A stretch of DNA of 64,000 nt, taken from positions 4,965 to 68,964 of the forward strand of contig JAGZOA010000009.1 in the NCBI GenBank assembly GCA_018363335.1, written 5' to 3'. Under the pieces are notes generated by a model. It did no database searches and was not told where the DNA came from. It saw only the letters and a list, made by a program, of their open reading frames with translations. Of the stretch, positions 1 to 64,000 are shown piece after piece. The translations under genes and the position numbers were made by a program. The stretch comes from Haemophilus parainfluenzae (GTDB lineage Bacteria; Pseudomonadota; Gammaproteobacteria; Enterobacterales; Pasteurellaceae). How positions within the stretch are numbered: position 1 is the first letter of the stretch; every line of letters starts with the position of its first letter.

Positions 1-503
1 AATGCGGTATCTTTATCACTTTCTGCTTCATATTCAATTTTTACGCTATTTTCATCGGTTAATGTATAAATCACATTGACTTGTACATTTCCTTCAAAAC
101 CTTGATCACCATCGGGAGACACAAGGGAAAAACGCACAAAATTCTGACCGCACTCTTCCACTTTCCAACGACGTTTATCAAAGCCTTCTTTACCACCATG
201 TAATTGATGTTTGCCTTGATTGGCGACTAGCTGGATTGTTCGCTCACCTAATTCAAATTGGGCGTTAGCAATACGGTTCGCATAGCGCCCTACGCTTGCG
301 CCCAAATACGCAGTTTGATGAGGATAATCTTCCACTTTGCAGCCAAGTAAAACTTCTCGCAACTCATCATTCACGGGGACTTTACAAGAAAGCCAAGTGG
401 CTCCCCAATCCATAAATTGCACGGTCATGCCATTCGAATTGGTGAGTTGAACAAGTTGATAAGGCTGTCCATCTGGTGCATTGAACGCCGTTTTTTCTAG
501 CAT
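1..503 (-). CDS. galM: aldose 1-epimerase (mutarotase), N-terminal part; gene continues beyond window start
   Basis: Reverse translation from ATG at 503 gives [37 protein letters not shown]..., closely matching E. coli GalM N-terminus; ATG overlaps galK stop (ATGCTAG); last gene of galTKM operon order. Confidence 0.85.
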
Positions 504-1651
504 AGACTCACTCCTTGTGAGGCTGTGCAAACGTAGAAATCTTCTTTTAAACCTGTTTGTTTCTCATAATTATCGGCAATAATTTTACGCACTTCTTCAA
601 CTTTATCATGAGGCGCAAGGGCAACAATACAGCCACCGAAACCACCACCTGTCATTCTCGCGCCACCGGTTTTACCAATAACTAATTGAGCAAGTTCAAC
701 AAGATAATCGATTTGCGGCACGGTAATCTCGAAATCATCACGCATTGACTCGTGAGATTGCCCCATTAATTCGCCTAATTTTGTTAAATCGTTATGTTTT
801 AAGGCTTCAACGGCATCAAGTACGCGTTGGTTTTCAGTCACCACATGACGTGCACGTTTAGCCACTAAAGAATTAAGTGCGGTCAATTCTGCTTCTCTTT
901 TTTGGAATTCTTCTACTGACACATCACGCAACGCTTTCACACCAAAGAATTCTGCAGCTTTTTCACATTGCCAACGGCGTGTATTGTATTCACCCGTCAC
1001 CAAATCATGGGGTACATTTGAGTTCACAATAATAACAGCGACATCTTTCGGCACAGGCGTTGGCTGTGTTTCTAAGCTACGGCAATCAATCATTAAGAGA
1101 TGATCTTTTTGTCCTAAAGCAGAAATTAATTGATCCATGTTTCCGCAATTTGCGCCTACAAATTTGTTTTCAGCTTTTTGACCAATTAAAGCAATTTCTG
1201 TATGTGTTAAAGGTAAATCACTGAGTTGTTGGCAGAACTTACCCGTCGCCACTTCAAGCGCTGCAGAAGAGCTTAAACCGGAAGAATGAGGCACATTTCC
1301 TGAAATGACCAAATCAGCGCCTTGCTTAAAGTGTGGGCAACGCTCTTGAATAAATTTCACGACACCGCGCACATAATTCGCCCATTTTTGCTCACTTTGA
1401 GGGAAATCTTCATTAAGAGAAAAGGTATCCTCAAGATCAAGATCTGCGGCATAAACATTCCAAATATGATCAGCACGTTTTGATCCCGCAATGGCTGTAC
1501 CATAATTGATCGCACAAGGCATCACAAAGCCATCGTTGTAGTCGGTATGTTCGCCGATAATGTTCACGCGACCTGGCGCATATACTGTCAGTTCTGGTTG
1601 CTTGTTATATTTTTGAGTAAAAATGTGTTGGGATTTTTGGACTGGAGTCAT
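497..1651 (-). CDS. galK: galactokinase
   Basis: 384-aa ORF with GHMP kinase signature ([27 protein letters not shown]); position between galT and galM. Confidence 0.95.
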
Positions 1652-1705
1652 ATTATTTTCCTTTATCTTTCACACTCCCTCTTAACTCAAGAGGGAAAGG
1701 GTTTC

Positions 1706-2781
<1,076 letters not shown>

Positions 2782-2821
2782 AAAAATTTTCTCATAAGAT
2801 AACAAATTAAAAAAAATAAAC

Positions 2822-2837
2822 CGTGATCATTATCACA
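2822..2837. promoter_or_regulatory. CRP binding site cGTGAtcattaTCACA between the two gal operators
   Basis: Near-perfect match to TGTGA-N6-TCACA; lies in galT/galR divergent region between the two GalR operators, classic gal architecture. Confidence 0.6.
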
Positions 2838-2896
2838 AAATCAGGAAATAAGCCTCTCATCCAATCAGTTTTTTGTGACGAATGTAGCATTTTTGA

Positions 2897-2912
2897 AAGT
2901 AACCGCTTTCAA
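2897..2912. promoter_or_regulatory. second GalR/GalS operator-like site AAGTAACCGCTTTCAA
   Basis: GTAAcCGcTTtCA fits GTAAnCGnTTnCA; about 130 bp from first operator (looping pair as in E. coli OE/OI). Confidence 0.5.
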
Positions 2913-2949
2913 TTTCATTCAAATTTACTATGATAATTAGTATGAAAAA

Positions 2950-3975
2950 ATGAATGAGAGCCCAGTTATGCCTACAATTCGAGATGTTGCTGAATTAGCT
3001 TGCGTGTCGGTTGCCACTGTTTCCCGGGTGATTAATCGCTCCCCATCTGTGAGTGAAAAAACCCGTTACTCGGTACAACGTGCAATGGAAGTCTTAAATT
3101 ATCAACCCAATGCAAATGCACAAGCTCTGGCCGTGCAAAATACTGATACCATTGGCGTAGTGGTTACCGATGTAACGGATCCGTTCTTTGCTATCTTGGT
3201 CAAATCAGTCGATAAAGTCGCTGAAGAGCATCAAAAAACGATTTTGATCGGCATTGGATACCATCATGCAGAAAAAGAGCGTGAAGCCATTGATACCTTG
3301 CTGCGCAAGCGTTGTAGTTGCTTGGTTGTTCATTCCAAAGCCCTTTCTGACGAAGAGTTACAGCATTATTTAGAAAATGTACCCGGTATGGTTGTGATTA
3401 ACCGTGTGATTGCGGGCTATGAAAATCGTTGCGTCAGCCTTGATAACCGCCAAGGTACCTATCTTGCCACTGAAATGCTAATTCGTTATGGCCATAAGCA
3501 AATCGCCTATATTGGTTCCAATCACGGCATCTTAGATGAAACAGAACGTAAAGAAGGCTACTTAGAGGCCTTAGAAGCGCATAACTTCCCCATTGTAGAA
3601 CAAGCCATTGTGCATAATTCACCTGATTTTGAAGGTGGTGAAAAGGCCATGATTGATTTATTAAGCTACAACTCCAACTTAACCGCTGTAGTAGCCTATA
3701 ACGACACGATGGCAGCGGGTGCAATTTCTGTTTTAAATGAAAACAATATCAAAGTCCCGAAACAATTTTCCATTGTGGGATTTGATGATATGCCAATTGC
3801 TCGATATTTAATCCCAAAACTTACTACAATTAGATATCCAATTGATTTAATGGCAAATTATGCGGCAAAACTGGCATTAAGTTTAGTTGATTCGTCTATT
3901 GTCACACCGACTGTTGTTCAATTTAATCCAACCTTGGTGAGACGTTTTTCCGTAGAAAATGCAATAAAACCGTGA
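2950..3975 (+). CDS. galR: LacI-family galactose repressor GalR/GalS (probable true start at Met7, nt 2968)
   Basis: [26 protein letters not shown]... near-identical HTH to E. coli GalR; full-length alignment to GalR in memory. Confidence 0.9.
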
Positions 3976-3987
3976 TGGAGATCACAA
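3972..3987. promoter_or_regulatory. CRP-like site GTGAtggagaTCACA overlapping galR stop
   Basis: TGTGA-N6-TCACA-like palindrome upstream of mglB. Confidence 0.35.
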
Positions 3988-4002
3988 ATTTAAACATTGC
4001 TA

Positions 4003-4016
4003 TGTAATCGTTTTCA
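4003..4016. promoter_or_regulatory. GalR/GalS operator-like site TGTAATCGTTTTCA upstream of mglB
   Basis: Fits GTAAnCGnTTnCA; mgl operons are GalS/GalR controlled in enterics. Confidence 0.55.
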
Positions 4017-4020
4017 TTTA

Positions 4021-4036
4021 TGTGAGTTTGATCACA
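4021..4036. promoter_or_regulatory. CRP site TGTGAgtttgaTCACA upstream of mglB
   Basis: Perfect consensus half-sites TGTGA-N6-TCACA. Confidence 0.65.
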
Positions 4037-4155
4037 GATTAACAGTTTTGATTTCGTTATGATGGATTCAGTTGCAATAGATGTACGCAACATTCCTCTA
4101 TTTGATATATAAAAAATCAACAATAAAATCTCTTTCTCTACATAGGAGCGTTTTT

Positions 4156-5151
4156 ATGAAAAAAACAGCAGTATTAAGTGCAGTCGCTTTAGCAATCGGT
4201 TTAGGTTCAGCAACTTCAGGTTTCGCAGCCGATAACCGCATTGGTGTTACCATTTATAAATATGATGACAACTTCATGTCATTAATGCGTAAAGAAATCG
4301 ATAAAGAAGCGAAAGCGCTTGGCGGCATTGAGTTATTAATGAATGACTCTCAAAATGCACAATCTATTCAAAATGACCAAGTGGATGGTTTGCTTTCTAA
4401 AGGTGTAAAAGCTTTAGCGATTAACTTAGTAGACCCAGCAGCAGCTTCAACTGTTATCAAGAAAGCTAAACAAGATGACATTCCTGTTGTTTTCTTCAAT
4501 AAAGACCCAGGTGCAAAAGCAATTGGTAGCTACGATCACGCTTACTATGTTGGTACAGACCCGAAAGAATCTGGTTTAATCCAAGGTGACTTAATTGCAA
4601 AACAATGGAAAGCAATGCCAGCCTTAGACTTAAACAAAGATGGTAAAATCCAATATGTATTATTAAAAGGTGAGCCAGGCCACCCAGACGCAGAAGCACG
4701 TACTAAATATGTAATTGAGCAATTAAATGCTAAAGGTATCCAAACCGAACAATTATTTATTGATACCGGTATGTGGGATGCAGCAATGGCTAAAGATAAA
4801 GTGGATGCATGGTTATCTAGCTCTAAAGCTAACGAAATTGAAATGATCATTTCAAACAATGATGGTATGGCGTTAGGTGCATTAGAAGCAACCAAAGCAC
4901 ACGGTAAAAAATTACCAATCTTTGGTGTGGATGCATTACCAGAAGTGCTTCAATTAATTAAGAAAGGCGAAATTGCTGGTACTGTGTTAAACGATGGTGT
5001 TAACCAAGGTAAAGCAGTTGTTCAACTTTCTGCAAACCTTGCTAACGGTAAAGCAGCAACAGAAGGTACACAATGGAAATTAGAAAACCGTGTGGTACGT
5101 ATCCCTTATGTTGGTGTGGATAAAGATAACCTAAGTGAATTCTTAAAATAA
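4156..5151 (+). CDS. mglB: galactose/glucose ABC transporter periplasmic binding protein (ORF-track start at 4081 is too far upstream; signal peptide starts [10 protein letters not shown])
   Basis: Mature sequence [18 protein letters not shown]... near-identical to E. coli MglB. Confidence 0.95.
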
Positions 5152-5179
5152 GAAAATCTATTGCTTTTCTTTAATTTTA

Positions 5180-5218
5180 GGGGGAAAGGAAACCCAAATT
5201 CCCTTTCCCCCTTTTTGA
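5180..5218 (+). terminator. mglB-mglA intercistronic GC hairpin (GGGGGAAAGG...CCTTTCCCCC) followed by TTTTTGA; likely partial terminator or polarity element
   Basis: 10-bp perfect GC-rich stem plus U-tract seen directly. Confidence 0.55.
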
Positions 5219-5229
5219 TGAGGTTGGAT

Positions 5230-6744
5230 ATGACAACTCAAACCCAAGACAGTGATGTACTACTGACAATGACGGATGTCAGTAAGTCTTTTCCCGGTGT
5301 AAAAGCCCTTGATCACGCCAATCTAACAGTTCGTTCTCACTCTGTTCATGCCTTAATGGGCGAAAACGGGGCGGGTAAATCTACATTATTAAAATGCCTC
5401 TTCGGAATTTATGCAAAAGACGAAGGTGAAATTTTATTCTTAGGCAAACCTGTTGATTTTAAAACATCAAAAGAAGCCCTTGAAAATGGGATTTCAATGG
5501 TTCACCAAGAACTTAACTTGGTGCGTCAAACTAGTGTAATGGATAACTTATGGTTAGGTCGCTACCCACTTAAAGGTCCTTTTGTGGATCACGCCAAAAT
5601 GTATCGTGATACCAAAGCGATTTTCGATGAATTGGATATTGATGTTGATCCAAAAGAAAAAGTGGCCAAACTTTCCGTTTCACAAATGCAGATGATCGAA
5701 ATTGCGAAAGCGTTCTCTTATAACGCTAAAATCGTAATTATGGATGAGCCAACATCCTCACTTTCAGAAAAAGAAGTGGAACATCTTTTCAAAATTATTC
5801 AAAAATTAAAAGATCGCGGTTGTGGCATTATCTATATTTCACACAAAATGGATGAAATCTTCAAAATTTGTGATGAAATCACCATTCTTCGTGATGGTAA
5901 ATGGATCAATACCGTTCAAGTTAAAGGCACCACCATGGAAGAAATTGTTTCAATGATGGTTGGCCGTGAATTAACACAACGTTTCCCTGAAAAAACTAAC
6001 GTACCAAAAGAAGTCACGCTTGAAGTGGAACATTTAACTGCGGTGAACCAACCTTCTATTCAAGATGTTTCCTTTAATTTACGCAAAGGTGAAATTTTAG
6101 GTATCGCAGGTCTTGTTGGTGCAAAACGAACCGATATTGTGGAAGCCATTTTTGGTGTACGCGAATTAAAAGAAGGGACGATCAAGCTCAACGGAAAAAT
6201 CGTGAAAAATCATACCGCACTTGAGGCGATTAACCACGGTTTTGCTTTGGTGACTGAAGAACGTCGTTCAACCGGGATTTATTCAAACCTAAGTATTGAA
6301 TTTAACTCTTTGATTTCAAATATGAAATCTTACCTCACTCCTTGGAAATTGCTCAGCAACAAAAAAATGGCGAGCGATACACAATGGGTGATTGATGCGA
6401 TGAACGTAAAAACACCTTCTCACAAAACAACAATTGGCTCGCTTTCTGGTGGTAATCAACAAAAAGTCATTATCGGCCGTTGGCTTTTAACCCAACCAGA
6501 TATCTTAATGCTCGACGAACCAACTCGTGGTATTGATATTGGGGCAAAATTTGAAATTTATCAGCTCATTCAAGAACTCGCTAAAAAAGATAAAGGCATC
6601 ATTATGATTTCATCAGAAATGCCGGAATTATTAGGCGTAACAGACCGAATTTTGGTCATGAGTAATGGTCGTGTTGCCGGCATCGTTGAAACAGCAAAAA
6701 CGTCTCAAGAAGAAATTTTGCAACTTGCCGCAAAATATTTATAA
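5230..6744 (+). CDS. mglA: galactose/methyl-galactoside ABC transporter ATP-binding protein (duplicated ABC domains); start at Met24 of the ORF-track protein
   Basis: Two Walker A boxes ([18 protein letters not shown]); collinear with E. coli MglA. Confidence 0.95.
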
Positions 6745-6762
6745 ATCATAAAGGAACAAATT

Positions 6763-7773
6763 ATGAGTGCCTTACCAAAAAATAAATCATTCGATTTCTT
6801 AAAACAAAATGCGATTTATTTTGTGTTGTTGATTTTACTTGGCATCATCATCGCACAAGATCCAACATTCTTGAATGTTCGCAACTTTAGTAACATTTTA
6901 ACTCAATCATCCGTCCGTCTTATTATCGCCCTAGGTGTTGCAGGCTTGCTTATCACTCAAGGTACCGACTTGTCAGCTGGTCGCCAAGTAGGTTTAGCAG
7001 CGGTTATTTCTGCTACCCTCTTACAATCAATGGAAAACATGAACCGCGTGTTCCCAGATTTAGGTGAAATTCCTATTCCAATAGTTATCCTGACTGTTTG
7101 TGCGGTAGGTGCTGTAATCGGCTTAGTGAATGGTTTAGTTATCGCTTATCTCAATGTAACCCCGTTCATTGCAACTATGGGTACCATGATCATCGTTTAC
7201 GGTTTCAACTCACTTTACTATGATGGCGTAGGTGGCTCACCAATTGCAGGTTTCAGTGAATCTTTCTCTAACTTCGCACAAGGCTTCTTCAGACTTGGTT
7301 CGTTCAAATTATCCTACATCACTATTTATGCGGCGATTTGTGCATTCTTAGTTTGGGTAATGTGGAATAAAACACGCTTCGGTAAAAATATCTTTGCTAT
7401 CGGTGGTAACCCTGAAGCAGCAAAAGTATCGGGCGTAAACGTAGCACGTAACCTTGTTGTGATTTACATGATTGCAGGTATGTTCTATGCATTCGGTGGT
7501 ATGTTAGAAGCTGGTCGTATCGGTAGTGCTACCAACAACCTTGGTTTCATGTATGAATTAGATGCGATTGCTGCCTGCGTAGTAGGTGGTGTATCTTTCG
7601 CTGGTGGTGTGGGTACTGTTATCGGCGTAATCACAGGTGTTATTATCTTCACCGTTATTAACTACGGTTTAACTTACATCGGTGTAAATCCTTACTGGCA
7701 ATATATCATTAAAGGTAGCATTATCATCCTTGCGGTTGCTATTGACTCCTTGAAATACGCGAAGAAAAAATAA
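6763..7773 (+). CDS. mglC: galactoside ABC transporter permease
   Basis: 336-aa polytopic membrane protein following mglA; MglC-like. Confidence 0.9.
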   Translation: MSALPKNKSFDFLKQNAIYFVLLILLGIIIAQDPTFLNVRNFSNILTQSSVRLIIALGVAGLLITQGTDLSAGRQVGLAAVISATLLQSMENMNRVFPDLGEIPIPIVILTVCAVGAVIGLVNGLVIAYLNVTPFIATMGTMIIVYGFNSLYYDGVGGSPIAGFSESFSNFAQGFFRLGSFKLSYITIYAAICAFLVWVMWNKTRFGKNIFAIGGNPEAAKVSGVNVARNLVVIYMIAGMFYAFGGMLEAGRIGSATNNLGFMYELDAIAACVVGGVSFAGGVGTVIGVITGVIIFTVINYGLTYIGVNPYWQYIIKGSIIILAVAIDSLKYAKKK

Positions 7774-7793
7774 TTAAAAACAACGATAAAAAT

Positions 7794-7821
7794 AACCGCA
7801 CTTTAGTAATAAAGTGCGGTT
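7794..7821. terminator. inverted USS pair (AACCGCACTTT...AAAGTGCGGTT) hairpin after mglC
   Basis: Perfect inverted repeat of Hin-type USS, typical Pasteurellaceae terminator. Confidence 0.6.
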
Positions 7822-7849
7822 TATATTTAATATAATATAAGGATTTAAA

Positions 7850-8506
7850 ATGTCAAACAACGTAAATAAAGATAATTTAACTGTCAATTTTAGTACTGAC
7901 TGGTTTACTCACAATATCCCTTCTCTATCCTATATTTTTGAACAATTTACACCTCAACGAATCTTAGAAATTGGTTCATTTGAAGGGCGTTCAACTCATT
8001 TTTTTACTGAGGAAATGCTTAAATACCATAATGAAATAGAGATTCATTGTATTGATTCTTGGGAAGGTGGATTAGAGCATCAAGGAAAGTGGGATATGGG
8101 TTCTGTTGAGCAATCTTTCAATGAGAATATTCAAACATTAATGATTTATGCCAAACAATGCGGAAAATCCCTTAACATTATCAAACATAAAGGATATTCC
8201 CATACTAAAATGATTGAACTATTAGCAAAAGGAGAAGCTGGAAAATTTGATTTTATCTATGTAGATGGTTCTCATGAAGCCCCAGATGTACTGTTCGATG
8301 CTATTTTAGCCCATAAATTAGTAAAAAATAATGGGATTATTGCTTTTGATGACTATTTATGGAGCCCAGAAGAAAATGGAAAACAAAACTACTACCACTT
8401 AGTAAAACCTGCTGTTGATGCTTATGTCAATATCTATCAGCAAAAACTCCATGTTTTACAAATGTTACCAGTTTACCAACTTTATATACAAAAACTATCA
8501 GATTAA
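7850..8506 (+). CDS. class I SAM-dependent O-methyltransferase-like protein (CmcI/TylF/Methyltransf_24-like), AT-rich orphan gene
   Basis: Motifs ILEIGSFEGRST (SAM-binding motif I-like) and FDFIYVDGSH...IIAFDDY; no DNA-MTase motifs; about 32% GC, no USS inside. Confidence 0.5.
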   Translation: MSNNVNKDNLTVNFSTDWFTHNIPSLSYIFEQFTPQRILEIGSFEGRSTHFFTEEMLKYHNEIEIHCIDSWEGGLEHQGKWDMGSVEQSFNENIQTLMIYAKQCGKSLNIIKHKGYSHTKMIELLAKGEAGKFDFIYVDGSHEAPDVLFDAILAHKLVKNNGIIAFDDYLWSPEENGKQNYYHLVKPAVDAYVNIYQQKLHVLQMLPVYQLYIQKLSD

Positions 8507-8520
8507 CTAATTAAAAATAT

Positions 8521-8546
8521 AATAAGCCTGTGTAATCAGGCTTATT
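8521..8546. terminator. bidirectional hairpin AATAAGCCTG-tgtaat-CAGGCTTATT between methyltransferase and iscX
   Basis: 9-10 bp inverted repeat seen directly. Confidence 0.5.
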
Positions 8547-8736
8547 CGTATTCATCTAACCATTTTAACAAAATTGCTTCCAGAATACTCTCGTTAGATT
8601 TCATTGGATCATCATCAAAACCGTCTAGTTCACAAATCCACTTATGCAAATCCGTGAAACGTACCGTTTTAGGATCTAAATCTGGATTACGATCATAAAG
8701 TTCTTCTGCAATAAGTTGGGCATCGGTCCATTTCAT
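8542..8736 (-). CDS. iscX: Fe-S cluster assembly protein IscX (YfhJ)
   Basis: 64 aa, [44 protein letters not shown] matches E. coli IscX. Confidence 0.9.
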
Positions 8737-9077
8737 TAGTGGGCTGCCTCATTCGCATGGTTAATATTATATTTAGGGATTTCCACCACTAAATCTTCAT
8801 CGCCCACGACACATTGGCAAGAAAGGCGGCTATCCATTTCTAAGCCCCATGCTTTATCCAACATGTCTTCTTCTTGATCGCTGGCTTCATTTAATGAATC
8901 AAACCCTTCACGAATAACTACATGGCATGTTGTACAAGCACAAGAACCATCGCAAGCGTGGTGAATTTCAACGCCCGCATTATGTGCCACTTCTAATAAG
9001 TTGTCGCCTGCAGCTGCATCAACCACCATACCCTCTGGGCAGAATTCTTCATTCGGTAAAAAAATCACTTTTGGCAT
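8736..9077 (-). CDS. fdx: [2Fe-2S] ferredoxin of the isc locus
   Basis: 113 aa with Cys ligand pattern [11 protein letters not shown]...C; position between hscA and iscX. Confidence 0.9.
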
Positions 9078-9121
9078 ATTACTTTCCTCAATATAAAAAC
9101 TCGTTAATTTATAACCGCACT

Positions 9122-10978
9122 TTATTGCTCAATGTCTGATACAGATTTACCTGTCAGCGCTTGATTAATGGATTTATTCATTCGTCTTGCTGCAAATTCT
9201 TGAGTCGCAACATCAAGGGCTTTGATTCCCTGAACGATAGCATGACGATCTGTGCCTTCTTTTACATCCATTAACTGTTTCAATGCATTTTCAATTTGGT
9301 GGAATTCAGCTTCGGTTAATAATTCCGCCCCATCTTGTTGTAATGCCACAATCACGCTTTCAATCACACGATCAGCTTCAACACGTTGCTCGGCTAATTC
9401 ACGGGCTTGCATATCATCTTGTGCATTATCAAAAGAAGCTTTAATCATTGCCGTTACTTCTTCATCTGTTAAACCATAAGAAGGCTTAATTTGAATCGAT
9501 GCTTGGACTTTTGTGGATTTTTCCATGGCGGTCACACTTAATAAGCCATCCGCATCCACTTGATAAGTTACACGAATATGTGTGGCACCTGCTACCATTG
9601 GTGGAATACCACGCAATGTAAAACGACCTAAAGAACGGCAATCATCTACTAACTCACGTTCCCCTTGAACCACATGTACCGTCATTGCAGTTTGACCATC
9701 TTTAAAGGTGGTAAATTCTTGTGCGCGAGCCACTGGAATCGTGGTATTACGTGGAATAATTTTCTCCACTAAACCGCCCATGGTTTCAATACCTAAAGAA
9801 AGCGGCACCACATCGAGTAACAACATATCACTGTCATTCTTGTTGCCCACTAAAATATCTGCTTGAATTGCCGCACCTAAGGCAACTACTTTATCTGGAT
9901 CAATCGATGTTAATGGGGTTTTACCGAAGAATTCACCCACTTGCTCACGTACGTAAGGCACGCGAGTTGAACCACCAACCATAACCACTTCTTGTACGTC
10001 TTCAACTTCAACATGCGCATCTTTCAATGCACGACGACAGGTTAATAAAGAGCGTTTTACCAATGAGTGGATTAATTCATTGAATTGCTCACGACTTAAC
10101 TCACCTTCAAATCCGCACCAAGAAATGACCGCACTTTGTGCACTTGTTAAGGCAATTTTAGTCTGAGTTGCTAAGCTTAAAAGCTCACGTTGCTCATTCA
10201 CATTTTGTGGTTTAATACCCGCTTGTTCAACAATCCAATCGGCAATTAAATGGTCAAAATCATCACCACCTAAGGCAGTATCCCCACCTGTTGCTAACAC
10301 TTCAAACACGCCTTTAGATAAGCGTAAAATTGAGATATCAAAGGTACCGCCACCTAAATCATAAACAGCGATGACGCCTTCTTTTCCGCTATCTAAGCCA
10401 TACGCCACTGCTGCAGCAGTAGGTTCATTTAATAAACGTAATACATTCAACCCTGCAAGACGTGCTGCATCTTTTGTACTTTGGCGTTGAGCATCATCAA
10501 AATAAGCAGGTACGGTAATCACCACGCCAGAAAGCTCACCTGCAAGGCGTTGTTCTGCAATATGATTTAAACGAGATAAAATATCCGCAGAGACTTCAAT
10601 CGGGCTTTTTTTGCCTTGATGCGTGATCAATAATGGCAACCCATTTTCACTTGCTACAAATTCATACGGCAAATTGGTATAACGAGCTTGCACATCACCA
10701 AGACTACGTCCAATCAGACGTTTTACGGAAATAATCGTATTCTTAGGATCGACCGTCGCTTTTGCGAACGCTTCTATACCAACAAGTTTTTCATTTTCAC
10801 CATAATAAACGACCGAAGGGACAAGGCTTCTGTCTTGTTCATCATTTAAAATGGTTGCTTGACCGCTACGTACAGCAGCAACTAAAGAGTTTGTTGTACC
10901 TAAATCAATCCCTACCGCAAGACGATGTTGATGGGGTGCGGCCGTTTGTCCTGGCTCTGCAATTTGGAGTAATGCCAT
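9122..10978 (-). CDS. hscA: Fe-S cluster assembly Hsp70 chaperone HscA
   Basis: 618 aa Hsp70 family ([18 protein letters not shown]). Confidence 0.95.
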
Positions 10979-11018
10979 ATCTCTTTTTATCTCTAATAAT
11001 TAATTCGTTAAGGGCTAA

Positions 11019-11705
11019 TTATGCCACTGAATAAGCTTGTGCAAATTTATCTTGTTCGGTGAAACTTGCGTTGTAATGGGTTTCAATATTGACTTCGCGT
11101 CGTTCACGCTGATTAATATCAGTTATTTTATCTTCCGAAAGTTCTGGCGTAAAAACAATCATGTGGTTGCCATCAAGTTGTTTTACATCTTCTTGCCAAT
11201 TTTGCCAAAACAGATTTTGGTAAAATGCTTCAATGTCACCATTTAATGTCCAAGCTAAGAAATCTGTATAGGTAAAATTTAAATCATGCCAAGTTAAGTC
11301 TTTTGGTGAAAAATAATAAATCTTACCGAGATTAGAACCTAAAGAGCCACCATTTAAGGCAAAATAACCGCCAATGACATCATCTGCAACGAGCAAATAT
11401 TTTGGTTTATCACCTGATTGATTAAAGGATTTGCTGAAATTCCAATCCATTAATCCACGTGGTAATTTAAAACTGCCGGAACCCAATATACGCAACCAAC
11501 CATGATGAATTAAAATGCCACCCGTTTCATAAATTACCGCGCCCATCGGAGAAGAAGTGGGCATTTGCATGGTGAAAAGCTCACGTTCTGCACTAGGTTG
11601 ATCTTTTTTAATCACTTCACAATGATTACGAGCATGATCAATCCATTGGGAAATAGTTCCCCAAGCAGATTTTGAGGCATCAGTCAGTTGTTCTAAAGTT
11701 TGCAT
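11019..11705 (-). CDS. conserved hypothetical protein (possibly DUF2625-like) inserted between hscA and hscB
   Basis: 228-aa ORF, good coding character, no recognisable catalytic motif; terminator-like hairpin (11757-11779) separates it from hscB. Confidence 0.45.
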   Translation of the reverse strand: MQTLEQLTDASKSAWGTISQWIDHARNHCEVIKKDQPSAERELFTMQMPTSSPMGAVIYETGGILIHHGWLRILGSGSFKLPRGLMDWNFSKSFNQSGDKPKYLLVADDVIGGYFALNGGSLGSNLGKIYYFSPKDLTWHDLNFTYTDFLAWTLNGDIEAFYQNLFWQNWQEDVKQLDGNHMIVFTPELSEDKITDINQRERREVNIETHYNASFTEQDKFAQAYSVA

Positions 11706-11779
11706 AATCGAGTTTCATTAGTATGAGGGCGATTGCCCATTTATCAATATCGAAAAGGGCGTATTAAACGCCCTCAAGA

Positions 11780-12301
11780 TTATAATTCAAATAGACGTTC
11801 TTCTACTTGGCTAATTTCATCCGCCAATTTTTTTAGAAAACGTAATTTATCACAGAACTGTGCAGCAGTTGACCATTGTTGCTCATTTAGTTGCGCTTCA
11901 AGTGCGGTCAACATTTCTTTTGTTTCTTTTTTAACGCGTTTCACAAAGGATTCTAATGCATTTTCATCCTGGCTTTGCTCAATATTTTCGAGTTCTTCAC
12001 GCCATTCTAATTGTTGCATTAAGAATGCCATATCTTGTGTACTCTTTTGCTCTAAATCCTGTGTTTCTCCCGTATTTAACGCAATAATTGCTTCAGCACG
12101 TAAAATCGGGTCTTTCAAGGTTTTTAATGCATCATTAACTTCTGTGGATTTTTGCATTGCGATACGTTGTTCTTGCGCATCTGCCGTAACAAAATTATCA
12201 GGGTGCAAGCTCTTTTGAAGCGCTAAATAGCGTTCAGACAAAAGGGCTTGATCAACATTGAAAGCAACCGGTAAATCAAAAATAGCAAAAGGATTTGTCA
12301 T
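11780..12301 (-). CDS. hscB: Fe-S cluster co-chaperone HscB (J-domain)
   Basis: 173 aa with HPD motif (LHPDNF), HscB-like. Confidence 0.9.
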   Translation of the reverse strand: MTNPFAIFDLPVAFNVDQALLSERYLALQKSLHPDNFVTADAQEQRIAMQKSTEVNDALKTLKDPILRAEAIIALNTGETQDLEQKSTQDMAFLMQQLEWREELENIEQSQDENALESFVKRVKKETKEMLTALEAQLNEQQWSTAAQFCDKLRFLKKLADEISQVEERLFEL

Positions 12302-12310
12302 TTCTATTCC

Positions 12311-12634
12311 TTAAACGTGGAAACTCTCACCACAACCACAAGATTCTTTCACGTTCGGGTTGTTATATTTAAAGCCTTCATTCAAGCCTTCTTTAACGTA
12401 ATCTAGCTCAATGCCATCTAAATAAACCAAGCTTTTTGGATCGACTACTACTTTCACTCCATGCTGCTCAAAAACAAGATCGTCATCATTGAGCACATCC
12501 ACGAATTCAAGCACATAGCCTAAACCCGAACAACCCGATGTTTTTACACCTAAGCGCAAACCGATGCCTTTTCCACGGTTTGTAAGAAAATTACGAACTC
12601 GTTCTGCCGCTTTTTCAGTTAATGTTATAGACAT
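12311..12634 (-). CDS. iscA: Fe-S cluster insertion protein IscA
   Basis: 107 aa ending CGCGESF (A-type carrier motif). Confidence 0.9.
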
Positions 12635-12643
12635 GATCTATTC

Positions 12644-13114
12644 CTACATAATTTTAAATATCATTATTGCTAAAGGTACTGCCAATAGGTTGATAATGAG
12701 TGTTGAGAAAAATGCTGATTTTGCGGAGCGGATAAAAATTGCAGGCTTAAAGAGCACAATTAAACTTGACAATACAAAACAAGCCGCCCCCCAAACAGAA
12801 TATAGAAGCCAGATAAATTCGCCACCTAAGCCTCCATCTTTTGCAAGTAAATAAGAAAGTAATGCATGAAGAGCAAAAGCCAATAAAGCTGAAGCCGTTA
12901 CAGCGGCACTACGTAATCTCGTATATAAAATAAACGATGCGATCATTGGAGCCCAAAACCAAGCTACTAGGTTACGAAAAAATATCTGAATCCGAACTGA
13001 AGTTTCTTCTTCAACCAAATAGGAATCTCCAAAGACCAAATGAATGGAAAATGCAAGTGATGTAAGCAAACATAACGCCACACTAGCAATCGCAATTTTT
13101 TTCTCTAACGTCAT
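12644..13114 (-). CDS. small polytopic membrane protein of unknown function embedded between iscU and iscA (ORF track 12644..13120 with GTG; ATG at 13114)
   Basis: 4-5 predicted hydrophobic helices, 10 bp from iscA start, preceded by a USS hairpin. Confidence 0.4.
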   Translation of the reverse strand: MTLEKKIAIASVALCLLTSLAFSIHLVFGDSYLVEEETSVRIQIFFRNLVAWFWAPMIASFILYTRLRSAAVTASALLAFALHALLSYLLAKDGGLGGEFIWLLYSVWGAACFVLSSLIVLFKPAIFIRSAKSAFFSTLIINLLAVPLAIMIFKIM

Positions 13115-13167
13115 GACCACTGCACCTTTCTAAGAGCTTAATTTCTCGATGCTCATGTATTAAGTAT

Positions 13168-13195
13168 AAAGTGCGGTCATTTTCGACCGCACTTT
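13168..13195. terminator. inverted USS pair hairpin (AAAGTGCGGTCATTTTCGACCGCACTTT) immediately downstream of iscU
   Basis: Perfect 12-bp inverted repeat; weak U-tract, so possibly an attenuating intra-locus hairpin. Confidence 0.5.
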
Positions 13196-13198
13196 TGA

Positions 13199-13582
13199 TT
13201 ACTTACCTTGTTTATTTTTGTAGTCAGCAATGGCGGCTTTAATTGCGTCTTCTGCTAAGATTGAGCAATGAACTTTTACCGGTGGTAATTCAAGTTCTTC
13301 CGCAATTTGGCTGTTTTTTATTGCACCTGCTTCATCTAAAGATTTGCCTTTTACCCATTCGGTAATTAAAGAGCTAGAAGCGATCGCAGAACCACAACCA
13401 TAAGTTTTGAATTTTGCATCTTCAATAATGCCGCTGTCATTTACTTTGATTTGTAACTGCATAACGTCACCACAAGCTGGCGCACCCACCATGCCGGTTC
13501 CCACCGAATTATCTTTTTTGTCCATTGAACCAACATTGCGTGGATTTTCGTAATGATCGATAACTTTTTCGCTGTATGCCAT
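13199..13582 (-). CDS. iscU: Fe-S cluster scaffold IscU
   Basis: 127 aa, GAPACGDVM / CGSAIASSS motifs. Confidence 0.95.
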   Translation of the reverse strand: MAYSEKVIDHYENPRNVGSMDKKDNSVGTGMVGAPACGDVMQLQIKVNDSGIIEDAKFKTYGCGSAIASSSLITEWVKGKSLDEAGAIKNSQIAEELELPPVKVHCSILAEDAIKAAIADYKNKQGK

Positions 13583-13636
13583 ATTCTTTTCCTTTCCTAA
13601 ATAAGTTGCTATCAGGCGGTCAAGCCGCCTTAAAAA

Positions 13637-14857
13637 TTAGTGGGCAGCCCACTCAATAGTGTTTAAATCAATGCCTTCTTTGAACATATCCCAAAGTGGC
13701 GATAATTCACGAAGTTTCGCTACTGCACCATGCATTAAATTAATGGTGTAATCAATTTCTTCTTCAGTGGTCCAACGACCAAGAGTGAAACGAATTGAGC
13801 TATGCGCTAATTCATCATTACGACCTAATGCACGTAATACATAAGATGGCTCTAAACTTGCAGACGTACAAGCGGAACCAGAAGATACTGCAATATCACG
13901 TAATGCCATCATTAATGACTCACCTTCAACATAGTTAAAGCTAATGTTCAAATTATTCGCTACGCGGTGTTCCATTGAACCATTTACATAGGTTTCTTCA
14001 ATGTCTTTAAGACCATTGTATAAACGATCGCGCAATGCTCGAATGCGTGGAATTTCAGTGTCCATTTCTTCTTTTGCAATGCGATATGCTTCACCCATAC
14101 CAACGATTTGGTGTACCGGTAATGTACCTGAACGCATGCCACGCTCGTGACCACCACCATGGATAATCGCTTCTAAACGAACACGCGGTTTACGGCAAAC
14201 ATATAATGCACCAATCCCTTTTGGTCCGTACAATTTGTGGCTAGACATTGACATTAAATCAACCTGTAATTCCGCAAGATTGATTTCGACTTTACCTACA
14301 CTTTGTGTTGCATCTACGTGGAAAATGGTTTTGTTTGCACGGCAAAGCTCACCAATTGCTTTAATATCTTGAATCACGCCAATCTCATTATTCACATGCA
14401 TAATTGACACAACAATTGTATCTGGACGCAATGCTGCTTTAAATTTCTCAAGATCGATTAAACCATCTTCTTCAGGATCTAAATAAGTGACTTCAAAGCC
14501 TTCACGCTCTAACTGACGACAAGTATCCAATACGGCTTTGTGTTCTGTTTTGCAAGTGATAATGTGCTTACCTTTTGTTTGATAAAAGTGCGCTGCGCCT
14601 TTAATTGCAAGGTTATCTGCTTCTGTTGCGCCAGAAGTAAACACGATCTCACGTGAGTCTGCGCCAATCAAATCAGCAATTTGATTACGTGCAATATCAA
14701 CGGCTTCTTCAGCTTGCCAGCCAAATTTATGTGAACGAGATGCTGGATTACCGAATACACCATCAATGGTTAAATATTCCATCATTTTTTTAGCCACACG
14801 TTCATCAACCGGACATGTTGCTGCATAATCTAAATAAATTGGTAATTTCATTTTCAC
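13637..14857 (-). CDS. iscS: cysteine desulfurase IscS
   Basis: 406 aa, PLP-dependent ([18 protein letters not shown]). Confidence 0.95.
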
Positions 14858-14914
14858 TCCTAAATAACTACCAAAAATGCCATCATTTTGACCGCACTTT
14901 GATCTACTTTCCTA

Positions 14915-15370
14915 TTATTGGTTGACTACAACCAAATCATCAAAATCTTTGTGAGCTTTATGTTTTCCTGATTTTTTCTCCACAAGCTCAGCTAATGTAA
15001 TCTCATCTAAAAAATCAGAAATTCGATCACTCAAATCTTGCCATAAAGAATGAGTTAAACATTCAACACCACCTTTACAATTTCCTTTTCCAAGACATCT
15101 TGTGACATTAATGTTCTCATTGACTGCAGAGATCACCATACCGATAGAAATTTGATCGGCTGGCAATGCTAAACGATAGCCACCACCTGGGCCTCGAACG
15201 CTTTTTACTAATCCACCTCGGCGCAATTTTGCAAATAATTGCTCAAGATACGAAAGTGAAATACTTTGACGTTCTGAAATATCTGCCAAACAAACCGGAT
15301 CGGTTCCAGCATGTAATGCGATATCTAAAATTGCGGTAACCGCATATCGTCCTTTAGATGTAAGCTTCAT
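14915..15370 (-). CDS. iscR: Rrf2-family Fe-S regulator IscR
   Basis: 151 aa, [16 protein letters not shown]... with Cys cluster. Confidence 0.9.
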
Positions 15371-15399
15371 AAAGCATCCCTATTAATCGTCATTTAGAT

Positions 15400-15431
15400 A
15401 GTTTACATATCTGACTATGATAGTCAATTTT
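15400..15431 (-). promoter_or_regulatory. isc promoter (TTGACT-N16-TAAACT) with an IscR type-1-like palindrome TGACTATGATAGTCA overlapping the -35 and spacer; overlaps trmJ 3' end
   Basis: Perfect inverted repeat GACTAtgaTAGTC matching the GACTRwwwYAGTC core of IscR boxes; hexamers read directly. Confidence 0.5.
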
Positions 15432-16149
15432 ACTCTTTTTGCAGTTCAAGGCGTTTTTCAACCGCACTTAACATTCCACGCAAAATATTTAATTCATTTT
15501 TTTCGAGAGAAGAACGGTTATAAAGCCGTCTTAACTTTTGTATAACACCTTGATTTTGAATAAAACCAAGTGATTGATATACCTGTTCCGTATGCGCAAA
15601 AAAATACTCCATTTCTTGTGCTGTTGGATAGATATCTTCTATCGTTGAAAGTGTACTTTCCGTTCTTTCTTTAGCTAAAAATGCCATTCGCATTTCATAA
15701 CTCACTAACTGTACGGCCATCGCTAGATTTAGCGAGGAATATTCAGGGTTAGCGGGAATATTTAAATGATAATGACATTTAAGTAATTCTTCATTTGTGA
15801 GCCCAACACGCTCACGACCGAACACAATCGCGACTTGGCCTTGATAAGCACAGGCTTTCTCTGCACATTCTCTAGGTTCAATCAACGTACTCTGTAAATG
15901 ACGCAATCTCGCACTGGTACCAATTACCAAAGAGCAATCTTCTATTGCTTGCTCAAAACTATCGACAATTTGGGCATTTCGCACGAGGTCATCTGCGCCA
16001 GCGGCTAATGCAATAGATTGTTCATCCACCGATTTTGGTGATACTAAATAGAGATTGGATAATCCCATCGTTTTCATCGCACGTGCAGCAGAACCGATGT
16101 TCCCACTGTGTGATGTTTCAACCAAAATAATACGAATATTTTGTAACAT
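15430..16149 (-). CDS. trmJ: tRNA (cytidine/uridine-2'-O)-methyltransferase TrmJ (SpoU family)
   Basis: 239 aa, MLQNIRIILVETSHSGNIGSAARAMKTMGL matches E. coli TrmJ. Confidence 0.85.
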   Translation of the reverse strand: MLQNIRIILVETSHSGNIGSAARAMKTMGLSNLYLVSPKSVDEQSIALAAGADDLVRNAQIVDSFEQAIEDCSLVIGTSARLRHLQSTLIEPRECAEKACAYQGQVAIVFGRERVGLTNEELLKCHYHLNIPANPEYSSLNLAMAVQLVSYEMRMAFLAKERTESTLSTIEDIYPTAQEMEYFFAHTEQVYQSLGFIQNQGVIQKLRRLYNRSSLEKNELNILRGMLSAVEKRLELQKE

Positions 16150-16271
16150 TTTTATGCCCGACTTAAAGTTGTGGATATTCTACCATAATAACCGCCAAAT
16201 ATAGTCAAGAATTTTGAAAATATTTTAATTTTTTGTAAATTTTTAACAAACAGGAGAAATAAGATGTTGAC

Positions 16272-16347
16272 TGGTGGGCTGTGAGAGGCTCGAACTCTCG
16301 ACCGACGGATTAAGAGTCCGCTGCTCTACCAACTGAGCTAACAACCC
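16272..16347 (-). tRNA. tRNA-Lys with anticodon CUU (loop CUCUUAA)
   Basis: Cloverleaf reads GGGUUGUUAGCUCAGUUGGUAGAGCAGCGGACUCUUAAUCCGUCGGUCGAGAGUUCGAGCCUCUCACAGCCCACCA on minus strand. Confidence 0.8.
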
Positions 16348-16377
16348 AACCGGTTAAAAATGATTTGATAAATGGAT

Positions 16378-16453
16378 GGTGGGTCGTGAAGGATTCGAAC
16401 CTTCGACCAACGGATTAAAAGTCCGCTGCTCTACCGACTGAGCTAACGACCCA
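16378..16453 (-). tRNA. tRNA-Lys (UUU)
   Basis: GGGUCGUUAGCUCAGUCGGUAGAGCAGCGGACUUUUAAUCCGUUGGUCGAAGGUUCGAAUCCUUCACGACCCACCA. Confidence 0.9.
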
Positions 16454-16477
16454 TCAGGGAATGCTTAAAAATAAAAG

Positions 16478-16553
16478 TGGTGGGTCGTGAAGGATTCGAA
16501 CCTTCGACCAACGGATTAAAAGTCCGCTGCTCTACCGACTGAGCTAACGACCC
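16478..16553 (-). tRNA. tRNA-Lys (UUU), identical second copy
   Basis: Identical sequence to the preceding copy. Confidence 0.9.
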
Positions 16554-16619
16554 ACGTCATTTCGTAACAGGTGCGTATAATACCGATTTTATTTTCTGAC
16601 GCAAGAAAAATCTGAAGAA

Positions 16620-16648
16620 ATTATGCTAATTGCGTGAATACTCGTCAA
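16620..16648 (-). promoter_or_regulatory. sigma70-like promoter for the tRNA-Lys cluster (TTGACG-N17-CATAAT on minus strand)
   Basis: Hexamers read directly about 60 nt upstream of the first tRNA. Confidence 0.5.
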
Positions 16649-16673
16649 TTTTTAATAAAATTTTAGATAAAGA

Positions 16674-16703
16674 AAAACGGAGAGCATATTGCTCTCCGTT
16701 TTA
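16674..16703. terminator. rho-independent terminator after pal (AAACGGAGAGCA-tatt-GCTCTCCGTTT plus T-tract)
   Basis: 12-bp stem and U-tract. Confidence 0.7.
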
Positions 16704-16726
16704 TAAGAATCAAGATTCTCTAAAAA

Positions 16727-17197
16727 TTAGTATGCTAACACTGCACGACGGTTTTTAGAGTATGCTGCTTCATCGTGACCTAACACTGCAGGTTTTTCTT
16801 CACCGTAAGAAACAGTTGATACTTTACCTGCGTCAACACCTTTACCAGCTAAGAAACCTTTAACTGCGTCAGCACGACGTTGACCTAAAGCGATGTTGTA
16901 CTCTGGAGTACCACGTTCGTCAGTGTTACCTTCAACAACAACTTTAGAAGCTGGCGTTGCATTTAAGTATGCAGCGTGAGCATCTAAGATTTGAACGTAT
17001 TCACCTTCGATGTTGAATTTGTCGAAACCGAAGTAAACGGTGTTGTAACGTTGTTGAAGATCTTCAACAGAGTAACCACCGAAAGTTTGGCCGTTGTTGT
17101 TAGCACCGTTGCCTGCTGCATCGTTGTTTGATGAGCTACATGCTGCTAATGCAGCTACTGAACCAGCAACTAATAATGATTTAACAAATTTGTTCAT
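16727..17197 (-). CDS. pal: peptidoglycan-associated outer membrane lipoprotein Pal (P6); start at MNKFVK
   Basis: Lipobox LAAC, OmpA-like C-domain; near-identical to H. influenzae P6 as recalled. Confidence 0.95.
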
Positions 17198-17221
17198 TAG
17201 ATTTCTCCTCAATGAGTTCTT

Positions 17222-18505
17222 TTATTTAGTCAAATATGGTGACCAAGCAGGAAATTTCACTTGGCCATTACTTCCTGGAAGACTCGCCTTAAAGCGACCA
17301 TCTGCAGAAACTAATTGTAACACCTTTCCTAACCCTTGTGTAGAGCTGTAAATAATCATGATACCGTTAGGCGAAATGCTTGGGCTTTCACCTAAGAAAG
17401 ATGTACTTAATACTTCAGAGCTACCAGTTGTGAGATCTTGTTTCACCACGTTGTTATTACCATTAATCATCACAAGTGTTTTACCATCACTACTGATTTG
17501 CGCACTACCGCGACCGCCTACTGGTGACGCGCCACCACCGCTTGCACTCATACGATAAACTTGTGGTGAACCGCTTCTATCTGAAGTAAAGAGAATTGAG
17601 CTACCATCTGGAGACCATGACGGTTCTGTATTATTACCCGCACCGCTAGTTAATTGAGTAGGTTTTCCTCCATTTGAGCTCATTACATAGATGTTTAATA
17701 AACCATCTTGTGAAGAAGCAAACGCAAGTTTAGAACCGTCTGGAGAGAACGCTGGTGCACCGTTATGACCAGGGAAAGAAGCAACAACTTTACGAGAACC
17801 TGAACCTAAGTCTTGTACAACAAGTTGTGATTTTTTGTTCTCAAAAGATACATACGCTAAGCGTTTACCATCTGGAGACCATGCTGGAGACATAATTGGT
17901 TGTGAGCTACGATTTACGATGAATTGATTGTAACCATCATAATCTGCTACACGAACTTCATAAGGTTGCGAACCACCATTTTTTTGCACTACATAAGCAA
18001 TACGTGTTCTGAATGCACCACGAATACCAGTTAATTTTTCAAATACTTCATCACTCACGGTATGTGCACCATAACGTAACCATTTGTTTGTCACGGTATA
18101 GCTATTTTGCGCAAGTACTGCACCTGGCGTACCTGATGCACCCACAGTATCAACTAACTGATAAGAAATGTTATAACCACTACCCGTTGAAGTCACTTGA
18201 CCTACCACAACAGCATCAATACCTAAAGCAGTCCAAGCCTCTGGTTTCACTTCTGCTGCGGTTGTTGGTTGTTGTGGCATTTGGCTTACTGGAATTGGAT
18301 TAAATTTACCACTATTACGTAAGTCATCCGCAACAATTTGACCAATATTTTCAGGTGCAGAACCTGCGAAAGGAACAACTGCGATAGGACGAGCCCCATC
18401 AACCCCTTCATCGATCACAATTCGTACTTCATCTTCTGCCATTGCTGTGCCTGCAAATGCAAACATCACCACAAATAGCCCCATAACACGTTTGATCAAT
18501 TTCAT
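17222..18505 (-). CDS. tolB: Tol-Pal system periplasmic beta-propeller protein TolB
   Basis: 427 aa with signal peptide and repeated PxWSPDG motifs. Confidence 0.95.
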
Positions 18506-18546
18506 TTAATCACCTTATTTTAACGTTGTTATTTTCCTAAAACCAA

Positions 18547-19794
18547 TTATCGAGCATTGATATCAAAATCGATAGCCGGCGCTTTATATTTCTCATACAC
18601 TGCATCAGATGGTGCTGCTGGAACTTTTTTCGTTCTTGCCACCGCACTTAATGCTGCAGTACAGATATCATCAGGTCCAGAAACTCGTTGGTAAGCTAAA
18701 ATAGTACCATCTCGACCGAGTTGAATTTTAATGCGGCAAACTTTACCGGCAAAACTTGGATCTTTTAAGAAGCGGCGTTGAATTTCACGCTTAATTACAC
18801 CCGCATATTGGTCACCTACTTTGCCACCATCTCCAGCACCAAGTCCTGCACCACTACCTTGTGTACCGCCTTTATTCGCATTACCGCCTTTAGATGCGCT
18901 ACCACCACCGATGTCACCACCGTTCATGAAATCATCTAAAGCAGCTTGATCCGCTTTACGTTTTGCTGCATCTGCTTTGGCTTTCGCATCAGCCTTCGCT
19001 TTAGCTTCTGCATCCGCTTTAGCTTTTGCCTCGGCCTTCGCTTTTGCTTCAGCCTCTGCTTTCGCTTTTGCATCAGCTTCTGCTTTAGCTTTTGCCTTAG
19101 CCTCTGCTTCTGCTTTCGCTTTGGCGTCTGCCTCAGCTTTTGCCTTCGCTTTTGCTTCAGCCTCTGCTTTCGCTTTCGCCTCAGCCTTAGCTTTAGCATC
19201 TGCTTCTGCCTTTTCTTTCGCTTTTTGAGCTTCTGCTTGCGCCTTCGCTTTTGCCTCTTCTTCAGCCTGTTTAGCGGCTGCCGCTAAACGTTTTGCCTCA
19301 GCTTCAGCTTTCAACTTCGCTGCCTCTGCAGCTTGTTTTGCTTTTGCTTCTTCAGCTTGTTTCTGTTTTTCTAACGCCTCTTGACGAGCAAGCTCTTGCT
19401 GCTGTTTTTGCTTTTCAATTTCTTGCTGCTTTTGTTTTTCAAGTTCTTTTTGACGTTGAATTTCCTGCTGACGCTTAATCTCTTCTTGTTTCGCAATTTC
19501 TTGCTGATTTGGTTCAGGTTCAGGCTCTGGTTTTTTCTCTTCAACTACAGGCTCAGGTTTCTTCTGTTTATCAGTTTGACCTTTTTTCTGTTGTTGAATA
19601 CGTCCCCATTCCTGTGCTGCGCTGCCAGTATCGACCATCACAGCTCCCATGGCATCACCTTCACCTTCTCCACCACCCATTATTTCAACGGTTTGATAAA
19701 GAGAGCTCCAAATCAACAAACCAAACAATGCAAGGTGCATCGCAATAGAGATGACAAACTCATTTGCACGTTTTTTTCGTCGATTATTCTGCAC
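18547..19794 (-). CDS. tolA: TolA with long Ala/Lys/Glu-rich helical domain
   Basis: N-terminal TM anchor, extended AKAEAEAKAKA repeats, conserved C-terminal domain. Confidence 0.9.
   Translation of the reverse strand: MQNNRRKKRANEFVISIAMHLALFGLLIWSSLYQTVEIMGGGEGEGDAMGAVMVDTGSAAQEWGRIQQQKKGQTDKQKKPEPVVEEKKPEPEPEPNQQEIAKQEEIKRQQEIQRQKELEKQKQQEIEKQKQQQELARQEALEKQKQAEEAKAKQAAEAAKLKAEAEAKRLAAAAKQAEEEAKAKAQAEAQKAKEKAEADAKAKAEAKAKAEAEAKAKAKAEADAKAKAEAEAKAKAKAEADAKAKAEAEAKAKAEAKAKADAEAKAKADAKAKADAAKRKADQAALDDFMNGGDIGGGSASKGGNANKGGTQGSGAGLGAGDGGKVGDQYAGVIKREIQRRFLKDPSFAGKVCRIKIQLGRDGTILAYQRVSGPDDICTAALSAVARTKKVPAAPSDAVYEKYKAPAIDFDINAR
18960..19250. repeat. imperfect tandem coding repeats (about 54-bp units, AKAKAKAEADAKAKAEAE) within tolA
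   Basis: Repeated GCTTTTGCTTCAGCCTCTGC-type units visible in DNA; potential length-variable region. Confidence 0.6.
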
Positions 19795-19812
19795 GGTTTT
19801 ACCTACTTATTC

Positions 19813-20262
19813 TTAAATTGGGTTGGTCATTAAACCCACAGACTTAATGCCGGCAAGATGTAGTAAATTCAGTGCTTTAATCACTTCTTCATAAGGTACA
19901 TCTTTTGCTCCGCCCACTAAGAACATTGTGTTATTGTCTTTATCAAATTCTTGTTTTGATAATTGGGTTACCATTTCTTCGTTAAGGCCTTCTTGGCGTT
20001 GACCACCAATCGAAATCGAATACTGCCCAATACCTGCTACTTCTAAAATAACCGGTGTTTTATCTTCATTTGATACATTTTGACTTTGCACCGAATCAGG
20101 GAGTTCTACTTGAACGCTCTGACTGATAATCGGCGCGGTTGCCATAAAAATTAACACTAAAACTAAAAGAACATCGAGAAATGGCACGATGTTAATTTCA
20201 GATTTAATGTCTTTACGCTGACGACGAGCCATAATTTCCTCTAAAACTTCGCTAAAATCCAC
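19813..20262 (-). CDS. tolR: TolR (ExbD family)
   Basis: 149 aa single-TM ExbD/TolR-like. Confidence 0.9.
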   Translation of the reverse strand: MDFSEVLEEIMARRQRKDIKSEINIVPFLDVLLVLVLIFMATAPIISQSVQVELPDSVQSQNVSNEDKTPVILEVAGIGQYSISIGGQRQEGLNEEMVTQLSKQEFDKDNNTMFLVGGAKDVPYEEVIKALNLLHLAGIKSVGLMTNPI

Positions 20263-20270
20263 CGCACTTT

Positions 20271-20292
20271 CGTTTTATTTATTAAGTGCGGT
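20271..20292. repeat. inverted USS pair between tolQ and tolR (intra-operon hairpin)
   Basis: ACCGCACTTT...AAGTGCGGT. Confidence 0.5.
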
Positions 20293-20309
20293 CAATTTTT
20301 CATTTATTT

Positions 20310-20996
20310 TTAATGGGGCGCTTTACCAAAAGCTTGACGATGTAAAATTGTGGTGAATTCATCAATGAAGTTACCATAATTTTGTTCAATCGCATTTACA
20401 CGTAAGCTTAAACGGTTATACGCCATTACAGCTGGAATCGCCGCAAACAAACCGATTGCTGTTGCGATCAAGGCTTCTGCGATACCGGGAGCAACCATTT
20501 GTAATGTTGCTTGTTTCGCACCACTTAATGCCATAAATGCGTGCATGATCCCCCAAACGGTACCAAATAAACCGATATATGGACTTACAGAAGCAACTGT
20601 TGCTAAGAAAGGCACACGACTTTCAAGCGCTTCTACTTCACGATTCATCGCAAGGTTCATCGCACGAGTCGTACCTTTGATAATTGCTTCTGGTGCATTC
20701 GCATTCACTTGTTTTAAGCGAGAGAATTCTTTAAATCCGACAAAGAAAATTTGTTCGCTACCTGTTAATACTTCACGACGATTAGATAAACCATCATAAA
20801 GTTTATTTAAATCTTCACCAGACCAAAAACGATCTTCAAAAGTGTTCGCTTCTTTTAACGCGCTCGTCAAAATACGGCTACGTTGAATGATGATTGCCCA
20901 AGAAATAATTGAGAACGAAATTAAGATCACAATTACAAGTTGAACAACGATACTCGCTTTTAGAAAAAGATCTAAAAAGTTCAATTCTGCAGTCAT
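20310..20996 (-). CDS. tolQ: TolQ (MotA/ExbB family)
   Basis: 228 aa, three TM helices, ExbB-like. Confidence 0.9.
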
Positions 20997-21016
20997 TGCA
21001 TACTCCGAAAAGTTAT

Positions 21017-21445
21017 TTACTTTAAAAATGCCGCTTTTAATTCTTCAGGAATTGCGACAGGTTTCATTTTGCCTAGATCAACACAGGCTACCTTTACAGT
21101 AGCCTTTGATAACACCACCGTCTCACGAACTAACCGCTGTTCAAAGAGGATTGTTGCCCCTTTCACTGCCGTTATTTCAGTTTCGACAATAAGATAATCA
21201 TCCAATTTTGCCGGAATACAATAGTCAATAGACATGGTTTTGACCACAAAAGCGACTTGTTGTTCCTGCAATAATGATTGTTGGGAAAAATTAAGCGTTC
21301 TTAAATATTCAGTTCGCGCACGCTCAAAGAAATGTAAGTAACGTGCGTGATACACTACTCCGCCAGCATCCGTGTCCTCATAATAGACACGAACCGGAAA
21401 GGTAAAACATTGGTTATTCAAAATAATGCTCAAATTATCAGCCAT
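21017..21445 (-). CDS. ybgC: acyl-CoA thioesterase YbgC (4HBT fold)
   Basis: 142 aa hotdog-fold; position upstream of tolQ. Confidence 0.85.
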
Positions 21446-21516
21446 AACAAGCCGCTTATTTTAGAACCTGTTCATTAGATGTGCAAGCGCCAAATAATAA
21501 TATTTGTCTATCGTTC

Positions 21517-21807
21517 TTATAATAACCAATGCTGAACAATAGCGATTATTGTGGTGAAATAACCAATAAATGGCAAGAAAACAAGCTGCCATATTGCCCG
21601 TCGAATATCAAATCCAATGCCGTGGATCCATAAATTAATCAATCCCCAAAAGATTGCGAGAATCCAAGCAGGATGAGCAGTTCGAAGTGCGGTCGAAAAT
21701 TGACTTAAATTTAGAAAGAAAGCCGCAGTTAAAAATAACGCTAAAATAAACGAAAGGGTTCGCAAGGAACCCTTATTACTTAATTGATAGAGTGAATTAA
21801 TCATCAT
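21517..21807 (-). CDS. ybgE: cyd operon protein YbgE
   Basis: 96-aa membrane protein following cydB/cydX as in E. coli. Confidence 0.6.
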   Translation of the reverse strand: MMINSLYQLSNKGSLRTLSFILALFLTAAFFLNLSQFSTALRTAHPAWILAIFWGLINLWIHGIGFDIRRAIWQLVFLPFIGYFTTIIAIVQHWLL

Positions 21808-21905
21808 TACTCGTCAAATTTACCTGACTTTTCTTTACCAATGGTTAATTTAGCACTCACCATAACTGCAGCCAACACACCCACTACCCAAATTGCATAT
21901 AACAT
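21807..21905 (-). CDS. cydX: cytochrome bd small subunit CydX (MLYAIWVVGVLAAVMVSAKLTIGKEKSGKFDE)
   Basis: 32-aa single-TM ORF immediately after cydB, not in the ORF track (too short); sequence read from minus strand. Confidence 0.6.
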   Translation of the reverse strand: MLYAIWVVGVLAAVMVSAKLTIGKEKSGKFDE

Positions 21906-21916
21906 ATTGTTTCTCC

Positions 21917-23056
21917 TTAGTATAATGAGTTTTTGTTGTCTTTAACAAAGCTTTCATCCAAGCGACCAAACATTTTGTAGTATGACCAAGTGGTGTAAAG
22001 CAATGAGATGGTAACGAATACTAATGCCAAGTAGAACATTAAGTTTAATGTTAATTGACTTGATGTTGCATCCCATATTAACAAGCTTTGTTCTGGATGA
22101 GTACTTGAAGGCATTACAAATGGGAACATTGATACTGCCGCAGTGATAATCACACCAGCCATGGTTAATACTGAGAATAAGAACGCGAAACCGCAACGAT
22201 TTGCTTTAGATGCAACCACATTCAATAATGCACCAACTACTACTAATGCTGGGAATGCCCATAAAGCTGGATTTTCATTGAAGTTTTTGAACCATGCACC
22301 TGCTTCAACTGCCACTTGTTTACCTGAAGCTGGCGCTGATGCTGCAAAGTGATCAATCACGCTAGTCACCACATAACCGTCTTTGAAAGAAAGCCATACA
22401 CCTGCAAGTACAAAAGTAATTAATGTCACTAATGCACCAATTTGTGTAATTGCTCTTGCGCGATCACGCAATGCTGCAGTGGTTTTCATTTGTAACCAGT
22501 TCGCACCGTGAGTCACTAACATTGCAAGGCTTAACACACCGCAAAGTAATGCGAATGGGTTTAATAATGCAAAGAACGAACCTGTGTAAGTTGCTTGTGA
22601 AAGCTCATTTAATTCAAATGGTACACCTTGTAATAAATTACCAAATGCTACACCGAATACTAATGCAGGTACAAAACCACCCGCAAACAAGCCCCAATCC
22701 CACATAGCACGCCATGTTGGGTTATCAATTTTCGCACGATATTCAAAACCAATTGGACGGAAGAATAACGCAGCTAACACGAGGAATAAGGCAATATAGA
22801 AGCCTGAAAACGCTACAGAATAAACAATCGGCCATGCCGCGAAGATTGCACCACCAGCACTTAATAACCAAACTTGGTTACCATCCCAGTGTGGAGCAAT
22901 AGAGTTAATCATAATACGTCTTTCTACTTCTTTCTTACCTGCTACGGGTAAAAGTGCGGTCACGCCCATATCGAATCCATCTGTTACAGAGAAACCGATA
23001 AGCAATACAACAACTAGCACCCACCAAATAATACGTAGAATTTCATAATCAAGCAT
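21917..23056 (-). CDS. cydB: cytochrome bd ubiquinol oxidase subunit II
   Basis: 379-aa polytopic protein after cydA. Confidence 0.95.
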   Translation of the reverse strand: MLDYEILRIIWWVLVVVLLIGFSVTDGFDMGVTALLPVAGKKEVERRIMINSIAPHWDGNQVWLLSAGGAIFAAWPIVYSVAFSGFYIALFLVLAALFFRPIGFEYRAKIDNPTWRAMWDWGLFAGGFVPALVFGVAFGNLLQGVPFELNELSQATYTGSFFALLNPFALLCGVLSLAMLVTHGANWLQMKTTAALRDRARAITQIGALVTLITFVLAGVWLSFKDGYVVTSVIDHFAASAPASGKQVAVEAGAWFKNFNENPALWAFPALVVVGALLNVVASKANRCGFAFLFSVLTMAGVIITAAVSMFPFVMPSSTHPEQSLLIWDATSSQLTLNLMFYLALVFVTISLLYTTWSYYKMFGRLDESFVKDNKNSLY

Positions 23057-23070
23057 AATCCATCTCCTGC

Positions 23071-24636
23071 TTATTTAGATGATTGCTCAAAATAGTATTT
23101 GCCGGTTTTCAATGCACTTGGACCTAAACGTGCATATTTAAACATCAAATACATTTCCGCAATGATGAAGAAGAAGTAAAGTACACAAATTAAACCGATA
23201 GAGAACCATAAGTCACCTACACTCAAGTTAGAGGCAGACACACCCACCGGTAATACTTCATAAATCGCCCATGGTTGACGACCAAATTCAGCTAAGAACC
23301 AACCAAATTCAATCGCTAAGAATGGCAATGGAATACCCCAAAGCAATGCTTTAAGTAATAAGCGAGAAGAAGTCACTTTGTTACGTAAATTTTGAACAAA
23401 TGCACCAAAGGTCAGTAAAATAATTAAACCACCTGCGGCTAACATACCACGGAATGCCCAGAAGTTAGGACCGACATTTGGAATAGTATCACGTGCTGCT
23501 TGTTTAATTTGTTCATCCGTTGCATCAACAACTTTATCTGTGTAACGTTTTAATAATAAACCGAAACCTAAATCACCTTTGACTTCATCAAATTTTGCTT
23601 TAGTTTCAGGATTTACTTGGCCTGCTGATTTTTTCTCTGCTTTTAATTGCGTGAATAAATCATAAGCAACCATACCGTTACGAACACGACCTTCATTTTT
23701 CGCTTGAATTTCTTTCAAACCAACAATTTCAGTGTCTAAAGAACGCGTTGCAATTAAACCACCTAAGTAAGGGATTTCAATCGCAAAATCATTTTTCATT
23801 TCAGCGGTATTTGGAATCGCAACTGGATGGAATGGCGCTGGCGCAGGATGGGTATCAAACTCAGCTTCCATTGCAGCCAATTTCACAGGTTGTGCTTTAC
23901 CAATTTCATAACCTGATTCATCCCCCATAATTAATACAGCTGATGCAGCGATAAAACCAAAAGTTGCCGCTACAGAGAATGAACGTTTAGCAAAACCAAT
24001 ATCGCGGCCTTTTAATAAATAGAATGCACTGATACCTAATACAAACATTGCACCGGTTGTATAACCTGCTGTTAATGTGTGTAAGAATTTACCTTGCGCA
24101 ACTGGATTTAACCAAAGATCTAAGAAGCTGGTCATTTCCATACGAATGGTTTCAAAGTTAAACTCTGCCGCTACCGGATGTTGCATCCAACCATTCGCCA
24201 CTAAAATCCACATCGCAGAAAGGTTTGAACCAAAGGCTACGCAGTAAGTTGCGAGTAAGTGTTTACCTTTAGTTAAACGATCCCAACCGAAGAAGAATAG
24301 ACCCACGAAAGTGGACTCTAAGAAGAACGCAAGTAATGCTTCGATTGCTAATGGCGCACCGAAAATATCACCTACATAGTGAGAATAATAAGACCAGTTT
24401 GTCCCGAATTGGAACTCCATGATAATACCGGTCGTCACCCCTAGAGCAAAGTTAATACCAAATAACTTACCCCAGAATTTTGTCATATCTTTATATACTT
24501 CTTTGCCCGTTTTAACATAAATGGTTTCCATGATCACAAGAACGAAAGATAAACCTAATGTTAATGGTACAAAAATGAAGTGATATAACGCAGTTAATGC
24601 AAACTGCAAGCGTGAGAGATCAACAACGTCTAACAT
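23071..24636 (-). CDS. cydA: cytochrome bd ubiquinol oxidase subunit I
   Basis: 521 aa with Q-loop and conserved heme ligands. Confidence 0.95.
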
Positions 24637-24930
24637 CTCAACTCCTTGTATAAATCTACAAGATTTTCACTTTATGATTACCAAGGATAATCCCAAATAA
24701 TCACCCCAAACTACTCAACAAAAATCGTTAAGAAACATTGAATTATTTACGTAATAATTGCCTTTTCTATTCGCAAAACAGAATGCGGTAACCGATTACA
24801 ATATAAACATTCAAAATTTTGCCATATTCTACTACTATTTATGAGGATAAAAAACAGAAAAAACCGTTATCTTGATCACATTTTTTGATATAAGTTACAA
24901 AATACCCTATTTTGCATAACAATGACAAAA

Positions 24931-24944
24931 TTGATCCACATCAA
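24931..24944. promoter_or_regulatory. FNR box TTGATccacATCAA in the cydA upstream region
   Basis: Perfect match to TTGAT-N4-ATCAA; about 295 bp upstream of cydA start, 150 bp upstream of the divergent small ORF. Confidence 0.55.
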
Positions 24945-25095
24945 ATTCTGTATTTTTTGCTCAAAATGGAAAAATTTATCTATCACAAGGAAACTTTATT
25001 TAAAAAAAAATGGACAAAATAATCACTAGACAGGGCTGCAAGATTTTGCTATTTTTTAGCCTAATAATATTTGGAGAGATTTGTAGGGATTTACA

Positions 25096-25416
25096 ATGAA
25101 AAAAATTTGCGTAATTTTGACCGCACTTTTCGGTTCTATGGCATTATCTGCCGCCGCAGCACCTCTTACAGAAAACAAAGCTGCTCTTCCACAACAATGT
25201 ACACAGTTATTTAAAGAAACAGAAAATTTGATTGCCCAAGCAGAAAAACAGCCGGGTACTCATACTCAAGTAGGTAAAATCAAAAGCAAACTAAATCAAA
25301 GCAAACAGCAAATTCTTGAAATGGAATTAGCGACTCAACAAAAAAGCTGTGATGTGGGTTTAGCAAGATTAAATAGTATGAAGAGCTATACTGAAGGAAC
25401 TGAAGGAACTAACTAA
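25096..25416 (+). CDS. small secreted protein of unknown function (signal peptide, two Cys)
   Basis: 106-aa ORF with MKKICVILTALFGSMALSAAAAP signal peptide; followed by terminator. Confidence 0.45.
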   Translation: MKKICVILTALFGSMALSAAAAPLTENKAALPQQCTQLFKETENLIAQAEKQPGTHTQVGKIKSKLNQSKQQILEMELATQQKSCDVGLARLNSMKSYTEGTEGTN

Positions 25417-25432
25417 GCAGGTTTCAAAAAGA

Positions 25433-25466
25433 AAGGACAGATTGATATCAATATGTCCTTTTTTTC
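25433..25466. terminator. bidirectional terminator (GGACAGAT-tgatatca-ATATGTCC plus T7) between small ORF and ruvB
   Basis: Stem-loop with T-tract. Confidence 0.65.
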
Positions 25467-25472
25467 TATCTC

Positions 25473-26480
25473 TTATTCTGACGGCTTCTGAAGTCCGAAG
25501 TGTCGATAAGTTAACGAAGTCGCAATTCGTCCTCGAGGCGTACGCTGTAAAAAGCCTTGTTGAATCAAATAAGGTTCTAAAACATCCTCGATAGTATCTC
25601 GTTCTTCACCTATTGCAGCGGCTAAGTTATCTAATCCAACTGGCCCACCATCAAAACGTTCAATCACAGCGGTAAGCAATTTTCTATCTAAGTAATCAAA
25701 GCCCACATCATCTACATCTAACATTGAAAGTGCTTGTTTCGCAATATCTGTCGAAATAATGCCATTATTACGCACATCAGCAAAATCTCGAACGCGACGC
25801 AATAAACGGTTTGCAATGCGAGGCGTGCCACGCGAACGACGCGCCACTTCAAAAGCCGCTTTATCTTCTAATTTTAGATTTAAGCAAGAGGCACTTCTTG
25901 TCACAATAGAAGTTAAATCTTCGACGGAATAAAATTCTAAACGCTGAACAATACCGAAACGATCTCGTAGTGGCGAAGTTAAAGAACCCGCTCGAGTCGT
26001 TGCACCAATTAATGTGAAAGGTGGCAAGTCTAATTTAATTGAGCGTGCAGCAGGGCCTTCACCGATCATAATATCCAACTGATAATCTTCCATTGCTGGA
26101 TAAAGCACTTCTTCAATCGCAGGGGAAAGACGATGAATTTCATCAATAAACAACACATCATGGGGTTCAAGATTTGTCAGCATTGCCGCTAAATCTCCAG
26201 CTTTTTCAAGAACAGGACCTGATGTTGTGCGAATATTCACGCCCATTTCATTTGCCACAATATTAGCTAGCGTTGTTTTTCCTAAACCTGGAGGACCAAA
26301 GATCAAAAGATGATCTAAGGCATCTTGACGCAATTTCGCTGCCTTAATGAAAATATCCATCTGCTCTCGCACTTGTGGCTGTCCCACATAGTCCGCTAAA
26401 AGCTTTGGACGAATCGCACGATCGATGACATCTTCATCCATCTTTGCCTGACTGCTAATAATTCTATCTGCTTCGATCAT
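25473..26480 (-). CDS. ruvB: Holliday junction helicase RuvB
   Basis: 335 aa AAA+ with GPPGLGKTT. Confidence 0.95.
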
Positions 26481-26493
26481 ATCTGTTTAATCT

Positions 26494-27105
26494 TTATAAT
26501 GCGGCTTTTAAGGCTTCGCGAATTAATTGCTCACTGCTTAAATCCGCTTTAGCGACTTTTTTCACCATTTTTTCAGCATCGGTTGTTTTATAACCTAATG
26601 CAACCAATGCAGCAACCGCTTCATCTGTAGAGCTTTCAGCTTGGCGCAATTCTGAAGTTGAAGGAATATGCTTGCTCTCCACAAAGAAATCACTTTGGCG
26701 AACATCTTTAAACTTCCCTTTTAACTCTACTAATAAGCGTTCAGCCGTTTTCTTGCCCACACCAGGAATTTTAACTAATTTTGACAGTTCTTCTCGCTCA
26801 ATAGCGTAAGCAAACTGCTCTACCGACATTGCAGATAAAATCGCGAGTGCCAATTTAGGTCCAACACCATTGGTTTTAATTAATTCACGGAATAAAGTGC
26901 GGTCAGTTTTTTGGGCAAATCCAAAAAGAAGATGAGCATCTTCACGCACAACAAGATGGGTAAATAAAGTAGTTTCTTGCCCGATTTCAGGTAAGTCATA
27001 AAAACTGGTCATTGGTAACAATAATTCGTAACCTACGCCTTGTACATCAAGCAAAATTTCAGGAGGTTGTTTTTCTAATAAGATGCCTTTTAAACGACCG
27101 ATCAT
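26494..27105 (-). CDS. ruvA: Holliday junction DNA helicase RuvA
   Basis: 203 aa RuvA-like. Confidence 0.95.
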
Positions 27106-27145
27106 AAGATTTCCATGTAAAAAAATTTTGCATAGAATAAAATAA

Positions 27146-27165
27146 AACTGGATATTAATCCAGTT
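27146..27165. promoter_or_regulatory. LexA (SOS) box-like perfect palindrome AACTGGATATTAATCCAGTT upstream of ruvA
   Basis: CTGG-N8-CCAG, close to CTGT-N8-ACAG; 20-bp perfect palindrome about 45 bp upstream of ruvA start; ruvAB is SOS-regulated in E. coli. Confidence 0.45.
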
Positions 27166-27736
27166 AAATTTTTAGTCTAAATCGACCTCGACTGTACCTC
27201 GTTTTTAAAAGTGCGGTCATTTTTTCGTGTGTTTCTGTGGTTTTGACCGAGCCAGCAATATGCAAAGAATGTTGAATGGTGTGGGCATGGGTAATCGCAA
27301 TAGCTAAAGCATCTGCCGCATCTGCCTGAGGTTTATCTGAGAGCTTCAAAATTCGTGTCACCATATCTTGTACTTGAACTTTATCTGCAGAACCAATCCC
27401 AACGACAGTCTGTTTCACCAAACGAGCCGCATATTCAAATACAGGTAAATCGTGGTTGACGGCTGCCACAATCGCCGTACCACGTGCTTGCCCCAGTTTT
27501 AAAGCTGAATCCGCATTTTTAGCCATAAACACTTGTTCAATAGCAAACATATCGGGCTGAAATTGCGTGATGATTTCTGTCACGCCAGCATAAATTCGTT
27601 TTAAGCGTGTAGGTAAATCTTCTACCTGTGTGCGGATTGCTCCACTGCCGAGATATTCCAAATGACGGCCATTTTGTCTAATCACACCATAACCCGTTAC
27701 ACGAGAACCTGGGTCAATGCCTAAAATAATACTCAT
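27164..27736 (-). CDS. ruvC: Holliday junction resolvase RuvC
   Basis: 190 aa, [18 protein letters not shown] RNase H-like fold. Confidence 0.95.
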
Positions 27737-27786
27737 AACTTCTCAAAAATAAACGGCCGGTCAATGCCGGCCGTTTTTAGCGTTAA

Positions 27787-28221
27787 TTATTGGTTTGCTT
27801 TTGCAGTTGCTTTTGCATCTACATCACAGTTTTTCACAACAATTTTGTCTGCTTTTTTGCCTTTAATTAAAAGATTTACTGGCACAACAGAATCAAATTT
27901 ATCTAAAGTTAAACCACTGTCTACGTTCCAAACATATTTGCCTGAAGTAAATGAAGTAAAGTCTTTTTGAGCTGCATCACGAGCAAAATCTTTCGCGATA
28001 ACTTTGTTACCCACCATCACCATTGCTGCTGTTGGCTCTTGGTTTTCAAATTGATAAACTGCAGTTACCGTTTTCTTGTTACAAGTATAAACTACAGTTT
28101 TATCCGTTACAGTAGGGGTTGCCATTTGTTCCGCTTTGTTTTCCATTTTTGGTGCATCGCTTGCACACGCAGATAAAACAACAAGAGCGGCCATTGCTGG
28201 TAATACTTTAGCTAATTTCAT
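27787..28221 (-). CDS. lipoprotein of unknown function (weak MliC/PliC-like pattern)
   Basis: Lipobox LSAC, two Cys far apart, Y-x-C...SGKY...C pattern loosely like MliC. Confidence 0.4.
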   Translation of the reverse strand: MKLAKVLPAMAALVVLSACASDAPKMENKAEQMATPTVTDKTVVYTCNKKTVTAVYQFENQEPTAAMVMVGNKVIAKDFARDAAQKDFTSFTSGKYVWNVDSGLTLDKFDSVVPVNLLIKGKKADKIVVKNCDVDAKATAKANQ

Positions 28222-28238
28222 TCTAAATCTCCTTAAAA

Positions 28239-28979
28239 TTACAGCTGAGCTGCAACTTCATCACTAATTTCACCGTTATGATATACGTTTTGTACATCAT
28301 CACAGTCTTCTAACATGTCAATTAAACGCAACAATTTAGGCGCAGTTTCAAGATCAAGATCAACTGTTGTTGATGGAATCATTGTCACTTCTGCGTTATC
28401 AATTTTAAATCCTGCTGCTTCGATTGCATCGCGCACAGAACCTAAATCTTCCCACGCAGTATAGATTTCAAATGATCCATCATCTTGTGGTTGAACATCA
28501 TCCGCACCGGCTTCAATTGCCGCCTCCATTAACGCATCTTCTTCACCTTGGCTAATTAAAATCAAGCCTTTTTTGCTGAATAAGTAGCCCACAGAACCCT
28601 CAGTCCCTAAGTTACCACCACATTTAGTGAAACTTGGGCGAACCTGTGAGATGGTTCGGTTTGCGTTGTCACTTAGACACTCAACCATCACAGCAGTTCC
28701 ACCCGGACCATAACCTTCGTAAATTCTTGTTTCCATATTGGTGTCATCACCACCACCCACACCGCGTTCAATCGCACGGTTAATGGTGTCGCGAGTCATG
28801 TTGCTCGATAAGGCTTTATCTACTGCCGCACGTAAACGCGGGTTCGCACTTACATCACCGCCACCAATTTTTGCAGCAGTTACTAATTCACGAATTAATT
28901 TTGTAAAAATTTTACCGCGTTGCGCATCTTGTGCTGCTTTACGGTGTTTAATATTTGCCCACTTACTATGGCCTGCCAT
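28239..28979 (-). CDS. yebC: YebC/PmpR family transcriptional regulator
   Basis: 246 aa, [15 protein letters not shown]-terminus diagnostic. Confidence 0.9.
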
Positions 28980-29028
28980 ATTGTTTTCCTTCTTATCTTA
29001 AAAACGTTTTTAAATTAAATCCTCTTTT

Positions 29029-29487
29029 CTATAGAGGAAAGCCGTTCATCAAATATTTTTTGATGGCCTCGGCATTATTCGGCGATTTCGTCATTTGGAT
29101 CGCATGTTCTGGTGAAACCCATTGATACGCCAAATGCTCACTTAATATCGGTTTAAATTCCTGCTCAACTGCCAATAAAAACCAATGTTCATGACAGTGA
29201 GTCACATTCGGTGCGTATTTATAGCGGAAATGCGGGAAAATTTCAAACTCTATACTCTCTTTACAATCAAAAAGTGCGGTCGAATTTTCTTCTATTTTTA
29301 ATCCTACTTCTTCCCAAACTTCTCGAATTGCTGTTTCTCTTGGTGTTTCGTTAGTTTCCAATGTCCCCGTGACGGATTGCCAAAAGCTAGGATCATCTTG
29401 GCGCTGAAGCATAAGAACACGGTGCGTGCTTTCCGCATAAATTACCACGAGAACCGATTGATTATTTTTATATTTCAAGCTCGTCAT
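29029..29487 (-). CDS. nudB: dihydroneopterin triphosphate pyrophosphatase (Nudix)
   Basis: 152 aa collinear with E. coli NudB incl. Nudix box REVWEEVG. Confidence 0.8.
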   Translation of the reverse strand: MTSLKYKNNQSVLVVIYAESTHRVLMLQRQDDPSFWQSVTGTLETNETPRETAIREVWEEVGLKIEENSTALFDCKESIEFEIFPHFRYKYAPNVTHCHEHWFLLAVEQEFKPILSEHLAYQWVSPEHAIQMTKSPNNAEAIKKYLMNGFPL

Positions 29488-29544
29488 CTACATAATTGAG
29501 GATGGGCAGCATCATACCTTTTCTACTAAAAACTTTCAAAAAAA

Positions 29545-29575
29545 TTACCGCACTTTAAAACTAAAGTGCGGTAAT
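29545..29575. terminator. inverted USS pair hairpin between nudB and transporter gene
   Basis: TTACCGCACTTTAAAACTAAAGTGCGGTAA. Confidence 0.5.
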
Positions 29576-29588
29576 TATCTTAATTATT

Positions 29589-30857
29589 TTAGTTTAACCA
29601 GCCAGCTTGTTGGGCGATAAATAACCCTGCAAAGGCTGTTAAGTAGAATAAACCGATAAGAGATAACCACAATAAGCCGCCTTTTACACTGTGTTTCGCG
29701 TGCTTAGTCAGAGATAAATTCAACCAAGCAAAGATTGGTGCAGAAACAAATGAAGCAATCATCGCGAACTTCAACATCGGACCTACAGCATTATTAAAGT
29801 AGAAAATAATCGCTAAACCAGATAACGCCGCAAAAATCATACCGATATTAAGAATTCTCACAGAGCTTTCCTGTTTACCGAATAAGATACGCAAAGATTC
29901 AACATTGGTACGAGAGTAACCATCAATTACTGTAATTGTTGTACCAAACATACACATGAACGCAATGACTGCAATTAATAAGCGAGACCATTCACCGATA
30001 GTACTTGCATACATATTGATAAGTTGTGCGATATATTTTCCACCTACCATCTCTACGGTTTCAGGAGAACCATATTGCACCAATGCACCAAGCGCTAAAA
30101 ATACGACAGCTAAAATGGCTGTACCGATATAACCCACGTTGAAGTCAAATAAACCATCTTCATAAGATACTTTCGTTAGACGACGTTTTGCCACCACCCA
30201 CATAGAGTTAACAGCAGAAATTTCAATTGGTGCAGGCATCCAGCCCATTAAGGCCACTAAAAACGCTAATTTACTTAATTCCCATGGAGAAGGCGCTACA
30301 AAATCAGGTGTGGCTACGCCATTGATACCATTACGCATAAAAGCAATCACGACAGCGCTCACGGTTGTTACCGTTAAAGCAATCATGATGATTTTCGATA
30401 AACTATCTAATAAACGATATTTACCCAACAATAAAATGCCGGTTGTCACAAGAATCACTAATGAGCTTAATACTGGCATTGGTAGAGGAATTGGCGTAAT
30501 GAAGGTTAAAATTGCGGCTGTTAATAATCCCACTGCAGCAGTATTAATTACTGTGGCAAAAACGTTTAAAGCAAGGAATAACCAAAGGTAGAACTTCCCT
30601 TTTTGACGGTAACCTTCTAACAAGGTATTACCCGTATCTAGGGTATATTGAACACCGAAACGAAAGAAAGGATATTTAAATAAGTTAGCAAGAATAACAA
30701 TACTCACTAATTCCCAACCATAGATCGCACCGGCTTGAGTGGATGCAATAATATGCGAACCACCAACAGCTGCTGATGCCATCACGATGCCAGGGCCTAA
30801 GGCAGAGAATTTACTCGCCCACGTTGATTTTTCTACTGGAGTTGAAACTTCACTCAT
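29589..30857 (-). CDS. NRAMP-like (APC-superfamily) membrane transporter lacking canonical DPGN motif; substrate unknown
   Basis: 422 aa; TM1 region LGPGIVMASAAVGGSHIIASTQAGAIYGWEL aligns to NRAMP LGPG...DPGN...Q.GA.YGY but D-P-G-N is replaced by V-G-G-S; no MPHN motif. Confidence 0.45.
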   Translation of the reverse strand: MSEVSTPVEKSTWASKFSALGPGIVMASAAVGGSHIIASTQAGAIYGWELVSIVILANLFKYPFFRFGVQYTLDTGNTLLEGYRQKGKFYLWLFLALNVFATVINTAAVGLLTAAILTFITPIPLPMPVLSSLVILVTTGILLLGKYRLLDSLSKIIMIALTVTTVSAVVIAFMRNGINGVATPDFVAPSPWELSKLAFLVALMGWMPAPIEISAVNSMWVVAKRRLTKVSYEDGLFDFNVGYIGTAILAVVFLALGALVQYGSPETVEMVGGKYIAQLINMYASTIGEWSRLLIAVIAFMCMFGTTITVIDGYSRTNVESLRILFGKQESSVRILNIGMIFAALSGLAIIFYFNNAVGPMLKFAMIASFVSAPIFAWLNLSLTKHAKHSVKGGLLWLSLIGLFYLTAFAGLFIAQQAGWLN

Positions 30858-31080
30858 AAAATGTTCTCTTATAAATTAATCATAAATCGAAAAAGGTCTT
30901 ATTTATAATAGAATTTTATCCTTGAGTAAAGTAAATAAAGTTCCATTTAAAGAATAATAAAAGAGTAAAAATCTAATTATTTTGAAATTTCAGGATATAA
31001 CTTCAAAACAAATAAAACTACATCATATTCATACCAAAAAAGTGATGTATTTAAGTGAATAAAATTTTTTCAATAAAAAG

Positions 31081-31119
31081 AAAGTGCGGTCAAAATCAGT
31101 TGAATTTTTAACCGCACTT
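31081..31119. terminator. inverted USS pair hairpin
   Basis: AAAGTGCGGTCAAAATCAGTTGAATTTTTAACCGCACTT. Confidence 0.5.
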
Positions 31120-31180
31120 ATATCGCATTAGCTCATACTAGATACTAAAAACTAGAATAGTCATGAGAAACAAGTCCCCT

Positions 31181-31561
31181 CTACTCTGACACTTTTGAAG
31201 TTTGAGTAAAATATTTATTTACACTTGGTCGATAGAGAATTAATCCAAACACAATTAAGCGAACGACTGAGCCAATAAATAAAGTTGAGTCAAGACCGTA
31301 GCTAATCCAGCTCCACACAATATATAAAAGAGCTGATATTATAAATAAGATCCGACCACTATTTTGCCCTTCAAGTAATTTAATACCTGTAAGAAAAATT
31401 AATACACCCAGAACAAAATTTATTAGGTATAGTCTCAAAATCTGATCGAAACTTAAACTAAATGTTTCTTCAAATAATGAAAAAAGTAGGGAAAAGCAAC
31501 CACTAGCTCCCCCCAGTATGTATAACCAAGCAATCACACTTACAGATATTGGGCGTTCCAT
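31181..31561 (-). CDS. small hypothetical membrane protein (4 TM), AT-rich
   Basis: 126-aa ORF, hydrophobic, about 35% GC, no homolog recognised. Confidence 0.3.
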   Translation of the reverse strand: MERPISVSVIAWLYILGGASGCFSLLFSLFEETFSLSFDQILRLYLINFVLGVLIFLTGIKLLEGQNSGRILFIISALLYIVWSWISYGLDSTLFIGSVVRLIVFGLILYRPSVNKYFTQTSKVSE

Positions 31562-31599
31562 TTTATACCTTGCAATAACACCTATAACTTAATAAACCA

Positions 31600-31630
31600 A
31601 AAAATCGACCGTAAAACTACGGTCGATTTT
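31600..31630. terminator. aspS rho-independent terminator (AATCGACCGTA...TACGGTCGATT plus T-tract on minus strand)
   Basis: 11-bp stem followed by TTTTTTGG in aspS orientation. Confidence 0.65.
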
Positions 31631-31641
31631 AAAAACAGAAA

Positions 31642-33408
31642 CTACTCGGCTTTAGTCACTGCGATACTCAGCTCAGCTAATGCCTGTGGATTTGCAAAAC
31701 TTGGCGCCTCTGTCATTAAACAAGCTGCTGCTGTTGTTTTCGGGAATGCAATCACATCACGGATATTTTCAGTGCCTGTTAAAAGCATGGTTAAACGGTC
31801 TAAACCAAATGCTAAACCAGCATGTGGCGGTGTACCGAATTTTAATGCATCTAACAAGAAACCAAATTTTTCACGTTGTTCTTGTTCATTGATACCAAGA
31901 ATGCGGAATACGGTTTGTTGCATTTTCGGATCGAAAATACGAACAGAACCACCACCTACTTCATAGCCATTGATCACCATATCGTAAGCATTTGCTACCG
32001 CATCGGTTGGATTCGCTTCTAATTGTTCTGGCGTAAAATCTTTTGGTGAAGTGAATGGGTGATGCATTGCTGCAAGATTACCTTCATCGTCACGTTCAAA
32101 CATTGGGAAATCAATTACCCAAAGTGGTTGCCATTCGTCTAAACGAGTTAAGCCAAGATCACGACCTAATTTCAAACGTAATGCGCCCATTGCATCAGTG
32201 GTAGTTTGCCATTTGTCCGCACCGAAGAATAAGATATCGCCAGTTTGAGCTTTCACACGTTCAGCTAATGCTTTCCATACCTCTTCATTTAAGAATTTCG
32301 CGATCGGGCTTTGTACGCCTTCAAGGCCTGCATTAATGTCATTCACTTTCGCCCAAGCCAAACCTTTCGCACCGTAGATGCCTACAAATTGTGTATATTC
32401 ATCAATTTGTTTACGAGTGATTTCTGTACCATTTGGTACACGAATGACTGCCACACGGCCGTTTGGATTGTTTGCAGGCTCATTAAATACTTTAAATTCA
32501 ACATCTTTAACGATGTCTGCCACATCGACTAATTCAAGCGGGTTACGCAAATCTGGTTTATCTGAGCCAAAACGAGTCATCGCTTCTTGCCAGGTCATTT
32601 GCGGGAATTTACCTAAATCCACACCAATGATGTTTTGCCATAAACCGTGTACCATGCGTTCCATAATCTCACGCACTTCTGGTGCTGTTAAGAAAGAAGT
32701 TTCCACATCGATTTGAGTAAATTCAGGTTGACGATCTGCACGTAAGTCTTCATCACGGAAACATTTCACAATTTGATAATAACGATCAAAACCAGACATC
32801 ATTAAAAGCTGTTTGAAAAGCTGTGGTGATTGTGGCAATGCATAGAATTTGCCTTTATGTACACGACTTGGCACTAAATAGTCACGCGCACCTTCTGGCG
32901 TTGCTTTGGTAAGCATTGGGGTTTCAATATCAAGGAAACCATTATCATCCATAAAACGACGCACAAAGCTGGTAATTTTTGCACGGGTTTTCAAACGTTG
33001 TGCCATTTCTGGACGACGTAAATCTAAATAACGGTATTTTAAACGTTGTTCTTCGGTGTTATTTTGGTTGAAGTCTAATGGTAAAACGTCAGAAGCGTTG
33101 TAGATGCGTAATTCTTTCGCTAACACTTCCACTTCGCCTGTCGCCATATTTTTATTGACTTGATTGTCAGGACGCGCGATTACTTCACCTTTAATTTGAA
33201 TACAAAATTCATTACGTAAGCTCGAAGCTGCAGTTAACGCTTCTTGATATTTCGGGTCAAAACAAACTTGTACGACACCATCACGATCACGCATATCAAT
33301 AAAAATTAAACCACCTAAATCGCGACGACGGTGAACCCAACCGCTTAATGTTACTTCTTGTCCAATATGGTTGCGGTTTAATGCACCGCAATAATGTGTA
33401 CGCATCAT
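31642..33408 (-). CDS. aspS: aspartyl-tRNA synthetase
   Basis: 588 aa class II aaRS (MRTHYCG..., [16 protein letters not shown]). Confidence 0.95.
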
Positions 33409-33464
33409 TTCTATATTCCTTTCATTTTTCTAAAAATGGATAATTAACGCGTTGATTATACGGA

Positions 33465-33480
33465 AAAAGACATGTCTTTT
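33465..33480. promoter_or_regulatory. 16-bp perfect palindrome AAAAGACATGTCTTTT in aspS/cmoA divergent region (unknown factor)
   Basis: Perfect dyad seen directly. Confidence 0.3.
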
Positions 33481-33556
33481 AAATTGAAAAGCGAAATTTA
33501 TTTGATCCTTTAAAAACTTTCACTAAAATGACCGCAGTTTTTTGCATTTTATCTAA

Positions 33557-34318
<762 letters not shown>

Positions 34319-34340
34319 TCATAATCCAATCAATAATCTA

Positions 34341-34372
34341 AAAAATAAGGGCGTATCAAATACGCCCTTATT
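34341..34372. terminator. bidirectional terminator AAGGGCGTA-tcaaa-TACGCCCTT between cmoA and the convergent membrane-protein gene
   Basis: 9-bp stem with T-tracts on both sides. Confidence 0.65.
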
Positions 34373-34385
34373 TGTCACCAATGCT

Positions 34386-37013
34386 TTATAGCCCTTTTAA
34401 ATCCTTATCTAATAAACGAGCTAGCAACAAAATACCGTCTTTAAAGCGATACTCTGCATATTCTGCTTGTGCATAATATTCACCTTTCCCTTCTGCAAAG
34501 AAATAATCTTGGCTTGGTAATTCAGGAAGCCAACCTTTATAACGAATTGGCAAATAAACATTTGGTGTGCAATGTTTAAAATCTGTTGGTATCTCTGATT
34601 GCGCCTCACAAAATGTCGCAACATGATTTTTATCAAGATGAACAAGGATATACGCTTTTTTTCCCGAAGGACTTGATTCATCTATACCAGTGGTTTCATT
34701 AGATTCAACAGTATCAATAGGTTCATTGCTATCAAGGGATTCATTCGATTCAGATAAAACCTGACTTTGCTGAAACTCAGATAAAATAGCGTAATTCAAT
34801 ACCATATAATCGCCTTGCATCAATGAACGAGGATCCACAGGGGCGATTTTTAAGACAACAGGCTTACCGGTAGCTAGCACATCTTCAAATTGCTGTACTT
34901 TATAGTTCACCGCCCCCAATAAGGCAATCACAAAGACACCAACAAGCCAAATCGGTGCTTTAAAAACAGAATGGTTTTCGACCGCACTTTGTGAAGGCGT
35001 TTTATAACGAGCATGCAAGAATAAAGTAACAATCGCAAAAATAACGGCAAAGCTCACTAACAATGCTCCTTTATAGAGCAATGGGATGCTCAATTGGTAA
35101 TAGAACCCACCTAAATAAACAACAAAGGCAAATACCAAAAGACCGAAGAACGCACGACTGTCTGTCCAATAAACGAGCAATAATAATGCTGTTAAATATA
35201 AAATGGCGGGTATTCCAACAAAGCCTAATGCAAACAAGCTTAATGCCAATAAAATTAGCACTGCTTCCGTGTGTTTGGATTCACTATGCTTATTCATTAG
35301 TGCATAGACAATTAACGGTAATGCACAGATAAGCAGATATAAGATATGGCTAACATCAAACTGAAAGTGTGTCCAAAATTGTCTACTTAAAACTTGCAAT
35401 ACATTATCAAGATTCATCGTGTCTGCTGACATGACATCACTTGAAACATCTGTATCAATAAGACCATAATCTACCCAAGGAAGCGCCATATACGACGGCA
35501 TAGAGATCCATAGAGAGAATAATACGGTTCCCCAAGCAATAGGCTTTAAATGAATTCGCGCTGATTGATTAGGTCGCATGACCCAATAAAAGAGTGCAAT
35601 CGAAATCAGTAGCTGAATTTTATTAAACCATGCGTTATTAAACCATATGTCATTCAAGCTGTAATTATGGAAATATAGATTATAGGAAACTTGCCAATAA
35701 ACGAGAAGCTGGACAACCAATAAAATTCTCACCAAAGAATTCGGCATCAATTTGTAGCTAACGATAATAATGGCTGTAAAAATCAGTGTGGAGATAAAGA
35801 TAGCGAAATTTGAACCTTCTCTATATTCATATCCGAATAAAAGAAAAAAATCATTAAATTTAACAAGCAAATAGAACCCTAAAAAACTATTTGCGATCAG
35901 AAAAAATAAACCTGCTAAAATTGTAGTGTATTCCTTTTTATCTTCATTTAAGGTAATCGACCAAGCTATACCAAATAAAAGAATACCAACAATGAATGTA
36001 CTAGACTTATCTAAACCTAAAGAAAAAAATAACCAAACGCCTATCGTCACTAGCGCTGTCAATAAAGCTATCATCCATAGTATTGAAATCGCCCAATGGA
36101 ATTTCTTATTATTTGGATATTCTTGTTTATAGCGTTTCACTAACCACTTGATTGCCATGACTGTGAAAATAAAGCCAATCAATCCTAAAACCACCCCCTC
36201 TTCTACACCACGAATCAAAAGAGATGCCAAAAAGCAATAAGCGCCAAGTAAGGCTATGACTGAAATAATTAAATTAATAAAATCAAAGCGATATTTGTGA
36301 TATACATAAAGTGCGATTAAGGCAGGAATAGCAATTAGCAAAGAACTGAGTGATGAACGACCAAGCTCACCCCAAGCATAAGCATAAAAGTACACATCAT
36401 AAATTACTATTAAACCGAATAAACTGGCAAAAGTCAGTACTAGAAATACTTTGGGTAAAATACGCCAATGTTGATCATGAAAAGTTTTACTGAATAATTC
36501 CGATATCACAAGTAATCCAGCATTAATCAACACGGCATAACACATTGAGTTATGCGAGTTTTGTTCATTAAATAAATAAAACGCAACATTGGCGGTGGCG
36601 GCAAATAATAATGCAGAGGCCACATTCGGAAATAATAATAAAAGTGGAAGTTGGCAAAGTGTCCAAACAGCAAATAACTGCCATACATCGGCCCCTGTTT
36701 GATAGGTTTGGCCGACTAAGGCAAATAAACCGCCAATCAAGACAGAAACAACAAAAAAGAGGCTATATGTCTTCCACTTTAATTTTTCTTTGGCTTGTCG
36801 ACGACTCTCTCGAATAAAGCAATAAATACCTAATACCACTGTCACCACAAGCAATGTTTGTAAGCCATAAATTTTGGCTAAATCAGAAAAATAATCTAAA
36901 TTAGCTGCAATTAACGTGACTACTCCACTCGTTAAAAATCCGACGGTTAATAATAAAAACAGTAAATTTAAATAACGTTGCCAAGAAAGATTAAAAAGGC
37001 CTGTTGTATTCAT
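34386..37013 (-). CDS. large polytopic membrane protein with C-terminal soluble domain carrying GDYxxLxY motif (DUF2157/DUF4401/GDYXXLXY-type architecture)
   Basis: 875 aa, more than 20 predicted TM helices, C-terminus ...DPRSLMQGDYMVLNYAI...; contains internal USS, so native. Confidence 0.55.
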   Translation of the reverse strand: MNTTGLFNLSWQRYLNLLFLLLTVGFLTSGVVTLIAANLDYFSDLAKIYGLQTLLVVTVVLGIYCFIRESRRQAKEKLKWKTYSLFFVVSVLIGGLFALVGQTYQTGADVWQLFAVWTLCQLPLLLLFPNVASALLFAATANVAFYLFNEQNSHNSMCYAVLINAGLLVISELFSKTFHDQHWRILPKVFLVLTFASLFGLIVIYDVYFYAYAWGELGRSSLSSLLIAIPALIALYVYHKYRFDFINLIISVIALLGAYCFLASLLIRGVEEGVVLGLIGFIFTVMAIKWLVKRYKQEYPNNKKFHWAISILWMIALLTALVTIGVWLFFSLGLDKSSTFIVGILLFGIAWSITLNEDKKEYTTILAGLFFLIANSFLGFYLLVKFNDFFLLFGYEYREGSNFAIFISTLIFTAIIIVSYKLMPNSLVRILLVVQLLVYWQVSYNLYFHNYSLNDIWFNNAWFNKIQLLISIALFYWVMRPNQSARIHLKPIAWGTVLFSLWISMPSYMALPWVDYGLIDTDVSSDVMSADTMNLDNVLQVLSRQFWTHFQFDVSHILYLLICALPLIVYALMNKHSESKHTEAVLILLALSLFALGFVGIPAILYLTALLLLVYWTDSRAFFGLLVFAFVVYLGGFYYQLSIPLLYKGALLVSFAVIFAIVTLFLHARYKTPSQSAVENHSVFKAPIWLVGVFVIALLGAVNYKVQQFEDVLATGKPVVLKIAPVDPRSLMQGDYMVLNYAILSEFQQSQVLSESNESLDSNEPIDTVESNETTGIDESSPSGKKAYILVHLDKNHVATFCEAQSEIPTDFKHCTPNVYLPIRYKGWLPELPSQDYFFAEGKGEYYAQAEYAEYRFKDGILLLARLLDKDLKGL

Positions 37014-37181
37014 TCATTTTTTCCTTTTTATAAAAAGATCCGTATTATCTTAGCATAATAGTAAGGTAAATAAATAACTTAAAAAATGTAATGTGATTTA
37101 CCCGAGTTTCGAAGATTAATTCGCGCCACATCGCATTTTATGGTAGAATTTTCAGTCTGAAGATATATAGGGGATAACAAA

Positions 37182-37589
37182 ATGCAAATTTTACACACAA
37201 TGCTTCGAGTAGGTGATTTAGACCGCTCTATTAAGTTTTATCAAGATGTTTTAGGTATGCGTTTATTGCGTACGAGTGAAAACCCAGAATATAAATATAC
37301 GCTTGCTTTTTTAGGTTACGAAGATGGCGCAAGCGCTGCAGAAATTGAATTAACATACAACTGGGGCGTAGATAAATATGAACAAGGTACAGCATATGGA
37401 CATATTGCTATCGGCGTTGATGATATTTATGCTATTTGTGAAGCAGTTCGTGCAAGTGGTGGTAAAGTGACTCGCGAACCAGGCCCTGTTAAAGGTGGTA
37501 CAACCGTTATTGCTTTCGTTGAAGATCCAGATGGCTATAAAATTGAATTTATCGAAAATAAAAGCTCAAAATCTGGTCTAGGCAATTAA
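37182..37589 (+). CDS. gloA: lactoylglutathione lyase (glyoxalase I)
   Basis: 135 aa, [20 protein letters not shown] matches GloA. Confidence 0.95.
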
Positions 37590-37622
37590 TTAAAAGTGCG
37601 GTTGATTTTTTCGCTCTTTTAT

Positions 37623-37651
37623 AACGCAGGGTTACCTGCGTTATTTATTTT
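37623..37651 (+). terminator. gloA terminator AACGCAGG-gtta-CCTGCGTT plus TTATTTATTTT
   Basis: Stem-loop with U-tract. Confidence 0.65.
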
Positions 37652-37663
37652 AAAGGATACAAT

Positions 37664-38353
37664 ATGTCCAATTCTCAAGAAATTCCTTATCACCACCAAT
37701 TAAAAAATCGTTTTCGCGGCTACTTTCCTGTCATTATTGATGTGGAAACAGCGGGATTTGATGCAAAAAAAGATGCGCTTTTAGAGCTTGCGGCAATCAC
37801 CTTAAAAATGGATGAGAATGGCAATTTACAACCTGACCAAAAATGCCATTTTCATATTGAACCATTTGAGGGGGCGAATATTAATCCCGAATCTCTCAAA
37901 TTTAATGGGATTGATATTCACAATCCATTGCGTGGTGCCGTATCTGAATTAGATGCGATCACGGGATTGTTCCAAATGGTGCGTCGTGGACAAAAAGATG
38001 CAGAATGTCAGCGTTCTATCATCGTGGCACATAATGCGGCTTTTGACCAAAGCTTCGTGATGGCTGCGGCTGAACGTACGGGTGTAAAACGCAATCCATT
38101 CCACCCTTTTGGAATGTTTGATACGGCAACACTTGCAGGTTTTATGTTTGGGCAAACGGTGCTCGTCAAGGCGTGCCAAGCGGCAAAAATTCCTTTTGAT
38201 GGCAAACAAGCACACTCCGCACTATATGATACTGAACGTACCGCAGAATTATTTTGCTATATGGTCAATCATTTAAAAAATCTCGGGGGATTCCCACATA
38301 TTGCTCAAACAGATGAAACGGAAAAAACAGATGAAAATCAGACCGCACTTTAA
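37664..38353 (+). CDS. rnt: ribonuclease T
   Basis: 229 aa DEDDh exonuclease ([12 protein letters not shown]..., HSALYD). Confidence 0.9.
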
Positions 38354-38378
38354 TTTTTAAAATTTTTTAGAAAAAAAC

Positions 38379-38407
38379 TTGCAATCATTTCCGGTTTACC
38401 GTATTTT
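38379..38407 (+). promoter_or_regulatory. sigma70-like promoter TTGCAA-N17-TATTTT upstream of leader peptide
   Basis: Hexamers read directly. Confidence 0.45.
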
Positions 38408-38449
38408 AAAAAGTAATTCAATTTAGTTATCTAAATAAGAGAGTTTCAA

Positions 38450-38494
38450 ATGAACTTTATCCTTCGTCACCATCATCGCCATTCAACTGAATAA
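38450..38494 (+). CDS. putative 14-aa leader peptide MNFILRHHHRHSTE (4 His codons in 5, CAC CAT CAT CGC CAT) with SD AAGAGAG
   Basis: Short ORF with SD 8 nt upstream; His-codon run; followed by alternative pairing segments and a terminator. Confidence 0.45.
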   Translation: MNFILRHHHRHSTE

Positions 38495-38563
38495 TCTTTC
38501 AGGCTGTTGGCGTGCTTGGAAGATTTCTTCCGAGCTGACAAGATAAAGATCAAAAAAATCTTA

Positions 38564-38598
38564 CCCCTCGGAAGGCAACTTTCGAGGGGTTTTGTTTT
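38564..38598 (+). terminator. attenuator terminator CCCCTCG(g)AA...TTCGAGGGG plus TTTTGTTTT; 5' arm (CTCGGAAG, 38567-38574) can alternatively pair with CTTCCGAG (38527-38534)
   Basis: Complementary segments identified directly; classic antiterminator/terminator arrangement about 100 nt upstream of transporter gene. Confidence 0.5.
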
Positions 38599-38700
38599 AT
38601 TATTAATTTACAGGAGTTTATTACTATGCGACATTTAATCTTAAATCAATTTTCTTTTACGCGACCTTTTTCTTTTAATTAATCAATAAGGAACAACAAT

Positions 38701-40053
38701 ATGTTATCGAATCCCGTTGTTATTTCAATTGTCGTGCTACTGGCGTTAAGCTTGCTGCGCGTAAACGTGGTTATCGCACTTGTGATTTCCGCTCTAACTG
38801 CAGGCTTATGTGGTGACTTAGGTTTAAGTAAAACCATTGAAGCCTTTACAGGTGGTTTAGGTGGTGGTGCTGAAGTAGCGATGAACTACGCCATGTTAGG
38901 CGCATTTGCCATTGCGATTTCAAAATCTGGCATCACTGATTTGCTTGCCTACAAAATCATTACCCGAATGAATAAAACACCAACCGGCAAAAATTTAGCT
39001 TGGTTTAAATATACGCTACTTAGTATTTTACTTTTATTCGCCATTTCATCCCAAAACTTACTCCCAGTGCACATTGCGTTTATCCCGATTGTTGTGCCAC
39101 CGCTACTTTCTATTTTTAACCGTTTAAAAATCGACCGTCGTGCAGTCGCTTGTATTATTACCTTCGGTTTAACGGCAACCTATATGATCTTACCGGTTGG
39201 TTTCGGGAAAATCTTTATCGAAAGCGTTTTAGTAAAAAATATCAATCTTGCTGGTGCATCACTCGGTTTACAAACCAGTGTAGGTGAAGTTTCTTTTGCT
39301 ATGCTTATCCCTGTGATTGGTATGATTCTTGGTTTACTCACCGCTGTATTTGTTACCTATCGCAAACCGCGCGAGTATGTGGTGACAACGGCAGAACCAA
39401 CTACAGCTGAAATTGAACAACACATTGCAAACATTAAACCTATTCAAATTACCGCAAGTGTGATCGCCATTGTCGCGACTTTTGCTACACAGCTTTTCAC
39501 AAGCTCTACAATTATTGGTGGTTTAGTTGGTTTAGCAATTTTCGGTGTATTCGGTATCTTCAAACTCAAGGAAAGTAACGATATTTTCCAACAAGGCTTA
39601 CGTTTAATGGCAATGATCGGCTTTGTTATGATTGCTGCCTCTGGTTTCGCTAATGTGATTAATACCACAAGCGGTGTGAAAGAGTTAGTTGATGCACTTT
39701 CAACCGGTGCAATTCAAAGTAAAGGCGTTGCGGCATTCTTAATGTTACTTGTTGGGTTATTGATTACCATGGGTATTGGTTCTTCTTTCTCTACTGTACC
39801 AATTATCACCTCAATTTATGTACCACTTTGTCTCTCTTTTGGCTTCTCACCACTTGCGACAGTGGCTATCGTAGGTGTAGCAGCAGCATTAGGAGATGCG
39901 GGTTCACCGGCTTCTGACTCAACACTTGGGCCGACATCCGGTTTGAATATAGATGGTAAACACGACCACATTTGGGATTCTGTTGTGCCAACCTTTATTC
40001 ACTACAATATCCCATTATTAGCGTTCGGTTGGATTGCAGCCATGACCCTTTAA
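38701..40053 (+). CDS. IT-superfamily permease (NhaC/YuiF-like Na+/H+ antiporter family); candidate histidine transporter
   Basis: 450 aa, about 11-12 TM; N-terminal LLRVNVVIALVISALTAGLCGDLG...GGLGGGAEVAMNYAMLGAF pattern typical of NhaC/GntP-type ion-transporter-superfamily carriers. Confidence 0.55.
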   Translation: MLSNPVVISIVVLLALSLLRVNVVIALVISALTAGLCGDLGLSKTIEAFTGGLGGGAEVAMNYAMLGAFAIAISKSGITDLLAYKIITRMNKTPTGKNLAWFKYTLLSILLLFAISSQNLLPVHIAFIPIVVPPLLSIFNRLKIDRRAVACIITFGLTATYMILPVGFGKIFIESVLVKNINLAGASLGLQTSVGEVSFAMLIPVIGMILGLLTAVFVTYRKPREYVVTTAEPTTAEIEQHIANIKPIQITASVIAIVATFATQLFTSSTIIGGLVGLAIFGVFGIFKLKESNDIFQQGLRLMAMIGFVMIAASGFANVINTTSGVKELVDALSTGAIQSKGVAAFLMLLVGLLITMGIGSSFSTVPIITSIYVPLCLSFGFSPLATVAIVGVAAALGDAGSPASDSTLGPTSGLNIDGKHDHIWDSVVPTFIHYNIPLLAFGWIAAMTL

Positions 40054-40091
40054 TCGTTATAATCCCTGCATACATTATGCGGGGATTTTTT

Positions 40092-40673
40092 ATGTCTATT
40101 CAATCATTACTCAATACGCTCGAGCAAAAAGTACAGCAACTGACTCAAGCCTATCAAACTGACTCTGATAAAAAAATCAACGCGAAATTTAACCGCACTT
40201 TATTTACCGAAGATTTTGAAACCGTCGGTTTTTATCTCAAAGAAATCCAGCAGAGCTTAACTAAGCTATCTAATATCCTCCATCAAAATGAAGAGCAAAT
40301 TGTATTTATGGCAGAACATCTTTTAGGGCAATGTACCGTCTTGACTGAAGCCATGAATCGCAAGCATAAAAAGCCCATTCAACCTAAAATAGCAGAGCCA
40401 CAAGTTGCAAGTAGTAAATCACAACATAGCATTCATCGTCTCCCTCCTAGAGAGCGTCTAGAAAAGTATTATGAAGCCTTGCAGCAACTCACGGAAAAAT
40501 ACGAAGAAGCCAAAGCACAAGCTAATACGGCTCAAACAGATATTCAACGAGATATGCATAAGCAAACAGCCTCAATTTATTTAACGCGTCGTCAAAAATG
40601 TTTAGAAGCGATTGAGACCTTAGAAGAATACCTTGCCTTTAAAGAGGCCCAAGAAAGTGCGGTCAAAAAATAA
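40092..40673 (+). CDS. priC: primosomal replication protein N'' (PriC)-like (ORF track 39972 start is too far upstream; start at MSIQSLL)
   Basis: FNRTLFTEDF / FMAEHLLGQ segments resemble E. coli PriC FDRHLFQT / WLAEHLAAQ; basic helical protein about 194 aa. Confidence 0.45.
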   Translation: MSIQSLLNTLEQKVQQLTQAYQTDSDKKINAKFNRTLFTEDFETVGFYLKEIQQSLTKLSNILHQNEEQIVFMAEHLLGQCTVLTEAMNRKHKKPIQPKIAEPQVASSKSQHSIHRLPPRERLEKYYEALQQLTEKYEEAKAQANTAQTDIQRDMHKQTASIYLTRRQKCLEAIETLEEYLAFKEAQESAVKK

Positions 40674-40700
40674 GATATTTTTTAATAGACTGAAAAGTAA

Positions 40701-40734
40701 AAATCCCTAAATCTTTCGATTTAGGGATTTTTTG
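40701..40734 (+). terminator. terminator AAATCCCTAAATC-tttcg-ATTTAGGGATTT plus TTTG
   Basis: 12-bp stem. Confidence 0.65.
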
Positions 40735-40741
40735 AATTTGA

Positions 40742-40831
40742 TGGCGGAGGAAGTGAGATTCGAACTCACGGAGGGCGTAAACCCTCGCCGGTTTTCAAGA
40801 CCGGTGCCTTCAACCACTCGACCATTCCTCC
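40742..40831 (-). tRNA. tRNA-Ser (UGA), long variable arm
   Basis: GGAGGAAUGGUCGAGUGGUUGAAGGCACCGGUCUUGAAAACCGG... anticodon loop CUUGAAA; near-identical to E. coli tRNA-Ser(UGA). Confidence 0.85.
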
Positions 40832-40986
40832 GTGATTTAAGCGAGGTGAATAATACGTTTTTTCCCCCACCCCGTCAAGCAAGAAAATAAAAAAATTATC
40901 TGACTGACTACTTTTAAATCACAATGTTTTAAAAATACACAAAATAAAAAACGGAACCTACTGGCTCCGTCTTTATTATTGAGATA

Positions 40987-43806
40987 TTACTCTGCTTTCG
41001 CTTGTGTCGCTTCAGAATAAATATGACTAATTGCACTATGATGGCCTGCGGCGCCTTTACCGTTAAAGTAATAGCGAGACTCCGTCCATTCTACAATTGG
41101 GAATGGTTTAGACTCTTCATCTGGTGCTTTAGCTAATGTCATCGCTGCTTTAGTGTGTTGTACCGCTGAAATGGTACCTGCACGACCAGTGAACACATAA
41201 GAGCGAACAAACTCTGTTTTCTCTTGTGGTTCAACTTCAGCTGTTTCGACTTGAACAACAGGCTCTGATTTATGATGCAAGCGTTCTAATGATTCTTGCA
41301 CTTTCTGTTGCACAGCCTCATTTGCCGGTTGAGTAATGAAATCTAACGCTGGTTGTGCTTCAACTGATTTCTCTTCCACGACAATACCTGTTGCCGGGGT
41401 AATTACACCTTTTTTCGTTTTTTCTTGCTCAAGCAATTCATCCACAGATAAGAAATTGCTTTCTTTCGCTGCATTCACAGCAGAATAATCGATGCATACT
41501 TTACCGCTTGCTAATTCAGGTGAAGCAACTGCCGCAAATAATGGCATTGGTGACTTCACTTCATTACGACGACGACGTTGATTATTCGATGTACGTAAAT
41601 GACGTGGAGTACGACGCTGACGTTCTTGACGTGGTTTATCTTCAGCATTATCAGCAACATTGTTTTCAACCACTTCATTTTGAACAGTCTCAACAACGGG
41701 TACTTCAACCGCTTCAATAACATTCTCGTTTACATCAGTTGCATTGTCATCAATACGAACACGTTTACGTAAATCACGACGTTGACGACGCTCTGCTACC
41801 GGTTTCTCTGCTTTTTCCTCTTGACGATTATCATCAGAAACATTAGCAAAATTAACCGCACTTTCAGATGTCACTTCTTCATTCGCGTTACGACGATTGC
41901 GACGATTATTTACACGCTCGCGAGTTGGACGCGCATTTTCTTCATCTGTATTTTTCGCATTATCGTTGTTTTCGTTATTGCGAGAACGGCGATTATTACG
42001 ACGATCTTGATTACGACGATTATTACGATTGCTATTACGATTGTTGCGGTTATTTTGGTTTTTCTCTTCTTCTTTTGGTTCAGAAGCAAATAAACCTTTA
42101 ATTGCGGCAACAATTTTTGCAAACAATGACGGTTCTTCTGATTTACGCTCAACTGGTGCTGGTGCAGCCGTTGGAATCGATAGAGATACTGCTGCACTTT
42201 CCATCACTTGCTCAGATGTCACTGCTGCCGTTTCGATATTGCGAGAAACAAGAGACTCTTCTGGTACAAATGTATCGTCTTGTGCATCATGGAATTTGGT
42301 TAAGTTATAGCTTAATTCGTTAAGCTCTTCGCCTTCACGAACACGGAATACGCTGAAATGCGGGGTTTCCATTGCTTCATTTGGCACGACGATAATATCA
42401 ACATCATGACGTTTTTCGATGCTATGAACGGCTTTACGTTTTTCGTTAAGTAAGTAAGACGCAATTTGTACAGGCACGATAGTGTGTACTTGTTTGGTGT
42501 TTTCTTTTAACGCTTCTTCTTCGATTAAACGTAAGATAGAAAGAGATAAACTTTCGTTATCACGTACTTTACCCGTACCTTGACAGCGTGGGCAAACATG
42601 GTGAGAAGACTCACCTAATGACGGGCTTAAACGCTGACGCGACATTTCCAATAAGCCGAAGCGAGAAATACGGCTGATTTGAATACGCGCACGGTCTTGA
42701 CGTACCGCATCACGAATACGGTTTTCAACTTCACGTTGGTGACGAACTGGTGTCATATCGATGAAATCGATGACCACTAAACCACCTAAGTCACGTAAAC
42801 GTAATTGACGAGCAATTTCATCCGCTGCTTCAAGGTTGGTATTTAATGCGGTTTCTTCAATATCACCACCACGAGTTGAACGCGCCGAGTTGATATCGAT
42901 CGCCGTTAACGCTTCTGTCACATCAATGACAATTGAACCACCTGAAGGTAAACGCACTTCACGCTGGAAGGCGGATTCAATTTGTGACTCAATTTGATAG
43001 TGGCTAAATAGCGGCACTTCGCCTTGATACAGTTTCACACGATTGATGAAATCTGGGCGTACAAGCTTGATGTGTGCTTTCGCTTTTTCAAATACTTTCG
43101 GGCTATCAATTAAGATCTCACCGATATCACGACGCAAGTAATCACGGATCGCACGAACGATGACATCACTTTCTTGGTGAATTAAGAACGGCGCCGGACG
43201 ACTTTGTGAAGCTTGTTTGATCGCTTCCCAATGATGTAAAAGTACTTTTAAGTCCCATTGTAATTCTTCTGGTGATTTACCCACACCCGCTGTACGCACG
43301 ATAAGGCCAACGCCTTCTGGTACATCTAAAGAACTCAATGCTTCTTTTAATTCGATACGTTCATCGCCTTCGATACGGCGAGAGATACCACCTGCACGCG
43401 GATTGTTTGGCATAATCACCAAATAACTACCTGCAAGGGAAACAAAAGTGGTTAAGGCTGCGCCTTTATTGCCGCGTTCTTCCTTGTTCACCTGAACGAT
43501 CACTTCTTGGCCTTCAGTCAAAATATCACGGATATTTGGACGACCTTGGAACACATAATCAGCAGGGAAATACTCGCGGGCAATTTCTTTTAAAGGAAGG
43601 AAGCCATGGCGCTCTGCACCATAATCTACAAAGGCAGCTTCTAAACTCGGCTCTACGCGAGTGATTTTTCCTTTGTAAATATTCGCTTTTTTCTGTTCAT
43701 GACCCGGACTTTCAATATCCAAGTCGAATAAACGTTGGCCATCGACCAACGCAACGCGCAACTCTTCTTTTTGAGTCGCATTGATTAACATTCTTTTCAT
43801 TGTCAA
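40987..43806 (-). CDS. rne: ribonuclease E
   Basis: 939 aa; conserved N-terminal catalytic half (S1, DNase I-like, Zn-link CPRCQGTG), Arg-rich low-complexity C-terminal scaffold. Confidence 0.95.
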
Positions 43807-44160
43807 TTTCTCATTTGAATTATCTAAAATACCTTGAAAATTAACCGCACTTTACAGATTTACTGACCTTAGCCATCGACCTCGTGTTTCTCGCGAACAG
43901 TCAATCTCACGACTGTGTGTTGCTGGGTGCATTGATAGCATACTCAATTGTTATCTAAGACAATTTTCGTAAAACAATACGATGTGTTAATTACGCATTG
44001 CAAGGAAGCGTCAATCCTCAAGAAAAACATGTTGATTATCAATGTCTTATGCCATTTGCTGCATTGAGTTTTGACCAACATACAAAATCGCTTTCTAAAT
44101 GCCAAATTTTAGGCGCAGAAAGACGCTCTATTATCCACATTCGGGGCTAAATTAGCAAGG
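43807..44160 (-). promoter_or_regulatory. long rne 5' leader/promoter region (autoregulatory 5' UTR expected)
   Basis: About 420-bp non-coding gap between divergent rne and rluC; E. coli rne has a long structured autoregulatory 5' UTR. Confidence 0.4.
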
Positions 44161-44226
44161 CATTCTTGCTATTATCACCAGGGATATTGTGATATGATTC
44201 AGCCCAATTTTTAAAGGACAGATTCA

Positions 44227-45207
44227 ATGACTGAAAAACAAGAAAAAATCATCAATCAATCCGTCAAAATGCTCACCATTTCTGAGGATGAAGCAGGGCA
44301 ACGCATTGATAATTATTTATTGGCAAAATTAAAAGGTGTGCCAAAAAGTTTGATTTATCGCATTCTGCGTAAAGGCGAAGTACGTGTAAACAAAGGACGA
44401 ATCAAACCTGAATATAAATTGCAAAATGGCGATGTGGTGCGAGTGCCTCCAGTTCGTGTTTCTGAAAAAAATACTGCCCCAATTTCTAAAAACTTGAATA
44501 AAGTCGCCTCCCTTGAAAGCCATATTATTTTTGAAGATGATTGTTTATTAGTATTGAACAAACCTTCTGGCATTGCGGTTCATGGAGGGAGTGGTCTGAA
44601 TTTTGGCGTGATTGAAGCCTTGCGTGCATTACGTCCTGAAGCCCGTTTTTTAGAATTAGTTCACCGTTTAGACAGAGATACATCAGGCATTTTATTGGTG
44701 GCGAAGAAACGCTCTGCCTTACGCAACTTACACGAACAACTTCGTGTTAAAACGGTACAAAAAGATTATCTCGCACTCGTACGTGGACAATGGCAATCTC
44801 ATGTAAAAGTCGTACAAGCGCCTCTATTAAAAAATGAGCTGGCCAGTGGTGAACGCATCGTTAAAGTCAGTGAACAAGGCAAACCTTCAGAAACGCGATT
44901 TGCTATTGAAGAACGCTATCAAAATGCGACCTTAGTAAAAGCGTCACCTGTAACAGGAAGAACCCATCAGATCCGAGTTCATACTCAATATGCTGGTCAC
45001 CCGATTGCGCTGGATGATAAATACGGTGATAAAGAATTCGATAAATATATGCAAGAACTCGGGCTCAATCGTTTGTTTTTACATGCGTTTTCTATTCGCT
45101 TTGAGCACCCTAAAACGGGCGAAACATTACGTCTCAATGCTCAACTAGACGAAAAAATGAAAGCAATTCTGAAAAAACTGCGTGAAAGCAAAGAGATAAA
45201 CCCATAG
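44227..45207 (+). CDS. rluC: 23S rRNA pseudouridine synthase RluC
   Basis: 326 aa, S4 domain plus RluA-family core (HRLDRDTSG). Confidence 0.9.
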   Translation: MTEKQEKIINQSVKMLTISEDEAGQRIDNYLLAKLKGVPKSLIYRILRKGEVRVNKGRIKPEYKLQNGDVVRVPPVRVSEKNTAPISKNLNKVASLESHIIFEDDCLLVLNKPSGIAVHGGSGLNFGVIEALRALRPEARFLELVHRLDRDTSGILLVAKKRSALRNLHEQLRVKTVQKDYLALVRGQWQSHVKVVQAPLLKNELASGERIVKVSEQGKPSETRFAIEERYQNATLVKASPVTGRTHQIRVHTQYAGHPIALDDKYGDKEFDKYMQELGLNRLFLHAFSIRFEHPKTGETLRLNAQLDEKMKAILKKLRESKEINP

Positions 45208-45293
45208 ACAAGAAAAATGTTTATTGCTATATTTGATGACGGAGACAACTCGTTTCTATCATTAATTAACATATAACAACAAAGGATAGCAAA

Positions 45294-45578
45294 ATGGCAA
45301 AAGGACAATCATTACAAGATCCTTATTTGAATGCGTTACGCCGTGAACGTATTCCTGTTTCGATTTATCTCGTTAATGGGATTAAATTACAGGGTCAAAT
45401 CGAATCATTCGACCAATTCGTGATTTTATTAAAAAACACGGTTAATCAAATGGTGTACAAACACGCGATTTCAACTGTGGTTCCAGCGCGTTCTGTTTCT
45501 CACCACAATAGTAACGGCGGCCATCATGCAGCACAAACTCCTGACGCTGCAGCGGAAGTAGAAACACAAGCAGAATAA
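45294..45578 (+). CDS. hfq: RNA chaperone Hfq
   Basis: [47 protein letters not shown] Sm motifs. Confidence 0.95.
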
Positions 45579-45587
45579 TTCTGTTCA

Positions 45588-46943
45588 ATGAATGATTTCA
45601 TCAATTTAAGTGCGGTTGAAAATTCACCTGAAGTTTCAACCGCACTTTCGTCATCTAAAACAGGCGACAATAGCCCATCGGCAAAAGATAAAGCGGTTGT
45701 CGTGCATGTTTTCTTTTCTCAAAATAAAAACATTGAAGATCTGCAAGAATTCCAACTTTTAGCGGAATCTGCTAATGTTGAGATTTTACAAATCATCACC
45801 ACAAGCCGAGCGACACCACAAGCAAAATATTTTATCGGTGAGGGGAAAGCACAAGAAATTGCGGATGCAGTAAAAGCCTTAGATGCCGATGTTGTTTTGG
45901 TGAATCATCAATTAACCCCTGCACAAACCCGTAATTTAGAAAGCATCTTCCAATGCCGCGTAGTGGATCGCACTGGGGTGATTTTAGATATCTTTGCTCA
46001 ACGAGCCCGCTCGCACGAAGGAAAATTACAAGTTGAATTAGCTCAGCTTAAGCATTTATCCACTCGATTAGTCCGCCGAAAAACAGGTTTAGATCAGCAA
46101 AAAGGTGCGGTTGGATTACGTGGTCCAGGGGAAACGCAATTAGAAACGGATCGCCGTTTAATCAAGGTGCGTATTGCGCAGTTGCAAAATCGTTTAGCGA
46201 AAGTCGAAAAACAACGCAACCAAAATCGCCAAACCCGACAAAAAGCGGATATTCCGACCATTTCCTTAGTGGGTTATACCAATGCGGGAAAATCGACACT
46301 ATTCAATTTCATCACACAAGCCAATGTCTATGCGGCGGATCAGCTTTTCGCCACCCTTGATCCCACATTAAGACGTTTACAAATTCAAGATGTTGGTACG
46401 GCGATTCTCGCCGATACCGTTGGTTTTGTTCGCCAACTCCCCCATGATTTAGTGTCCGCTTTTAAATCTACCTTACAAGAAACGGTAGAAGCCAGTTTGT
46501 TATTGCATGTCATTGATGCAGCAGACGCACGAAAGATCGAAAATATTGAAGCCGTGAATTTAGTATTGGAAGAAATTAAAGCAGATAAAGTGCCTGCATT
46601 GTTGGTGTATAACAAAATTGATTTATTGGAAAATGTGACGCCCCATATTGAATATGATGACGAGAATAAGCCTGTTGCCGTTTATCTTTCTGCGCATTCA
46701 GGTGAAGGATTAGATCTGCTACTTGAAGCCATTAAAGTGCGGTTGAAAAATGAGATACTTTCTTTCACCCTCACTCTGCTCCCACAAGAGGGCAAAATTC
46801 GCCATGCGCTCTATCAATTAGATAGCATTCGCCACGAACAAATTTCGGATGAAGGTGAATTTATCCTCAATGTACAAATTAATAAAGTCGAATGGCTCAA
46901 ACTTTGTAAACAATTCCCTAAACTGTCAGAAATTATTTACTAA
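45588..46943 (+). CDS. hflX: GTPase HflX
   Basis: 451 aa, G-domain [17 protein letters not shown]. Confidence 0.9.
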
Positions 46944-47883
46944 TACCGTATTGTTTTAATTTATTGGCGATCGCCGTGTGTGATACGCCTAATCGTTGTG
47001 CCAATTTTCGCGTACTTGGATACTGGGCATAAAACGCGCGCAATACACTCGCCTCATATTGTCCCATGATCTCATCAAGCGTTTGCTCACCAAAATCATC
47101 CACAGAAATGACCGAACTTTGTATAGGTTTTAAATTTAAACTTTCAATATCAAGCTGATTATTTTTCGCTAAGGAACAGGCACGATACAAGACATTGTAA
47201 AGCTCTCGCACATTACCTTGCCAAGGCTGCCCTTTCAAATAATTCAAAAAATCAGCATCATATTGCGGCATGGGAATCTTAAGCTGCGTGCTAATTTCTT
47301 GTAAAAAACCGTCCGTTAAAGGCTGAATATCTTCAACTCGCTCACGCAAGGGCGGTACATTTAGTGCTAAGACATTTAAGCGATGGAATAAATCACTGCG
47401 CAATTTCCCTTGTTCTAACAGCTTTTCCATCGGTTCTTGTGACGTACAAATCACCCGAACATTTGCATGATGTTCTTTTTCTTCCCCCACTCGACGGAAA
47501 GAACCATCGGTTAAAAAACGCAGTAATTTTGCCTGTAAACTTAATGAAAGCTCGGCAATGCCATCCAGTAACACCGTGCCTTCGTTAGCATATTCAAAAA
47601 AACCGATGGTTTCACTGTCACCCACTTTACGCCCAAACATTTCGCTTTCCGCATCTTCATCCGGCAGGCCTGCACAGTTTACTGCAATGAATTTTTTCTC
47701 ACGACGCAAGCTCGCAAAATGGCAAGCTTTTGCTAATAAATCTTTACCTGTGCCCGTTTCACCTTGAATTAAAAGCGGCACATCAAACATCGCAAAACGT
47801 TGTGCATTTTCGACCGCACTTTTCATGGAAAGGCTTTGAGTGACAAAGCAAGAGAACGGATCTTGTGGATTAAATGTCAGCAT
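46933..47883 (-). CDS. tyrR: TyrR-like sigma54-interaction-domain regulator, short form lacking N-terminal ACT/PAS (as in Haemophilus)
   Basis: 316 aa: AAA+ ([11 protein letters not shown]), C-terminal HTH; overlaps hflX 3' end convergently. Confidence 0.8.
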
Positions 47884-47939
47884 AAAATAAGCTCTGTTTT
47901 ATTAAATGATGCCGATATGATAGGAAGTTTATTGATATG

Positions 47940-47957
47940 TGTAAAGATTAATTTACA
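47940..47957. promoter_or_regulatory. TyrR box TGTAAAgattaaTTTACA upstream of tyrR (autoregulation)
   Basis: Exact match to strong TyrR box consensus TGTAAA-N6-TTTACA, about 60 bp upstream of tyrR start. Confidence 0.6.
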
Positions 47958-47962
47958 TATAA

Positions 47963-47988
47963 AAAGGGCAATCCTTGACTGCCCTTTT
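47963..47988. terminator. terminator AAAGGGCA-atccttgac-TGCCCTTT after the ABC-transporter operon
   Basis: 8-bp stem plus T-tract in minus orientation. Confidence 0.6.
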
Positions 47989-48003
47989 AGATGATTTTTC
48001 GTA

Positions 48004-48912
48004 TTATTTTTTCACTGCACGATCAAGTTCTTGTGCAATGATTTCCATGCTTTCTAAACCACCAAACGCAAGATACCAATTGGCTGCATCAAGGTACACA
48101 ATGTGTCCATCTTTATAGGCTTTGGTTTGTTTGATGATATCGTTATCCAATACTTTTTGTGCATTGTTGGCTTTTTTTGTAATGGCCGCTGTACGATCCA
48201 CGACAAGTAAAAAGTCTGGATTTTTTTCTAAGATATATTCAAAACCAACGCTTTGTCCATGCGTAGACGATTTGATGCTGTTATCAATCGGTTTAAAACC
48301 AAATTTTTGATACACCATGCCATAGCGAGAACCGTCACCAAAGGCACTGATTTTACTTTCATTAACCAATACCAACAAAGCTGTTTTGTCTTTCACATCT
48401 TTTGCGACTTGGTCAACCTTGCTTTCCAATGCTGAAAGTTTTTCTTTCGCGACACTTTCTTTACCAAAAATCTGACCAAGTGCGGTCACATTTTGTTGAA
48501 AACTTGGATAATAATTGGTGTAGTCATAATCCACATTCAACACGGGTGCAATTTCCTTAAACTTGTCGAGCATTTTTTCTTGACGTTTAGAAGCAATGAT
48601 CAAATCCGGATTGAGCTCATTAATTTGCTCTAATGATTGCTCTTTCAAATCACCAACATTCTTATATTTTTTGTCTGCAAATTCTGCAAGATAAGCAGGG
48701 ATTTTGCTACTTTGAGGAAAACCTACGACTTTATCTTGTACACCTAATGCACGAAGCGTATCAGCAGCACCAAAATCGAGAACCACCACACGTTGCGGAT
48801 TTTGTGGCACTACTTGTTTTCCAACGGAATTTTCCACCGTAATATCCGCAGCTTGTACAACACCAGAAAGTGCGACGAGTGAAAGTGCTAAAGTTGATAA
48901 TGTTTTTTTCAT
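48004..48912 (-). CDS. iron(III)-siderophore-type ABC transporter periplasmic binding protein (CeuE/FatB/YclQ-like)
   Basis: 302 aa, signal peptide, class III SBP pattern. Confidence 0.7.
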   Translation of the reverse strand: MKKTLSTLALSLVALSGVVQAADITVENSVGKQVVPQNPQRVVVLDFGAADTLRALGVQDKVVGFPQSSKIPAYLAEFADKKYKNVGDLKEQSLEQINELNPDLIIASKRQEKMLDKFKEIAPVLNVDYDYTNYYPSFQQNVTALGQIFGKESVAKEKLSALESKVDQVAKDVKDKTALLVLVNESKISAFGDGSRYGMVYQKFGFKPIDNSIKSSTHGQSVGFEYILEKNPDFLLVVDRTAAITKKANNAQKVLDNDIIKQTKAYKDGHIVYLDAANWYLAFGGLESMEIIAQELDRAVKK

Positions 48913-48926
48913 AAAGATTTCCTTAT

Positions 48927-49688
48927 TTATCTAAAATAAACGGCAATTTTATGGTCGTCGATATCCTGAATCGGAATCGCCATGTCATAAATATCTTGTA
49001 ATACGGTTGATTGCATAATGTGGTTAACTTCACCTTGTTGGACTAATTTTCCATTTTTCATGGCAACAATGTAGTCGGAATAACAGGAGGCGAAATTAAT
49101 ATCATGAATCACAATCACCACGGTTTTGTTGAGTTCTGTCGCTAATTTACGCAAAACTTGCATGATCTGCACAGAATGCTTCATATCCAGATTATTTAAT
49201 GGTTCATCCAACAAAATATAATCGGTATCTTGTGCAAGTGTCATCGCAATATAAGCACGTTGTCGCTGCCCACCACTTAAGTTATCGATGTATTGATGAC
49301 GAATATCATCTAAATTCATATAGGCAATGGCATTATCAATAAAAGTGCGGTCAGTTTGGGTTAAGTTTCCTTTGCTATAAGGGAAACGCCCAAAAGCGAC
49401 TAAATCTTCAATAGTTAAACGCAGATTAATGTTGTTCGTTTGCTTTAAGATCGCAAGCTGTTTAGCAATATCGCAACTTTTTTTGCGATTGAGCAATTCA
49501 CCGTTGAGATATACATCTCCACTATCAGCACTTAACAAACGGCTAATAATAGACAATACCGTACTCTTCCCCGCGCCATTCGGCCCGATAAAAGACGTAA
49601 TTTTCCCCGTAGGAATGGTAAGGGACACATTATCCACCACCTTTTTGCTTCCGTAACTTTTAGTAATATTGCGAATTTCTATTGCCAT
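48927..49688 (-). CDS. iron-siderophore ABC transporter ATP-binding protein (FecE/CeuD-like)
   Basis: 253 aa, Walker [18 protein letters not shown] signature. Confidence 0.85.
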   Translation of the reverse strand: MAIEIRNITKSYGSKKVVDNVSLTIPTGKITSFIGPNGAGKSTVLSIISRLLSADSGDVYLNGELLNRKKSCDIAKQLAILKQTNNINLRLTIEDLVAFGRFPYSKGNLTQTDRTFIDNAIAYMNLDDIRHQYIDNLSGGQRQRAYIAMTLAQDTDYILLDEPLNNLDMKHSVQIMQVLRKLATELNKTVVIVIHDINFASCYSDYIVAMKNGKLVQQGEVNHIMQSTVLQDIYDMAIPIQDIDDHKIAVYFR

Positions 49689-50638
49689 TTTTTGTTTGCT
49701 CTTAATAACAAATAAATAAAGTACACACCGCCGACAAAATTAACGATGATGCTTAATGTCGTGCGGAACGTAAAAATATGGGTCACTAATAATTGCCCTA
49801 AAACCAAGGTTATAATGGAAATTAACATCGCGGCAGGGATGAGTACCTTGTGACGATAATCACGAACAAATTCAAAGGTCACATTCATCACCAATAGCCC
49901 GAGGAACGTAAGTGGGCCGACAAGTGCGGTCGACACTGACGTTAAAATTGCCACGAGAATTAATAAGACTTTTAAGGTCTTTTGATAATCGATACCTAAG
50001 TTAATGGCATTTTCTCGCCCTAACGCCAACACATCAAAGCAATGCCAATATTTCAAACTGAAAACAATCGTCGACACTAAAATGGCTAATGCGACCCACA
50101 AGATTTGTGTATTGATTCGGTTGAAACTGGCAAAGCCAATATCTTGAGCGATCTGGAATTCATTTGGGTCAATCAACACTTCCATAAACGTCGTTAAGCT
50201 ACCAAAGAAGGTGCCGAAAATAATCCCGACAAGCAACAAGAAGAAAATATTTTGGTTTTCTTTCTTAAACAGGAAATGATAAAGCACTAATGAAAACGCC
50301 ATCATTAATCCCGTACACAAGACAAACAATGCAATCGAATTCATGGAAAGCAATGTGCTCGAACCGAAAAGGAAAATAATCGTTGTTTGAATCAGCAAAT
50401 ACAGTGAATCTAAACCTAAAATACTCGGTGTGAGAATTCGGTTATTCACGACGGTTTGGAAAATCATCGTAGCGAGTGCAATTGCCGCGCCTGTAATCAC
50501 AATCGCAATTAAGGATAAGGCACGATTTTCCAAGGCATATTGCCAACGGTTCGGTAAGTTGTAGCCTAAATAAAGTGCAAGAGAAACAATGGCTAACAAC
50601 GACAATACAATCAGTTGAGAAGAAGATTTCTTAGCCAT
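49679..50638 (-). CDS. FecCD-family ABC permease (second)
   Basis: 319 aa polytopic FecCD-like. Confidence 0.8.
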   Translation of the reverse strand: MAKKSSSQLIVLSLLAIVSLALYLGYNLPNRWQYALENRALSLIAIVITGAAIALATMIFQTVVNNRILTPSILGLDSLYLLIQTTIIFLFGSSTLLSMNSIALFVLCTGLMMAFSLVLYHFLFKKENQNIFFLLLVGIIFGTFFGSLTTFMEVLIDPNEFQIAQDIGFASFNRINTQILWVALAILVSTIVFSLKYWHCFDVLALGRENAINLGIDYQKTLKVLLILVAILTSVSTALVGPLTFLGLLVMNVTFEFVRDYRHKVLIPAAMLISIITLVLGQLLVTHIFTFRTTLSIIVNFVGGVYFIYLLLRANKKWQ

Positions 50639-51623
50639 TTCTATACCGCTTTAATAATAAAAATAAGAAGATACCACTGCCAAATACGCCAACCACGGCA
50701 TTAATGGAAATCTCATAAGGATAAATCACACTTCGACCTAAAATATCGCAGAACAAGACAAATACAGCTCCCAATAAAGCGGTATGAGAGAGTACTTTCT
50801 TCAAGTTATCACCCAAATAAAGTGTGACGATATTCGGGATAATTAACCCCAAGAAAGGGATCACGCCAACAGACACGATAATAATCGAAGATACGACCGC
50901 CACAATGAGCAGACCGAGATAAAGTACTTGGTTGTAATTTAGACCTAGATTAACCGCAAAATCTTTCCCCATCCCAACAATAGAAAAACGATGTGCAAAT
51001 AAATAAGCCACGATGAGTGTAGGAATACTGAAATACAACAATTCGTAACGGCCTGACATCACAAGAGAAAAATCCCCTTGTAGCCACCCGGATAAGTTTT
51101 GCAATAAATCTTCTTTGTAAGCGATAAAGGCAGTAATTGAACTGATGATATTACCGAACATAATCCCCACTAAGGGCACAAAAATCGTGTCCTTAAATTT
51201 CAAACGGGACAGAATCGTCATAAATAACAATGTGCCCAGGAAAGACACGATGACTGCAATAGTGGTTTTTAACAACATTGAAGCTGTTGGGAAAAACAGC
51301 ATCGCCATTAAAATCCCTAATCGTGCGCTGTCCATTGTGCCCGCCGTGGTGGGAGAAACAAATCGGTTTCGACTGAGTTGCTGCATCACTAAACCACAAA
51401 TACTCAAGGATGCACCAGCAATCAAGATACTGATTAAGCGAGGCACGCGACTAATTAAAAAAATCTGCCATTGATTACCTTCAAAATTCAGTAACCCTTG
51501 CAAATTAACGGTACTTACCCCGAGAAAAAGTGAAACAAAGGAAAGCACGATCAAAAGAAAAATCAAATAACGTCGCTTAATCATAAAAATGAGAATAATT
51601 CTAAAATGCAAAGAGAATAGCAT
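50631..51623 (-). CDS. FecCD-family ABC permease (first); alternative start at MIKRRY (51584)
   Basis: 330 aa polytopic FecCD-like; overlapping gene junctions indicate operon permease-permease-ATPase-SBP (CeuBCDE/YclNOPQ order). Confidence 0.8.
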   Translation of the reverse strand: MLFSLHFRIILIFMIKRRYLIFLLIVLSFVSLFLGVSTVNLQGLLNFEGNQWQIFLISRVPRLISILIAGASLSICGLVMQQLSRNRFVSPTTAGTMDSARLGILMAMLFFPTASMLLKTTIAVIVSFLGTLLFMTILSRLKFKDTIFVPLVGIMFGNIISSITAFIAYKEDLLQNLSGWLQGDFSLVMSGRYELLYFSIPTLIVAYLFAHRFSIVGMGKDFAVNLGLNYNQVLYLGLLIVAVVSSIIIVSVGVIPFLGLIIPNIVTLYLGDNLKKVLSHTALLGAVFVLFCDILGRSVIYPYEISINAVVGVFGSGIFLFLLLKRYRNG

Positions 51624-51684
51624 ATTGAGGAAAAAGAGAAAAGATGAAGTGCGGTCAGTTTTCAGCTAATTTTTTAGGCCTATA

Positions 51685-51712
51685 AAAATGCGGTCAAATT
51701 TGACCGCATTTT
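51685..51712. terminator. inverted USS-variant pair AAAATGCGGTCA-aatt-TGACCGCATTTT terminating mepM
   Basis: 12-bp inverted repeat with T-tract in mepM orientation. Confidence 0.55.
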
Positions 51713-51717
51713 ATTCA

Positions 51718-53196
51718 CTATAATTTTAATGTTCTTTCAACTTCTTTTGCTCGGACTAAGAATTGCTTACGCTCTGCAGTTGCCATACCGCTGCTGGTAC
51801 CTGGCAATTTCACTGTAAGCGGGTTTACTGCACGATCATTAATATGGAACTCATAGTGCAAGTGTGGCCCCGTTGAGATACCCGTATTCCCTGTTAATGC
51901 AATGCGCTCCCCTTTCTTCACTGTTTGGCCCGCACGCACTAAAGCACGACTTAAATGCATATACACCGTTTGATATTCACGACCATGGCGTATCACCACA
52001 TAACGTCCTGCACCACCGGCTTGATAAGCCACTTTTTCCACCACACCTTCTGCTGGCGCAATAACTGGCGTACCTGGTGAAACAGCAAAGTCTACCCCTT
52101 TATGCGGACGAACACGTCCCGTTACCGGATGGCGGCGATTTGGGTTAAATGGTGACGAAATACGTGCTTGGCGTTGTAATGGATAACGCGCAAAACCTTT
52201 GCCAAGGGTTTCCCCTTGCTTATCGTAGTAGCGACCATTCGCTGCTTGAATACCATAATAGCTCTTACCATCTGCCATAATGTGAATGGCTTCAACGTTA
52301 CCTTGACCGGTTAATTTATCACCTAAATATTCACGTGATACCAAAATCGCAAATTTGGTGCCTTTACTGAGTTTTTGAAGACTTACCTGCCACTGTAACG
52401 CAGAGCTTAACTGGCTGATTTGACGACCATCCAAACCTAAATCACGCAAACTTGATGCAAAAGATCCGTTAATCGTGCCTTTTATCACCTCTTTCTTCCA
52501 GATACTTTTCTTCTCTAGAATTTGGCGTTTAAACTTACCGTCTTCCGTGCGTTCATAAATGCGTTCTTCTTTTTCAGACACCAACCAGTTTAAATATTCC
52601 AGTTGATCTTCTTTATCTAAAATCCAATAGAACTGCTGGCCTGCACGCAAGGTTTTTAACTCAGGATATTCGGCAATTAAATTCTTCGCCGTATCATCTT
52701 CTAAACCTGAAAGCTCTAACACGTCTTTTAATGAATCGCCACGCACCACGGTATGACTAAATTGATCGGTAATACGTAATGCCTGATCGGCGACATCTAA
52801 AATACCACTGAGCGCATCTTGAGCGTCTTTTGGTAAATCATTAAGATCGTCAAACTGTGGTTTGATTTCATCCACTTCATCATCTTTGGCTTGAAGTTCA
52901 TCATCATAAGAAGTTGCATCTTCCGTGTTAGCCTGTTGTTTTGCTTCAGGATGTTCACCTTCTTGAGATTGAGGATTGCCCGATTCTGTTTTTTCAGGTG
53001 TAAGAGATTGATATTGAACGTTATCCACCATCTCTGGCTCAAGATTACTTTGCAGAGAAGGATCATAATCAGCGGTATCTTTAAAGGCGAGGAAAATACC
53101 CGTTAAAATAAGCAAAAGTGCGGCAAAAAAAATCGCCGCTTTTATGCGGGATTTTCGTTTCCGTCTATCTCTGGCTAATTTAACGTGTTGGACCAT
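51718..53196 (-). CDS. mepM: murein DD-endopeptidase MepM (YebA), M23 peptidase
   Basis: 492 aa; C-terminal M23 motifs (HKGVDFA, GPHLHYE) collinear with E. coli MepM; divergent from znuCB as in E. coli. Confidence 0.8.
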
Positions 53197-53287
53197 TTGA
53201 TACCTTTAAAATGAATAAAAAAGATTTTCGTTTTTCAGACTACAAACTCTAAAAAAAATTCATTTTACCCTAAAAATGTCAAATCTT

Positions 53288-53306
53288 ATGCCTAAATATT
53301 AGGCAT
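53288..53306. promoter_or_regulatory. 19-bp near-perfect palindrome ATGCCTAA-ata-TTAGGCAT in mepM/znuC divergent region (candidate Zur operator, non-canonical)
   Basis: 8+8 inverted repeat seen directly, about 70 bp upstream of znuC. Confidence 0.35.
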
Positions 53307-53373
53307 AGTCAGAATTTCTTGAGAAAAACAAGGAAATGAGCTATTTTAGTGAGCCATTTTTAAAGGGGGGATT

Positions 53374-54165
53374 ATGCAGATTCACGCCATTCAACCAGCC
53401 CAACCAACACCATTAATTACGCTGAAAAATATCAATGTGGTCTTTGAACAAAAGACAGCATTACGGGATATTAATTTCAGCATTTATCCTAATTCAATTA
53501 TCACCATTGTAGGCCCAAATGGTGGGGGGAAATCGACCCTCTTGAAAACCTTATTAAAATTACAACCGCCGACATCCGGTGAGGTGATTTATAGCACCAA
53601 TGTCAGAATTGGCTATGTCCCACAAAAAATTCACCTCGATCACAGCTTACCAATGACGGTTGAGCGTTTTCTGGCACTCAAAAAAGGGGTTAAAACGCAA
53701 GAAATATCAACCGCACTTGAGCAACTCTCTATCACTCATTTGAGAAAAAATAATATGCAAAAACTCTCAGGTGGGGAAATGCAACGCGTGTTATTGGCTC
53801 GTGCGATTTTGAACAAACCCAATTTACTGGTGCTAGATGAACCAACTCAAGGGGTCGATATTAATGGTCAAGCTGAACTTTATCAGCTGATTCACCGTAC
53901 TCAACAAGCCTTAAATTGTGCGGTTTTAATGGTTTCCCATGATTTGCATATCGTGATGGCGGACAGTAAAGAAGTGTTGTGCATCAATCAACATATTCGC
54001 TGTGCCGGCACACCCGAAAGTTTATCGAATGATCCAACATTTATACGCCTTTGGGGCAACCAAATCTCACAAAATGTGGGCTTTTATACGCACCATCATA
54101 ATCATCATAATATGCACGGTGATGTTTGTAGTTGCAGTGCCAATCCATCTGAATGCCAACAATAA
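53374..54165 (+). CDS. znuC: zinc ABC transporter ATP-binding protein with His-rich C-terminal tail
   Basis: 263 aa collinear with E. coli ZnuC; tail [11 protein letters not shown]. Confidence 0.9.
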
Positions 54166-54174
54166 GGAAAAATC

Positions 54175-54960
54175 ATGTTTGAGATTTTATTTCCCGCCTT
54201 GCTTACAGGCTTACTGCTTTCCTTAATTACCGCACCACTGGGTGCTTTTGTGGTGTGGCGTAAAATGGCTTATTTTGGTGATACCCTTTCCCACTCAGCC
54301 TTGCTTGGTGTGGCGTTAGGGATTTTCTTACAAATTAACCCTTATGTTGCCATTGTAATTTTGACGATTATTCTCGCCGTATTAATGGTTTGGCTCGAAA
54401 GTAACACGCAATTTTCAGTGGATACCCTTTTAGGCATTATCGCACACAGTTGTCTTTCCCTTGGTGTGGTTACGGTTGGCTTGCTTAAAAATGTTCGCGT
54501 AGATTTAATGAGTTATCTTTTTGGGGATTTGCTTGCCATTAATTTTAACGATTTACCTTATATTGGCGCGGGTGTTGTTATTGTATTAGGCACACTGCTT
54601 TACTTCTGGCAAGCCTTACTCTCCACCACAGTTTCACCTGAACTGGCTCAAGTAGAAGGCATTAACATTAAAAAAATGCGATTTATCTTAATGATTTTGA
54701 CCGCACTTACCATTGCATTAAGTATGAAGTTTGTAGGAGCCCTAATTATTACATCGCTCTTAATTATTCCCGCCGCAACAGCAAGACGTTTTGCTAAAAC
54801 GCCTGAACAAATGGTATTTATTGCGATTTTAATCAGTATGCTTTCCGTCATTGGCGGGTTATTCCTTTCTGCCTTTTATGATACAGCGGCAGGTCCTTCT
54901 GTCGTGATTTGTTCCGCATTTTTGTTTTTGTTATCATTACTAAAAAAGGAATATTTATAA
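54175..54960 (+). CDS. znuB: zinc ABC transporter permease
   Basis: 261 aa collinear with E. coli ZnuB. Confidence 0.9.
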   Translation: MFEILFPALLTGLLLSLITAPLGAFVVWRKMAYFGDTLSHSALLGVALGIFLQINPYVAIVILTIILAVLMVWLESNTQFSVDTLLGIIAHSCLSLGVVTVGLLKNVRVDLMSYLFGDLLAINFNDLPYIGAGVVIVLGTLLYFWQALLSTTVSPELAQVEGINIKKMRFILMILTALTIALSMKFVGALIITSLLIIPAATARRFAKTPEQMVFIAILISMLSVIGGLFLSAFYDTAAGPSVVICSAFLFLLSLLKKEYL

Positions 54961-55047
54961 TCCGCTCCAACCAGTGAAAACCATTTGCACCGCACCTTAA
55001 ATCTTGATAAAGTGCGGGCAACTTTTGACGATATTTTAGGATAAGAA

Positions 55048-55995
55048 ATGAGCCAAGAATATTTAGATTTTGAATTACCTATTGCTGAACTTGAAGCCAA
55101 AATTGAAGCGCTACGTTCAGCATCTGATGACAAAATTGATTTACACGATGAAATTAAACGCTTACAAAAGAAAAGCGATGAATTAACCAAAAAAACCTTT
55201 GCAAATCTTGATGCATGGCAGGTTTCTCGTATGGCGCGTCACCCAAATCGTCCATACACGCTTGATTATATCGAACATATTTTCACTGATTTCCAAGAAC
55301 TTGCAGGCGATCGTGCCTTTGCAGATGATAAAGCAATCGTAGGTGGTCTTGCTCGTTTAGATGGTCGCGCAGTAATGATTATCGGTCACCAAAAAGGTCG
55401 TACAGTAAAAGATAAAGTAACACGTAACTTTGGTATGCCAGCACCTGAAGGCTATCGTAAAGCATTACGTTTAATGCAAATGGCTGAGCGTTTTAACTTA
55501 CCTATTATTACCTTTATCGACACACCTGGGGCTTACCCGGGCATCGGTGCGGAAGAACGTGGTCAATCTGAAGCCATTGCTCGTAACTTACGTGAAATGT
55601 CTACCTTAAAAGTACCTGTTATCTGTACGGTAATCGGTGAAGGTGGTTCTGGTGGTGCATTAGCCATTGGTGTCGGTGACAAAGTGAATATGTTGCAATA
55701 TTCAACTTATTCCGTTATTTCACCAGAAGGTTGTGCGTCAATCTTATGGAAGAGTGCAGAAAAAGCCTCTACCGCAGCAGAAGTCATGGGCTTAACCGCA
55801 ACTCGTTTAAAAGAGTTAGGTTTAATTGATAATATTGTTCCAGAGCCATTAGGTGGTGCACATCGTAATTATCATGAAATGGCACGCAATTTAAAACAAT
55901 GTCTTGTTGAAGAACTAAACGAATTAGATACTTTCGACAAAGATGGCTTATTAGAAAGACGTTACGAACGTTTAATGTCTTATGGCTATTGTTAA
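55048..55995 (+). CDS. accA: acetyl-CoA carboxylase carboxyltransferase alpha subunit
   Basis: 315 aa, [23 protein letters not shown] matches AccA. Confidence 0.95.
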
Positions 55996-56004
55996 TAATA
56001 TATA

Positions 56005-56036
56005 AAAAGAGCGGTTAATTTAACCGCTCTTTTTTG
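56005..56036 (+). terminator. accA terminator AAAGAGCGGTTA-attt-TAACCGCTCTTT plus T-tract
   Basis: 12-bp stem. Confidence 0.7.
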
Positions 56037-56107
56037 TGTTTAAAGAATAATACATGGATGCCAGAAAATGCATCAATGCCTAAAATAATATAAAAGGAGA
56101 ACTCAAA

Positions 56108-56974
56108 ATGAAAAATGTATTAGCAATTCAATCTCACGTGGTTTATGGATTTGCCGGTAATAAATCTGCTACCTTCCCAATGCAGCTATTAGGCGTGGAT
56201 GTATGGGCACTTAATACCGTTCAATTCTCTAACCATACCCAATATGGCAAATGGACGGGCATGGTGATTCCACAAGAACAAATTGGTGAAATTGCCAACG
56301 GTTTAGATGCCATTGGAAAACTGCAAGAATGTGATGCGTTACTTTCTGGCTATTTAGGTTCAGCTGAACAAGTTGACCAAATTATCTATGCTTTAGAGAA
56401 AATTAAAGCTCGTAACCCCAATGCACTTTACTTGTGCGATCCAGTGATGCCAAATGCCGAAAAAGTCTGCGTGGTAGCCGATGGTGTACGTGAACGCTTA
56501 ATTGAAAAAGCCATTCCACGTGCGGACATCATGACCCCAAATCTTTCCGAACTTCGTACACTTTCTGACTTCCCTATTAACACCTTTGACGATGTGCTCA
56601 AAGCCGCCAATGCATTAGTGGCTAAAGGTGTGAAAAAAGTGTTGGTCAAACACTTAGGAAAAGTAGGTAAGTTAAATGATCCTGATACCTTTGAAATCAT
56701 TATGGCGACACCTGAAGGCGTATGGCATTTAAGTCGTCCGCTTTATAAATTTAACTTTGAACCAGTTGGTGTGGGTGATTTAATTGCTGGGACTTTCTTG
56801 GCGCATTACTTAAACTGTGGCAACGATGTTGAAGCTTTTGAAAAAATGAATAATGCCGTGGCTGGTGTGATGAAAACCACGTTTGATTTGAAATCTTATG
56901 AACTCCAACCGATTGCTGCTCGTTTTGAAATCTTAAATCCAAGCACAAACTACAAAGCTGTTAAAGTTGCCTAA
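56108..56974 (+). CDS. pdxY: pyridoxal kinase PdxY
   Basis: 288 aa collinear with E. coli PdxY ([18 protein letters not shown]). Confidence 0.8.
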
Positions 56975-58266
56975 TGGATCTTTTTTCATTATTCCAAGCA
57001 CAAATTCCCACCACCGCCAATAAGCTGCTCATCGCTTTTAGCGGTGGTTTGGATTCAACTGCACTGCTTTCTTTAGTTAAAAAACTCAGCGAAAAACGAC
57101 CGCACTTAAGCCTGCGAGCTATTCATATCCATCACGGATTAAGCCCGAATTCGGATACTTGGACGGCTCATTGCCAACAACTCTGTGAACAATTTGCGAT
57201 TCCACTTATTATTGAAAAAGTCAAAGTGGAAATGCACGATGGTATTGAGGCTGGCGCAAGAGAAGCCCGTTATCGGGCTATTTCAACACATATTCAGCCT
57301 GATGAATATCTGGTCACAGCGCATCATTTAAATGATCAAACTGAAACCTTTTTCCTTGCATTAAAACGAGGTGCCGGGTTACAGGGTTTAGGTGCCATGC
57401 AAAAAGAAAGTCAATTATTTGGGATGCCTATTCTACGCCCACTCCTTTCTTTTAGCCGAAATGAATTAGAAGATTACGTTCAGCAAGAAAATCTGTCTTG
57501 GGTCGAAGACGAAAGCAATCAAAATAATCATTACGATCGCAATTTTTTACGCAACCAAATTTTGCCTGAATTACGCCAACGTTGGGGGCATTTTGATCAT
57601 GCTGTTCAGCGTGCCGCACAACATTGTTTTGAGCAACAGCAACTGATTAATGAATTATTACAAGATTGTTTTAAGCAGCACATTCTTGAGGATCAAAAAC
57701 AATTTTCGCTCATAAACTTTCTAGACTATTCATCGCCAAAACAAACCGCACTTTTGCGAATGTGGTTAGCTAAAAATCAGATTGCCATGCCAACGCGGAT
57801 TCAATTAATGCATATTATTGATGATGTTATTCAGGCTAAAGCGGATGCCTCCCCGCAATTCCAACTTGGGGAACATATTATTCGTCGTTATCAGGAATGT
57901 CTTTATTTAACGGGAAAATTCGCTGATTTGTCGCAAACTTGTCTTGATATGCCGTTAAATCAACAGATTACCTTGCCTGATAATCTTGGAACAATTTATG
58001 CTGCCCACAATACGAAAGGCATTTTAGTGCATTGGAATGACAAACAGGTTCAACTTGCTGATACACAAGAGCCGATTCAAATACGATTTGCTTATACTGG
58101 CAAAGTGAAACGACAGCATAATCGCCCTGCCGAAACCATGAAAAAAATTTGGCAAGAGCTCGGCGTTCCGCCTTGGCAACGAAATCGTATTCCTCTCATT
58201 TTTTATGGTGAGACTTTACAAAGTGCGGTGGGATTTTTCCGTGTTTTTCAAAATGAAGAAAAATAA
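56974..58266 (+). CDS. tilS: tRNA(Ile)-lysidine synthetase
   Basis: 430 aa, PP-loop SGGLDS; start overlaps pdxY stop. Confidence 0.85.
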   Translation: MDLFSLFQAQIPTTANKLLIAFSGGLDSTALLSLVKKLSEKRPHLSLRAIHIHHGLSPNSDTWTAHCQQLCEQFAIPLIIEKVKVEMHDGIEAGAREARYRAISTHIQPDEYLVTAHHLNDQTETFFLALKRGAGLQGLGAMQKESQLFGMPILRPLLSFSRNELEDYVQQENLSWVEDESNQNNHYDRNFLRNQILPELRQRWGHFDHAVQRAAQHCFEQQQLINELLQDCFKQHILEDQKQFSLINFLDYSSPKQTALLRMWLAKNQIAMPTRIQLMHIIDDVIQAKADASPQFQLGEHIIRRYQECLYLTGKFADLSQTCLDMPLNQQITLPDNLGTIYAAHNTKGILVHWNDKQVQLADTQEPIQIRFAYTGKVKRQHNRPAETMKKIWQELGVPPWQRNRIPLIFYGETLQSAVGFFRVFQNEEK

Positions 58267-58281
58267 AAAATGGGTGATGAT

Positions 58282-58953
58282 TCACCCATTTTTATGATTA
58301 AGAAAAGCGTTTAAAATGCCTGCTGTAAATTCTTTCCGTAAATAAAACCCCAGCGGCAAGGTATCAATCACTTCCCCATTTTTACCAATGCCTTTCGTAA
58401 TGGCTTTACTGTTTGCACCTTTTGGACGCAGTTGCATAACTTCACCAATACGTGCCGTAATCTGATCTAACTTTCCGAGCACAATATAATCCATCAACTC
58501 TTCCCAATCTTGGCGTAATTGATGTTCTTGCTCAATCGAAGGTTGCCATAAGATAGGCTGACCAATATGACGCTCACGCAAAGGAATATCTCGACTACCT
58601 TCAATAGGAATCCACAAAACTTTTGATAATTTATGACGAACGTGCGAATTTTCCCAATTTACTCCGGCATTTTGAACCAAGGGCGCAAGGCTCACAAACG
58701 TGGTTTCCAACGGAAAACCTTCGGCATTGATGGGTAAGGTTTTTAATTCGATGCCTAAATGGGAAAAGTCCTGCTCTGCTTTACTGCCGGCAGTCGCTCC
58801 TAATGCGGTTTCAAGCAACATTCCAACCCAACCTTTATCGCGTTTTAAATCAGGCGGAACGGGTATATTTAATTCATCTGCAAGTTCGCCAAAGGTTAAC
58901 CCCGCAATAGATTGTGCTTTTTCTAATAAGGCTTGTTCGGTTTGTGGGATCAT
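58282..58953 (-). CDS. mutH: DNA mismatch repair endonuclease MutH
   Basis: 223 aa collinear with E. coli MutH ([14 protein letters not shown]). Confidence 0.9.
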
Positions 58954-59489
58954 TCGTGGTATTTCTTCAATAATTTCGGTTTAACGTATTCTACGCCTTT
59001 GTCGATGTAAGGAATATTTTCTAGTTTCAATAAAAAGCGTTTTGCCGGCAATCCACCACCAAAACCGGTAATTTCACATTTTTTCCCTAATACACGATGA
59101 CATGGAATAATAATACTAATAGGATTACTCCCTACTGCGCCGCCAACTGCTCGCACCGCCTTAGGGTTATTGATGCTTTCGGCTAATCCACCATAACTGG
59201 CTGTTTTACCATAAGGAATTTGACATAATGCATTCCAAATTGCTTGTTGAAATGCGGTCCCTTTAGGCGATAAAGGAATATCGGAGAAACTTTCTGGCTC
59301 GCCATTAAAATAACGCCTTAAAGCACACCGCACTTTTTCAAAAAGCGGTAAATCCTCTCTCAAAATCCAATTTGGATTCGGCGTGGTTTGTTCTAATTCA
59401 CAATCTAAATTTGTTAAATGTTCACCATCAGAAAGCATTAATAACCGACCAATTGGTGAATCCATATAAGCATAAAAAAGTACGGTCAT
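58950..59489 (-). CDS. ogt: methylated-DNA--protein-cysteine methyltransferase
   Basis: 179 aa with active-site IPCHRV. Confidence 0.85.
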
Positions 59490-59578
59490 TTTTCTCTCGT
59501 TTTTATGAAGTCATATAAGAAAAAAGCACACCGAACATACATTCGGTGTGCTACGTATTATGCTAAATTTTTTACAAA

Positions 59579-60958
59579 TTAGAAACTGTAGTTTAAGTTT
59601 AAACCGTAAAGGTTAGCACTTGATTTAACTTTAAATTGACCTGATAAACCTTCTTTAAAGCTATTTTTCTTACCATGTAAGTGTGCGTATCCAAAATCAG
59701 CTGATAAGTTTGGAGTAAAACGATAGGTTGCCCCTAAGCTATACCACATACGATCTGTGTCTGGAATTGAAATTGATGGATGATTGATACTTGCATTCTT
59801 ATCATAAGCAACACCTGCTCTCACTGTTAACGCTTCGGTTGCATCATAAGAGAAACCTAATGCATAACGTGAAGAATTACTGAATTTTTCATCTTTGTGG
59901 AATAAAACATTTCCGCTTTCACCATATGCAGTTAAGCTTTTCAAACGTTTCCATTCAGTATATTTATAGCTATATTGAACCGCTAATTTATCCGTTAATT
60001 TATGGAATCCAGAAAACTCCCAATAAGCTGGCAAGTGTAAGGTTAAACTACCAGGAATGTTCTCTCCTCCGGTTGCCTGAGTAATTGGCAAGGCAACGCC
60101 AGTATTTGCTAACTGGGATAATAACGCGTTATATGCTACAGGAAATTCATTTGAATAATTGCCTTTAAATTTAACGTTTACTGCGGAGTGATACGCTAAG
60201 CCCCAACGGTGATTTTCATTGAGTTTATAAGTTAAACCCGCATTCCATCCAAGACTCCATTTATCACCTTTAATTTTTGATACAGATGTATTTGCAGGTG
60301 CATTTGCTAACTGGTTAGCTACTGCAGATAACTGTGTTGCTTGAGCAACCTGGCCAGCTGCACTTAATTTTGTCGCCATTGCACCTAATTGCTGAGCAAT
60401 TGCTTTACCACCGATACCTAAATGACGTTGAACTTCTGCATCAGAATAAATTGTATTTACACCAACACCAAAACTAAAGCCGTAGCCTAAATCATATGCA
60501 CCACTTAAATTAAAATTTAATGCTTTTAATTCTGTTCGACCACCATATACACCAGCAGCGTATGTATCGTTATATTCAGATTTTAAACCATAATTAACGT
60601 TCATACCGCCGCCCAATGCGAAGCGATCATTTACAGGCACAACCACATACATATTAGGTATGATTGCAGTAGGAATAACGTTTTTATGATTAGCTGGTAC
60701 TCCACCAATAGAACCAGTGACATCAACATCAGCATCAACAAAAACACCACCAGCAGACAACTCTGCTTTTTTAAACTCAGTCATTAATGCTGGGTTAGTT
60801 GCAACTACTGAAGCATTATCAGCAACAGCTGCATTTCCTGCATAAGCCATTCCTAGGCCTGAGGTAGAAATTTCTGCTAATTGGAATGCTGCTGCATTTG
60901 CACCGCTTGCAGCGGATAACATCGCCATTGCTAATAGCGTTTTATTAAATTTTGTCAT
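59579..60958 (-). CDS. fadL: FadL-family outer membrane long-chain fatty acid / hydrophobic compound channel (OmpP1-like)
   Basis: 459 aa, signal peptide, beta-barrel ending ...YSF; FadL/OmpP1 family; neighbour yfcZ as in E. coli. Confidence 0.85.
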   Translation of the reverse strand: MTKFNKTLLAMAMLSAASGANAAAFQLAEISTSGLGMAYAGNAAVADNASVVATNPALMTEFKKAELSAGGVFVDADVDVTGSIGGVPANHKNVIPTAIIPNMYVVVPVNDRFALGGGMNVNYGLKSEYNDTYAAGVYGGRTELKALNFNLSGAYDLGYGFSFGVGVNTIYSDAEVQRHLGIGGKAIAQQLGAMATKLSAAGQVAQATQLSAVANQLANAPANTSVSKIKGDKWSLGWNAGLTYKLNENHRWGLAYHSAVNVKFKGNYSNEFPVAYNALLSQLANTGVALPITQATGGENIPGSLTLHLPAYWEFSGFHKLTDKLAVQYSYKYTEWKRLKSLTAYGESGNVLFHKDEKFSNSSRYALGFSYDATEALTVRAGVAYDKNASINHPSISIPDTDRMWYSLGATYRFTPNLSADFGYAHLHGKKNSFKEGLSGQFKVKSSANLYGLNLNYSF

Positions 60959-61048
60959 TTGGAACCTTTGTTATTAATAATAATGAAAAAATCCGCGAGA
61001 TTCTAAAACTCCAATAAATGGAGTGCAAATTATTTCATACTAATTTGT

Positions 61049-61066
61049 AAGTGTTCCGACCAGTGA
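61049..61066. promoter_or_regulatory. FadR-like operator (revcomp TCACTGGTCGGAACACTT) about 90 bp upstream of fadL homologue
   Basis: Matches ANCTGGTCnGACCnGTT consensus at 14/17 positions. Confidence 0.4.
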
Positions 61067-61166
61067 TAAACAAATGATATTTAAATTAAAAAAATGTAGT
61101 TACTTTTGCAGGTGGCTCAAAAGTGCTAAAATATAATCAATCTTAATTTTAAAATAAGGAAATCCT

Positions 61167-61454
61167 ATGACAGTAACATGCAAAGCAGAAGAATCTCTCA
61201 CTTGTAGTTGTGTTGATGTGGGTACGATTATTGACGGTTCAGATTGCTCTGTTGATATTCATCAAACCTATGCGAATAAAGCTGAAGCTGAAGCGGCACT
61301 TAATCGTTTCATTGAAAAAGCACGCAAAACAGAAAGCGATCCTTGCGACATTAAAAGTGAAATCACTGAAACTGAAAATGGCGCAAATTTAACAGCTCGC
61401 TTTACATTTAGCTGCCAAGCTGAAGCGATGATTTTTGAATTAGCGAATCGCTAA
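61167..61454 (+). CDS. yfcZ: YfcZ/DUF406 family protein
   Basis: 95 aa collinear with E. coli YfcZ (CCCMDVGTIMDNSDC ~ CSCVDVGTIIDGSDC). Confidence 0.85.
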   Translation: MTVTCKAEESLTCSCVDVGTIIDGSDCSVDIHQTYANKAEAEAALNRFIEKARKTESDPCDIKSEITETENGANLTARFTFSCQAEAMIFELANR

Positions 61455-61471
61455 AAACACATTAAAAAAAT

Positions 61472-61505
61472 AACCGCACTTTATCCTTTAAAATAAAGTG
61501 CGGTT
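61472..61505. terminator. inverted USS pair hairpin after yfcZ
   Basis: AACCGCACTTTATCCTTTAAAATAAAGTGCGGTT. Confidence 0.6.
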
Positions 61506-61536
61506 ATTTTTTTAGTTAAAACCCAATTAAATCACT

Positions 61537-61552
61537 ATCGCAAACGTTTGCT
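61537..61552. promoter_or_regulatory. PurR box ATCGCAAACGTTTGCT upstream of purMN
   Basis: Close match to ACGCAAACGTTTGCGT consensus. Confidence 0.6.
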
Positions 61553-61608
61553 CAATCTGATACAATCACGCCGTTTTATCATTTAACCTAAAAATATAGG
61601 ATAACATT

Positions 61609-62646
61609 GTGAGCAAACCATCATTAAGTTATAAAGATGCAGGCGTGGATATTAATGCCGGTAATGAATTAGTTGAACGTATTAAACCACATGTGAAACG
61701 AACCACTCGTCCTGAAGTCATCGGCGGATTAGGTGGGTTTGGTGCACTATGTGCCATTCCGAACAAATATAAAGAACCTATCCTTGTTTCCGGTACAGAC
61801 GGTGTAGGCACCAAATTACGTTTAGCCATTGACTTAAAAAAACACGATACCATCGGTATTGATTTGGTTGCAATGTGTGTTAACGATTTAGTCGTACAAG
61901 GTGCAGAACCACTATTCTTCTTAGATTACTATGCGACTGGAAAACTTGAAGTCGATGTTGCCTCTGACGTAGTAAAAGGCATTGCAGAAGGCTGTGTGCA
62001 ATCGGGTTGTGCATTAGTCGGCGGTGAAACTGCTGAAATGCCGGGTATGTACCACGCAGGTGATTATGACCTTGCAGGTTTCTGTGTGGGAGTGGTCGAA
62101 AAATCAGAAATCATTGATGGTAGCCAAGTTAAAGTCGGTGATGCTTTAATTGCACTAGGTTCAAGTGGCCCACATTCAAACGGTTATTCTTTAATTCGTA
62201 AAGTCATTGATGTTGCTAGCGTCAACCCTGCTACTGAGCAATTAAATGGTCGTCCATTAAGTGAACAAGTACTTGCACCGACAAAAATCTATGTGAAATC
62301 TGTTCTCGCTTTAATCAAACAAACGGAAGTCCATGCTATCGCACACTTAACGGGTGGCGGTTTCTGGGAAAATATCCCTCGTGTATTACCGAAAAATACT
62401 AAAGCGGTCATTGATGAAAGTAGCTGGGAATGGCAACCGGTGTTCAAATGGTTACAAGAAAAAGGCAACATTGAAACCTATGAAATGTACCGTACATTTA
62501 ACTGTGGCGTGGGCATGGTGATTGCATTACCACAATCAGAAGTAGAAACCGCTTTAGCGATTTTAAAGCAATCAGGTGAAAATGCCTGGTTAATCGGTCA
62601 TATCGAAAGTGCGACAGATGACGAACCACAAGTTATCATTAAATGA
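61609..62646 (+). CDS. purM: phosphoribosylformylglycinamidine cyclo-ligase (AIR synthetase); GTG start
   Basis: 345 aa collinear with E. coli PurM. Confidence 0.95.
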
Positions 62647-62702
62647 TATCTCTTTTCCATCTCAGGGCGAAAATTTCAGAATGAAAGGTTCGCCCTTCTT
62701 TT

Positions 62703-63353
62703 ATGTTGAATAATATGAAAAAAATTGCCGTCCTAATTTCAGGGCAAGGATCGAATCTTCAAGCGATAATTGAGGCTTGTCAAGCAGGCTTTATTCCAGG
62801 AAAGATTGTGACTGTCATCAGTAATAAAATCGATTCATTTGGCTTAGAACGCGCTAAAAGTGCGGGTATTCCTAGCCGAGTTTTTTTGCGCCAAGATTTT
62901 GCCTCTAATCTCGATATGGATAAAGCTATCGGTGATTATTTAGACGATCTCAATGTTGATCTCATTGTGTTAGCTGGTTACATGAAAATCTTAACCAAAC
63001 CATTCACACAACGTTTTGTGGGGAAAATTTTAAATATTCATCCTTCCCTTCTGCCAAAATATCCTGGGTTGCATACTTATCAAAGAGCACTTGAGAATGG
63101 CGAGAGTGAACACGGTACAACTGTGCATTTTGTCAATGAAGAGATCGATGGTGGTGCCATTGTATTACAAGCCAAAGTGCCTATTTTTCCTGGCGATACT
63201 GTCGAGGATATTGAGCTTCGAACTCGTGAACAGGAATATCACATTTATCCTTTAGTGATTAAATGGTTTGTCGAAGATCGATTAAAACTCATTGAAAATC
63301 AAGCCTATTTAGACAGCAAACCGTTGCCACAGAATGGTTACGCTAATGAGTAA
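62703..63353 (+). CDS. purN: phosphoribosylglycinamide formyltransferase (start probably MKKIAV at 62715)
   Basis: 216 aa, GAR Tfase motifs (NIHPSLLP). Confidence 0.9.
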   Translation: MLNNMKKIAVLISGQGSNLQAIIEACQAGFIPGKIVTVISNKIDSFGLERAKSAGIPSRVFLRQDFASNLDMDKAIGDYLDDLNVDLIVLAGYMKILTKPFTQRFVGKILNIHPSLLPKYPGLHTYQRALENGESEHGTTVHFVNEEIDGGAIVLQAKVPIFPGDTVEDIELRTREQEYHIYPLVIKWFVEDRLKLIENQAYLDSKPLPQNGYANE

Positions 63354-63465
63354 AGCGATATACGCTCTTGAAAAGAGTGACTTAAATCACCATTAAACAA
63401 CCTGATTTTATGAAAAAAACAATAAACCCTGTATAATCGGGATTTTATTATTGTGGGATATAATA

Positions 63466-64000
63466 TGCCAATTAACTTTACTCAGATTTTTCAAGATAGC
63501 CTCAACTTTATGCGTAATCAGCGAAAAACCGTGCTGCTTTTCGTTGGGGTTTTCATTGCATCACAATTTATCAATGCATTAGTCAGTGTCCCAATGCCGA
63601 GTTTAGGTAATAATCCTGATCCATCGCAACAGGATATTATTAATGCATTGAGCAAAGTGGAGCCAACTGCACTGATTGGATCTTTTTTATTCCAACAATT
63701 GTTAATGTCTTTTATTGCAACCTTCGGTATTGCAACTATTCATCATATCAGTCAGCAAAATCAAAATCCGATTAATCAAGGGCTCATGCTGACATTGCGT
63801 CGTTTTTTAGGTGTGGTGGTTTTAGATATTTTTATGAGTTTGCCACTTTTATTTGGCCTTGCTGATGTCATGAGCTCATCTTTAAGCAAAGATGAGCTCT
63901 CTCCTTTAAGCCAAAATGCGCTCTCTCCCCTAGCCTTTGTTTCAATGGTATTTGGTTTATTTTTCTTTGTTCGCCTATGCTTATCGCCTGTGCATTACAT
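63466..64000 (+). CDS. YciC/UPF0259-like inner membrane protein, 5' part (continues past window end)
   Basis: MPINFTQIFQDSLNFMRNQRKTVLLFVGVF resembles E. coli YciC N-terminus (FFRNQ). Confidence 0.45.

What the first reader, a model, noticed from the sequence alone, without database searches (positions are those of the whole stretch)
38379..40053. His-codon-rich leader peptide and terminator/antiterminator ahead of a YuiF/NhaC-like transporter: candidate histidine-sensing attenuator controlling a histidine permease
Between rnt and the 450-aa IT-superfamily permease there is a TTGCAA-N17-TATTTT promoter, a 14-codon ORF MNFILRHHHRHSTE with a good SD and 4 His codons in a run of 5, then the segment CTTCCGAG (38527-38534). 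That segment can pair either locally (GGAAGA:TCTTCC) or with CTCGGAAG (38567-38574), which is the 5' arm of a strong rho-independent terminator (CCCCTCG...CGAGGGG plus T-tract, 38564-38598) about 100 nt before the transporter start. This is the logic of amino-acid attenuators (his, leu, thr). It would place an amino-acid permease, not a biosynthetic operon, under ribosome-mediated histidine control. I recall comparative-genomics predictions of His-attenuators upstream of yuiF-like transporters in Pasteurellaceae, so this may match a prediction that has not been experimentally characterised.
Basis: partly seen in the sequence, partly recalled or inferred. Interest (0 to 1): 0.6.

Follow-up and report, generated by a model that had tools for sequence, protein, structure and literature searches.

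The report
Histidine attenuator before a histidine permease
This is a classical ribosome-sensed histidine leader, a short histidine-rich peptide followed by a terminator/antiterminator switch, placed in front of a YuiF-type permease gene of Haemophilus parainfluenzae; it is real and well conserved, but the same arrangement is already catalogued for sister species.

Summary
Between rnt and a 450-aa permease (Pfam PF13726+PF03553) lies a 14-codon ORF, MNFILRHHHRHSTE (38450-38494). It is followed by three hairpins, the last a strong intrinsic terminator (38563-38598).

- **Family match:** Rfam His_leader (RF00514) matches 38470-38597 over its full length at 75.1 bits (threshold 49).
- **Switch logic:** In co-transcriptional folding, a ribosome stalled on the His codons gives B:C plus D:E, the antiterminator. 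No ribosome, or a ribosome at the stop codon, gives C:D plus the terminator.
- **Conservation:** Both conformations stay 98-100% paired in 26 leaders from Haemophilus, Aggregatibacter and Rodentibacter. One pair that exists only in the antiterminator covaries (UG/AU/UA).
- **Prior knowledge:** Sun et al. 2013 already list yuiF in the His-leader regulons of H. influenzae, A. aphrophilus and H. parasuis. A YuiF-type protein is the main histidine transporter of S. aureus.

I rate this a correct call of a known element, never tested experimentally in Pasteurellaceae.

Side observations:
- A second short ORF (MRH...) sits after the terminator and is unexplained.
- The leader is missing in two Rodentibacter species and in more distant genera.

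The parts
38379..38407 (+). Leader promoter P1: -35 TTGCAA (38379-38384), 17-nt spacer, -10 TATTTT (38402-38407)
   Evidence: Read from the sequence. It is 8/12 to consensus and was not called by the scan. TTGCAA and a TAGTTT/TAGCTT -10 occur at the same positions in Haemophilus, Aggregatibacter and Rodentibacter. No transcription start has been mapped.
38439..38443 (+). Shine-Dalgarno of the leader ORF (GAGAG, 6 nt before the ATG)
   Evidence: Relatives carry GGAGA at the same place.
38450..38494 (+). Leader peptide ORF MNFILRHHHRHSTE; His codons at 38468-38476 and 38480-38482
   Evidence: Translation. Orthologous leaders carry 3-5 His codons in nearly all Haemophilus, Aggregatibacter and Rodentibacter loci.
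38470..38597 (+). Rfam RF00514 His_leader match, model positions 1-126 of 126
   Evidence: 75.1 bits against a gathering score of 49, E = 4.5e-10.
38477..38512 (+). Hairpin A:B (38477-38481 with 38508-38512; 38487-38491 with 38498-38502). It forms when no ribosome is on the leader, and the leader stop codon lies inside it.
   Evidence: MFE folds. Two pairs of the outer stem change on both sides: GC/AU and CG/UA.
38493..38525 (+). B:C pairing (38493-38504 with 38514-38525, up to 12 bp, -13 kcal/mol), the first half of the antiterminator
   Evidence: It is the MFE structure when the 5' region up to 38489 or 38495 is masked as under a stalled ribosome. 96.8% of cells are paired in 26 leaders.
38514..38535 (+). 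Hairpin C:D (38514-38522 with 38527-38535, 9 bp, -14 kcal/mol), which holds D away from E so the terminator can form
   Evidence: 100% paired in 26 leaders, with a variable loop.
38526..38575 (+). D:E pairing (38526-38534 with 38567-38575, 9 bp), the antiterminator proper
   Evidence: It is the MFE structure with a stalled ribosome and the nascent 3' end at 38576. It is 100% paired. The pair 38526:38575 covaries as UG 16 / AU 8 / UA 2, although both bases are loop bases in the terminated fold.
38563..38598 (+). Intrinsic terminator E:F (12-bp stem, 4-nt loop) plus the TTTTGTTTT tract
   Evidence: -21.7 kcal/mol for the stem alone. 100% paired in 26 leaders.
38626..38682 (+). Second short ORF (uORF2, MRHLILNQFSFTRPFSFN) with SD AGGAG at 38612-38616. 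Tentative part; role unknown.
   Evidence: The SD, the ATG and the first 3-4 codons are conserved in Haemophilus and some Rodentibacter. There is no peptide-level constraint.
38688..38693 (+). Shine-Dalgarno of the permease gene (AAGGAA, 7 nt before the ATG)
   Evidence: AAGGA is nearly invariant across 19 genera or species.
38701..40053 (+). YuiF-type permease gene (450 aa), ortholog of H. influenzae HI_0325
   Evidence: PF13726 at 2.7e-34 plus PF03553 at 1.7e-74. 87% identity to a protein that JGI names HI_0325. No NCBIfam model matches.
40061..40087 (+). Terminator-like hairpin after the permease gene, which makes the unit monocistronic
   Evidence: priC starts at 40092.

Best explanation
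A ribosome-mediated transcription attenuator of the his-leader type controls a monocistronic YuiF-type permease gene that most likely imports histidine.

Transcription starts at P1 and a ribosome begins translating the 14-codon leader. Three outcomes follow.

- **His-tRNA plentiful:** The ribosome runs to the stop codon at 38492-38494 and covers segments A and B. C then pairs with D, E is left free, the E:F terminator forms, and transcription ends near 38598.
- **His-tRNA scarce:** The ribosome stalls on the His codons (38468-38482) and covers only A. B pairs with C, D is left free and pairs with E before F is made. The terminator cannot form, and RNA polymerase reads into the permease gene.
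- **No translation:** A:B, C:D and E:F all form and transcription terminates.

The net effect is that histidine uptake capacity rises when charged tRNA-His falls.

Shown here by computation: the sequence elements, family membership, the alternative folds and their conservation. Inferred: the in vivo response to histidine, and the transport substrate.
For: - **Family:** Full-length Rfam RF00514 hit at 75.1 bits against a threshold of 49. The E. coli hisL leader scores 131.6 bits with the same model.
- **Fold:** z = -6.4.
- **Staged folding:** With the 5' end free from 38490 or 38496 (stalled ribosome) and the 3' end at 38576, the MFE is B:C plus D:E (-27.9 or -24.6 kcal/mol). With the RNA free from 38508 (ribosome at the stop) or with no ribosome, C:D persists and the terminator forms.
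- **Conservation:** Leader ORFs with 3-5 His codons, an SD and a stop inside hairpin A:B occur upstream of the orthologous gene in Haemophilus, Aggregatibacter and Rodentibacter.
- **Terminated fold:** 99.6% paired, with 3 pairs changed on both sides.
- **Antiterminator:** 98.2% paired. Covariation at 38526:38575 makes sense only for D:E. Sliding the partners by 1-3 columns drops pairing to 27-61%.
- **Stems and loops:** Stems are invariant while loops vary. That is expected when each segment has two partners.
- **Literature:** yuiF is listed under the His leader in three Pasteurellales genomes (PMC3766115). yuiF belongs to HisR regulons, and T-box elements precede histidine biosynthesis and transport genes, in Firmicutes (PMC9413887). 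S. aureus 0846, a YuiF-type protein, is the main histidine transporter by 3H-histidine uptake with complementation (PMC10817146).
Against: - No experiment exists on this leader in any Pasteurellaceae species, as far as the searchable library shows.
- At equilibrium the terminator fold always wins (-35.7 kcal/mol for C:D plus E:F; masked full-length folds). The switch therefore depends on kinetics that I could only imitate by truncating the RNA.
- There are only 4 His codons, interrupted by an Arg codon, against 7 in a row in E. coli.
- Covariation is sparse because the stems hardly vary.
- The promoter is a weak consensus match.
- I could not retrieve S. aureus 0846 or B. subtilis YuiF to compare sequences directly.
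- Distant homologs sit in varied contexts with no Rfam element upstream. The substrate may therefore differ across the family.
- The leader is dispensable in evolution. It is absent in two Rodentibacter species and in at least nine other genera or taxa.
Confidence: 0.82

Rival explanations
1. The attenuator is real, but the permease carries something other than histidine. It could be Na+/H+, as the usual annotation says, or another amino acid.
For: The Pfam names are 'Na+/H+ antiporter', and NCBI and JGI name the orthologs the same way. Distant family members lie next to unrelated genes (methylamine methyltransferase, TrkA, citrate synthase) and have no histidine-linked RNA element upstream.
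Against: A histidine-codon attenuator in front of an ion antiporter has no physiological logic. No NCBIfam model, NhaC included, matches. The S. aureus YuiF-type protein transports histidine, and its mutant phenotype is not shared by mutants in five other predicted cation:proton antiporter genes, including two NhaC-type ones. yuiF is co-regulated with his genes by three unrelated mechanisms in different phyla.
Confidence: 0.1
2. The main product is the short terminated leader RNA or its peptide, acting in trans. Control of the permease would then be secondary.
For: Most transcripts would end at the terminator in rich conditions, giving an abundant RNA of roughly 185 nt. The his-operon leader of NTHi is seen as a highly expressed small transcript (PMC4659474).
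Against: Nothing in the sequence points to a target. The conserved segments are exactly those needed for the cis switch. The peptide outside the His run varies.
Confidence: 0.04
3. It is a chance combination. The hairpin is just the rnt terminator, and the His-rich ORF is accidental.
For: His-codon runs are not very rare in this window, with five found in any frame. The terminator is downstream of rnt.
Against: Rfam E = 4.5e-10 over the full model. A promoter lies between rnt and the leader. The terminator is 210 nt beyond the rnt stop. The ORF and both folds are conserved across three genera. Loci that lack the leader also lack this terminator.
Confidence: 0.02

Closest known systems
E. coli / Salmonella hisL-hisG attenuator (Rfam RF00514; the alternative-stem model with stems A:B, C:D and E:F versus B:C and D:E, from my own knowledge of the classical work)
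   Same: - A short leader ORF with a His-codon run and a stop codon inside the first hairpin.
- Three consecutive hairpins ending in an intrinsic terminator.
- The same chain of alternative pairings.
- Both match the same covariance model over its full length.
   Different: - It controls a single permease gene instead of the biosynthetic operon.
- It has 4 His codons interrupted by Arg, against 7 in a row.
- Its model score is lower (75 against 132 bits).
- About 100 nt of unstructured spacer, holding a further short ORF, lies between the terminator and the gene.
His leader upstream of yuiF in H. influenzae Rd KW20, A. aphrophilus NJ8700 and H. parasuis SH0165 (Sun et al. 2013, PMC3766115, Additional file 1; RegPrecise)
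   Same: It is the orthologous gene with the same family of leader. Leaders retrieved here from H. haemolyticus, H. quentini, H. seminalis and an HI_0325-like metagenomic contig share the core sequence almost base for base.
   Different: H. parainfluenzae itself is not among the listed genomes. Its leader has CGC in place of a His codon. Its A:B stem carries G-C where most others have A-U. The published entry is a list item, with no structural or experimental analysis.
HisR-repressed and T-box(His)-controlled yuiF in Firmicutes (PMC9413887); S. aureus SAUSA300_0846 (PMC10817146)
   Same: It has the same transporter family name. The logic is also the same: histidine uptake is induced when histidine is short.
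   Different: The sensing mechanism is entirely different: a DNA-binding repressor or direct binding of uncharged tRNA, rather than ribosome stalling. I did not measure sequence identity to these proteins.

Membership tests
Rfam RF00514 His_leader (ribosome-mediated histidine attenuator) | Scores at or above the family's gathering threshold over the whole model | tested here: met
   75.1 bits against 49, model positions 1-126 of 126, E = 4.5e-10 on the window.
Rfam RF00514 His_leader (ribosome-mediated histidine attenuator) | A translatable short ORF with a run of His codons, whose end overlaps the first hairpin | tested here: met
   SD GAGAG, ATG 38450, 4 His codons among 5, stop at 38492-38494 inside hairpin A:B. 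The feature is conserved in three genera. Translation itself has not been shown.
Rfam RF00514 His_leader (ribosome-mediated histidine attenuator) | An intrinsic terminator upstream of the regulated gene | tested here: met
   12-bp stem with 7 G-C pairs, a 4-nt loop and a T tract at 38563-38598.
Rfam RF00514 His_leader (ribosome-mediated histidine attenuator) | Mutually exclusive antiterminator pairings whose formation depends on where the ribosome sits | tested here: met
   Staged and masked folding gives B:C plus D:E only for a ribosome on the His codons. These are computed energies, not an experiment.
Rfam RF00514 His_leader (ribosome-mediated histidine attenuator) | Both conformations maintained in evolution | tested here: met
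   99.6% and 98.2% of cells are paired in 26 leaders. Three pairs in the terminated fold and one in the antiterminator change on both sides. The slid controls give 27-61% pairing. Covariation is sparse because the stems are nearly invariant.
Rfam RF00514 His_leader (ribosome-mediated histidine attenuator) | Read-through rises when charged tRNA-His falls | not testable with these tools
   This needs reporter fusions, Term-seq or Northern blots. No such data were found in the library.
YuiF-type histidine permease | Two-domain architecture, Na_H_antiport_2 (PF13726) followed by Na_H_antiporter (PF03553), about 440-450 aa | tested here: met
   PF13726 covers residues 4-89 and PF03553 covers residues 153-444. 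The same architecture appears in every full-length homolog whose context was fetched.
YuiF-type histidine permease | Orthology to the gene called yuiF in published His-leader regulons of Pasteurellales | tested here: met
   87% identity to a protein named HI_0325. The gloA-rnt-leader-permease-priC-rne synteny is the same. yuiF is listed for H. influenzae Rd. Equating that yuiF with HI_0325 is my inference.
YuiF-type histidine permease | Sequence similarity to the characterised S. aureus SAUSA300_0846 or to B. subtilis YuiF | not tested
   Their sequences could not be obtained. The homolog list showed only Pasteurellaceae, and the representatives carried no names.
YuiF-type histidine permease | Transports histidine | not testable with these tools
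   Only the S. aureus protein has uptake data.
NhaC-type Na+/H+ antiporter (the usual database name) | Matches a curated NhaC protein-family model | tested here: not met
   No NCBIfam family matches at E <= 0.001. Only the broad Pfam domain matches. No solved structure is similar by sequence.

The most novel reading that the evidence does not exclude
The unit may hold two ribosome-dependent checkpoints in series. After the classical attenuator comes a second short ORF (38626-38682). Its SD, ATG and first codons (M-(Q)-R/H-H...) are conserved in Haemophilus and some Rodentibacter, always with at least one His codon at position 2-4. It could couple permease expression to His-tRNA a second time, for instance by ribosome occupancy of an otherwise naked, unstructured spacer that shields it from Rho or RNases. 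That would be a tandem leader-peptide arrangement not described for his leaders.
Probability: 0.1. Interest if true: 0.45.

Novelty: already known. Interest (0 to 1): 0.15.

Why it matters
The element shows that H. parainfluenzae, a common human oral and airway commensal, probably ties histidine import to tRNA-His charging. It does so with the same device that enteric bacteria use for histidine synthesis.

This supports re-annotating a gene widely labelled 'Na+/H+ antiporter' as a histidine permease in Pasteurellaceae. It also gives a compact, well-conserved test case for an attenuator in front of a transporter, which has never been verified experimentally.

It does not change what is known about attenuation.

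Tried and rejected
- **Naming distant homologs:** The exhaustive representative search found a compact family: 847 representatives at E <= 0.001 and 152 at E <= 1e-30. None of the ten clusters I looked up carried a name. I therefore could not tie the protein to S. aureus 0846 or B. subtilis YuiF by sequence.
- **Histidine-linked RNA elements upstream of distant homologs:** Six representatives at 35-45% identity and five at 49-74% identity have no Rfam element upstream. One of these is a Neisseria-type locus, recognised by GCCGTCTGAA repeats. That route gave no independent support.
- **Other protein resources:** Solved structures gave no hit, and NCBIfam gave none.
- **Equilibrium folding with a masked 5' end:** The terminator fold always wins. 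Only staged folding of the nascent RNA shows the switch. My first hand-drawn B:C register was wrong (+7.7 kcal/mol); the register found by ViennaRNA was used instead.
- **uORF2 as a conserved peptide:** Rejected. Variable sites are spread 9:9:8 over the three codon positions.
- **An RBS-hiding hairpin between uORF2 and the permease start:** Rejected. The spacer folds worse than all 200 shuffles.
- **Comparison with the his-operon leader of the same genome:** Not possible.
Full report
**Source and context**

The window is Haemophilus parainfluenzae. The permease gene is 96-99% identical to those of many H. parainfluenzae and H. parainfluenzae-like Haemophilus assemblies. The window holds 49 copies of the Haemophilus uptake signal AAGTGCGGT, against 0.2 expected.

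The local gene order is as follows:
- gloA, 37182-37589
- rnt, 37664-38353 (RNase T, TIGR01298)
- a 347-nt intergenic region
- a 450-aa permease, 38701-40053
- a terminator-like hairpin, 40061-40087
- priC, 40092-40673
- a tRNA on the - strand, 40745-40831
- rne on the - strand

**Check of the observation**

- The promoter is TTGCAA 38379-38384, 17 nt, then TATTTT 38402-38407.
- The leader has SD GAGAG at 38439-38443 and an ORF from 38450 to 38494 encoding MNFILRHHHRHSTE.
- CTTCCGAG lies at 38527-38534, and its exact complement CTCGGAAG at 38567-38574.
- The terminator has a 12-bp stem (38563-38574 with 38579-38590) followed by TTTTGTTTT.

The promoter matches consensus at only 8 of 12 positions, so the scan did not report it. 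Both hexamers recur at the same positions in Haemophilus, Aggregatibacter and Rodentibacter.

The 161-nt region folds far better than shuffles, with z = -6.4. Runs of His codons are not unique in the window: five occur in any frame, against 0.46 expected. The other four lie on the opposite strand of long ORFs on the - strand.

**What it is**

Rfam's His_leader model (RF00514) matches 38470-38597 over all 126 model positions at 75.1 bits. The threshold is 49 and E = 4.5e-10 for the whole window. The canonical E. coli hisL leader scores 131.6 bits with the same model.

The minimum-energy fold is three hairpins in a row:
- A:B, 38477-38512
- C:D, 38514-38535
- E:F, the terminator

**How it works**

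I imitated co-transcriptional folding by cutting the RNA at successive 3' ends and hiding the part under a ribosome.
- **Ribosome on the His codons** (RNA free from 38490 or 38496, polymerase just past E at 38576): the best structure is B:C plus D:E, at -27.9 or -24.6 kcal/mol. E is occupied before F exists.
- **Ribosome at the stop codon** (RNA free from 38508): B is hidden, C:D forms, E stays free and the terminator follows.
- **No ribosome:** A:B, C:D and E:F all form.

This is the classical his attenuator scheme, which I know from the literature on Salmonella and E. coli. At equilibrium the terminator fold always wins, so the decision must be kinetic. That part is inference.

**Conservation**

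A leader ORF with 3-5 His codons precedes the orthologous gene in Haemophilus, most Rodentibacter and Aggregatibacter. The species are:
- H. parainfluenzae, H. haemolyticus, H. quentini and H. seminalis
- most Rodentibacter species
- A. actinomycetemcomitans, A. kilianii and A. segnis

Eleven of 20 diverse loci pass the Rfam threshold at 64-86 bits. An HI_0325-like metagenomic contig scores 77.4 bits.

In an alignment of 26 distinct leaders, the stems are almost invariant while the hairpin loops vary. That pattern is expected when each segment must fit two partners.
- The terminated fold is paired in 99.6% of cells. Three pairs change on both sides, two of them in stem A:B (G-C/A-U and C-G/U-A).
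- The antiterminator is paired in 98.2% of cells.
- The pair 38526:38575 joins two bases that are loop bases in the terminated fold. It occurs as U-G (16), A-U (8) and U-A (2), which supports D:E specifically.
- Sliding the partners by 1-3 columns drops pairing to 27-61%.

**Distribution**

The leader is absent from the following loci:
- two Rodentibacter species, where rnt and the permease gene are about 60-70 nt apart (L041, L048)
- Bisgaard taxon 46, Pasteurella langaaensis, Lonepinella, Necropsobacter, an Actinobacillus MAG, P. bettyae, Caviibacterium, Histophilus and Canicola

For nine of these loci there is no hit even at E <= 0.5. A 74%-identical homolog, a Neisseria-type homolog and six more distant representatives also have no leader.

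In the leaderless genera, a promoter-like motif lies about 60 nt before the gene: TAGACAAA, about 16 nt, then TAGTAnATT. The same motif sits between the attenuator terminator and the gene in Aggregatibacter, and in weaker form in H. haemolyticus. It is not recognisable in the window. In H. parainfluenzae the attenuated promoter may therefore be the main one. This is inference.

**The permease**

Its architecture is PF13726 plus PF03553. No NCBIfam model matches, and no solved structure is related by sequence.

The family is small: 847 representatives at E <= 0.001 among 1.84 billion proteins. Orthologs are named 'Na+/H+ antiporter family protein' or 'HI_0325'.

The link to histidine rests on the literature and on the attenuator itself.
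- Sun et al. 2013 list yuiF in the His-leader regulons of H. influenzae Rd, A. aphrophilus and H. parasuis (PMC3766115).
- yuiF is a target of the HisR repressor in many Firmicutes, where His T-boxes also precede histidine biosynthesis and transport genes (PMC9413887).
- S. aureus SAUSA300_0846, described as a YuiF-type permease, is the main histidine transporter by 3H-histidine uptake with complementation (PMC10817146).

I could not obtain those proteins to compare them directly.

**Comparison with what is known, and novelty**

The element is a member of RF00514 by every feature I could test. The specific pairing of a His leader with yuiF in Pasteurellales is already published as a comparative-genomics list entry.

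I found no experimental work on it. The NTHi dual RNA-seq study reports only the his-operon leader (PMC4659474). The only paper mentioning HI0325 is a bioinformatic annotation survey.

I rate interest at 0.15.

**Unexplained remainder**

After the terminator lies a second short ORF, 38626-38682, with a strong SD (AGGAG, 38612-38616). The SD, the ATG and the first codons are conserved across lineages:
- MRH in H. parainfluenzae
- MQRHHH, MQRHH and MQRHYY in the H. haemolyticus group
- MQHH in H. seminalis
- MRHH in the HI_0325-like contig
- MRHY and MQHYH in Rodentibacter

The rest of the peptide is unrelated between lineages. Within H. parainfluenzae, variable sites are spread evenly over the codon positions, 9:9:8. 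The ATG is lost in two H. haemolyticus strains, and the element is absent in Aggregatibacter. The spacer is less structured than every shuffle, z = +2.67, so no hairpin hides the permease ribosome-binding site.

Whether this ORF is a second histidine-sensitive checkpoint, a ribosome-loading site or neutral cannot be decided here.

Noticed in passing
window 38612-38682: There is a second short ORF (MRHLILNQFSFTRPFSFN) with a strong SD between the attenuator terminator and the permease start. Its SD, ATG and first 3-4 codons, always including His, are conserved in Haemophilus and some Rodentibacter. The rest of the peptide is not conserved. It is lost in two H. haemolyticus strains and absent in Aggregatibacter.
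   Followed up: partly
L043 2950-2985, L052, L045, L069, L072, L073, L077-L080 (about 60 nt before the permease ATG); compare window 38640-38690: A promoter-like motif (TAGACAAA, about 16 nt, TAGTAnATT) lies directly upstream of the permease gene in leaderless genera. In Aggregatibacter it lies downstream of the attenuator, which implies an attenuator-independent second promoter there. The motif is degenerate in H. parainfluenzae.
   Followed up: partly
L041 and L048 (Rodentibacter heidelbergensis, R. trehalosifermentans), about 60-70 nt between the rnt stop and the permease ATG: The whole leader and attenuator are missing in these two species, although sister Rodentibacter species have them. 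This looks like a recent clean loss, or a failure to gain.
   Followed up: partly
window, 49 sites, e.g. 37594-37602 (+) after gloA and 38342-38350 (-) just before the rnt stop codon: The Haemophilus-type uptake signal sequence AAGTGCGGT occurs 49 times, against 0.2 expected. Several copies form close inverted pairs between genes (e.g. 7795/7812, 13169/13186, 29547/29564, 61473/61496). This is a known hallmark of Pasteurellaceae.
   Followed up: yes
window 28009, 28742, 33276, 54091 (+ strand): Four other runs of at least 4 His codons in 5 occur, all on the strand opposite to long ORFs on the - strand (checked for the first three). None has the features of a leader peptide.
   Followed up: yes
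window 16275-16553 (-) and 40745-40831 (-): There is a cluster of three tRNA genes, two of them identical. A long-variable-arm tRNA lies between priC and rne.
   Followed up: no
window 34386-37013 (-): This is an 875-aa ORF with many predicted membrane-spanning stretches and a soluble C-terminal part. It lies upstream of gloA and I did not identify it.
   Followed up: no
L088 2501-5409: A distant metagenomic relative carries two tandem YuiF-type genes next to a sigma-54 activator. L089 has one directly after a monomethylamine methyltransferase (MtmB) and its corrinoid protein. This hints that the family is not limited to histidine.
   Followed up: no
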